DNA from: Torpedo marmorata
Taxonomy: Eukaryota
NCBI GenBank assembly: GCA_977017645.1
Contig: OZ360223.1
Coordinates: forward strand, 19,716,001-19,780,000
Length of the DNA: 64,000 bases
Direction: 5' to 3'
Of the stretch, positions 1 to 64,000 are shown in pieces; position 1 is the stretch's first letter, and every line of letters begins with the position of its first letter. The notes below the pieces were generated by a model. That model was not told the origin of the DNA. It made no database searches and was given only the letters and a program-made list of their open reading frames with translations. The translations under genes were made by a program, and so were the position numbers.

Positions 1-3000
1 GTGTAGATACAGTACTACCCCCTCAGTGAAGATACAGTACTCCCCCCTCAGTGTAGAAACAGTTCACCCCCCTCAGTGTAGATACAGTACACACCCCCTC
101 AGTGTAGATACAGTACACCCCTCAGTATAGATACAGTACACCCCCTCAGTGTAGATGCAGTACACACCCCTCAGTGTACATACAGTACATCCCCTCAGTG
201 TAGATACACTACACCCCTGTTAGTGAAGACACAGTAAACCCCTTCAGTGTAAATACAGTACACCTCCCTTCAGTATAGATACAGTACACATTCCTCAGGG
301 TAAATACTGTACCCCCACAGAATAGAAAGAGTACACCCACATCAGTGTAGATACAGAACATCCCTCAGTGTAGATACACCCACTTCAGGTTAGATGCTAT
401 ACACCACCCCTACGTGTAAATACAGTACACACTACCTCAGTGTAGATGCAGTGTACACCACCTCAGTGCAGATGGAGTACATCACCCCTCAGTGTAGATA
501 CATCACACCTCCGTGTAAATACAGTACTCACGACCTCAGTATAGATGCAGTGCACACCACCTCAGTGCAGATAAAGTACTCCCCCCTCAGTATAGATACA
601 GTACTCACCCCTCGGTATAGATACTGTACACACCCTCAGTGTAGATACAGTACACCTCTTTCAGTGTAGATAGAGTATTCCCCCTCAGTGTAGATACAGT
701 ACACCCCTCAGTGTAGATACAGTAAACCCCCCTCAGTGTAGATTAAGTACACAAAGTCAGTGTAGATGCAGTACACACCCCTCAGTGTACATACAGTACA
801 TCCCCTCAGTGTAGATACACTACACCCCTGTCAGTGTAGACACAGTAAACCCCTTCAGTGTAAATACAGTACACCTCCCTTCAGTATGGATACAGTACAC
901 ATTCCTCAGGGTAAATACTGTACCCCCACAGAATAGAAAGAGTACACCCACATCAGTGTAGATACAGAACATCCCTCAGTGTAGATACACCCACTTCAGG
1001 TTAGATGCTATACACCACCCCTACGTGTAAATACAGTACACACTACCTCAGTGTAGATGCAGAGCACACCACCTCAGTGCAGATGGAGTACATCACCCCT
1101 CAGTGTAGATACATCACACCTCCGTGTAAATACAGTACTCACGACCTCAGTATAGATGCAGTGCACACCACCTCAGTGCAGATAAAGTACTCCCCCCTCA
1201 GTATAGATACAGTACTCACCCCTCGGTATAGATACTGTACACACCCTCAGTGTAGATACAGTACACCTCTTTCAGTGTAGATAGAGTATTCCCCCTCAGT
1301 GTAGATACAGTACTCCCCCCTCAGTGTAGATACAGTACACCCCCCTCAAGTGTAGATACAGTGCACACCCCCTCAGTGTAGATACAGTACACCCCACCCT
1401 CAGTGCAGATACAGTACACCCCCTCATTGTAGATACAGTGCACCCCCTCAGTGTAGATACAATACACACCCCCTCAGTGTAGATACAGCACACACAGTCA
1501 GTGTAGATGCAGTACACACATCCTCAGTGTATATACAGTACATCCCCTCAGTGTAGATACACTACACCCCTGTCAGTGTAGACACAGTAAACCCCTTCAG
1601 TGTAAATACAGTACAGCTTCCTTCAGTATAGATACAGTACACATTCCTCAGTGTAAATACTGTACCCCCACAGAATAGAAAGAGTACACCCACATCAGTG
1701 TAGATACAGAACATCCCTCAGTGTAGATACACCCACTTCAGGTTAGATGCAATACACCACCCCTCCGTGTAAATACAGTACACACTAACTCAGTGTAGAT
1801 GCAGTGCACACCACCTCAGTGCAGATAGAGTACATCACCCCTCAGTATAGATACAGTACTCACCCCTCAGTATAGATACTGTACACACCCTCAGTGTAGA
1901 TACAGTACACCCCTTTCAGTGTAAATAGAGTATTCCCCCCTCAGTGTAGATATAGTACACCTCCCTCAGTGTAGATACAGTACTCCCCACTCTGTGTAGA
2001 TACAGTAAACCTCCCTCAGTGTAGATACAGTACTCCCCACTCTGTGTAGATACAGTAAACCCCCCACAGTGTAGATACAGTACTATCCACTCTGAAGATA
2101 CAGTACTCCCCCTCAGCGTAGATACACGACACCCACCTCAGTGTAGATAGAGTACTCCCCCCTCAGTGTAGATACAGTACACCCCCTCAAGTGTAGATAC
2201 AGTGCACACCCCCTCAGTGTAGATACAGTACACCCCACCCTCAGTGCAGATACAGTACACCCCCTCATTGTAGATACAGTGCACCCCCCTCAGTGTATAC
2301 AGTACACATCTCCTCAGTTTAGATACAGTACACACCTCAGTGTAGATACAGTACACACCCTTCAGCGTAGATACAGTACACACCCCTCAGTGTAGATACA
2401 GCACACACAGTCAGTGTAGATGCAGTACACACACCCTCAGTGTACATACAGTACATCCCCTCAGTATAGATACAAGACACCCCTGTCAGTGAAGACACAG
2501 TAAACCCCTTCAGTGTAAATACAGTACACCTCCCTTCAGTATAGATACAGTACATATTCCTCAGTGTAAATACTGTACCCCCACAGAATAGAAAGAGTAC
2601 ACCCACATCAGTGTAGATACAGAACATCCCTCAGTGTAGATACACCCACTTCAGGTTAGATGCAATACACCACCCCTCCGTGTAAATATAGTACACGCTA
2701 CCTCAGTGTAGATGCAGTGCACACCACCTCAGTGCAGATGGAGTACATCACCCCTCAATGTTGATACATCACACCTCCGTGTAAATACAGTACACATGAC
2801 CTCAGTATAGATGCAGTGCACACCACCTCACTGCAGATAAAGTACTCCCCCCTCAGTATAGATACAGCACTCACCCCTAAGTATAGATACTGTACACACC
2901 CTCAGTGTAGATACAGTACACCCCTTTCAGTGTAGATAGAGCATTCCCTCTCAGTGTAGATACAGTACTCCCCCTCTGTGCAGATACAGTAAACCCCCCT

Positions 3001-5445
3001 CAGTGTAGATACTGTATACCCCCTAAGTGTAGATACAGTACACACCCTCAGTGTAGATACAGTACACCCCTTTCAGTGTAGATAGAGCATTCCCTCTCAG
3101 TGTAGATACAGTGCTCCCCCTCTGTGCAGATACAGTACACCCCACTCAGTGTAGATTCAGTATACCCCCCTCAGTGTAGATACAGTACACCCCACTCAGT
3201 GTAGATACAGTATACCCCCTCAGTGTAGATACAGCACTACCCACTCAGTGAAGATACAGTACTCTCCCCCTCAGTGTAGAAACAGTACACCCCTCAGTGT
3301 AGATAAAGCAGACACCCCCAATCAGTGTAGCTACAGTACACCTGCCTCAGAGTAGATACAGTACACCCCCCTCCGTGTAGATATAATACACCCCCCTCAG
3401 TGTAGATACTGTACACCCCCTCAGTGTAGATACCGTACACCCAACTCAGTGTAGATACACTACACCCCCCTTAGTGTAGATAGAGTACTCCCCCCTCAGT
3501 GTAGATACAGTACACCCCAACCTCAGTGCAGATACAGTACACCCCCTCAGTGTAGATACAGTACACACAGTCAGTGTAGATGCAGTACACAGCCCTCAGT
3601 GTACATACAGTACATCCCCTCTGTGTAGATACACTACACCCCTGTCAGTGAAGACACAGTAAACCCCTTCAGTGTAAATACAGTACAGCTCCCTTCAGTA
3701 TAGATACAGTACACATTCCTCAGTGTAAATACTGTACCCCCACAGAATAGAAAGAGTACACCCACATCAGTGTAGATACAGAACATCCCTCAGTGTAGAT
3801 ACTCCCACTTCAGATAAGATGCAATACACCACCCCTACGTGTAAATATAGTACACGCTACCTCAGTGTAGATGCAGTGCACACAACCTCAGTACAGATAC
3901 AGTACTCCCCCCTTAGTATAGATACAGTACTCACCCTCGGTATAGATACTGTACACACCCTCAATGTAGATAGAGTACACCCATTTCAGTGCAAATAGAT
4001 TATTCCCCCTCTGTGTAGATACAGTAAATCCCCCTCAGTGTACATACTGTACACCCCCTAAGTATAGATACAGTACATCCCACTCAGTGTAGATACAGTA
4101 CACCCCCTCAGTGTAGATACAGTACACCCCACTCAGTGTAGATACAGTACTACCCCCTCAGTGAAGATACAGTACTCCCCCCTCAGTGTAGAAACAGTTC
4201 ACCCCCCTCAGTGTAGATACAGTACACACCCCCTCAGTGTAGATACAGTACACCCCTCAGTATAGATACAGTACACCCCCTCAGTGTAGATGCAGTACAC
4301 ACCCCTCAGTGTACATACAGTACATCCCCTCAGTGTAGATACACTACACCCCTGTTAGTGAAGACACAGTAAACCCCTTCAGTGTAAATACAGTACACCT
4401 CCCTTCAGTATAGATACAGTACACATTCCTCAGGGTAAATACTGTACCCCCACAGAATAGAAAGAGTACACCCACATCAGTGTAGATACAGAACATCCCT
4501 CAGTGTAGATACACCCACTTCAGGTTAGATGCTATACACCACCCCTACGTGTAAATACAGTACACACTACCTCAGTGTAGATGCAGTGTACACCACCTCA
4601 GTGCAGATGGAGTACATCACCCCTCAGTGTAGATACATCACACCTCCGTGTAAATACAGTACTCACGACCTCAGTATAGATGCAGTGCACACCACCTCAG
4701 TGCAGATAAAGTACTCCCCCCTCAGTATAGATACAGTACTCACCCCTCGGTATAGATACTGTACACACCCTCAGTGTAGATACAGTACACCTCTTTCAGT
4801 GTAGATAGAGTATTCCCCCTCAGTGTAGATACAGTACACCCCTCAGTGTAGATACAGTAAACCCCCCTCAGTGTAGATTCAGTACACAAAGTCAGTGTAG
4901 GTGCAGTACACACCCCTCAGTGTACATACAGTACATCCCCTCAGTGTAGATACACTACACCCCTGTCAGTGTAGACACAGTAAACCCCTTCAGTGTAAAT
5001 ACAGTACACCTCCCTTCAGTATAGATACAGTACACATTCCTCAGGGTAAATACTGTACCCCCACAGAATAGAAAGAGTACACCCACATCAGTGTAGATAC
5101 AGAACATCCCTCAGTGTAGATACACCCACTTCAGGTTAGATGCTATACACCAGCCCTACGTGTAAATACAGTACACACTACCTCAGTGTAGATGCAGTGC
5201 ACACCACCTCAGTGCAGATGGAGTACATCACCCCTCAGTGTAGATACATCACACCTCCGTGTAAATACAGTACTCACGACCTCAGTATAGATGCAGTGCA
5301 CACCACCTCAGTGCAGATAAAGTACTCCCCCCTCAGTATAGATACAGTACTCACCCCTCGGTATAGATACTGTACACACCCTCAGTGTAGATACAGTACA
5401 CCTCTTTCAGTGTAGATAGAGTATTCCCCCTCAGTGTAGATACAG
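1..5445 (+). repeat. Type-A higher-order repeat: 4,135-bp period built from ~0.6-1.2 kb subunits (611-bp doublet)
   Basis: Bases 1-~1310 match 4136-~5445 (ORFs 394/4529 and 1005/5140). ORFs 394/1005 and 4529/5140 are each 611 bp apart. The marker cccacagaatagaaagagtacacccacatc recurs near 315, 925, 1665, 2580, 3740, 4450 and 5060. Confidence 0.9.
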
Positions 5446-8400
5446 TACACCCCCTCAGTGTAGATACGGAACTCCCCCATCTGTGTAGATACAGTAAACC
5501 CCCCTCAGTGTAGATACTGTACACCCCCTAAGTGTAGATACAGTACATCCCACTCAGTGTAGATACAGTACCCCCCTTCAATGCAGATAAAGTTCAGTCC
5601 CCTCAGTGTAGATACAGTACACTCCCTCAGTGTAGATAAAGTTCAGTCCCCTCAGTGTAGATACAGTACACCCCCTCAGTGTAGATAAAGTTCAGTCCCC
5701 TCAGAGTAGATACAGACCACCTCCCTCAGTGTTAATACAATACACACCTCTCAGTGTACATACTGTACACCCACATCGGTGTAGAAACAGAACATCCCTC
5801 AGTGAAGATACACATACTTCATGTTAGATGCAATACACCACCTCTCCGTGTAAATACAGTACACACGACCTCAGTGTAGATGTAGTGCACAACACCTCAG
5901 TGCAGATAGAGTACATCACCCCTCAGCGTAGATACATCACACCCTCTCATTGTAGATACAGTACAACCCGTCAGTGAAGACAAAGTACACCCCATCAGTG
6001 GAGATAAAGTACACCCCCACTCAGTGTAAATACAATACACCCCACTGAGTGTATATACAGTACACCCCCCTCAGTGTAGATACAATACAACCTCCTCAGT
6101 GTAGATACAATACACTTGGCTCAGTGTAAATACAATTAACCTCCTCAGTGTAGATACAGTACACCCCCTCAGTGTAAATACAATACACCCCCCTCAGTGT
6201 AGATACAATGCACCACCCTCAGTGCAGATACAATAGACCACCTCAGTGTAGATACAATACACGACTGCCCCATCAGTGTAGATACAATACAACCCCTCGG
6301 TGTAGATACAATACATCCCCCTCAGTGTAGATACGGTACACACCCCTCAGTGTAGATACAATACACCTCGCTAAGTGTAGATACAATACACACCCCTCAG
6401 TGTAGATACAATACACCCCCTCAGTGTGCATACAATGAATTACCCCTCAATGTAGATACAGGACACCCCCTCAGTGTAGATACAATACACCTCCATCAGT
6501 GTAGATACAATACACCCCCATCAGTGTCGATAAAATACACCTACCTCAGTGTGAATACAATGCACTCCCCCTCTTTGAAGGTACAGTAAAACCCATCAGT
6601 GTAGACACAATACCCCCCCCTCAGAGTGGATAAAATGCACTCCCCCTCAGTGTAGATAGACGATACCCCCTTTGTGTAGATACAATACACCCCCCTCAGT
6701 GTAGATATAATACACCCACCTCAGAGTGGATACAATGCACACCCACTCAGTGGAGATACAGTACACCCCCTCAGTGTAGATACAATACACACCCATCAGT
6801 GTAGATACAGTACACCCTCTCAGTGTAGATACAGTAGAACACCCTCAGTGTACATACAGTACAAACCCTCAGTGTAGATACAGTCCACCCCCTTAGTGTA
6901 GATAAAGTACACCTCCCTCAGTGTGGATACAATGAACCCCCCACAGTGTAGATACAATGCATCCCCTCAGTGTGGATAAAATGCACTCCCCCTCAGTGTA
7001 GATACAGTACACCCCACTCTTTGTAGAGATAGTACACCCCGATCAGCGTCGAACTAATACACCCCCCTCAGTGTGGATACAATGCACTCCCCCTCAGTGT
7101 GGATACAATACATACCCTCAGTGCAGATACAATACAACCCCTTCAGTGTAGATAGAGTACACACCCCTCAGTGTAGATAAAATACACCCCCCTCAGTGTA
7201 GATAGAGTACACCCCCTCACTCTGGATACAATACACGCCCTCAGAGTAGATACACTAGTCACTCCTCAGTATAGATACAATACACACCCTCAGTGTAGAT
7301 ACAATAAACCTCGCTCAGTGCAGATACAATACACCCCCCTCAGCGTGGATACAATACTCTCCCCCTCTGTGTAGATTCGGTACACCCCCTCAGTGTAAAG
7401 ACAATACAACCCCGTCAGTGTGGATACAATGCACTCGCTGTCAGTGTTGATAGAACACATCCCCTCAGGGTAGATACAATATACCCCGCTCAGTGTAGAT
7501 ACAATAAACCCCCCTCAGTGTGGATACAATGCACTCCCCCTCAGTGTAGATACAGTAAATCCCCTCAGTGTAAATACAATACAACCCCTCAGTGTAGATA
7601 CAGTACACCCCCTCAGTGTAAATACAATACACCCTCCTCAGTGTAGATACAATACACCCACCTAAGTGTGGATACAATGCACACCCCCTCAGTGTAGATA
7701 AAGTACAACCCCTCAGTGCAGATACAATCCACTCCCCCTCAGTGTAGATACAATACACCCCCTCAGTGTAAATACAATATACCCTCCTCAGTGTAGGCAC
7801 AATACACCCACCTCAGTGTGGATACAATGCACACCCCCTCAGTGTAGATACAGTACACCCACCTCAGTGTAGATACAATACACACCCATCAGTGTAGATA
7901 CAGTACACCCCCTCAGTGTAGATACAGTAGAACACCCTCAGTGTAAATACAGTACAAACCCTCAGTGTAGATACAGTACACCCCCCTCAATGTGGATACA
8001 ATGCACACCCCCTCAGTGTAGATAAAGTACACCTTCCTCAGTGTGGATACAATGAACTCCCCCACAGTGTAGATACAGTATACCCCCTCAGTGTGGATAA
8101 AATGCACTCCCCCATCAGTGTAGATACAATGCACTCCCCCATCAGTGTAGATAAAGTACACCTCCCTCAGTGCGGATACAATGAACTCCCCCACAGTGTA
8201 GATACAATGCATCCCTCAGTGTGGATAAAATGCACTCCCCCTCAGTGTAGACACAGTACACCAACCTATTTGTAGATTAAGTACACCCCCCCAGTGTGGA
8301 TACAATGCACTCCCCCTCAGTGTGGATACAATACACACCCTCAGTGCAGATACTATACACCCACCTCAGTGTAGACATAGTACACACCCCTCAGTGTAGA

Positions 8401-11400
8401 TACAATACACCCCCCTCAGTGTAGATAGAGTACACACCCCTCAGTGTAGATAAAATACACCCCCTCAGTGTAGATATAGTACACCCCCTCACTCTGGATA
8501 AAATACACCCCCGCCGAGTAGATACAATAGACCCTCCTCAGTGAAGATACAATACACACCCTCAGTGTAGATACAATACACTTCGCTCAGTGTAAATACA
8601 ATAAACCTCCTCAGTGTAGATACAGTACACCCCCCAGTGTAAATACAATACACCCCCCTCAGTGTAGATACAATAGACCACCCTCAGTGTAGATACAATA
8701 CACGACTCCACCATCAGTGTAGAAACAATACAACCCCTCGGTGTAGATACAATAGATCCCCCTCAGTGTAGATACAGTACACCCCCCTCAGTGTAGATAC
8801 AATACACTTAGCTAAGTGTAGATACAATACACACCCCTCAGATTAGATACAATACACACCCCTCAGTTTAGATACAATACCCCCCTCAGTCTCGATACAA
8901 CACACCCCCTCAGTGTGCATACAATGAATTCCCCCTCAATGTAGATAAAGGACACCCCCTCAGTGTAGATAAAATACACCTCCATTAGTGTAGATACAAT
9001 ACACCCCCATCAGTGTCGATAAAATGCATTCCTCCTCAGTGTAGATAGACGATACCCCCTTTGTGTAGATACAATACATCCCCCTCAGTGTCGATACAAT
9101 ACACCCTCCTCAGTGTGGATACAATGCACACCCATCAGTGTAGATACAGTACACCCCCTCAGTGTAGATACAGTAAACCACCCTCAGTGTACATACAGTA
9201 CAAACCCTCAGTGTAGATACAGTGCACCCCCTCAGTGTAGATACAGTAGACCACCCTCAGTGTACATACAGTACAAACCCTCAGTGTAGATACAGCACAC
9301 CCCCTCAGTGTGGATACAATGCACACCCCCTCAGTGTAGATAAAGTACACCTCCCTCAGTGTGTATACAATGAACTCCGCCACAGTGTGGATACAGTACA
9401 CCCCCTCAGTGTGGATACAATGAACTCCCCCACAGCGTGGATACAGTACACCCCCTCAGTGTAGATAAAGTACACCTCCCTCAGTGTGGATACAATGAAC
9501 ACCCCCCGACAGTGTAGATACAATGCATCCCCTCAGTGTGGATAAAATGCACTCCCCCACAGTGTAGATACTGTACACCCCCTAGGTGTAGATACAGTAC
9601 ATCCCTTCAGTGAAGATACAGTACATCCCACTCACTGTAGATACAGTACCCCCCTTGAGTGTAGATAAAGTTCAGTCCCCTCAGTGTAGATACAGTAAAC
9701 CCCCTCAGTGTAGATAAAGTTCAGTCCCCTCAGTGTAGAAACAGTACACCCCCTCAGTGTAGATAAAGTTCAGTCCCCTCAGTGTAGAAACAGTACACCC
9801 CCTCAGTGCAGATAAAGTTCAGTCCCCTCAGAGTAGATACAGTCCACACCCCTCAGTGTTAATACAATAAACCCCTCTCAGTGTACATACTGTACACCCA
9901 CATCGGTGTAGAAACAGAACATCCCTCAGTGAAGATACACCTACTTCATGTTAGATGCAATACACCACCTCTCCGTGTAAATACAGTACACACTACCTAA
10001 GTGTAGATGTAGTGCACAACACCTCAGTGCAGATAGAGTACATCACCCCTCAGCGTAGATACATCACACCCTCTCATTGTAGATACAGTACAACCCGTCA
10101 GTGAAGACAAAGTACACCCCATCAGTGTAAATACAATACACCCCACTGAGAGTAAATACAATACACCCCCCTCAGTGTAGATACAATACAACCTCCTCAG
10201 TGTAGATACAATACACTTCGCTCAGTGTAAATACAATAAACCTCCTCAGTGTAGATACAGTACACCCCCTCAGTGTAAATACAATACACCCCCCTCAGTG
10301 TAGATACAATGCACCCCCCTCAGTGTAGATACAATACACCACCTCAGTGTAGATACAATACACGACTGCCCCATCAGTGTAGATACAATACAACACCTCG
10401 GTGTAGATACAATACATCCCCCTCAGTGTAGATACAGTACACCCCCCTCAGTGTAGATACAATACACCTCGCTAAGTGTAGATACAATACACACCCCTCA
10501 GTGTAGATACAATACCCCCCTCAGTCTCGATACAATACACCCCCTCAGTGTGCATACAATGAATTCCCCCTCAATGTAGATACAGGACACCCCCTCAGTG
10601 TAGATACAATACCCCCTCAGTCTCGATACAATACAACCCCTCAGTGTGCATACAATGAATTCCCCCTCAATGTAGATACAGGACACCCCCTCAGTGTAGA
10701 TACAATACACCCCCCATCAGTGTCGATAAAATACACCTACCTCAGTGTGAATACAATGCACTCCCCCTCAGTGAAGGTACAGTAAAACCCATCAGTGTAG
10801 ACACAATAACCCCCCCCTCAGAGTGGATAAAATGCACTCCCTCTCAGTGTAGATAGACGATACCCCCTTTGTGTAGATACAATACACCCCCCTCAGTGTA
10901 GATATAATACACCCACCTCAGTGTGGATACAATGCACACCCACTCAGTGTAGATAAAGTACTCCCCCCTCAGTATAGATACAGTACTCACCCCTCGGTAT
11001 AGATACTGTACACACCCTCAGTGTAGATACAGTACACCTCTTTCAGTGTAGATAGAGTATTCCCCCTCAGTGTAGATACAGTACTCCCCCCTCAGTGTAG
11101 ATACAGTACACCCCCCTCAAGTGTAGATACAGTGCACACCCCCTCAGTGTAGATACAGTACACCCCACCCTCAGTGCAGATACAGTACACCCCCTCATTG
11201 TAGATACAGTGCACCCCCTCAGTGTAGATACAATACACACCCCCTCAGTGTAGATACAGCACACACAGTCAGTGTAGATGCAGTACACACATCCTCAGTG
11301 TATATACAGTACATCCCCTCAGTGTAGATACACTACACCCCTGTCAGTGTAGACACAGTAAACCCCTTCAGTGTAAATACAGTACAGCTTCCTTCAGTAT

Positions 11401-14400
11401 AGATACAGTACACATTCCTCAGTGTAAATACTGTACCCCCACAGAATAGAAAGAGTACACCCACATCAGTGTAGATACAGAACATCCCTCAGTGTAGATA
11501 CACCCACTTCAGGTTAGATGCAATACACCACCCCTCCGTGTAAATACAGTACACACTAACTCAGTGTAGATGCAGTGCACACCACCTCAGTGCAGATAGA
11601 GTACATCACCCCTCAGTATAGATACAGTACTCACCCCTCAGTATAGATACTGTACACACCCTCAGTGTAGATACAGTACACCCCTTTCAGTGTAAATAGA
11701 GTATTCCCCCCTCAGTGTAGATATAGTACACCTCCCTCAGTGTAGATACAGTACTCCCCACTCTGTGTAGATACAGTAAACCTCCCTCAGTGTAGATACA
11801 GTACTCCCCACTCTGTGTAGATACAGTAAACCCCCCACAGTGTAGATACAGTACTATCCACTCTGAAGATACAGTACTCCCCCTCAGCGTAGATACACGA
11901 CACCCACCTCAGTGTAGATAGAGTACTCCCCCCTCAGTGTAGATACAGTACACCCCCTCAAGTGTAGATACAGTGCACACCCCCTCAGTGTAGATACAGT
12001 ACACCCCACCCTCAGTGCAGATACAGTACACCCCCTCATTGTAGATACAGTGCACCCCCCTCAGTGTATACAGTACACATCTCCTCAGTTTAGATACAGT
12101 ACACACCTCAGTGTAGATACAGTACACACCCTTCAGCGTAGATACAGTACACACCCCTCAGTGTAGATACAGCACACACAGTCAGTGTAGATGCAGTACA
12201 CACACCCTCAGTGTACATACAGTACATCCCCTCAGTATAGATACAAGACACCCCTGTCAGTGAAGACACAGTAAACCCCTTCAGTGTAAATACAGTACAC
12301 CTCCCTTCAGTATAGATACAGTACATATTCCTCAGTGTAAATACTGTACCCCCACAGAATAGAAAGAGTACACCCACATCAGTGTAGATACAGAACATCC
12401 CTCAGTGTAGATACACCCACTTCAGGTTAGATGCAATACACCACCCCTCCGTGTAAATATAGTACACGCTACCTCAGTGTAGATGCAGTGCACACCACCT
12501 CAGTGCAGATGGAGTACATCACCCCTCAATGTTGATACATCACACCTCCGTGTAAATACAGTACACATGACCTCAGTATAGATGCAGTGCACACCACCTC
12601 ACTGCAGATAAAGTACTCCCCCCTCAGTATAGATACAGCACTCACCCCTAAGTATAGATACTGTACACACCCTCAGTGTAGATACAGTACACCCCTTTCA
12701 GTGTAGATAGAGCATTCCCTCTCAGTGTAGATACAGTACTCCCCCTCTGTGCAGATACAGTAAACCCCCCTCAGTGTAGATACTGTATACCCCCTAAGTG
12801 TAGATACAGTACACACCCTCAGTGTAGATACAGTACACCCCTTTCAGTGTAGATAGAGCATTCCCTCTCAGTGTAGATACAGTGCTCCCCCTCTGTGCAG
12901 ATACAGTACACCCCACTCAGTGTAGATTCAGTATACCCCCCTCAGTGTAGATACAGTACACCCCACTCAGTGTAGATACAGTATACCCCCTCAGTGTAGA
13001 TACAGCACTACCCACTCAGTGAAGATACAGTACTCTCCCCCTCAGTGTAGAAACAGTACACCCCTCAGTGTAGATAAAGCAGACACCCCCAATCAGTGTA
13101 GCTACAGTACACCTGCCTCAGAGTAGATACAGTACACCCCCCTCCGTGTAGATATAATACACCCCCCTCAGTGTAGATACTGTACACCCCCTCAGTGTAG
13201 ATACCGTACACCCAACTCAGTGTAGATACACTACACCCCCCTTAGTGTAGATAGAGTACTCCCCCCTCAGTGTAGATACAGTACACCCCAACCTCAGTGC
13301 AGATACAGTACACCCCCTCAGTGTAGATACAGTACACACAGTCAGTGTAGATGCAGTACACAGCCCTCAGTGTACATACAGTACATCCCATCTGTGTAGA
13401 TACACTACACCCCTGTCAGTGAAGACACAGTAAACCCCTTCAGTGTAAATACAGTACAGCTCCCTTCAGTATAGATACAGTACACATTCCTCAGTGTAAA
13501 TACTGTACCCCCACAGAATAGAAAGAGTACACCCACATCAGTGTAGATACAGAACATCCCTCAGTGTAGATACTCCCACTTCAGATAAGATGCAATACAC
13601 CACCCCTACGTGTAAATATAGTACACGCTACCTCAGTGTAGATGCAGTGCACACAACCTCAGTACAGATACAGTACTCCCCCCTTAGTATAGATACAGTA
13701 CTCACCCTCGGTATAGATACTGTACACACCCTCAATGTAGATAGAGTACACCCATTTCAGTGCAAATAGATTATTCCCCCTCTGTGTAGATACAGTAAAT
13801 CCCCCTCAGTGTACATACTGTACACCCCCTAAGTATAGATACAGTACATCCCACTCAGTGTAGATACAGTACACCCCCTCAGTGTAGATACAGTACACCC
13901 CACTCAGTGTAGATACAGTACTACCCCCTCAGTGAAGATACAGTACTCCCCCCTCAGTGTAGAAACAGTTCACCCCCCTCAGTGTAGATACAGTACACAC
14001 CCCCTCAGTGTAGATACAGTACACCCCTCAGTATAGATACAGTACACCCCCTCAGTGTAGATGCAGTACACACCCCTCAGTGTACATACAGTACATCCCC
14101 TCAGTGTAGATACACTACACCCCTGTTAGTGAAGACACAGTAAACCCCTTCAGTGTAAATACAGTACACCTCCCTTCAGTATAGATACAGTACACATTCC
14201 TCAGGGTAAATACTGTACCCCCACAGAATAGAAAGAGTACACCCACATCAGTGTAGATACAGAACATCCCTCAGTGTAGATACACCCACTTCAGGTTAGA
14301 TGCTATACACCACCCCTACGTGTAAATACAGTACACACTACCTCAGTGTAGATGCAGTGTACACCACCTCAGTGCAGATGGAGTACATCACCCCTCAGTG

Positions 14401-17400
14401 TAGATACATCACACCTCCGTGTAAATACAGTACTCACGACCTCAGTATAGATGCAGTGCACACCACCTCAGTGCAGATAAAGTACTCCCCCCTCAGTATA
14501 GATACAGTACTCACCCCTCGGTATAGATACTGTACACACCCTCAGTGTAGATACAGTACACCTCTTTCAGTGTAGATAGAGTATTCCCCCTCAGTGTAGA
14601 TACAGTACACCCCTCAGTGTAGATACAGTAAACCCCCCTCAGTGTAGATTCAGTACACAAAGTCAGTGTAGGTGCAGTACACACCCCTCAGTGTACATAC
14701 AGTACTTCCCCTCAGTGTAGATACACTACACCCCTGTCAGTGTAGACACAGTAAACCCCTTCAGTGTAAATACAGTACACCTCCCTTCAGTATAGATACA
14801 GTACACATTCCTCAGGGTAAATACTGTACCCCCACAGAATAGAAAGAGTACACCCACATCAGTGTAGATACAGAACATCCCTCAGTGTAGATACACCCAC
14901 TTCAGGTTAGATGCTATACACCAGCCCTACGTGTAAATACAGTACACACTACCTCAGTGTAGATGCAGTGCACACCACCTCAGTGCAGATGGAGTACATC
15001 ACCCCTCAGTGTAGATACATCACACCTCCGTGTAAATACAGTACTCACGACCTCAGTATAGATGCAGTGCACACCACCTCAGTGCAGATAAAGTACTCCC
15101 CCCTCAGTATAGATACAGTACTCACCCCTCGGTATAGATACTGTACACACCCTCAGTGTAGATACAGTACACCTCTTTCAGTGTAGATAGAGTATTCCCC
15201 CTCAGTGTAGATACAGTACACCCCCTCAGTGTAGATACGGAACTCCCCCATCTGTGTAGATACAGTAAACCCCCCTCAGTGTAGATACTGTACACCCCCT
15301 AAGTGTAGATACAGTACATCCCACTCAGTGTAGATACAGTACCCCCCTTCAATGCAGATAAAGTTCAGTCCCCTCAGTGTAGATACAGTACACTCCCTCA
15401 GTGTAGATAAAGTTCAGTCCCCTCAGTGTAGATACAGTACACCCCCTCAGTGTAGATAAAGTTCAGTCCCCTCAGAGTAGATACAGACCACCTCCCTCAG
15501 TGTTAATACAATACACACCTCTCAGTGTACATACTGTACACCCACATCGGTGTAGAAACAGAACATCCCTCAGTGAAGATACACATACTTCATGTTAGAT
15601 GCAATACACCACCTCTCCGTGTAAATACAGTACACACGACCTCAGTGTAGATGTAGTGCACAACACCTCAGTGCAGATAGAGTACATCACCCCTCAGCGT
15701 AGATACATCACACCCTCTCATTGTAGATACAGTACAACCCGTCAGTGAAGACAAAGTACACCCCATCAGTGGAGATAAAGTACACCCCCACTCAGTGTAA
15801 ATACAATACACCCCACTGAGTGTATATACAGTACACCCCCCTCAGTGTAGATACAATACAACCTCCTCAGTGTAGATACAATACACTTGGCTCAGTGTAA
15901 ATACAATTAACCTCCTCAGTGTAGATACAGTACACCCCCTCAGTGTAAATACAATACACCCCCCTCAGTGTAGATACAATGCACCACCCTCAGTGCAGAT
16001 ACAATAGACCACCTCAGTGTAGATACAATACACGACTGCCCCATCAGTGTAGATACAATACAACCCCTCGGTGTAGATACAATACATCCCCCTCAGTGTA
16101 GATACGGTACACACCCCTCAGTGTAGATACAATACACCTCGCTAAGTGTAGATACAATACACACCCCTCAGTGTAGATACAATACACCCCCTCAGTGTGC
16201 ATACAATGAATTACCCCTCAATGTAGATACAGGACACCCCCTCAGTGTAGATACAATACACCTCCATCAGTGTAGATACAATACACCCCCATCAGTGTCG
16301 ATAAAATACACCTACCTCAGTGTGAATACAATGCACTCCCCCTCTTTGAAGGTACAGTAAAACCCATCAGTGTAGACACAATACCCCCCCCTCAGAGTGG
16401 ATAAAATGCACTCCCCCTCAGTGTAGATAGACGATACCCCCTTTGTGTAGATACAATACACCCCCCTCAGTGTAGATATAATACACCCACCTCAGAGTGG
16501 ATACAATGCACACCCACTCAGTGGAGATACAGTACACCCCCTCAGTGTAGATACAATACACACCCATCAGTGTAGATACAGTACACCCTCTCAGTGTAGA
16601 TACAGTAGAACACCCTCAGTGTACATACAGTACAAACCCTCAGTGTAGATACAGTCCACCCCCTAGGTGTAGATAAAGTACACCTCCCTCAGTGTGGATA
16701 CAATGAACCCCCCACAGTGTAGATACAATGCATCCCCTCAGTGTGGATAAAATGCACTCCCCCTCAGTGTAGATACAGTACACCCCACTCTTTGTAGAGA
16801 TAGTACACCCCGATCAGCGTCGAACTAATACACCCCCCTCAGTGTGGATACAATGCACTCCCCCTCAGTGTGGATACAATACATAACCTCAGTGCAGATA
16901 CAATACAACCCCTTCAGTGTAGATAGAGTACACACCCCTCAGTGTAGATAAAATACACCCCCCTCAGTGTAGATAGAGTACACCCCCTCACTCTGGATAC
17001 AATACACGCCCTCAGAGTAGATACACTAGTCACTCCTCAGTATAGATACAATACACACCCTCAGTGTAGATACAATAAACCTCGCTCAGTGCAGATACAA
17101 TACACCCCCCTCAGCGTGGATACAATAATCTCCCCCTCTGTGTAGATTCGGTACACCCCCTCAGTGTAAAGACAATACAACCCCGTCAGTGTGGATACAA
17201 TGCACTCGCTGTCAGTGTTGATAGAACACATCCCCTCAGGGTAGATACAATATACCCCGCTCAGTGTAGATACAATAAACCCCCCTCAGTGTGGATACAA
17301 TGCACTCCCCCTCAGTGTAGATACAGTAAATCCCCTCAGTGTAAATACAATACAACCCCTCAGTGTAGATACAGTACACCCCCTCAGTGTAAATACAATA

Positions 17401-20400
17401 CACCCTCCTCAGTGTAGATACAATACACCCACCTAAGTGTGGATACAATGCACACCCCCTCAGTGTAGATAAAGTACAACCCCTCAGTGCAGATACAATC
17501 CACTCCCCCTCAGTGTAGATACAATACACCCCCTCAGTGTAAATACAATATACCCTCCTCAGTGTAGGCACAATACACCCACCTCAGTGTGGATACAATG
17601 CACACCCCCTCAGTGTAGATACAGTACACCCACCTCAGTGTAGATACAATACACACCCATCAGTGTAGATACAGTACACCCCCTCAGTGTAGATACAGTA
17701 GAACACCCTCAGTGTAAATACAGTACAAACCCTCAGTGTAGATACAGTACACCCCCCTCAATGTGGATACAATGCACACCCCCTCAGTGTAGATAAAGTA
17801 CACCTTCCTCAGTGTGGATACAATGAACTCCCCCGCAGTGTAGATACAGTATACCCCCTCAGTGTGGATAAAATGCACTCCCCCATCAGTGTAGATACAA
17901 TGCACTCCCCCATCAGTGTAGATAAAGTACACCTCCCTCAGTGCGGATACAATGAACTCCCCCACAGTGTAGATACAATGCATCCCTCAGTGTGGATAAA
18001 ATGCACTCCCCCTCAGTGTAGACACAGTACACCAACCTATTTGTAGATTAAGTACACCCCCCCAGTGTGGATACAATGCACTCCCCCTCAGTGTGGATAC
18101 AATACACACCCTCAGTGCAGATACTATACACCCACCTCAGTGTAGACATAGTACACACCCCTCAGTGTAGATACAATACACCCCCCTCAGTGTAGATAGA
18201 GTACACACCCCTCAGTGTAGATAAAATACACCCCCTCAGTGTAGATATAGTACACCCCCTCACTCTGGATAAAATACACCCCCGCCGAGTAGATACAATA
18301 GACCCTCCTCAGTGAAGATACAATACACACCCTCAGTGTAGATACAATACACTTCGCTCAGTGTAAATACAATAAACCTCCTCAGTGTAGATACAGTACA
18401 CCCCCCAGTGTAAATACAATACACCCCCCTCAGTGTAGATACAATAGACCACCCTCAGTGTAGATACAATACACGACTCCACCATCAGTGTAGAAACAAT
18501 ACAACCCCTCGGTGTAGATACAATAGATCCCCCTCAGTGTAGATACAGTACACCCCCCTCAGTGTAGATACAATACACTTAGCTAAGTGTAGATACAATA
18601 CACACCCCTCAGATTAGATACAATACACACCCCTCAGTTTAGATACAATACCCCCCTCAGTCTCGATACAACACACCCCCTCAGTGTGCATACAATGAAT
18701 TCCCCCTCAATGTAGATAAAGGACACCCCCTCAGTGTAGATAAAATACACCTCCATTAGTGTAGATACAATACACCCCCATCAGTGTCGATAAAATGCAT
18801 TCCTCCTCAGTGTAGATAGACGATACCCCCTTTGTGTAGATACAATACATCCCCCTCAGTGTCGATACAATACACCCTCCTCAGTGTGGATACAATGCAC
18901 ACCCATCAGTGTAGATACAGTACACCCCCTCAGTGTAGATACAGTAAACCACCCTCAGTGTACATACAGTACAAACCCTCAGTGTAGATACAGTGCACCC
19001 CCTCAGTGTAGATACAGTAGACCACCCTCAGTGTACATACAGTACAAACCCTCAGTGTAGATACAGCACACCCCCTCAGTGTGGATACAATGCACACCCC
19101 CTCAGTGTAGATAAAGTACACCTCCCTCAGTGTGTATACAATGAACTCCGCCACAGTGTGGATACAGTACACCCCCTCAGTGTGGATACAATGAACTCCC
19201 CCACAGCGTGGATACAGTACACCCCCTCAGTGTAGATAAAGTACACCTCCCTCAGTGTGGATACAATGAACACCCCCCGACAGTGTAGATACAATGCATC
19301 CCCTCAGTGTGGATAAAATGCACTCCCCCACAGTGTAGATACTGTACACCCCCTAGGTGTAGATACAGTACATCCCTTCAGTGAAGATACAGTACATCCC
19401 ACTCACTGTAGATACAGTACCCCCCTTGAGTGTAGATAAAGTTCAGTCCCCTCAGTGTAGATACAGTAAACCCCCTCAGTGTAGATAAAGTTCAGTCCCC
19501 TCAGTGTAGAAACAGTACACCCCCTCAGTGTAGATAAAGTTCAGTCCCCTCAGTGTAGAAACAGTACACCCCCTCAGTGCAGATAAAGTTCAGTCCCCTC
19601 AGAGTAGATACAGTCCACACCCCTCAGTGTTAATACAATAAACCCCTCTCAGTGTACATACTGTACACCCACATCGGTGTAGAAACAGAACATCCCTCAG
19701 TGAAGATACACCTACTTCATGTTAGATGCAATACACCACCTCTCCGTGTAAATACAGTACACACTACCTAAGTGTAGATGTAGTGCACAACACCTCAGTG
19801 CAGATAGAGTACATCACCCCTCAGCGTAGATACATCACACCCTCTCATTGTAGATACAGTACAACCCGTCAGTGAAGACAAAGTACACCCCATCAGTGTA
19901 AATACAATACACCCCACTGAGAGTAAATACAATACACCCCCCTCAGTGTAGATACAATACAACCTCCTCAGTGTAGATACAATACACTTCGCTCAGTGTA
20001 AATACAATAAACCTCCTCAGTGTAGATACAGTACACCCCCTCAGTGTAAATACAATACACCCCCCTCAGTGTAGATACAATGCACCCCCCTCAGTGTAGA
20101 TACAATACACCACCTCAGTGTAGATACAATACACGACTGCCCCATCAGTGTAGATACAATACAACACCTCGGTGTAGATACAATACATCCCCCTCAGTGT
20201 AGATACAGTACACCCCCCTCAGTGTAGATACAATACACCTCGCTAAGTGTAGATACAATACACACCCCTCAGTGTAGATACAATACCCCCCTCAGTCTCG
20301 ATACAATACACCCCCTCAGTGTGCATACAATGAATTCCCCCTCAATGTAGATACAGGACACCCCCTCAGTGTAGATACAATACCCCCTCAGTCTCGATAC

Positions 20401-20721
20401 AATACAACCCCTCAGTGTGCATACAATGAATTCCCCCTCAATGTAGATACAGGACACCCCCTCAGTGTAGATACAATACACCCCCCATCAGTGTCGATAA
20501 AATACACCTACCTCAGTGTGAATACAATGCACTCCCCCTCAGTGAAGGTACAGTAAAACCCATCAGTGTAGACACAATAACCCCCCCCTCAGAGTGGATA
20601 AAATGCACTCCCTCTCAGTGTAGATAGACGATACCCCCTTTGTGTAGATACAATACACCCCCCTCAGTGTAGATATAATACACCCACCTCAGTGTGGATA
20701 CAATGCACACCCACTCAGTGT
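1180..20721 (+). repeat. 9,771-bp tandem duplication (copy 1 ~1180-10950, copy 2 ~10951-20721)
   Basis: Identical or near-identical ORF-track peptides recur at exactly +9771 (1296/11067, 2138/11909, 4529/14300, 5140/14911, 7465/17236, 9159/18930, 10498/20269). The junction is at agataaagtactcccccctcagtatag (1180 vs 10951). Confidence 0.95.
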
Positions 20722-23700
20722 AGATACAGTACACACCCTCAGTGCAGATGCAATGCACACCCCCTCAGTGGAGATACAGTACACCTCCCACAGTGTAGAT
20801 ACAATACACACCCATCAGTGTAGATACAGTACACCCCCTCAGTGTAGATACAGAAGACCACCCTCAGTGTACATACAGTACAAACCCTCAGTGTAGATAC
20901 AGTCCACCGCCTCAGTGTAGATAAAGTACACCTCCCTCAGTGTGGATACAATAAACCCCCCACAGTGTAGATACAATGCATCCCCTCAGTGTGGATAAAA
21001 TGCACTCCCCCTCAGTGTAGATACAGTACACCCCCCTCTTTGTAGATATAGTACACTCCCCTCTTTGTAGATATAGTACACATCGCTCAGCGTCGAACTA
21101 ATACACCCCCCTCAGTGTGGATACAATGCACTCCCCCTCAGTGCGGATACAATACACACCCTCAGTGCAGATACAATACAACCCCGTCAGTGTAGATAGA
21201 GTACACACCCCTCAGTGCATATACAATACACCCCCCTCAGTGTAGATACAATACACCCCCCTCAGTGTAGATAGAGTACACCCCCTCACTCTGGATACAA
21301 TACACGCCCTCAGAGTAGATACACTAGTCCCTCCTCAGTATAGATACAATACACACCCTCAGTGTAGATACAATAAACCTCGCTCAGTGCAGATACAATA
21401 CACCCCCCTCAGCGTGGATACAATAATCTCCCCCTCTGTGTAGATTCGGTACACCCCCTCAGTGTAAAGACAATACAACCCCGTCAGTGTGGATACAATG
21501 CACTCGCTGTCAGTGTTGATAGAACACATCCCCTCAGGGTAGATACAATATACCCCGCTCAGTGTAGATACAATAAACCCCCCTCAGTGTGGATACAATG
21601 CACTCCCCTTCAGTGTAGATACAGTAAATCCCCTCAGTGTAAATACAATACAACCCCTCAGTGTAGATACAGTACACCCCCTCAGTGTAAATACAATACA
21701 CCCTCCTCAGTGTAGATACAATACACCCACCTAAGTGTGGATACAATGCACACCCCCTCAGTGTAGATAAAGTACACCCCCTCAGTGCAGATACAATCCA
21801 CTCCCCCTCAGTGTAGATACAATACACCCCCTCAGTGTAAATACAATATACCCTCCTCAGTGTAGGCACAATACACCCACCTCAGTGTGGATACAATGCA
21901 CACCCCCTCAGTGTAGATACAGTACACCCACCTCAGTGTAGATACAATACATACCCATCAGTGTAGATACAGTACACCCGCTCAGTGTAGATACAGTAGA
22001 ACATCCTCAGTGTAAATACAGTACAAACCCTCAGTGTAGATACAGTACACCCCCCTCAATGTGGATACAATGCACACCCCCTCAGTGTAGATAAAGTACA
22101 CCTTCCTCAGTGTGGATACAATGAACTCCCCCACAGTGTAGATACAGTATACCCCCTCAGTGTGGATAAAATGCACTCCCCCATCAGTGTAGATACAATG
22201 CACTCCCCCATCAGTGTAGATAAAGTACACCTCCCTCAGTGCGGCTACAATGAACTCCCCCACAGTGTAGATACAATGCATCCCTCAGTGTGGATAAAAT
22301 GCACACCCCCTCAGTGTAGACACAGTACACCAACCTATTTGTAGATTAAGTACACCCCCCCAGTGTGGATACAATGCACTCCCCCTCAGTGTGGATACAA
22401 TACAAACCCTCAGTGTAGATACAGCACACCCCCTCAGTGTGGATACAATGCACACCCCCTCAGTGTAGATAAAGTACACCTCCCTCAGTGTGGATACAAT
22501 GAACTCCCCCACAGTGTGGATACAGTACACCCCCTCAGTGTGGATACAATGAACTCCCCCACAGTGTGGATACAGTACACCCCCTCAGTGTAGATAAAGT
22601 ACACCTCCCTCAGTGTGGATACAATGAACACCCCCCGACAGTGTAGATACAATGCATCCCCTCAGTGTGGATAAAATGCACTCCCCCACAGTGTAGATAC
22701 TGTACACCCCCTAGGTGTAGATACAGTACATCCCTTCAGTGAAGATACAGTACATCCCACTCACTGTAGATACAGTACCCCCCTTGAGTGCAGATAAAGT
22801 TCAGTCCCCTCAGTGTAGATACAGTACACCCCCTCAGTGTAGATAAAGTTCAGTCCCCTCAGTGTAGAAACAGTACACTCCCTCAGTGTAGATAAAGTTC
22901 AGTCCCCTCAGTGTAGAAACAGTACACCCCCTCAGTGTAGATAAAGTTCAGTCCCCTCAGTGTAGAAACAGTACACCCCCTCAGTGCAGATAAAGTTCAG
23001 TCCCCTCAGAGTAGATACAGTCCACACCCCTCAGTGTTAATACAATAAACCCCTCTCAGTGTACATACTGTACACCCACATCGGTGTAGAAACAGAACAT
23101 CCCTCAGTGAAGATACACCTACTTCATGTTAGATGCAATACACCACCTCTCCGTGTAAATACAGTACACACTACCTAAGTGTAGATGTAGTGCACAACAC
23201 CTCAGTGCAGATAGAGTACATCACCCCTCAGCGTAGATACATCACACCCTCTCATTGTAGATACAGTACAACCCGTCAGTGAAGACAAAGTACACCCCAT
23301 CAGTGTAAATACAATACACCCCACTGAGAGTAAATACAATACACCCCCCTCAGTGTAGATACAATACAACCTCCTCAGTGTAGATACAATACACATCGCT
23401 CAGTGTAAATACAATAAACCTCCTCAGTGTAGATACAGTACACCCCCTCAGTGTAAATACAATACACCCCCCTCAGTGTAGATACAATGCACCCCCCTCA
23501 GTGTAGATACAATACACCACCTCAGTGTAGATACAATACACGACTGCCCCATCAGTGTAGATACAATACAACACCTCGGTGTAGATACAATACATCCCCC
23601 TCAGTGTAGATACAGTACACCCCCCTCAGTGTAGATACAATACACCTCGCTAAGTGTAGATACAATACACACCCCTCAGTGTAGATACAATACCCCCCTC

Positions 23701-26700
23701 AGTCTCGATACAATACACCCCCTCAGTGTGCATACAATGAATTCCCCCTCAATGTAGATACAGGACACCGCCTCAGTGTAGATACAATACCCCCTCAGTC
23801 TCGATACAATACAACCCCTCAGTGTGCATACAATGAATTCCCCCTCAATGTAGATACAGGACACCCCCTCAGTGTAGATACAATACACCCCCATCAGTGT
23901 CGATAAAATACACCTACCTCAGTGTGAATACAATGCACTCCCCCTCAGTGAAGGTACAGTAAAACCCATCAGTGTAGACACAATAACCCCCCCCTCAGTG
24001 TGGATAAAATGCACTCCCTCTCAGTGTAGATAGACGATACCCCCTTTGTGTAGATACAATACACCCCCCTCAGTGTAGATATAATACACCCACCTCAGTG
24101 TGGATACAATGCACACCCACTCAGTGTAGATACAGTACACACCCTCAGTGCAGATGCAATGCACACCCCCTCAGTGGAGATACAGTACACCTCCCACAGT
24201 GTAGATACAATACACACCCATCAGTGTAGATACAGTACACCCCCTCAGTGTAGATACAGAAGACCACCCTCAGTGTACATACAGTACAAACCCTCAGAGT
24301 AGATACAGTTCACCGCCTCAGTGTAGATAAAGTACACCTCCCTCAGTGTGGATACAATAAACCCCCCACAGTGTAGATACAATGCATCCCCTCAGTATGG
24401 ATAAAATGCACTCCCCCTCAGTGTAGATACAGTACACCCCCCCTCTTTGTAGATATAGTACACTCCCCTCTTTGTAGATATAGTACACATCGCTCAGCGT
24501 CGAACTAATACACCCCCCTCAGTGTGGATGCAATGCACTCCCCCTCAGTGCGGATACAATACACACCCTCAGTGCAGATACAATACAACCCCGTCAGTGT
24601 AGATAGAGTACACACCCCTCAGTGCATATACAATACACCCCCCTCAGTGTAGATACAATACACCCCCCTCAGTGTAGATAGAGTACACCCCCTCACTCTG
24701 GATACAATACACGCCCTCAGAGTAGATACACTAGTCCCTCCTCAGTATAGATACAATACACACCCTCAGTGTAGATACAATAAACCTCGCTCAGTGCAGA
24801 TACAATACACCCCCCTCAGCGTGGATACAATAATCTCCCCCTCTGTGTAGATTCGGTACACCCCCTCAGTGTAAAGACAATACAACCCCGTCAGTGTGGA
24901 TACAATGCACTCGCTGTCAGTGTTGATAGAACACATCCCCTCAGGGTAGATACAATATACCCCGCTCAGTGTAGATACAATAAACCCCCCTCAGCGTGGA
25001 TACAATGCACTCCCCCTCAGTGTAGATACAGTAAATCCCCTCAGTGTAAATACAATACAACCCCTCAGTGTAGATACAGTACACCCCCTCAGTGTAAATA
25101 CAATACACCCTCCTCAGTGTAGATACAATACACCCACCTAAGTGTGGATACAATGCACACCCCCTCAGTGTAGATAAAGTACACCCCCTCAGTGCAGATA
25201 CAATCCACTCCCCCTCAGTGTAGATACAATACACCCACTCAGTGTAAATACAATATACCCTCCTCAGTGTAGGCACAATACACCCACCACAGTGTGGATA
25301 CAATGCACACCCCCTCAGTGTAGATACAGTACACCCACCTCAGTGTAGATACAATACACACCCATCAGTGTAGATACAGTACACCCCCTCAGTGTAGATA
25401 CAGTAGAACACCCTCAGTGTAAATACAGTACAAACCCTCAGTGTAGATACAGTACACCCCCCTCAATGTGGATACAATGCACACCCCCTCAGTGTAGATA
25501 AAGTACACCTTCCTCAGTGTGGATACAATGAACTCCACCACAGTGTAGATACAGTATACCCCCTCAGTGTGGATAAAATGCACTCCCCCATCAGTGTAGA
25601 TACAATGCACTCCCCCATCAGTGTAGATAAAGTACACCTCCCTCAGTGCGGCTACAATGAACTCCCCCACAGTGTAGATACAATGCATCCCTCAGTGTGG
25701 ATAAAATGCACTCCCCCTCAGTGTAGACACAGTACACCAACCTATTTGTAGATTAAGTACACCCCCCCAGTGTGGATACAATGCACTCCCCCTCAGTGTG
25801 GATACAATACACACCCTCAGTGCAGATACTATACACCCACCTCAGTGTAGACATAGTACACACCCCTCAGTGTAGATACAATACACCCCCCTCAGTGTAG
25901 ATAGAGTACACACCCCTCAGTGTAGATAAAATACACCCCCTCAGTGTAGATATAGTACACCCCCTCACTCTGGATAAAATACACCCCCGCCGAGTAGATA
26001 CAATAGACCCTCCTCAGTGAAGATACAATACACACCCTCAGTGTAGATACAATACACTTCGCTCAGTGTAAATACAATAAACCTCCTCAGTGTAGATACA
26101 GTACACCCCCCAGTGTAAATACAATACACCCCCCTCAGTGTAGATACAATAGACCACCCTCAGTGTAGATACAATACACAACTCCACCATCAGTGTAGAA
26201 ACAATACAACCCCTCGGTGTAGATACAATAGATCCCCCTCAGTGTAGATACAGTACACCCCCCTCAGTGTAGATACAATACACTTAGCTAAGTGTAGATA
26301 CAATACACACCCCTCAGTTTAGATACAATACACACCCCTCAGTTTAGATACAATACCCCCCTCAGTCTCGATACAACACACCCCCTCAGTGTGCATACAA
26401 TGAATTCCCCCTCAATGTAGATAAAGGACACCCCCTCAGTGTAGATAAAATACACCTCCATTAGTGTAGATACAATACACCCCCATCAGTGTCGATAAAA
26501 TACCCCAACTCAGTGTGAATACAATGCACCCCCCCTCAGTGAAGGTACAGTATAACCCATCAGTGTAGATACAATACACCCCCCTCAGAGTGGATAAAAT
26601 GCATTCCTCCTCAGTGTAGATAGACGATACCCCCTTTGTGTAGATACAATACATCCCCCTCAGTGTCGATACAATACACCCTCCTCAGTGTGGATACAAT

Positions 26701-29550
26701 GCACACCCATCAGTGTAGATACAGTACACCCCCTCAGTGTAGATACAGTAAACCACCCTCAGTGTACATACAGTACAAACCCTCAGTGTAGATACAGCAC
26801 ACCCCCTCAGTGTGGATACAATGCACACCCCCTCAGTGTAGATAAAGTACACCTCCCTCAGTGTGGATACAATGAACACCCCCCGACAGTGTAGATACAA
26901 TGCATCCCCTCAGTGTGGATAAAATGCACTCCCCCACAGTGTAGATACTGTACACCCCCTAGGTGTAGATACAGTACATCCCTTCAGTGAAGATACAGTA
27001 CATCCCACTCACTGTAGATACTGTACCCCCCTTGAGTGCAGATAAAGTTCAGTCCCCTCAGTGTAGATACAGTACACCCCCTCAGTGTAGATAAAGTTCA
27101 GTCCCCTCAGTGTAGAAACAGTACACCCCCTCAGTGTAGATAAAGTTCAGTCCCCTCAGTGTAGAAACAGTACACCCCCTCAGTGCAGATAAAGTTCAGT
27201 CCCCTCAGAGTAGATACAGTCCACACCCCTCAGTGTTAATACAATAAACCCCTCTCAGTGTACATACTGTACACCCACATCGGTGTAGAAACAGAACATC
27301 CCTCAGTGAAGATACACCTACTTCATGTTAGATGCAATACACCACCTCTCCGTGTAAATACAGTACACACTACCTAAGTGTAGATGTAGTGCACAACACC
27401 TCAGTGCAGATAGAGTACATCACCCCTCAGCGTAGATACATCACACCCTCTCATTGTAGATACAGTACAACCCGTCAGTGAAGACAAAGTACACCCCATC
27501 AGTGTAAATACAATACACCCCACTGAGAGTAAATACAATACACCCCCCTCAGTGTAGATACAATACAACCTCCTCAGTGTAGATACAATACACTTCGCTC
27601 AGTGTAAATACAATAAACCTCCTCAGTGTAGATACAGTACACCCCCTCAGTGTAAATACAATACACCCCCCTCAGTGTAGATACAATGCACCCCCCTCAG
27701 TGTAGATACAATACACCACCTCAGTGTAGATACAATACACGACTGCCCCATCAGTGTAGATACAATACAACACCTCGGTGTAGATACAATACATCCCCCT
27801 CAGTGTAGATACAGTACACCCCCCTCAGTGTAGATACAATACACCTCGCTAAGTGTAGATACAATACACACCCCTCAGTGTAGATACAATACCCCCTCAG
27901 TCTCGATACAATACACCCCCTCAGTGTGCATACAATGAATTCCCCCTCAATGTAGATACAGGACACCCCCTCAGTGTAGATACAATACCCCCTCAGTCTC
28001 GATACAATACAACCCCTCAGTGTGCATACAATGAATTCCCCCTCAATGTAGATACAGGACACCCCCTCAGTGTAGATACAATACACCCCCATCAGTGTCG
28101 ATAAAATACACCTACCTCAGTGTGAATACAATGCACTCCCCCTCAGTGAAGGTACAGTAAAACCCATCAGTGTAGACACAATAACCCCCCCCTCAGAGTG
28201 GATAAAATGCACTCCCTCTCAGTGTAGATAGACGATACCCCCTTTGTGTAGATACAATACACCCCCCTCAGTGTAGATATAATACACCCACCTCAGTGTG
28301 GATACAATGCACACCCACTCAGTGTAGATACAGTACACACCCTCAGTGCAGATACAATGCACTCCCCCTCAGTGGAGATACAGTACACCTCCCACAGTGT
28401 AGATACAATACACACCCATCAGTGTAGATACAGTACACCCCCTCAGTGTAGATACAGAAGACCACCCTCAGTGTACATACAGTACAAACCCTCAGTGTAG
28501 ATACAGTCCACCGCCTCAGTGTAGATAAAGTACACCTCCCTCAGTGTGGATACAATAAACCCCCCACAGTGTAGATACAATGCATCCCCTCAGTGTGGAT
28601 AAAATGCACTCCCCCTCAGTGTAGATACAGTACACCCCCCTCTTTGTAGATATAGTACACTCCCCTCTTTGTAGATATAGTACACATCGCTCAGCGTCGA
28701 ACTAATACACCCCCCTCAGTGTGGATACAATGCACTCCCCCTCAGTGCGGATACAATACACACCCTCAGTGCAGATACAATACAACACCGTCAGTGTAGA
28801 TAGAGTACACACCCCTCAGTGCATATACAATACACCCCCCTCAGTGTAGATACAATACACCCCCCTCAGTGTAGATAGAGTACACCCCCTCACTCTGGAT
28901 ACAATACACGCCCTCAGAGTAGATACAGTAGTCCCTCCTCAGTGTAGATACAATACACAACCTTAGTGTAGATACAATAAACCTCGCTCAGTGCAGATAC
29001 AATACACTCCCCTCAGCGTGGATACAATATTCTCCCCCTCTGTGTAGATTCAGTGCACCCCCTCAGTGTAAAGACAATACAACCCCGTCAGTGTGGATAC
29101 AATGCACTCGCTGTCAGTGTTGATAGAACACATCCCCTCAGGGTAGATACAATATACCCCGCTCAGTATAGATACAATAAACCCCCCTCAGTGTGGATAC
29201 AATGCACTCCACCTCAGTGTAGATACAGTAAATCCCCTCAGTGTAAATACAATACAACCCCTCAGTGTAGATACAGTACACCCCCTCAGTGCAGATACAA
29301 TGCACTCACCCTCAGTGGAGATACAGTACACCCCACTCAGTTTAGATACAATACACACCCATCAGTGTAGATACAATGCATCCCTCAGTGTAGATACAAT
29401 GCACTCCCCCATCAGTGTAGATAAAGTACACCTCCCTCAGTGCGGATACAATGAACTCCCCCACAGTGTAGATACAATGCATCCCTCAGTGTGGATAAAA
29501 TGCACTCCCCCTCAGTGTAGACACAGTACACCAACCTATTTGTAAATAAA
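15300..29550 (+). repeat. Type-B higher-order repeat: ~4.2-kb units plus one 3.4-kb deletion variant
   Basis: The marker gaaggtacagtaaaaccc occurs at 6577, 10773, 16348, 20544, 23950 and 28148. Spacings within type-B blocks are 4196, 4196, 3406 and 4198. Boundaries are approximate. Confidence 0.85.
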
Positions 29551-32500
29551 GTACACGCCCCTCAGTGTGGATACTATGCACACCCATCGGTGTAGATACA
29601 GCACACCCCCTCAGTGTAGATACAGTACACCCCCTCAGTGTAGATACAGTACACCCCCCTCAGTGTGGATACAATTCACACACCCTCAGTGTAGATTAAG
29701 TACACCTCCCTCAGTGTGGATACAATGCACTCCCCCATCAGTGTAGATAAAGTACACATCCCACAATGTGGATACAATGAACCCCCTCCCCCCACAGTGT
29801 AGATACAATGCATCCCTCAATATGGTTAAAATGAACTCCCCCTCAGTGTAGACACAGTACACCCACCTCTTTGTAGATAAAGTACACCCCCCTCAGTGTG
29901 GATACAATGCACTCCCCCTCGGTGTGGATACAATACACATCCTCAGTGCAGATACTATACACCCCCCTCAGTGTAGATAGAGTACACACCCCTCAGTTTA
30001 GATACAATACACCCCACTCAGTGTAGATAGAGTACATACCCCTCAGTGTAGATACAATACACCCCCCTCAGTATAGATAAAATACAACCCCTCAGTGTAG
30101 ATACAGTACACCCCCTCACACTGGATAAAATACACCCCCGCAGAGTTGATACAATAGACCCTCCTCAGTGTAGATAGAATACACACCCTCAGTGTGGATA
30201 CAATGCAATCCCTGTCAGTGTAGATAGAATATACCACCCTCAGTGTAGATACAATACACACCCTCAGTGTGGATACAATGCAATCCCCCTCAGTGTAGAT
30301 AGAAAATACCCCCCTCAGTGTAGATACAATAAACCTCGCTCAGTGCAGATACAATACAATCCCCTCAGCATGGATACAATACACTCCCCCTCTGTGTAGA
30401 TTCAGTACACCCCCTCAGTGTAAATACAATACAATCCCGTCAGTGTGGATACAATGCACTCCCTGTCAGTGTTGATAGAATACACCCCCCTCAGTGAAGA
30501 TACAATAAACCCCCCTCAGTGTAGATACAATACACACAGCTCAGTGTAGATACAATAAACCCCCCTCAGTGTGGATACAATGCACTCCCCCAAAGTGTAG
30601 ATACAGTAAATCCCCTCAGTGTAAATACAATACACCCCCCTCAGTGTAGATGCAATGCATCCCCTCAGTGTGGTTAAAATGCACTCCCCTTCAGTGTAGA
30701 CACAGTACACCCCCCTCTTTGTAGATATAGTACACCCCCTCAGTGTAGATACAATACACCTCCATCAGTGTAGATACAATACACCCCCATCAGTGTCGAT
30801 AAAATACACCTACCTCAGTGTGAATACAATGCACTCCCCCTCAGTGAAGGTACAGTATAACCCATCAGTGTAGATTCAATACACCCCCCTCAGAGTTGAT
30901 AAAATGCATTCCCCCTCAGTGTAGATAGACGATACCCCCTTTGTGTAGATACAATACACCCCCCTCAGTGTAGATACAATACACCCACCTCAGTGTGGAT
31001 ACAATGCAAACCCCCTCAGTGTAGATACAGTACATCCCCTCAGTGCAGATACAATGAACTCCCCCTCAGTGGAGATAGAGTACACCTCCCTCAGTGTAAA
31101 TACAATACACACGCATCAGTGTAGATGCAGTACACCCCCTCAGTGTAGATACAGCAGACCACCCTCAGTGTACATACAGTACAAACCCTCAGTGTAGATA
31201 CAGTACACCCCCCTACAGTGTGGATACAATGCACACCCCCTCAGTGTAGATAAAGTACACTTCCCTCAGTGTAGATACAATGCATCACCTCAGTGTGGAT
31301 ACAATGCACTCCCCCTCAGTGTAGACACAGTACACTCCCCTCTTTGTAGATATAGTACATCCAACTCAGTGTCGATATAATACAAACACCTCAGTGTGGA
31401 TACAATGCACTCCCCCTCAGTGTAGACACAGTACACTCCCCTCTTTGTAGATATAGTACATCCCACTCAGTGTCGATATAATACAAACACCTCAGTGTGG
31501 ATACAATGCACTCACCCTTAGTGAAGACACAGTACACCCCCCTCTTTGAAGATATAGTACACCCCCCTCAGTGTCGATATAATACACACCTCTCAGTGTG
31601 GATACAGTGCACTCCCCCTCAGTGTGGATACAATACACACCCTCAGTGTAGATACAATACACCCCCCTCAGTGTAGATAAAATACGACCCCTCAGTGTAG
31701 ATACAGTACACCCCCTCACTCTGCATACAAGACACCCCCGCAGAGTAGATACAATAGACCCTCCTCAGTGTAGATACAATACACACCCTCAGTGTAGATA
31801 CAATACACCCCCCTCAGTGTAGATAGAGTACACACCCCTCAGTGTAGATAAAATACGACCCCTCAGTGTAGATACAGTACACCCCCTCACTCTGGATACA
31901 AGACACCCCCGCAGAGTAGATACAATAGACCCTCCTCAGTGTAGATACAATACACACCCTCAGTGTGGATACAATGCAATCCCCGTCAGTGTAGATAGAA
32001 AATACCCCCCTCAGTGTAGATACAATACACATCCTCAGTTTGGATACATTACACACCCCTCAGCGTGGTACAATACACTCCCCCTCTGTGTAGATTCAGT
32101 ACACCTCCTCAGTGTAAATACAATACAACCCCGTCAGTGTGGATGCAATGCTCTCCCCATCAGTGTTGATAGAATACACCCCCCTCAGTGAAGATACAAT
32201 ACACCCCGCTCAATGTAGATACAATACACCCACCTCAGTGTGGATACAATGCACTCCCCCTCAGTGTAGATACAGTAACTCCCCTCAGTGTAAATACAAT
32301 ACACCCCCTCAGTTTAGATACAGTACACCCCCTCAGTGTAAATACAATACACACTCCTCAGTGTAGATACAAAACACCCCCCTCAGTGTAAATATAATGC
32401 ACTACGCCTCAGTGTAGATACAGTACACCCCCTCAGTGTAAATACAATACACACCCCTCAGTGTAGATACAAAACACCCCCCTCAGTGTAGATCCAATGC

Positions 32501-32934
32501 ATCCCCATAGTGTGGTTAAAATGCACTCCCCCTCAGTGTAGACACAGGACACACCCCTCTTTATAGATATAGTACACCCCCTCAGTGTAGATACAACACA
32601 CACTCCTCAGTGTGGATAAAATGCACTCCCCCTCAGTGTAGCTACAGTACACTCCCATAAGCATAGATACAGTACACCCCCATAGGTATAGATACAGTAC
32701 ACCCCCTCAGTGAGGATACAATTCACTCCTCCAATGTGAAGACACAATACACCCCTCTGTGTAGATTTCAATACACCAACCTCAGTGTAGATAAATAACA
32801 CCCCCTCAGTGTAGATACAATATACCCCCTCAGTGTAGATAGAATACACACCCTCAGTGTAGATACAATACAACCCACTCAGTGTAGATACATTAAACCA
32901 TCCTCAGTGTGGATACAATGCACTCCCCCTCAAT

Positions 32935-32938
32935 GTAG
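32935..32938 (+). other. Target-site duplication GTAG (left copy)
   Basis: caatGTAG|TGTTA on the left and TAACA|GTAGatac on the right. Removing the element and one GTAG restores an intact monomer, ctcaatgtagatacaatacacc. Confidence 0.85.
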
Positions 32939-33821
32939 TGTTATGGACCATGACTGACCATTTGGACTGCGGACGGTTAGCAGGAAGGATGAATTCTTTT
33001 GGAGTATACACTGGGGCCATGTACCGAAAGAGTTAACTTCCCCAGCTACTTGGTGTACCCAGACAAGATACATTGTTGCACTTTTCGCGTACCCAGACAG
33101 AGAGAGAGAAAGAGAAAGACCAGAGAGAGAGCCGACAAGATACATTTGTTTCACTTCTGCAAAAAGCAGGGGCAGATCTCTGCAAAGCAGACAGTTGTGA
33201 GTTGCAAGGCTACAGAAAACAGCCAGATCCAGTTTTGTGTGCAAAAGTCAGAGAAAGACTGACAGAATAGCACATGGCCTCCTGTCTCAGAGAAAAATTC
33301 TGAGAAAAAGCACTTTCTGTGGAGAACAGGCGTGAGATCAGTGAGACTAGCTGTGAGATTCAAGCATACGCCTAAATCAGTGGTATACTGATCTGGAACT
33401 TGCAATCCTTATGAACCTACAAGAAGGGGACGTCATCAGAGAAGAAAACAAGTATTTGTAAGCATAACAGTCATTGTCACTCTCCAACGTTCATTCAGAA
33501 GTACTTCTACCAGACCCAGAGCTGAAGTGAAGCCTGAACTTAGAGTGTGAATCTTATGGACTGTGTATCTTTCGTTTTTTTGACTGACTTGTTTTTTTAT
33601 GACTGACCTGGGGTTTTTGGGGAAAGTTTTTCCATTTTTACATAAGGGTTGGGCACAGACTGTAATGGTCTGGGCTTTACACACACACACATACACCTTT
33701 TAGATAAGAATAGAGTTGATTGTTGTGAAATTATATGTTTACTTGTGTTTAATAAATAATAATTTCAATTTTACCCATTTTGCATTGCGTCTTCTGTCGT
33801 TGCTGGTTTGATTTTGTAACA
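32939..33821 (+). repeat. 5' LTR (883 bp)
   Basis: Begins TGTTATGGACC, ends TTTTGTAACA. Direct repeat of 38045-38944. AATAAA at 33751-33756. Confidence 0.97.
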
Positions 33822-33824
33822 AAT

Positions 33825-33848
33825 TGGGGGCTCGTTGCGGGATTTGAA
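33825..33848 (+). promoter_or_regulatory. Primer-binding site complementary to the tRNA-Pro 3' end
   Basis: TGGGGGCTCGTTGCGGGATTTGAA, separated from the 5' LTR by 3 nt (aat). The canonical tRNA-Pro complement is TGGGGGCTCGTCCGGGATTTGAA. Confidence 0.9.
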
Positions 33849-33952
33849 TCAAAATCCATCTTGGTAATTGAAGGAATCCTAGTTTGGTTTAAGGCATTCC
33901 TTTTGTAAAGCTAATTAAAAGCTAGTGTGTGTGTAACAAAAAACCAGCAACA

Positions 33953-35210
33953 ATGGATGTAGAACATTTTTTGGAATCACCTGAACCTGATACTTTAAAA
34001 AAGGCGAAAAAGTAGCAGTTAGTGGCTATAGCAACAGAGTTGGGCATTGCTTCTGTAAAATCATCTATGAAAAAGGCAGAGATTGGGAGAAAAATAGTCA
34101 AATACTATATAAAAGAAAAAAAATTTGAGGAGAGCATGTTAGAGCAGTTTCCCAAGGGTAAACCTTCTGAAAACATACAGTTGGAATTAAAGAAATTAGA
34201 ATTGGAGGCAGCCAGGGAACAAAAGGAATTGGAGGCAGCCAGGGAACAAAAGAAATTAGAGGCAGACAGGGAACAAAAGGAATTGGAGGCAGCCAGAGAA
34301 CAAAAGAAATTAGAGGCAGACAGGGAACAAAAGAAATTAGAATTAGAATTCGAATTGGAACGAAGGAAATTAGAATTGGAGGTAGCCAGAGAACAGAAGA
34401 GATTAGACTTAGAGAACGAGGAGAAAAATAGGATATATATGCTGGAAAAGATAAAGTTGGAAAATGAGAGGAGACAAGAAGAGCGCCAAGATCAAATTCG
34501 TCATCCTGCTGAGGTGTTTTTGGCTAGTAGAGAAGTTAGGTTGGTTCCTCCATTTGAGGAGGCAGAAATAGATAAGTACTTCCAACATTTTGAGAAAGTG
34601 GCTGTGAAATTAAAATGGCCACAAGACCAATGGTCTCTTATGTTACAAAGTGTAATAAAAGGAAAAGCTCAGCAAGCTTATTCTACTCTTACCACAGAGC
34701 AAGCTGCTGATTATGAAACGGTGAAAAAGGCTATACTCCAGGCTTATGAGTTAGTTCCAGAGGCTTATAGACAGAAGTTTAGAAATCTAAAAAGATCAGC
34801 AGCCCAATCTTATACAGAGTTTGCCTATGAAAAAGTTGTGTGTTTTGACAGGTGGTGCACATCTAAGGAAGTAAACAATGATTACAATCAATTGAGAGAA
34901 TTGATAATTATCGAGGAGATAAAAAGGTGTGTTCCTGAGGATATTAAGGCATACTTAGATGAAAAGGAGGTGAAAACTTGGCAAGATTCAGCTAAGTTGG
35001 CAGATGGATATGCTTTAACCCACAAGCCTAAGTGGACGTCAGGTAGAATTTTCCAAAAGGTCACGGTGGATAATCAGAAGCAAGTGGAAAGTAAATTTGG
35101 AAGTGGTGTTAAGGAAAGGGATGAAGGAAAGTGGAAAAGGGAAAACAATTCAGGTCCCATTTGCCACTACTGTAGAAAGGCTGGTCATATGCTAGCAAGC
35201 TGTCCAGTGT
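33953..35210 (+). other. gag: Gag region: coiled coil, capsid with SCAN-like C-terminal part (~34712-35011), CCHC zinc knuckle (35162-35203)
   Basis: E/K/R/L-rich helical stretch; LVPPFEEAEIDKYFQHFEKVA...WPQDQW; YELVPEAYRQKFR...LRELIIIEE; CHYCRKAGHMLASC fits CX2CX4HX4C. Confidence 0.88.
34199..34333 (+). repeat. Coding minisatellite in gag: 5 x 27 bp (ELEAAREQK / KLEADREQK)
   Basis: The unit gaattggaggcagccagggaacaaaag and variants are repeated in frame five times. Confidence 0.92.
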
Positions 35211-35329
35211 TGAAAAAGAAGAGAGAAAAGGATGCAACACCTAATGCTTGTATTCAGAGTGAGAAGATGCATAACACCCAGGAAGGAGATAAATTTACTG
35301 ACAAAGTTAAAGATGTATTTAAACCTTTT

Positions 35330-35620
35330 GTGACTGATGGTTTTGTTTCAGTTAAGGCAGGATCAAAACAAGTTCCAGTGAAAATCTTGCGAGATACTGG
35401 AGCTGCTCAGTCACTTGTGTTAGATAGTGTCTTGGAATTTTGTGAAGCTACTGACACCGGTGACATAAATTTAATTAAAGGAATTGGTGGTGAGGTAGAG
35501 TCCATTCCTTTGCACAAAATAGTATTGGACTCAGACTTGGTGGAAGGACCAGTTATAATAGGAGTGAGATCAGAGTTGCCAGTAGAAGGAGTCTCACTGT
35601 TGTTAGGCAATGACTTGGCC
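35330..35620 (+). other. Retropepsin-like aspartic protease domain
   Basis: ILRDTGAAQSL with the catalytic Asp codon at 35393, and C-terminal LLLGNDL. Domain limits are approximate. Confidence 0.88.
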
Positions 35621-36059
35621 AAGGGTAAAGTAGTTCCTGCAGTGCGAATGACCACTAAGCCAGTCATTGATAAGTCAGAGAAAGACTCTGATATTTATCC
35701 GGCATGTGCCATAACCAGGGCCATGTCTAAGAAAAATGTCACTGTAGAGAAGGCAGTGGAAAATAACTTGCTAAAAGAAAAAGACACTGATAATCAAGAA
35801 AACCTGGAAAAGGTTGAGCTATCTCCTATATTACACCCATCCGCTGATAAGACACCTAAAGGCACAGATTTGTCACTATCCCGACAGGAGTTAATAGCAA
35901 GGCAAAAGGACGATCCAGATCTTGCTGAGGTGAGGGATAAGGTTCTCTCTGAAGAGGAGATTAAAAAGGTGCCAGTAGGGTATTATGAAAAAGATGGGGT
36001 GTTGATGAGAAAGTGGAGACCACGTGATGTTCCTGCCAATGAAGAATGGGCAGTAGTGC

Positions 36060-37135
36060 AGCAGGTTGTGATACCTAAAGTATATAGGGATGCAATAATA
36101 ACTTTGGCTCATAGTACACCCTTAGCTGGTCACCTTGGGGTGAAGAAAACTATAAGTAAGATAATGAAACAGTTTTATTGGCCCAGTTTGAGAAGGGAGG
36201 TTGTAAGCTTTTGCCGGGCCTGTCACACTTGTCAGGTGGTGGGTAAACCTAATCAGGGTCCCCCGGTGGCACCCTTGCAACCTATCCCTGCTTTCAGTGA
36301 GCCTTTCTCAAGAGTAATTGTGGACTGTGTTGGCCCATTGCCCAAAACCAAAGCGGGGAATGAATATTTGTTAACAATTATGTGTGCAGCCACCAGATTT
36401 CCAGAGGCCATTCCTCTGAGAAACATAAAAGCAAAGTCAATTGTAAAGGCTATGGTAAAGTTTTTCACCTTGGTAGGTTTGCCAAGGGAAATTCAATCAG
36501 ATCAGGGCAGTAATTTCATGTCAGGCGTTTACCAACAAGTGGTTGATGGACTGGGAGTTAAACAGATTGTATCCTCTGCGTACCATCCAGAAAGTCAAGG
36601 GGCTTTGGAGAGGTTCCATTCGACTTTGAAAACAATGATTAGAACCTATTGTAGTGAGAAGGAAAAGGATTGGGATGAGGGGGTGCATTTGTTGTTATTT
36701 GCAGCGAGGGAGTCTGTCCAAGATTAGCTTGGTTTTAGTCCATTTGAGTTAGTTTTCGGACATGAGGTGAGAGGTCCTTTTAGATTATTAAAAGAACAGT
36801 GGATTAATCGTGATGTGCATTTAAATCTGTTAGATTATGTTTCCAAATTTAAGGATCGGTTACATAGGGCTTGTGAGATGGCAAAGGAGAATTTAAAGGC
36901 CACTCAACGGAGAATGAAGGTTTGGTATGATCGAAAGGCGAAGATGAGAACTTTTAAACCTGGTGAGAACGTATTAGTTCTGTTTCCCATCCATTCAAAT
37001 CCTCTTAGGGCTAGATTTTCAGGACCCTATAGAGTTAAATCAAAAATTAATTATGTCACCTATGTCATAGAAACACCTAATCGCAGACGAGACACACAGG
37101 TCTGTCATGTGAATATGATTAAGCCATATTTTGAA
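36060..37135 (+). other. Integrase domain (HHCC, D-D35-E, GPY/F module), interrupted by TAG at 36725
   Basis: AHSTPLAGHLG...CRACHTC; IVDCVGP (D at 36323), QSDQG (D at 36500), LERF (E at 36608; 35 residues between D and E); GPYRV...HVNMIKPY. Confidence 0.93.
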
Positions 37136-37224
37136 CAGGTGCCACACAAAGGGACTGAAAATATACCAGAGGTGCTGGTTATTGACAGGGGTAAGGAGGA
37201 GACAGATAGAACCAGTTTCAGAGA

Positions 37225-37912
37225 GGGTCATGGGACTGTTAATTCTCGGAGTTATGTCGTAGGACAGGGGAAGTTGGCGCCAGTAGAGGCAAAGGTTGTC
37301 GCTATTTCCGAGTTCCCTGTTCCAACTGGTAAGAAAACTCTGAGGAGGTTCCTGGGAATGATTGGCTACTACCGCAAGTTCTGTAAAAACTTTGCTGATC
37401 TTGCGCTCCCTCTCACAAATTTGCTTAGAAAGAAAGAGAAATTTGTATGGTCAACAGGTTGTCAGGAAGCATTTGTCAAATTGAAAGCCATGTTATGCCA
37501 CCAACCTGTGCTTAAGTCACCTGATTTAGAACAGTCGTTTTCTTTAGCCGTGGATGCGAGCGATGAAGCTGTGGGTGCGGTGCTGTTACAGAAGAAGAAC
37601 GAAGAGGACATTGCCCATCCGGTATCCTACTTCTCGAAGAAGTTCAATGATCATCAAAGGAATTATTCAACTATAGAGAAAGAGTTGTTGGCTCTTGTGT
37701 TGGCTCTACAACATTTTGATGTGTATATCTGTACAGCTCAAAAACCACTCATAGTGTATACTGACCATAATCCATTGGTTTTTCTTTGTAAAATGAAAAA
37801 TAAGAATCGACGGTTGTTGAATTGGAGTCTAATTTTACAAGAATATAATTTGGTAATCACTCATATAAAAGGGAGAGATAATGTCATTGCTGATTGTCTT
37901 TCCAGATGTTAA
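37225..37912 (+). other. RT thumb/connection remnant plus Ty3/Gypsy RNase H
   Basis: YVVGQG...LRRFLGMIGYYRKFCKNFA...W...CQEAF; AVDASD (D at 37553), YFSKKF, NYSTIEKELLA, YTDHNPL, NVIADCLSR. Confidence 0.92.
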
Positions 37913-38032
37913 ACTTTATCAATGAAAATAGTTCATATTTTGTATTTGTGGATGAACATTGTAGATTTTGTTTATATTCTGACACCTCACTTACTTTCCT
38001 AAATTTTGTTCTTGCAGACCAAAATTTCCTTT

Positions 38033-38044
38033 GAGGGTGGGAGG
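38033..38044 (+). promoter_or_regulatory. Polypurine tract
   Basis: GAGGGTGGGAGG directly abuts the 3' LTR and follows a T-rich stretch. Confidence 0.88.
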
Positions 38045-38944
38045 TGTTATGGACCATGACTGACCATTTGGACTGCGGACGGTTAGCAGGAAGGATGAAT
38101 TCTTTCGGAGTATACACTGGGGCCAGGTACTGAAAGAGTTAACTTCCCCAGCTACTTGGTGTACCCAGACAAGATACATTGTTGCACTTTTCGTGTACCC
38201 AGACAGAGAGAGAGACAGAGAAAGACCAGAGAGAGAGCCGACAAGATACATTTGTTTCACTTCTGCAAAAGGCAGGGTCTCTGCAAAGCAGACAGTTGTG
38301 AGTTGCAAGGCTACAGAACACAGCCAGATCCAGTTTTATGTGCAAAAGTCAGAGAAAGACTGACAGAATAGCACATGGCCTCCTGTCTCAGAGAAAGATT
38401 CTGAGAAAAAGCACTTTCTGTGGAGAACAGGCGTGAGATCAGCGAGACTAGCTGTGAGATTCAGGCATACGCCTAAATCAGTGGTATACTGATCTGGAAC
38501 TTGCAATCCTTATGAACCTACAAGAAGGGGACGTCATCAGAGAAGAAAGCAAGTATTTGTAAGCATAACAGTCATTGTCTCTCTCCAACGTTCATTCAGA
38601 AGTACTTCTACCAGACCCAGAGCTGAAGTGAAGCCTGAACTTAGAGAGTGAATCTTGTGGACTGTGTATCTTTTGTTTTTTTGACTGACTTGTTTTTTTA
38701 TGACTGACCTGGGGTTTTTGGGGAAAGTTTTTCCATTTTTACATTAGGGTTGGGCACAGACTGTAATGGTCTGGGCTTTACACACACACACATACACCTT
38801 TTAGATAAGAATAGAGTTGATAGACGTTTATAGTGGGGTTAATTGTTGTGAAATTATATGTTTACTTGTGTTTAATAAATAATAATTTCAATTTTACCCC
38901 TTTTGCATTGCGTCTTCTGTCGTTGCTGGTTTGATTATGTAACA
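38045..38944 (+). repeat. 3' LTR (900 bp)
   Basis: Begins TGTTATGGACC directly after the purine tract, ends TTATGTAACA. Differs from the 5' LTR by about 18-20 substitutions and two indels (+22, -5). AATAAA at 38874-38879. Confidence 0.97.
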
Positions 38945-38948
38945 GTAG
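38945..38948 (+). other. Target-site duplication GTAG (right copy)
   Basis: Matches 32935-32938. Confidence 0.85.
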
Positions 38949-39699
38949 ATACAATACACCTCCTCAGTGTAAATACAATACACTCACCTCAGTGAAGATA
39001 CAGAACATACCCGTCAGTGTAGATACAATACACCACCCTCAGTGTAGATACAATACAGCCCCCTGAATGTGGATGCAATGCATACCCTCAGGGTGGATAA
39101 AATGCACCCCCACTCAGTGTATGCACAATACACCACCCTCTTTGTAGATATAGTACATGCCTCAGTGTAGATACAATACACTCCAACCAGTGTGGATAAA
39201 ATGCACTACTCCTCAGTGTAGATACAGTACACCCCCCTCAGTATAGATACAGTACAACCCCCTCAGTCAGGATACAATGCACTCCTCCAAAGTGAAGACA
39301 CAATACACCCCCTCAGTGTAGATACAATAAACCCCCTCAGTGAGATACAGTACACCCCCTCACTCTGGATACAATACAACCCCTCAGAGTAGATACAATA
39401 GACCCTCCTCAGTGTTTTCTACAATACACACCCTCAGTGTGGATACAATGCGATCCCCGTCAGTGTAGATAGAATATACCCCCCTCAGTGTAGATACAAT
39501 AAACCTCGCTTAGTGCAGATACAATACACCCCCCTCAGCGTGGATACAATACACTCCCCCTCTGTGTAGATTCAGTACAACCCCTCAGTGTAAATACAAT
39601 ACAACCCCGTCAGTGTGGATACAATGCACTCCCCCTCAGTGTAGATACAGTAAATCCCCTCAGTGTAAATACAATACACCCCCTCAGTGTAGATACAGT

Positions 39700-42600
39700 A
39701 CACCCCCTCAGTGTAAATACAATACATCCTCCTCAGTGTAGATACAATAAACCCCCCTCAGTTTAGATGCAATGCATCCCCTCAGTGTGGTTAAAATGCA
39801 CTCCCTCCTCAGTGTTGACACAGTACACCCCCACTTTTTAGATATAGTACACCCCCTCAGTGTAGATATAATACACCTCCATCAGTGTAGATACAATACA
39901 CCCCCATCAGTGTCGATAAAATACACCTACCTCAGTGTGAATACAATGCACTCCCTCTCAGTGAAGATACAGTATAATCCATCAGTGTAGATACAATACA
40001 CCCCCCTCAGAGTGGATAAATGCACTCCCCCTCAGTGTAGATAGACGGTACCCCCTTTGAGTAGATACAATACACCCCCCTCAGTGTAGATACAATACAC
40101 CCACCTCAGTGTGGATACAATGCACATCCCTTCAGTGTAGATACAGTACACGCCCTCAGTGCAGATACAATACACTCCCCCTCAGTGGAGATACAGTACA
40201 CCCCCCTCAGTGTAGATACAATACACACACATCAGTGTAGATACAGTACACCCCCTCAGTGCAGATAAAGTAGACCACCCTCAGTGTACATACAGTACAA
40301 ACCCTCAGTGTAGATACAGTACACCCCCTCAGTGTGGATACTATGCACACCCTCTCAGTATAGATAAAGTACACCTCATTCAGTGGGGATACAATGAACT
40401 CCCCCACAGTGTGGATACAGCACACCCCCTCAGTGTGGATACAATGCATCCCTCAGTGTGGATAAAATGCATTCCCCCTCAGTGTAGATAAAGTTCACCT
40501 CCCTCAGTGTGGATACAATGAACTCCCCCACAGTGTAGATACAGTACACCCCCTCAGTGTGAATAAAATGCACTTCCCCATCAGTTAGATAAAGTACACC
40601 TCCCTCAGTGTAGATACAATGAACACCCCACAGTGTAGATACAATGCATCGCCTCAGTGTGGATAAAATGAACTCCCCCTCAGTGTACACACAGTACACC
40701 CCCCTCTTAATAGATATAGTACATCCCCTCAGTGCCGATATAATACTCCCCCCTCAGTGTGGATACACTGCACTCCCCCTCAGTGTGTATACGATACACA
40801 CCCTCAGTGCAGATACAAAAAAACCCCCTCAGTGTAGATAAAGTACACCTCCCTCAGTGTGGATACACTGCACTCCCCCTCAGTGTGGATACGATACACA
40901 CCTTCAGTGCAGATACAATACACCCCCCCTCAGTGTAGATAAACTACACCTCCCTCAGTGTGGATACGATACACACCCTCAGTGCAGATACAATACACCC
41001 CCCCTCAGTGTAGATAAAGTACACCTCCCTCAGTGTGGATACAATGAACTCCCCCACAGTGTGGATACGATACACACCTTCAGTGCAGATACAATACACC
41101 CCCCTCAGTGTAGATACAGTACACCCCCCTCATTGTAGATATAGTACACACCGCTCAGTGTCGAACTAATACACCCCCCTTAGTGTGGATACAATGCACT
41201 CCCCCTCAGTGTAGACACAGTACACTCTCCTCTTTGTAGATATAGTACACCCCCTAAGTGTCGATATAATACACCCCCTCAGTGTGGATACAATGCACAC
41301 CCCCTCAATGTAGACACAGTACACCCCCTCATTGAAGATATAGTACACCCCCATCAGTGTCGATATAATACACACCCCTCAGTGTGGATACAATGCACAC
41401 CCCCTCAGTGCGGATAAAATACACACCCTCAGTGCAGATACAATACACCCCCCTCAGTGTAGATAGAGTACACACCCCTCAGTGTAGATACAAAACACCC
41501 CCCTAAGTGTAGATAGAGTACACACCCCTCAGTGTAGATAGAATACGCCCCTCAGTGTAGATAGAGTACACCCCCTTACTCTGGATACAATACAACTCCT
41601 CAGAGTAGATACAATAGACCCTCCTCAGTGTAGATACAATACACATCCTCAGTGTGGATACAATACACTACCCCTCTGTGTAGATTCAGTACAACCCCTC
41701 AGTGTAAATACAATACAACCCCGTCAGTGTGGATACAATGCACTCCCCCTCAGTGTAGATACAGTAAATCCCCTCAGTGTAAATACAATACACCCCCTCA
41801 GTGTAGATACAGTACACCCCCTCAGTGTAAATACAATACATCCTCCTCAGTGTAGATACAATAAACCCCCCACAGTGTAGATGCAATGCATCCCCTCAGT
41901 GTGGTTAAAATGCACTCCCCCCTCAGTGTTGACACAGTACACCCCCACTTTTTAGATATAGTACACCCCCTCAGTGTAGATATAATGCACCTCCATCAGT
42001 GTAGATACAATACACCCCCATCAGTGTCGATAAAATACACCTAATTCAGTGTGAATACAATGCACTCCCTCTCAGTGAAGATACAGTATAATCCATCAGT
42101 GTAGATACAATACACCCCCCTCAGAGTGGATAATTGCACTCCCCCTCAGTGTAGATAGACGGTACCCCCTTTGAGTAGATACAATACACCCCCCTCAGTG
42201 TAGGTACAATACACCCACCTCAGTGTGGATACAATGCACACCCCCTCAGTGTAGATACAGTACACCCCCTCAGTGCAGATACAATGCACTCCCCCTCAGT
42301 GGAGATACAGTACACCCCCCTCAGTGTAGATACAATACACACACATCAGTGTAGATACAGTACACCCCCTCAGTGCAGATAAAGTAGACCACCCTCAGTG
42401 TACATACAGTACAAACCCTCAGTGTAGATACAGTACACCCCCTCAGTGTGGATACCATGCACACCCTCTCAGTATAGATAAAGTACACCTCCCTCAGTGT
42501 GGATACAATGAACTCCCCCACAGTGTGGATACAGTACACCCCCTCAGTGTGGATACAATGCATCCCTCAGTGTGGATAAAATGCATTCCCCCTCAGTGTA

Positions 42601-45600
42601 GATAAAGTTCACCTCCCTCAGTGTGGATACAAGGAACTCCCCCACAGTGTAGATACAGTACACCACCTCAGTGTGAATAAAATGCACTTCCCCATCAGTT
42701 AGATAAAGTACACCTCCCACAGTGTAGATACAATGAACACCCCACAGTGTAGATACAATGCATCGCCTCAGTGTGGATAAAATGAACTCCCCCTCAGTGT
42801 ACACACAGTACACCCCCCTCTTAGTAGATATAGTACACCCCCTCAGCGCCGATATAATACACCCCCCTCAGTGTGGATACACTGCACTCCCCCTCAGTGT
42901 GGATACGATACACACCCTCAGTGTAGATACAATACACCCCCCTCAGTGTAGATAAAGTACACCTCCCTCAGTGTGGATACACTGCACTCCCACTCAGTGT
43001 GGATACGATACACACCTTCAGTGCAGATACAATACACCCCCCTCAGTGTAGATAAACTACACCTCCCTCAGTGTGGATACGATACACACCCTCAGTGCAG
43101 ATACAATACACCCCCCCTCAGTGTAGATAAAGTACACCTCCCTCAGTGTGGATACAATGAACTCCCCCACAGTGTGGATACGATACACACCTTCAGTGCA
43201 GATACAATACACCCCACTCAGTGTAGATAAACTACACCTCCCTCAGTGTGGATACGATACGCACCCTCAGTGCAGATACAATACACCCCCCCTCAGTGTA
43301 GATAAACTACACCTCCCTCAGTGTGGATACGATACACACCTTCAGTGCAGATACAATACACCCCCCTCAGTGTAGATAAACTACACCTCCCTCAGTGTGG
43401 ATACGATACACACCCTCAGTGCAGATACAATACACCCCCCCTCAGTGTAGATAAAGTACACCTCCCTCAGTGTGGATACAATGAACCCACCCCCACCCCC
43501 ACAGTGTAGATACAATGCATCCCCTCAGTGTGGATAAAATGCACTCCCCCTCAGTGTAGATACAGTACACCCCCCTCATTGTAGATATAGTACAGACCGC
43601 TCAGCGTCGAACTAATACACCCCCCTCAGTGTGGATACAATGCACTCCCCCTCAATGTAGATACAATACACCCCCTCAGTGTAAATACAATACACTCACC
43701 TCAGTGTAGATACAGAACATACCCCTCAGTGTAGATACAATACACCACCCTAAGTGTGGATAAAATGCACTCCCCCTCAGTGTAGATACAGTACACCACC
43801 ATAAGTATCGATACAGTACACCTCCCTCAGTGTAGATACAATACACCCCGCTCAGTGTAGATACAATAAACCCCCCTCAGTGTGGATACAATGCACTCCC
43901 CCTCAGTGTAGATACAGTAAATCCCCTGAGTGTAAATACAATACACCCTCCTCAGTGTAGATAGAATAAACCCCCCTCAGTGTAGATGCAATGCATCCCC
44001 TCAGTGTGGTGAAAATGCACTCCCCCTCAGTGCAGACACAGTACACCCCCACTTTGTAGATAGAGTACACCCCTCAGTGTAGATACAATACACCTCCATC
44101 AGTGTCGATAAAATACACCTACCTCAGTGTGAATACAATGCACTCCCTCTCAGTAAAGGTACAGTATAGCCCATCAGTGTAGATACAATACACCCCCTCA
44201 AAGTGGATAAATGCACTCCCCCTCAGTGTAGATAAACGATACCCCCTTTGTGTAGATACAATACACCCCCCTCAGTGTCCATACAATACACCCACCTCAG
44301 TGTGGATAAAATGCACACCCCCTCAGTGGAGATACAGTACACCCCCCTCAGTGTAGATACAATGCACACCCATCAGTGTAGATAGAGTACACCCCCCTCA
44401 GTGTAGATACAATACACACCCATCAGTGTAGATACAGTACACCCCCTCAGTGTAGATACAGTAGACCACCCTCAGTGTACATACAGTACAAACCCTCAGT
44501 GTAGATACAGTACACCCCCCACAGTGTGGATACCATGCACACCCCCTCAGTGTAGATAAAGTACACCTCCCTCAGTGTGGATACAATGAACTCCCCCACA
44601 GTGTAGATACAGTACACCACCTCAGTGTGAATAAAATGCACTTCCCCATCAGTTAGATAAAGTACACCTCCCTCAGTGTAGATACAATGAACACCCCACA
44701 GTGTAGATACAATGCATCGCCTCAGTGTGGATAAAATGAACTCCCCCTCAGTGTACACACAGTACACCCCCCTCTTAGTAGATATAGTACACCCCCTCAG
44801 CGCCGATATAATACACCCCCCTCAGTGTGGATACACTGCACTCCCCCTCAGTGTGGATACGATACACACCCTCAGTGTAGATACAATACACCCCCCTCAG
44901 TGTAGATAAAGTACACCTCCCTCAGTGTGGATACACTGCACTCCCCCTCAGTGTGGATACGATACACACCTTCAGTGCAGATACAATACACCCCCCCCTC
45001 AGTGTAGATAAACTACACCTCCCTCAGTGTGGATACGATACACACCCTCAGTGCAGATACAATACACCCCCCCTCAGTGTAGATAAAGTACACCTCCCTC
45101 AGTGTGGATACAATGAACTCCCCCACAGTGTGGATACGATACACACCTTCAGTGCAGATACAATACACCCCCCTCAGTGTAGATAAACTACACCTCCCTC
45201 AGTGTGGATACGATACACACCCTCAGTGCAGATACAATACACCCCCCCTCAGTGTAGATAAACTACACCTCCCTCAGTGTGGATACGATACACACCTTCA
45301 GTGCAGATACAATACACCCCCCCTCAGTGTAGATAAACTACACCTCCCTCATTGTAGATATAGTACAGACCGCTCAGCGTCGAACTAATACACCCCCCTC
45401 AGTGTGGATACAATGCACTCCCCCTCAATGTAGATACAATACACCCCCTCAGTGTGGATACAATGCACTCACCCTCAGTGTGAATACAATGTGCTCCCCT
45501 TCAGTGCAGATACAGTAACCCCCCTCAGAGTAGATACTGTGCACACCCCTCTGTATAGATTCAGTGCAAACCCCTCTATAGAGATACAGTACACACCCCT

Positions 45601-48600
45601 CTGTAGAGATACAGAGCACCCCCTCGGTATAGATACAATAAACCCCCCTCAGTGTAGATGCAATAAACCATACACAGTGTGGATACATTGCACTCCCCCT
45701 TAGTGTAAATAGAGTACACCACACTCAGAGTAAATTCAATACATCCCGCTCAGTGTAGATACAGTACACCCCCCTCAGTGTAGATAGAATATACCCCCTC
45801 AGTGTAGATACAATACACATCCTCAGTGTCGATACAATGCAATCCCCCTCAGTGGAGATAGAAAATACCCCCCTCAGTGTAGATACAATAAACCTCGCTC
45901 AGTGCAGATACAATACACCCCCCTCAGTGTAGATACAATGCACTCCCCCTCAGTGTAGATACAGTAAATCCCCTGAGTGTAAATACAATACACCCTCCTC
46001 AGTGTAGATAGAATAAACCCCCCTCAGTGTAGATGCAATGCATCCCCTCAGTGTGGTGAAAATGCACTCCCCCTCAGTGCAGACACAGTACACCCCCACT
46101 TTGTAGATAGAGTACACCCCTCAGTGTAGATACAATACACCTCCATCAGTGTCGATAAAATACACCTACCGCAGTGTGAATACAATGCACTCCCTCTCAG
46201 TAAAGGTACAGTATAGCCCATCAGTGTAGATACAATACACCCCCCTCAAAGTGGATAAATGCACTCCCCCTCAGTGTAGATAAACGATACCCCCTTTGTG
46301 TAGATACAATACACCCCCCTCAGTGTCCATACAATACACCCACCTCAGTGTGGATAAAATGCACACCCCCTCAGTGGAGATACAGTACACCCCCCTCAGT
46401 GTCGATACAATGCAATCCCCCTCAGTGGAGATAGAAAATACCCCCCTCAGTGTAGATACAATAAACCTCGCTCAGTGCAGATACAATACACCCCCCTCAG
46501 TGTAGATACAATGCACTCCCCCTCAGTTTAGATACAGTACACCACCATAAGTATCGATACAGTACACCTCCCTCAGTGTAGATACAATACACCCCGCTCA
46601 GTGTAGATACAATAAACCCCCCTCAGTGTGGATACAATGCACTCCCCCTCAGTGTAGATACAGTAAATCCCCTGAGTGTAAATACAATACACCCTCCTCA
46701 GTGTAGATACAATAAACCCCCCTCAGTGTAGATGCAATGCATCCCCTCAGTGTGGTGAAAATGCACTCCCCCTCAGTGCAGACACAGTACACCCCCACTT
46801 TGTAGATAGAGTACACCCCTCAGTGTAGATACAATACACCTCCATCAGTGTCGATAAAATACACCTACCTCAGTGTGAATACAATGCACTCCCTCTCAGT
46901 AAAGGTACAGTATAGCCCATCAGTGTAGATACAATACACCCCCTCAAAGTGGATAAATGCACTCCCCCTCAGTGTAGATAAACGATACCCCCTTTGTGTA
47001 GATACAATACACCCCCCTCAGTGTCCATACAATACACCCACCTCAGTGTGGATAAAATGCACACCCCCTCAGTGGAGATACAGTACACCCCCCTCAGTGT
47101 AGATACAATGCACACCCATCAGTGTAGATAGAGTACACCCCCCTCAGTGTAGATACAATACACACCCATCAGTGTAGATACAGTACACCCCGTCAGTGTA
47201 GATACAGTAGACCACCCTCAGTGTACATACAGTACAAACCCTCAGTGTAGATACAGTACACCCCCCACAGTGTGGATACAATGCACACCCCCTCAGTGTA
47301 GATAAAGTACACCTCCCTCAGTGTGGATACAATGAACTCCCCCACAGTGTAGATACAGTACACCACCTCAGTGTGAATAAAATGCACTTCCCCATCAGTT
47401 AGATAAAGTACACCTCCCTCAGTGTAGATACAATGAACACCCCACAGTGTAGATACAATGCATCGCCTCAGTGTGGATAAAATGAACTCCCCCTCAGTGT
47501 ACACACAGTACACCCCCCTCTTAGTAGATATAGTACACCCCCTCAGCGCCGATATAATACACCCCCCTCAGTGTGGATACACTGCACTCCCCCTCAGTGT
47601 GGATACGATACACACCCTCAGTGTAGATACAATACACCCCCCTCAGTGTAGATAAAGTACACCTCCCTCAGTGTGGATACACTGCACTCCCCCTCAGTGT
47701 GGATACGATACACACCTTCAGTGCAGATACAATACACCCCCCCCTCAGTGTAGATAAACTACACCTCCCTCAGTGTGGATACGATACACACCCTCAGTGC
47801 AGATACAATACACCCCCCCTCAGTGTAGATAAAGTTCACCTCCCTCAGTGTGGATACAAGGAACTCCCCCACAGTGTAGATACAGTACACCACCTCAGTG
47901 TGAATAAAATGCACTTCCCCATCAGTTAGATAAAGTACACCTCCCACAGTGTAGATACAATGAACACCCCACAGTGTAGATACAATGCATCGCCTCAGTG
48001 TGGATAAAATGAACTCCCCCTCAGTGTACACACAGTACACCCCCCTCTTAGTAGATATAGTACACCCCCTCAGCGCCGATATAATACACCCCCCTCAGTG
48101 TGGATACACTGCACTCCCCCTCAGTGTGGATACGATACACACCCTCAGTGTAGATACAATACACCCCCCTCAGTGTAGATAAAGTACACCTTCCTCAGTG
48201 TGGATACACTGCACTCCCACTCAGTGTGGATACGATACACACCTTCAGTGCAGATACAATACACCCCCCTCAGTGTAGATAAACTACACCTCCCTCAGTG
48301 TGGATACGATACACACCCTCAGTGCAGATACAATACACCCCCCCTCAGTGTAGATAAAGTACACCTCCCTCAGTGTGGATACAATGAACTCCCCCACAGT
48401 GTGGATACGATACACACCTTCAGTGCAGATACAATACACCCCCCTCAGTGTAGATAAACTACACCTCCCTCAGTGTGGATACGATACGCACCCTCAGTGC
48501 AGATACAATACACCCCCCCTCAGTGTAGATAAACTACACCTCCCTCAGTGTGGATACGATACACACCTTCAGTGCAGATACAATACACCCCCCTCAGTGT

Positions 48601-51600
48601 AGATAAACTACACCTCCCTCAGTGTGGATACGATACACACCCTCAGTGCAGATACAATACACCCCCCCTCAGTGTAGATAAAGTACACCTCCCTCAGTGT
48701 GGATACAATGAACCCACCCCCACCCCCACAGTGTAGATACAATGCATCCCCTCAGTGTGGATAAAATGCACTCCCCCTCAGTGTAGATACAGTACACCCC
48801 CCTCATTGTAGATATAGTACAGACCGCTCAGCGTCGAACTAATACACCCCCCTCAGTGTGGATACAATGCACTCCCCCTCAATGTAGATACAATACACCC
48901 CCTCAGTGTAAATACAATACACTCACCTCAGTGTAGATACAGAACATACCCCTCAGTGTAGATACAATACACCACCCTCAGTGTGGATAAAATGCACTCC
49001 CCCTCAGTGTAGATACAGTACACCACCATAAGTATCGATACAGTACACCTCCCTCAGTGTAGATACAATACACCCCGCTCAGTGTAGATACAATAAACCC
49101 CCCTCAGTGTGGATACAATGCACTCCCCCTCAGTGTAGATACAGTAAATCCCCTGAGTGTAAATACAATACACCCTCCTCAGTGTAGATACAATAAACCC
49201 CCCTCAGTGTAGATGCAATGCATCCCCTCAGTGTGGTGAAAATGCACTCCCCCTCAGTGCAGACACAGTACACCCCCACTTTGTAGATAGAGTACACCCC
49301 TCAGTGTAGATACAATACACCTCCATCAGTGTCGATAAAATACACCTACCTCAGTGTGAATACAATGCACTCCCTCTCAGTAAAGGTACAGTATAGCCCA
49401 TCAGTGTAGATACAATACACCCCCTCAAAGTGGATAAATGCACTCCCCCTCAGTGTAGATAAACGATACCCCCTTTGTGTAGATACAATACACCCCCCTC
49501 AGTGTCCATACAATACACCCACCTCAGTGTGGATAAAATGCACACCCCCTCAGTGGAGATACAGTACACCCCCCTCAGTGTAGATACAATGCACACCCAT
49601 CAGTGTAGATAGAGTACACCCCCCTCAGTGTAGATACAATACACACCCATCAGTGTAGATACAGTACACCCCCTCAGTGTAGATACAGTAGACCACCCTC
49701 AGTGTACATACAGTACAAACCCTCAGTGTAGATACAGTACACCCCCCACAGTGTGGATACAATGCACACCCCCTCAGTGTAGATAAAGTACACCTCCCTC
49801 AGTGTGGATACAATGAACTCCCCCACAGTGTAGATACAGTACACCACCTCAGTGTGAATAAAATGCACTTCCCCATCAGTTAGATAAAGTACACCTCCCT
49901 CAGTGTAGATACAATGAACACCCCACAGTGTAGATACAATGCATCGCCTCAGTGTGGATAAAATGAACTCCCCCTCAGTGTACACACAGTACACCCCCCT
50001 CTTAGTAGATATAGTACACCCCCTCAGCGCCGATATAATACACCCCCCTCAGTGTGGATACACTGCACTCCCCCTCAGTGTGGATACGATACACACCCTC
50101 AGTGTAGATACAATACACCCCCCTCAGTGTAGATAAAGTACACCTCCCTCAGTGTGGATACACTGCACTCCCCCTCAGTGTGGATACGATACACACCTTC
50201 AGTGCAGATACAATACACCCCCCCCTCAGTGTAGATAAACTACACCTCCCTCAGTGTGGATACGATACACACCCTCAGTGCAGATACAATACACCCCCCC
50301 TCAGTGTAGATAAAGTACACCTCCCTCAGTGTGGATACAATGAACTCCCCCACAGTGTGGATACGATACACACCTTCAGTGCAGATACAATACACCCCCC
50401 TCAGTGTAGATAAACTACACCTCCCTCAGTGTGGATACGATATACACCCTCAGTGCAGATACAATACACCCCCCCTCAGTGTAGATAAACTACACCTCCC
50501 TCAGTGTGGATACGATACACACCTTCAGTGCAGATACAATACACCCCCCCTCAGTGTAGATAAACTACACCTCCCTCATTGTAGATATAGTACAGACCGC
50601 TCAGCGTCGAACTAATACACCCCCCTCAGTGTGGATACAATGCACTCCCCCTCAATGTAGATACAATACACCCCCTCAGTGTGGATACAATGCACTCACC
50701 CTCAGTGTGAATACAATGTGCTCCCCTTCAGTGCAGATACAGTAACCCCCCTCAGAGTAGATACTGTGCACACCCCTCTGTATAGATTCAGTGCAAACCC
50801 CTCTATAGAGATACAGTACACACCCCTCTGTAGAGATACAGAGCACCCCCTCGGTATAGATACAATAAACCCACCTCAGTGTAGATGCAATACACCATAC
50901 ACAGTGTGGATACATTGCACTCCCCCTTAGTGTAGATAGAGTACACCACACTCAGAGTAAATTCAATACATCCCGCTCAGTGTAGATACAGTACACCCCC
51001 CTCAGTGTAGATAGAATATACCCCCTCAGTGTAGATACAATACACATCCTCAGTGTCGATACAATGCAATCCCCCTCAGTGGAGATAGAAAATACCCCCC
51101 TCAGTGTAGATACAATAAACCTCGCTCAGTGCAGATACAATACACCCCCCTCAGTGTAGATACAATGCACTCCCCCTCAGTTTAGATACAGTACACCACC
51201 ATAAGTATCGATACAGTACACCTCCCTCAGTGTAGATACAATACACCCCGCTCAGTGTAGATACAATAAACCCCCCTCAGTGTGGATACAATGCACTCCC
51301 CCTCAGTGTAGATACAGTAAATCCCCTGAGTGTAAATACAATACACCCTCCTCAGTGTAGATACAATAAACCCCCCTCAGTGTAGATGCAATGCATCCCC
51401 TCAGTGTGGTGAAAATGCACTCCCCCTCAGTGCAGACACAGTACACCCCCACTTTGTAGATAGAGTACACCCCTCAGTGTAGATACAATACACCTCCATC
51501 AGTGTCGATAAAATACACCTACCTCAGTGTGAATACAATGCACTCCCTCTCAGTAAAGGTACAGTATAGCCCATCAGTGTAGATACAATACACCCCCTCA

Positions 51601-54600
51601 AAGTGGATAAATGCACTCCCCCTCAGTGTAGATAAACGATACCCCCTTTGTGTAGATACAATACACCCCCCTCAGTGTCCATACAATACACCCACCTCAG
51701 TGTGGATAAAATGCACACCCCCTCAGTGGAGATACAGTACACCCCCCTCAGTGTAGATACAATGCACACCCATCAGTGTAGATAGAGTACACCCCCCTCA
51801 GTGTAGATACAATACACACCCATCAGTGTAGATACAGTACACCCCCTCAGTGTAGATACAGTAGACCACCCTCAGTGTACATACAGTACAAACCCTCAGT
51901 GTAGATACAGTACACCCCCCACAGTGTGGATACAATGCACACCCCCTCAGTGTAGATAAAGTACACCTCCCTCAGTGTGGATACAATGAACTCCTCCACA
52001 GTGTAGATACAGTACACCACCTCAGTGTGAATAAAATGCACTTCCCCATCAGTTAGATAAAGTACACCTCCCTCAGTGTAGATACAATGAACACCCCACA
52101 GTGTAGATACAATGCATCGCCTCAGTGTGGATAAAATGAACTCCCCCTCAGTGTACACACAGTACACCCCCCTCTTAGTAGATATAGTACACCCCCTCAG
52201 CGCCGATATAATACACCCCCCTCAGTGTGGATACACTGCACTCCCCCTCAGTGTGGATACGATACACACCCTCAGTGTAGATACAATACACCCCCCTCAG
52301 TGTAGATAAAGTACACCTCCCTCAGTGTGGATACACTGCACTCCCCCTCAGTGTGGATACGATACACACCTTCAGTGCAGATACAATACACCCCCCCCCT
52401 CAGTGTAGATAAACTACACCTCCCTCAGTGTGGATACGATACACACCCTCAGTGCAGATACAATACACCCCCCCTCAGTGTAGATAAAGTACACCTCCCT
52501 CAGTGTGGATACAATGAACTCCCCCACAGTGTGGATACGATACACACCTTCAGTGCAGATACAATACACCCCCCTCAGTGTAGATAAACTACACCTCCCT
52601 CAGTGTGGATACGATACACACCCTCAGTGCAGATACAATACACCCCCCCTCAGTGTAGATAAACTACACCTCCCTCAGTGTGGATACGATACACACCTTC
52701 AGTGCAGATACAATACACCCCCACTCAGTGTAGATAAACTACACCTCCCTCATTGTAGATATAGTACAGACCGCTCAGCGTCGAACTAATACACCCCCCT
52801 CAGTGTGGATACAATGCACTCCCCCTCAATGTAGATACAATACACCCCCTCAGTGTGGATACAATGCACTCACCCTCAGTGTGAATACAATGTGCTCCCC
52901 TTCAGTGCAGATACAGTAACCCCCCTCAGAGTAGATACTGTGCACACCCCTCTGTATAGATTCAGTGCAAACCCCTCTATAGAGATACAGTACACACCCC
53001 TCTGTAGAGATACAGAGCACCCCCTCGGTATAGATACAATAAACCCCCCTCAGTGTAGATGCAATACACCATACACAGTGTGGATACATTGCACTCCCCC
53101 TTAGTGTAGATAGAGTACACCACACTCAGAGTAAATTCAATACATCCCGCTCAGTGTAGATACAGTACACCCCCCTCAGTGTAGATAGAATATACCCCCT
53201 CAGTGTAGATACAATACACATCCTCAGTGTCGATACAATGCAATCCCCCTCAGTGGAGATAGAAAATACCCCCCTCAGTGTAGATACAATAAACCTCGCT
53301 CAGTGCAGATACAATACACCCCCCTCAGTGTAGATACAATGCACTCCCCCTCAGTGTAGATACAGTAAATCCCCTGAGTGTAAATACAATACACCCTCCT
53401 CAGTGTAGATAGAATAAACCCCCCTCAGTGTAGATGCAATGCATCCCCTCAGTGTGGTGAAAATGCACTCCCCCTCAGTGCAGACACAGTACACCCCCAC
53501 TTTGTAGATAGAGTACACCCCTCAGTGTAGATACAATACACCTCCATCAGTGTCGATAAAATACACCTACCGCAGTGTGAATACAATGCACTCCCTCTCA
53601 GTAAAGGTACAGTATAGCCCATCAGTGTAGATACAATACACCCCCCTCAAAGTGGATAAATGCACTCCCCCTCAGTGTAGATAAACGATACCCCCTTTGT
53701 GTAGATACAATACACCCCCCTCAGTGTCCATACAATACACCCACCTCAGTGTGGATAAAATGCACACCCCCTCAGTGGAGATACAGTACACCCCCCTCAG
53801 TGTCGATACAATGCAATCCCCCTCAGTGGAGATAGAAAATACCCCCCTCAGTGTAGATACAATAAACCTCGCTCAGTGCAGATACAATACACCCCCCTCA
53901 GTGTAGATACAATGCACTCCCCCTCAGTTTAGATACAGTACACCACCATAAGTATCGATACAGTACACCTCCCTCAGTGTAGATACAATACACCCCGCTC
54001 AGTGTAGATACAATAAACCCCCCTCAGTGTGGATACAATGCACTCCCCCTCAGTGTAGATACAGTAAATCCCCTGAGTGTAAATACAATACACCCTCCTC
54101 AGTGTAGATACAATAAACCCCCCTCAGTGTAGATGCAATGCATCCCCTCAGTGTGGTGAAAATGCACTCCCCCTCAGTGCAGACACAGTACACCCCCACT
54201 TTGTAGATAGAGTACACCCCTCAGTGTAGATACAATACACCTCCATCAGTGTCGATAAAATACACCTACCTCAGTGTGAATACAATGCACTCCCTCTCAG
54301 TAAAGGTACAGTATAGCCCATCAGTGTAGATACAATACACCCCCTCAAAGTGGATAAATGCACTCCCCCTCAGTGTAGATAAACGATACCCCCTTTGTGT
54401 AGATACAATACACCCCCCTCAGTGTCCATACAATACACCCACCTCAGTGTGGATAAAATGCACACCCCCTCAGTGGAGATACAGTACACCCCCCTCAGTG
54501 TAGATACAATGCACACCCATCAGTGTAGATAGAGTACACCCCCCTCAGTGTAGATACAATACACACCCATCAGTGTAGATACAGTACACCCCCTCAGTGT

Positions 54601-57500
54601 AGATACAGTAGACCACCCTCAGTGTACATACAGTACAAACCCTCAGTGTAGATACAGTACACCCCCCACAGTGTGGATACAATGCACACCCCCTCAGTGT
54701 AGATAAAGTACACCTCCCTCAGTGTGGATACAATGAACTCCCCCACAGTGTAGATACAGTACACCACCTCAGTGTGAATAAAATGCACTTCCCCATCAGT
54801 TAGATAAAGTACACCTCCCTCAGTGTAGATACAATGAACACCCCACAGTGTAGATACAATGCATCGCCTCAGTGTGGATAAAATGAACTCCCCCTCAGTG
54901 TACACACAGTACACCCCCCTCTTAGTAGATATAGTACACCCCCTCAGCGCCGATATAATACACCCCCCTCAGTGTGGATACACTGCACTCCCCCTCAGTG
55001 TGGATACGATACACACCCTCAGTGTAGATACAATACACCCCCCTCAGTGTAGATAAAGTACACCTCCCTCAGTGTGGATACACTGCACTCCCCCTCAGTG
55101 TGGATACGATACACACCTTCAGTGCAGATACAATACACCCCCCCTCAGTGTAGATAAACTACACCTCCCTCAGTGTGGATACGATACACACCCTCAGTGC
55201 AGATACAATACACCCCCCCTCAGTGTAGATAAAGTACACCTCCCTCAGTGTGGATACAATGAACTCCCCCACAGTGTGGATACGATACACACCTTCAGTG
55301 CAGATACAATACACCCCCCTCAGTGTAGATAAACTACACCTCCCTCAGTGTGGATACGATACACACCCTCAGTGCAGATACAATACACCCCCCCTCAGTG
55401 TAGATAAACTACACCTCCCTCAGTGTGGATACGATACACACCTTCAGTGCAGATACAATACACCCCCCCTCAGTGTAGATAAACTACACCTCCCTCATTG
55501 TAGATATAGTACAGACCGCTCAGCGTCGAACTAATACACCCCCCTCAGTGTGGATACAATGCACTCCCCCTCAATGTAGATACAATACACCCCCTCAGTG
55601 TGGATACAATGCACTCACCCTCAGTGTGAATACAATGTGCTCCCCTTCAGTGCAGATACAGTAACCCCCCTCAGAGTAGATACTGTGCACACCCCTCTGT
55701 ATAGATTCAGTGCAAACCCCTCTATAGAGATACAGTACACACCCCTCTGTAGAGATACAGAGCACCCCCTCGGTATAGATACAATAAACCCCCCTCAGTG
55801 TAGATGCAATACACCATACACAGTGTGGATACATTGCACTCCCCCTTAGTGTAGATAGAGTACACCACACTCAGAGTAAATTCAATACATCCCGCTCAGT
55901 GTAGATACAGTACACCCCCCTCAGTGTAGATAGAATATACCCCCTCAGTGTAGATACAATACACATCCTCAGTGTCGATACAATGCAATCCCCCTCAGTG
56001 GAGATAGAAAATACCCCCCTCAGTGTAGATACAATAAACCTCGCTCAGTGCAGATACAATACACCCCCCTCAGTGTAGATACAATGCACTCCCCCTCAGT
56101 GTAGATACAGTAAATCCCCTGAGTGTAAATACAATACACCCTCCTCAGTGTAGATAGAATAAACCCCCCTCAGTGTAGATGCAATGCATCCCCTCAGTGT
56201 GGTGAAAATGCACTCCCCCTCAGTGCAGACACAGTACACCCCCACTTTGTAGATAGAGTACACCCCTCAGTGTAGATACAATACACCTCCATCAGTGTCG
56301 ATAAAATACACCTACCGCAGTGTGAATACAATGCACTCCCTCTCAGTAAAGGTACAGTATAGCCCATCAGTGTAGATACAATACACCCCCCTCAAAGTGG
56401 ATAAATGCACTCCCCCTCAGTGTAGATAAACGATACCCCCTTTGTGTAGATACAATACACCCCCCTCAGTGTCCATACAATACACCCACCTCAGTGTGGA
56501 TAAAATGCACACCCCCTCAGTGGAGATACAGTACACCCCCCTCAGTGTAGATACAATGCACACCCATCAGTGTAGATAGAGTACACCCCCCTCAGTGTAG
56601 ATACAATACACACCCATCAGTGTAGATACAGTACACCCCCTCAGTGTAGATACAGTAGACCACCCTCAGTGTACATACAGTACAAACCCTCAGTGTAGAT
56701 ACAGTACACCCCCCACAGTGTGGATACAATGCACACCCCCTCAGTGTAGATAAAGTACACCTCCCTCAGTGTGGATACAATGAACTCCCCCACAGTGTAG
56801 ATACAGTACACCACCTCAGTGTGAATAAAATGCACTTCCCCATCAGTTAGATAAAGTACACCTCCCTCAGTGTAGATACAATGAACACCCCACAGTGTAG
56901 ATACAATGCATCGCCTCAGTGTGGATAAAATGAACTCCCCCTCAGTGTACACACAGTACACCCCCCTCTTAGTAGATATAGTACACCCCCTCAGCGCCGA
57001 TATAATACACCCCCCTCAGTGTGGATACACTGCACTCCCCCTCAGTGTGGATACGATACACACCCTCAGTGTAGATACAATGCACCCCCCTCAGTGTAGA
57101 TAAAGTACACCTCCCTCAGTGTGGATACACTGCACTCCCACTCAGTGTGGATACGATACACACCTTCAGTGCAGATACAATACACCCCCCCTCAGTGTAG
57201 ATAAACTACACCTCCCTCAGTGTGGATACGATACACACCCTCAGTGCAGATACAATACACCCCCCCTCAGTGTAGATAAAGTACACCTCCCTCAGTGTGG
57301 ATACAATGAACCCACCCCCACCCCCACAGTGTAGATACAATGCATCCCCTCAGTGTGGATAAAATGCACTCCCCCTCAGTGTAGATACAGTACACCCCCC
57401 TCATTGTAGATATAGTACAGACCGCTCAGCGTCGAACTAATACACCCCCCTCAGTGTGGATACAATGCACTCCCCCTCAATGTAGATACAATACACCCCC
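39700..57500 (+). repeat. Type-C higher-order repeats: ~2.0-2.75 kb modules, including a 5,227-bp duplication
   Basis: The recurrent peptide MHRLSVDKMNSPSVY starts at 40644, 42758, 44712, 47458, 47985, 49939, 52112, 54859 and 56906 (also 62536). Offsets of 5227 (42758/47985, 44712/49939, 45449/50676) and ~7401 (46296/53697, 47193/54594) recur. Boundaries are approximate. Confidence 0.85.
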
Positions 57501-60500
57501 TCAGTGTAAATACAATACACTCACCTCAGTGTAGATACAGAACATACCCGTCAGTGTAGATACAATACACCTCCCTTAGTGTAGATACAATGAACCCCCC
57601 CCACACAGTGCAGATACAATGCATCCCCTCAGTGTGGATAAAATGAACTCCCCCTCAGTGTAGACACAGTACACCCCACTCTTTGTAGATATAGTACACC
57701 CCCCTCAGTGCCGATATAATACACCCCCCTCAGTGTGGATACACTGCACTCCCCCTCAGTGTGAATACAATACACACCCTCAGTGCAGATACAATACACC
57801 CCCCTCAGTGTAGATAGAGTACACACCCCTCAGTGTAGATAAAATACACCCCCTCAGTGTAGATATAATAGACCCTCCTCAGTGTAGATACAATATACAC
57901 CCTCAGTGTAGATACAATACACATCCTCAGTGTGGATACAATGCAATCCCCCTCAGTATAGATAGAAAATACCACCCTCAGTGTAGATACAATAAATCTC
58001 GCTCAGTGCAGATACAATAAACCCCCCTCAGTGTGGATACAATGCACTCCCCCTCAGTGAAGATACAGTAAATCCCCTCAGTGTAAATACAATACACCCC
58101 ATCAGTGTAGATACAGTACACCCCCTCAGTGTAAATACAATACATCATCCTCTGTGTAGATACAATACACCCCCCTCAGTGCAGATGCAATGCAGTGTGG
58201 TTAAAATGCACTCCCCCTCAGTGTAGACACAGTACACCCCCCTCTTTGTAGATATAATACACCCCCTCAGTGTAGATACAATACACACTCCTCAGTGTGG
58301 ATAAAATGCACTCCCCCTCAGTGTAGATACAGTACACCCCCATAAGTATTGATACAGTACACCCCCTCAGTGAGGATACAATGCACTCCTCCAATGTGAA
58401 AACACAATACACGCCCTCTGTGCAGATTTCAATACACCAATCTCAGTGTAGATAAAGTACACCCCTCAGTGTAGATACAATACACCCCCTCAGTGTAGAT
58501 AGAATGCACACCCTCAGTGTAGATACAATACAACCACCTCAGTGTAGATACATTAAACCATCCTCAGTGTGGATACAATGAACACCCCCTCAATGTAGAT
58601 ACAGTACACACCCTCAGTGTAGATACAATATACCACGCTCAGTGCAGATACTATAAACCCCACTCAGTGTGGATACAATGCATTTCCCTTAGTGTAGATA
58701 CAGTACACCCCCTCAGTGTAGATACAATACACCCTCTCCGTGTAAATACAATACACTCACCTCAGTGTAGATACAGAACACACCCCTCAGTGTAGATACA
58801 ATACACCACCTTCTTTGTAGATATAGTACACAACCCCCTCAGTGTAGATACAATACACCCAACTCAGTGTGGATAAAATGCACTCCTCCTCAGTGTAGAT
58901 ACAGTACACCCCCCTCAGTATAGATACAGTGCACCCCCCTCACTGAGGATACAATGCATTCCTCCAGAGTGAAGACACAATACACCCCCTCAGTGTAGAT
59001 ACAATACACCCCCTCAGTGTAGATACAATAAACCCCACTCAGTGTGGATACATTGCGCTCCCCTCAATGTAGATACAGTGCACACCCTCAGTGTAAATAC
59101 AATATACACCCCTCAGTGTTGATACATTAAACTCCCCTCAGTGTAGTTACAATACACCCCCTCAGTGTAAATAAAATACACCCCCTCAGTGTAGATACAA
59201 TGCATCCCCTTCAGTGTAGATACAGTACAACCCCCTCAGTGTAGATACAGTAGTGCAGATACAATACACCCCCCTTAGTGTGGATGCAATACACCCCCCT
59301 AAGTGTGGATGCAATGCAACCCCCTCAGTGAAGATAGAGTAGTGCAGATACAATACACCCCCCTTAGTGTTGATACAATACACCCCTCCCCACAGTGTGG
59401 ATAAAATGCACTGCTCCTCAGTGAAGATACAGTAGGGCAGATACAATACACACCCCTCAGTGTGGATACAATGCACTCACCCTCAGTGTGAATACAATGT
59501 GCTCCCCTTCAGTGCAGATACAGTAAACCCCCTCAGAGTAGATACTGTGCACACCCCTCTGTATAGATTCAGTGCAAACCCCTCTATAGAGATACAGTAC
59601 ACCCCCCTCTGTAGAGATACAGTGCACCCCCTCGGTATAGATACAATAAACCTCCTTCAGTGTAGATGCAATACACCACACACAGTGAGGATACAATGAA
59701 CTCCCCCTCAGTGTAGGTAGAGTTCACCACCCTCAGAGTAAATTCAAAACACCCAGCTCAGTGTAGATACAGTATACACCCCTCAGGGTAGATTAAATAC
59801 ACCCACCTGAGTGTAGATAGAATATACCCCCTCAGTGTAGATACAATACACATCCTCAGTGTCGATACAATGCAAGCCCCCTCAGTGTAGATAGAAAATA
59901 CCCCCCTCAGTGTAGATACAATAAACCTCGCTAGTGCAGATACAATACATCCCCCTCAGCGTGGATACAATACACTCCCCCTCTGGGTAGATTCAGTACA
60001 CCCCCTCAGTGTAAATACAATACAACCCCGTCAGTGTGGATACAATGCACTCCCCGTCAGTGTTGATAGAATACACCCTCCTCAGTGAAGATACAATACA
60101 CCCCGCTCAGTGTAGAAACAATAAACCCCCCTCAGTGTGGATACACTGCACTTCCCCTCAGTGTAGATACATAAATCCCCTCAGTGTAAATACAATACAC
60201 CCCCTCAGTGTAGATACAGTACACCCCCTCAGTGTAAATACAATACACCCTCCTCAGTGAAGATACAGTACACCCCCATAAGTATAGATACAATACACTC
60301 CCCTCAGTGTAGATGCAATACATCCCCCCAGTGTGGTTAAAATGCACTCCCACTCAGTGTAGATACAATAAACCTCGCTCAGTGAAGATACAATACACCC
60401 CCCTCAGCGTGGATACAATACACTCCCCCTCTGTGTAGATTCAGTAAACCCCCTCAGTGTAAATACAATACAACCCCGTCAGTGTAGATGCAATACATCC

Positions 60501-63500
60501 CCCCAGTGTGGTTAAAATGCACTCCCCCTCAGTGTAGACAGAGTACACCCCCCTCTTTGTAGATATTGTACACCCCCTCAGTGAATATACAATGCACACT
60601 CCTCTGTTTGGATAAAATGCACTCCCCCTCAGTGTGGATACAGTACACCCCCATAGGTATAGAGACAGTACACCCCCTCAGTGAGGATACAATGCACTCC
60701 TCCAATGTGAAGACACAATACACCCCTCTGTGTAGATTTCAATACACCAACCTCAGTGTAGACACATTACACCCCCTCAGTGTAGATACAATACACCCAC
60801 TCAGTGTAGAAAGAATACACACTCTCAGTGTTGATACAATACAACCACCTCAGTGTAGATACATTAAACCATCCTCAGTGTGGATACAATGCACTCCCCC
60901 TCAATGTAGATACAGTACACACCCTCAGTGTAGATACAATATGCACCCCTCAGTGTTGATACATTAAACCCACATCAGAGTAGTTACAATACACCCCCTC
61001 AGTGTAAATAAAATACACCCCCTCAGTGTAGATACAATACACCCCCTCAGTGTAAATAAAATACACCCCCTCAGTGTAGATACAATGCATCCCCTTCAGT
61101 TTAGATACAGTACACCCCCCCCAGTGTAGATACAGTAGTGCAGATACAATACACCCACCTTAGTGTGGATACAATACACCCCCCACAGTGTGGATAAAAT
61201 GCACTCCCCCTCAGTGTAGATACAGTAGGGCAGATACAATACACACCCCTCAGTGTGGATACAATGCACTCACCCTCAGTGTGAATACAATGTGCTCCCC
61301 TTCAGTGCAGATACAGTAACCCCCCTCAGAGTAGATACTGTGCAAACCCCTCTATAGAGATACAGTACACCCCCCTCTGTAGAGATACAGAGCACCCCCT
61401 CGGTATAGATACAATAAACCCCCCTCAGTGTAGATGCAATACACCATACACAGTGTGGATACATTGCACTCCACCTTAGTGTAGATAGAGTACACCACCC
61501 TCAGAGTAAATTCAATACATCCCGCTCAGTGTAGATACAGTACACCCCCCTCAGTGTAGATAGAATATACCCCCTCAGTGTAGATACAATACACATCCTC
61601 AGTGTCGATACAATGCAATCCCCCTCAGTGGAGATAGAAAATACCCCCCTCAGTGTAGATACAATAAACCTCGCTCAGTGCAGATACAATACACCCCCCT
61701 CAGTGTGGATACAATGCACTCCCCCTCAGTGTAGATACAGTAAATCCCCTGAGTGTAAATACAATACACCCTACTCAGTGTAGATAGAATAAACCCCCCT
61801 CAGTGTAGATGCAATGCATCCCCTCAGTGTGGTGAAAATGCACTCCCCCTCAGTGCAGACACAGTACACCCCCACTTTGTAGATAGAGTACACCCCTCAG
61901 TGTAGATACAATACACCTCCATCAGTGTCGATAAAATACACCTACCTCAGTGTGAATACAATGCACTCCCTCTCAGTAAAGGTACAGTATAGCCCATCAG
62001 TGTAGATACAATACACCCCCCTCAAAGTGGATAAATGCACTCCCCCTCAGTGTAGATAAACGATACCCCCTTTGTGTAGATACAATACACCCCCCTCAGT
62101 GTCCATACAATACACCCACCTCAGTGTGGATAAAATGCACACCCCCTCAGTGGAGATACAGTACACCCCCCTCAGTGTAGATACAATGCACACCCATCAG
62201 TGTAGATAGAGTACACCCCCCTCAGTGTAGATACAATACACACCCATCAGTGTAGATACAGTACACCCCCTCAGTGTAGATACAGTAGACCACCCTCAGT
62301 GTACATACAGTACAAACCCTCAGTGTAGATACAGTACACCCCCCACAGTGTGGATACAATGCACACCCCCTCAGTGTAGATAAAGTACACCTCCCTCAGT
62401 GTGGATACAATGAACTCCCCCACAGTGTAGATACAGTACACCACCTCAGTGTGAATAAAATGCACTTCCCCATCAGTTAGATAAAGTACACCTCCCTCAG
62501 TGTAGATACAATGAACACCCCACAGTGTAGATACAATGCATCGCCTCAGTGTGGATAAAATGAACTCCCCCTCAGTGTACACACAGTACACCCCCCTCTT
62601 AGTAGATATAGTACACCCCCTCAGCGCCGATATAATACACCCCCCTCAGTGTGGATACACTGCACTCCCCCTCAGTGTGGATACGATACACACCCTCAGT
62701 GTAGATACAATACACCCCCCTCAGTGTAGATAAAGTACACCTCCCTCAGTGTGGATACACTGCACTCCCACTCAGTGTGGATACGATACACACCTTCAGT
62801 GCAGATACAATACACCCCCCCTCAGTGTAGATAAACTACACCTCCCTCAGTGTGGATACGATACACACCCTCAGTGCAGATACAATACACCCCCCTCAGT
62901 GTAGATAAAGTACACCTCCCTCAGTGTGGATACAATGAACCCACCCCCACCCCCACAGTGTAGATACAATGCATCCCCTCAGTGTGGATAAAATGCACTC
63001 CCCCTCAGTGTAGATACAGTACACCCCCCTCATTGTAGATATAGTACAGACCGCTCAGCGTCGAACTAATACACCCCCCTCAGTGTGGATACAATGCACT
63101 CCCCCTCAATGTAGATACAATACACCCCCTCAGTGTAAATACAATACACTCACCTCAGTGTAGATACAGAACATACCCCTCAGTGTAGATACAATACACC
63201 ACCCTCAGTGTGGATAAAATGCTCTCCCCCTCAGTGTAGATACAGTACACCACCATAAGTATCGATACAGTACACCTCCCTCAGTGTAGATACAATACAC
63301 CCCGCTCAGTGTAGATACAATAAACCCCCCTCAGTGTGGATACAATGCACTCCCCCTCAGTGTAGATACAGTAAATCCCCTGAGTGTAAATACAATACAC
63401 CCTCCTCAGTGTAGATACAATAAACACCCCTCAGTGTAGATGCAATGCATCCCCTCAGTGTGGTGAAAATGCACTCCCCCTCAGTGCAGACACAGTACAC

Positions 63501-64000
63501 CCCCACTTTGTAGATAGAGTACACCCCTCAGTGTAGATACAATACACCTCCATCAGTGTCGATAAAATACACCTACCTCAGTGTGAATACAATGCACTCC
63601 CTCTCAGTAAAGGTACAGTATAGCCCATCAGTGTAGATACAATACACCCCCCTCAAAGTGGATAAATGCACTCCCCCTCAGTGTAGATAAACGATACCCC
63701 CTTTGTGTAGATACAATACACCCCCCTCAGTGTCCATACAATACACCCACCTCAGTGTGGATAAAATGCACACCCCCTCAGTGGAGATACAGTACACCCC
63801 CCTCAGTGTAGATACAATGCACACCCATCAGTGTAGATAGAGTACACCCCCCTCAGTGTAGATACAATACACACCCATCAGTGTAGATACAGTACACCCC
63901 CTCAGTGTAGATACAGTAGACCACCCTCAGTGTACATACAGTACAAACCCTCAGTGTAGATACAGTACACCCCCAACAGTGTGGATACAATGCACACCCC

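Follow-up and report, generated by a model that had tools for sequence, protein, structure and literature searches.

A Gmr1-type LTR retrotransposon of Torpedo marmorata whose majority form lacks the reverse transcriptase polymerase core and recombines with RT-containing siblings

Described partial LTR elements and the present locus

Elements of the TR-GAG type have lost reverse transcriptase (RT) as well as integrase (IN) and kept Gag (and protease, PR). The systems closest to the element reported here are as follows. In mouse IAP 1-delta-1, an endogenous retrovirus with an in-frame deletion, the non-autonomous form dominates new insertions over the full-length one, and a cis-acting fusion protein has been reported (PMC6466679). 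Deleted ATHILA elements, with a pol deletion of about 3 kb, lost RT, RNase H and integrase together and kept gag-protease (bioRxiv 10.64898/2026.03.20.713144), and the ORFs retained in pol-less Athila are under purifying selection (PMC2410132). For wheat RLG_Quinta/Cereba and RLG_Sabrina/WHAM/Wilma, semi-autonomous partners have been proposed that give Gag and borrow RT; in Quinta and Sabrina, nothing beyond Gag or Gag-protease is retained (PMC11302176, PMC9744471). Finally, the Gmr1 domain order is a SCAN-like capsid followed by PR-IN-RT-RNase H (bioRxiv 10.1101/2025.03.03.638093), and Gmr elements have a single fused ORF (PMC11117352).

The window, a stretch of 64,000 nucleotides of the T. 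marmorata assembly within which all positions below are counted, holds an LTR retrotransposon of 6,006 bp at 32939-38944, with target-site duplications (TSDs), a primer-binding site (PBS) and a polypurine tract (PPT). Its polyprotein is of Gypsy type, with integrase upstream of RT/RNase H in the order of the Pfam matches, and in RT-containing siblings RT sits between integrase and RNase H. A SCAN-like capsid and a single Gag-Pol ORF, both Gmr1-like features, are present as well, and by domain order, capsid and ORF we assign the element to the Gmr1-type Ty3/Gypsy LTR retrotransposons. Gmr1-like elements share this capsid, the PR-IN-RT-RNase H order and the one fused ORF with the window element; here, however, the majority form is without the RT polymerase core (257 codons).

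The likeness to IAP 1-delta-1 lies in an internal in-frame deletion and a non-autonomous form outdoing the full-length one. IAP 1-delta-1, however, loses parts of gag and pol, whereas the present element has Gag, PR, IN and RNase H complete and is missing the polymerase core alone; moreover, and unlike IAP 1-delta-1, the copy number here is in the tens of thousands. With ATHILA, the element shares membership in Gypsy, a defined deletion form that outnumbers the autonomous one, reported recombination and, possibly, purifying selection on the retained ORFs, but integrase and RNase H remain in frame here. The wheat partners are diverged families without RT and integrase, whereas here both forms belong to one recombining population and differ at a single locus. 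The joint loss of RT and integrase that characterizes the TR-GAG, Quinta and ATHILA-deletion types is not found, integrase and RNase H both being retained. As in a non-autonomous partner, the LTR ends, PBS and PPT are those of the RT-encoding family, and many TSD-bearing insertions carry the same defect. By analogy, then, the mode of working would be like that of IAP 1-delta-1 or the semi-autonomous plant Gypsy partners, yet the element is a member of neither type. What sets it apart is the loss of the polymerase alone, its majority of 2.7:1 and the fact that both forms make up one recombining pool. Among the papers open to search, none was found to describe an LTR element that is without the polymerase domain only.

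Architecture of the element and the missing polymerase core

A 25-bp satellite of about 2,580 units (69% matches) fills the window from 1 to 63989, with 98%-identical blocks recurring at a spacing of about 2.1-2.4 kb, and the element is inserted therein. The 4-bp TSDs lie at 32935..32938, inside the satellite, and at 38945..38948; all features between them read on the plus strand. The 5' LTR (32939..33821, TGTT...AACA) and the 3' LTR (38045..38944) are ~98% identical, their alignment showing 19 mismatches and two gaps. Besides the 19 substitutions, the differences are 22-bp and 5-bp indels at approximately 33718 and 33172-33176, respectively. The PPT lies at 38033..38044 and the PBS, which we take to be tRNA-Pro-like, at 33825..33843. 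Across copies, the PBS region (33822-33843) occurs in several common variants that differ in the middle part.

A single Gag-PR-IN-(RT remnant)-RNase H frame of 1319 codons extends over 33953..37912 and is broken by in-frame stops at 34013 and 36725; the window copy itself is dead. The N-terminal part of Gag contains an in-frame 27-bp tandem repeat (34200..34338), coiled-coil-like by inspection, at which the alignments of many copies break, and its unit number seems to vary between copies. There follow the SCAN-like capsid domain (34757..35026; Pfam SCAN, E 1.3e-10), a CCHC zinc knuckle (35159..35206; weak Pfam zf-CCHC matches below cut-off), and an aspartic protease region recognized in translation (35321..35660, limits approximate), for which a Pfam search gave no protease match. 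The D-T-G at 35393 is presumably the catalytic motif of this protease, and the catalytic D is retained in 87 of 88 RT-less copies. Integrase (36071..37133; Pfam Integrase_H2C2, rve and Integrase_p58_C) comprises the HHCC, the D-D-E core and a GPY/SH3 module, the latter matched by Integrase_p58_C and SH3_Tf2-1 at about 36989-37129, and its catalytic residues are retained in 91-94 of 94 RT-less copies. The IN-RT linker begins at 37134, and its first part (37134..37236), which ends at the deletion joint, is found in RT-containing siblings as well. On the other side lie an RT remnant (37237..37520), made up of the last palm strands and then the thumb, and RNase H (37523..37909; Pfam RT_RNaseH, E 4e-34), with the D-E-D-D residues present. 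The best named homologues are from rays, in keeping with a cartilaginous fish as host, and thumb/RNase H is 79% identical to a ray polyprotein with a full RT.

The frame thus passes from the GPY/SH3 module via a short linker directly to the RT thumb and RNase H, and the complete RT with YxDD of an autonomous LTR retrotransposon is absent. Pfam RVT_1 gave no match at E<=1 in either in-frame piece of the window element, and a six-frame motif scan of 32901-39000 returned no YxDD or other RT-core motif on the sense strand and chance words only on the minus strand. Moreover, the end motif of integrase and the YLG motif are 46 residues apart here versus 293-324 (median 301) in homologues, as measured in the 89 of 120 homologous polyproteins in which both anchors were placeable, and the retained RT part aligns to Ty3 RT (PDB ID: 4OL8) only from residue 261 of 478 onward. 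A preliminary description of this DNA had claimed that the RT core was missing in frame while Gag, protease, integrase and RNase H were kept; with no RT-core match, including the RVT_1 profile, and with these domains present, this is upheld.

The same description was right about a large loss without frameshift, though not about its position. Alignment with RT-containing siblings placed the joint at 37236/37237, rather than near 37205-37230 as proposed, and revealed that 771 bp, or 257 codons of RT fingers and palm, are missing in frame after 37236. Among 53 RT-containing copies examined, 50 were measurable, and the deletion is exactly 771 bp in 26 and 769-772 bp in 37 of these. The search for microhomology at the joint also had a positive outcome, in that the deletion is bounded by two imperfect 11-bp direct repeats matching at 8-9 of 11 positions, the left copy lying at 37226..37236. 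The codon phase is identical in both repeats, and this suffices to account for the preserved frame. The EGHG that had been read as the last RT motif is, as the RT-containing siblings show, really the end of the IN-RT linker; it resembles the G-H-x-T codons of RT by chance and provided the microhomology. The deletion likely arose via a template jump between the two repeats in reverse transcription. Splicing, as in a spliced retrocopy, was rejected as the origin, the skipped segment ending in AC..CT, or AC..AC when shifted, with no GT..AG on either strand. Nor do we claim a compensated frameshift at 37186-37188, since stepwise substitution intermediates exist. The Gmr1 gene order permits the loss of RT alone, with integrase remaining upstream in frame.

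In four predicted proteins from other organisms (P0143, P0145, P0156 and P0166), the integrase end is joined to the RT thumb region without YxDD, and these may be RT-less forms of independent origin or gene-model artefacts. RT-lacking predicted proteins elsewhere were not accepted as support; 7 of 144 anchored proteins had a short IN-to-thumb distance, each with a different break, and they are possibly gene-model artefacts.

Abundance of the RT-less form and a common gene pool

Junction-spanning exact patterns of equal length matched at least 15,800 RT-less and 5,866 RT-containing sites in the genome, counts that may include assembly duplicates, and the reversed-pattern controls matched none. 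The RT-less form is thus ~2.7 times commoner than the RT-containing one, at a frequency of ~73%. A second pattern pair gave 11,916 RT-less and 4,067 RT-containing matches. A thumb pattern blind to RT status had 21,605 exact matches, and the first 40 listed of these loci included 27 RT-less (anchor distance 222-235) and 13 RT-containing copies, of which the junction patterns captured 17 and 10, respectively. As a rough estimate, these capture rates suggest true totals of roughly 25,000 RT-less and 7,600 RT-containing copies. Another 1,810 pattern matches were discarded as junction copies, this pattern being wholly left of the joint and counting both forms.

Among 39 window-like RT-less loci, 22 have their own perfect 4-bp TSD, while two are a tandem pair sharing one TSD, nine are same-flank duplicates, four lack a TSD and two are incomplete; their LTR pairs are 96.7-100% identical where measured. 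The preliminary description had left the choice between a one-off deletion and a propagating non-autonomous subfamily. The same junction at many loci with differing flanks and TSDs, the 15,800 junction matches, the RT-containing siblings with the same LTR and the microhomology at the joint establish a propagating RT-less form, and the one-off deletion is excluded by thousands of dispersed junction sites and distinct TSDs. The word 'subfamily' holds for the propagation of this form but not for its separateness, as it is a deletion allele that recombines freely with RT-containing copies. An assembly error was likewise dismissed, the same skip recurring in contigs of two sequencing runs: the 771-bp skip occurs in 27 contigs of run X1 (which may be the source sample) and in one low-depth contig of run X2, which bears another organism label, and was not found in contigs of runs X3 and X4.

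Several arrangements of copies were also seen. Nine small-contig copies (L038-L041, L043, L044 and L067-L069) have identical flanks and no TSD, and represent either an amplified larger repeat or assembly duplicates. Head-to-tail elements sharing one LTR (L060/L061 and L106/L107) occur in both forms, as do runs of junction matches about 5-5.7 kb apart (G000:C1, 5.29-5.30 Mb and 12.28-12.29 Mb). A further RT-containing family (L070-L099), likewise abundant, has the same gene order at about 70-77% DNA identity to the window element. RT-containing loci retrieved by a ray RT query were rejected as siblings, belonging to a different family, and the true siblings came via the thumb pattern.

To compare the two forms, 148 loci and the window were projected on common coordinates, giving 96 RT-less and 53 RT-containing rows (nine duplicates or overlaps were dropped and two anchorless loci lost). 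Besides the window, the RT-less rows consist of 65 position-sampled copies and 30 chosen for window-likeness; the sampled copies are the first listed matches on one contig and not random draws. The two LTRs of a copy diverge by a median of 2.1% in the RT-less form (n=45, range 0-13.9) versus 1.6% in the RT-containing one (n=22, range 0.8-3.2), and as these values are similar (p 0.21), both forms were active together. RT-less and RT-containing copies are about 95% identical, the RT-containing siblings aligning across the LTRs and internal region at about 90-97% and sharing the LTR ends, PBS and PPT.

Here, we noticed that the two groups differ in allele frequency by 0.5 or more at only eight columns, all at 37186-37271. 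For the position-sampled copies, the mean r2 between site and RT status is 0.44 at the 10 sites lying no more than 60 bp from the joint and 0.015-0.029 at the 264 common sites further out, and every one of these 264 shows all four allele combinations, each in at least two copies. Trees of separate regions agree with this pattern. On the junction-region tree, RT status changes three times versus a shuffled mean of 38.1, while on the 5' LTR, gag and two integrase trees it changes 21, 28, 35 and 37 times (shuffled means of 21.8, 29.0, 35.7 and 37.9), and on the thumb and RNase H tree 32 times (shuffled mean of 36.8, minimum of 30). RT status is likewise unlinked to LTR sequence. Of eight odd loci, three are direct recombinants, with RT upstream and two or three RT-less-specific alleles immediately right of the joint; the other five are one copy with RT and one RT-less allele, and four RT-less copies, two of which keep the right-hand repeat copy. 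As suspected recombinants, these four RT-less loci and the RT-containing copy with its single change were set aside. The two loci that keep the right-hand repeat copy attest to a certain amount of recurrent switching, or of recurrent deletion at the repeat. Mixing is free away from the joint, from which we infer frequent template switching in shared particles; co-packaging of both RNAs is thus a likely reading of the recombination, for which gene conversion between genomic copies offers an alternative.

Immediately right of the joint, four consecutive residues at 37241-37252 bear RT-less-specific changes. Where RT-containing copies encode I-Y-L-G, N is found in 61, S in 55, R in 27 and S in 39 of 64 RT-less copies, and none of the 51 RT-containing copies has any of these changes. 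A change from hydrophobic or glycine to polar thus affects four consecutive codons by the joint, while only 27 of 1,133 codons overall show it. Of 95 RT-less copies, 92 carry the derived allele at 37242 and 87 that at 37245, while neither occurs in the 51 RT-containing copies, and because such alleles are common to RT-less copies, we argue for one dominant origin of the deletion. Moreover, the fewer junction changes a copy has, the further it tends to have diverged from its neighbours (Spearman -0.34, p 0.006, n=63); the deletion allele is old, and its junction changed stepwise over time. Release from constraint together with linkage explains the codon changes, and an adaptation of the exposed strand at the junction is possible. 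All told, the deletion acts like a single allele with a frequency of about 73%, old and still evolving, within one recombining population.

The retained proteins and how the RT-less form may persist

Variants common to both forms are subject to purifying selection, omega (against singletons) being 0.11-0.14 in the Gag core, PR, IN and RNase H, and 0.29, not significant, in the thumb. Common variants of the 5+ class number 46 N/65 S in RT-less and 42/64 in RT-containing copies, compared with about 3.4 N per S among singletons, so that amino-acid changes are depleted to the same degree in both forms. Frameshifts present in at least three copies number two in 65 RT-less and two in 53 RT-containing copies (singletons, 106 and 109), and no stop occurs in more than four of these copies. 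The frame is nearly fully open in four of the 65 position-sampled and five of the 30 window-like RT-less copies, as against 0 of 53 RT-containing ones; none of the latter has a fully open frame, hence no current helper is seen in the sample. For variants private to RT-less copies, omega is 0.35 (p 2e-5), or 0.20 at a stricter cut-off, when the 30 window-like copies are included, whereas the 65 position-sampled copies give 0.51 (p 0.06), 0.91 at the stricter cut-off and 1.18 for integrase alone. With private-variant selection being insignificant in the latter set, the frame may owe its conservation to gene flow from RT-containing copies. RT-less copies probably do use their own Gag, PR and IN, though this can be told apart from gene flow only in part. 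That the RNase H remnant plays a role, on the other hand, is unlikely. A 7-bp RNase H deletion (at about 37617-37627, between two 4-bp repeats) was seen in eight RT-less copies, but is rejected as a sign of dispensability; it is not enriched genome-wide, occurring in 662 of 11,916 RT-less (5.6%) and 269 of 4,067 RT-containing matches (6.6%), and represents a slippage hotspot.

We consider it most plausible, with a probability of about 0.7, that RT-less copies are copied in particles shared with RT-containing siblings while supplying their own Gag, protease and integrase. A parasitic RNA that is packaged and copied by helper proteins, its frame kept clean only through imported RT-containing sequence, would suit the lack of differentiation beyond 60 bp as well as the private-variant test in position-sampled copies. 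At ~73% of the pool, however, RT-less copies would find mostly RT-less recombination partners, yet shared stops, frameshifts and amino-acid changes are not in excess among them, and their diversity is no higher than that of RT-containing copies. No other common large deletion was seen among the sampled copies either, most of which keep Gag, PR, IN and RNase H, and such parasitism is on balance unlikely. That every RT-less copy might be a fresh dead-end slippage product of an RT-containing parent accords with the microhomology, two minor junction forms and the 7-bp hotspot recurring in about 6% of copies. It is nonetheless very improbable, as the derived alleles at 37242 and 37245 are common to RT-less and absent from sampled RT-containing copies, and junction alleles accumulate as copy age decreases. 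One-off decay, segmental duplication or assembly error would account for some duplicates, given that 9 of 39 fetched loci have one flank pair in common, but has next to no probability in the face of dispersed sites that number in the thousands and lie on both strands, of TSDs that differ between copies, and of a skip found in contigs of two runs.

More elaborate is a two-component partnership in which the RT-less form, as the main source of structural protein, would correct the 1:1 Gag:RT ratio of the single ORF, and thumb-RNase H would add RNase H in trans. The trans-acting part rests on Ty3 RT, which divides polymerase and RNase H between its subunits (PMC5371799), and the intact RNase H catalytic residues (in 87-94 of 90-95 RT-less copies), the unenriched 7-bp frameshift and the four polar codons by the joint are all in keeping with it. 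Set against this, private thumb/RNase H variants (3 N/2 S) are too few for dN/dS, the frameshift frequencies equally fit age and gene flow, and the Ty3 B subunit has the fingers and palm that are absent here, making the partnership decidedly improbable. Only slightly less doubtful is a bipartite element, with an RT-less majority and full-length minority held as one sexual population at a stable ratio by frequency-dependent selection, where the RT-less form would supply most capsid and integrase, the junction would have been adaptively remodelled to a polar linker, and thumb-RNase H would act in trans with the helper polymerase.

In the favoured reading of shared particles, a template jump between two direct repeats would have created the 771-bp deletion, and translation of the RT-less RNA would yield a Gag-PR-IN-thumb-RNase H polyprotein assembling jointly with the full-length one. 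Both RNAs would then be copied by a small number of RT molecules that the full-length form supplies and that switch between the templates. The deletion would segregate in the manner of a cheater allele, its advantage being the shorter RNA and its limit the dependence on helper RT, with the thumb-RNase H remnant most likely a passenger. This model is plausible because of the single fused ORF of Gmr elements (PMC11117352) and the cis-acting fusion protein reported for IAP 1-delta-1 (PMC6466679).

By arithmetic, 15,800 copies of 5.9 kb make up to about 93 Mb, or 1.5% of the 6.2-Gb assembly, with many copies being interrupted, and about three quarters of the family would escape surveys in which an RT domain is required. 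The family is an unusually clean natural experiment on how LTR retrotransposons cooperate and cheat: there is a single deletion allele, the copies number in the tens of thousands and can be dated, and they recombine freely with the helper. The system allows direct estimates of co-packaging, of the template-switch rate (linkage being lost within about 60 bp) and of the minimum fraction of copies that must supply RT.
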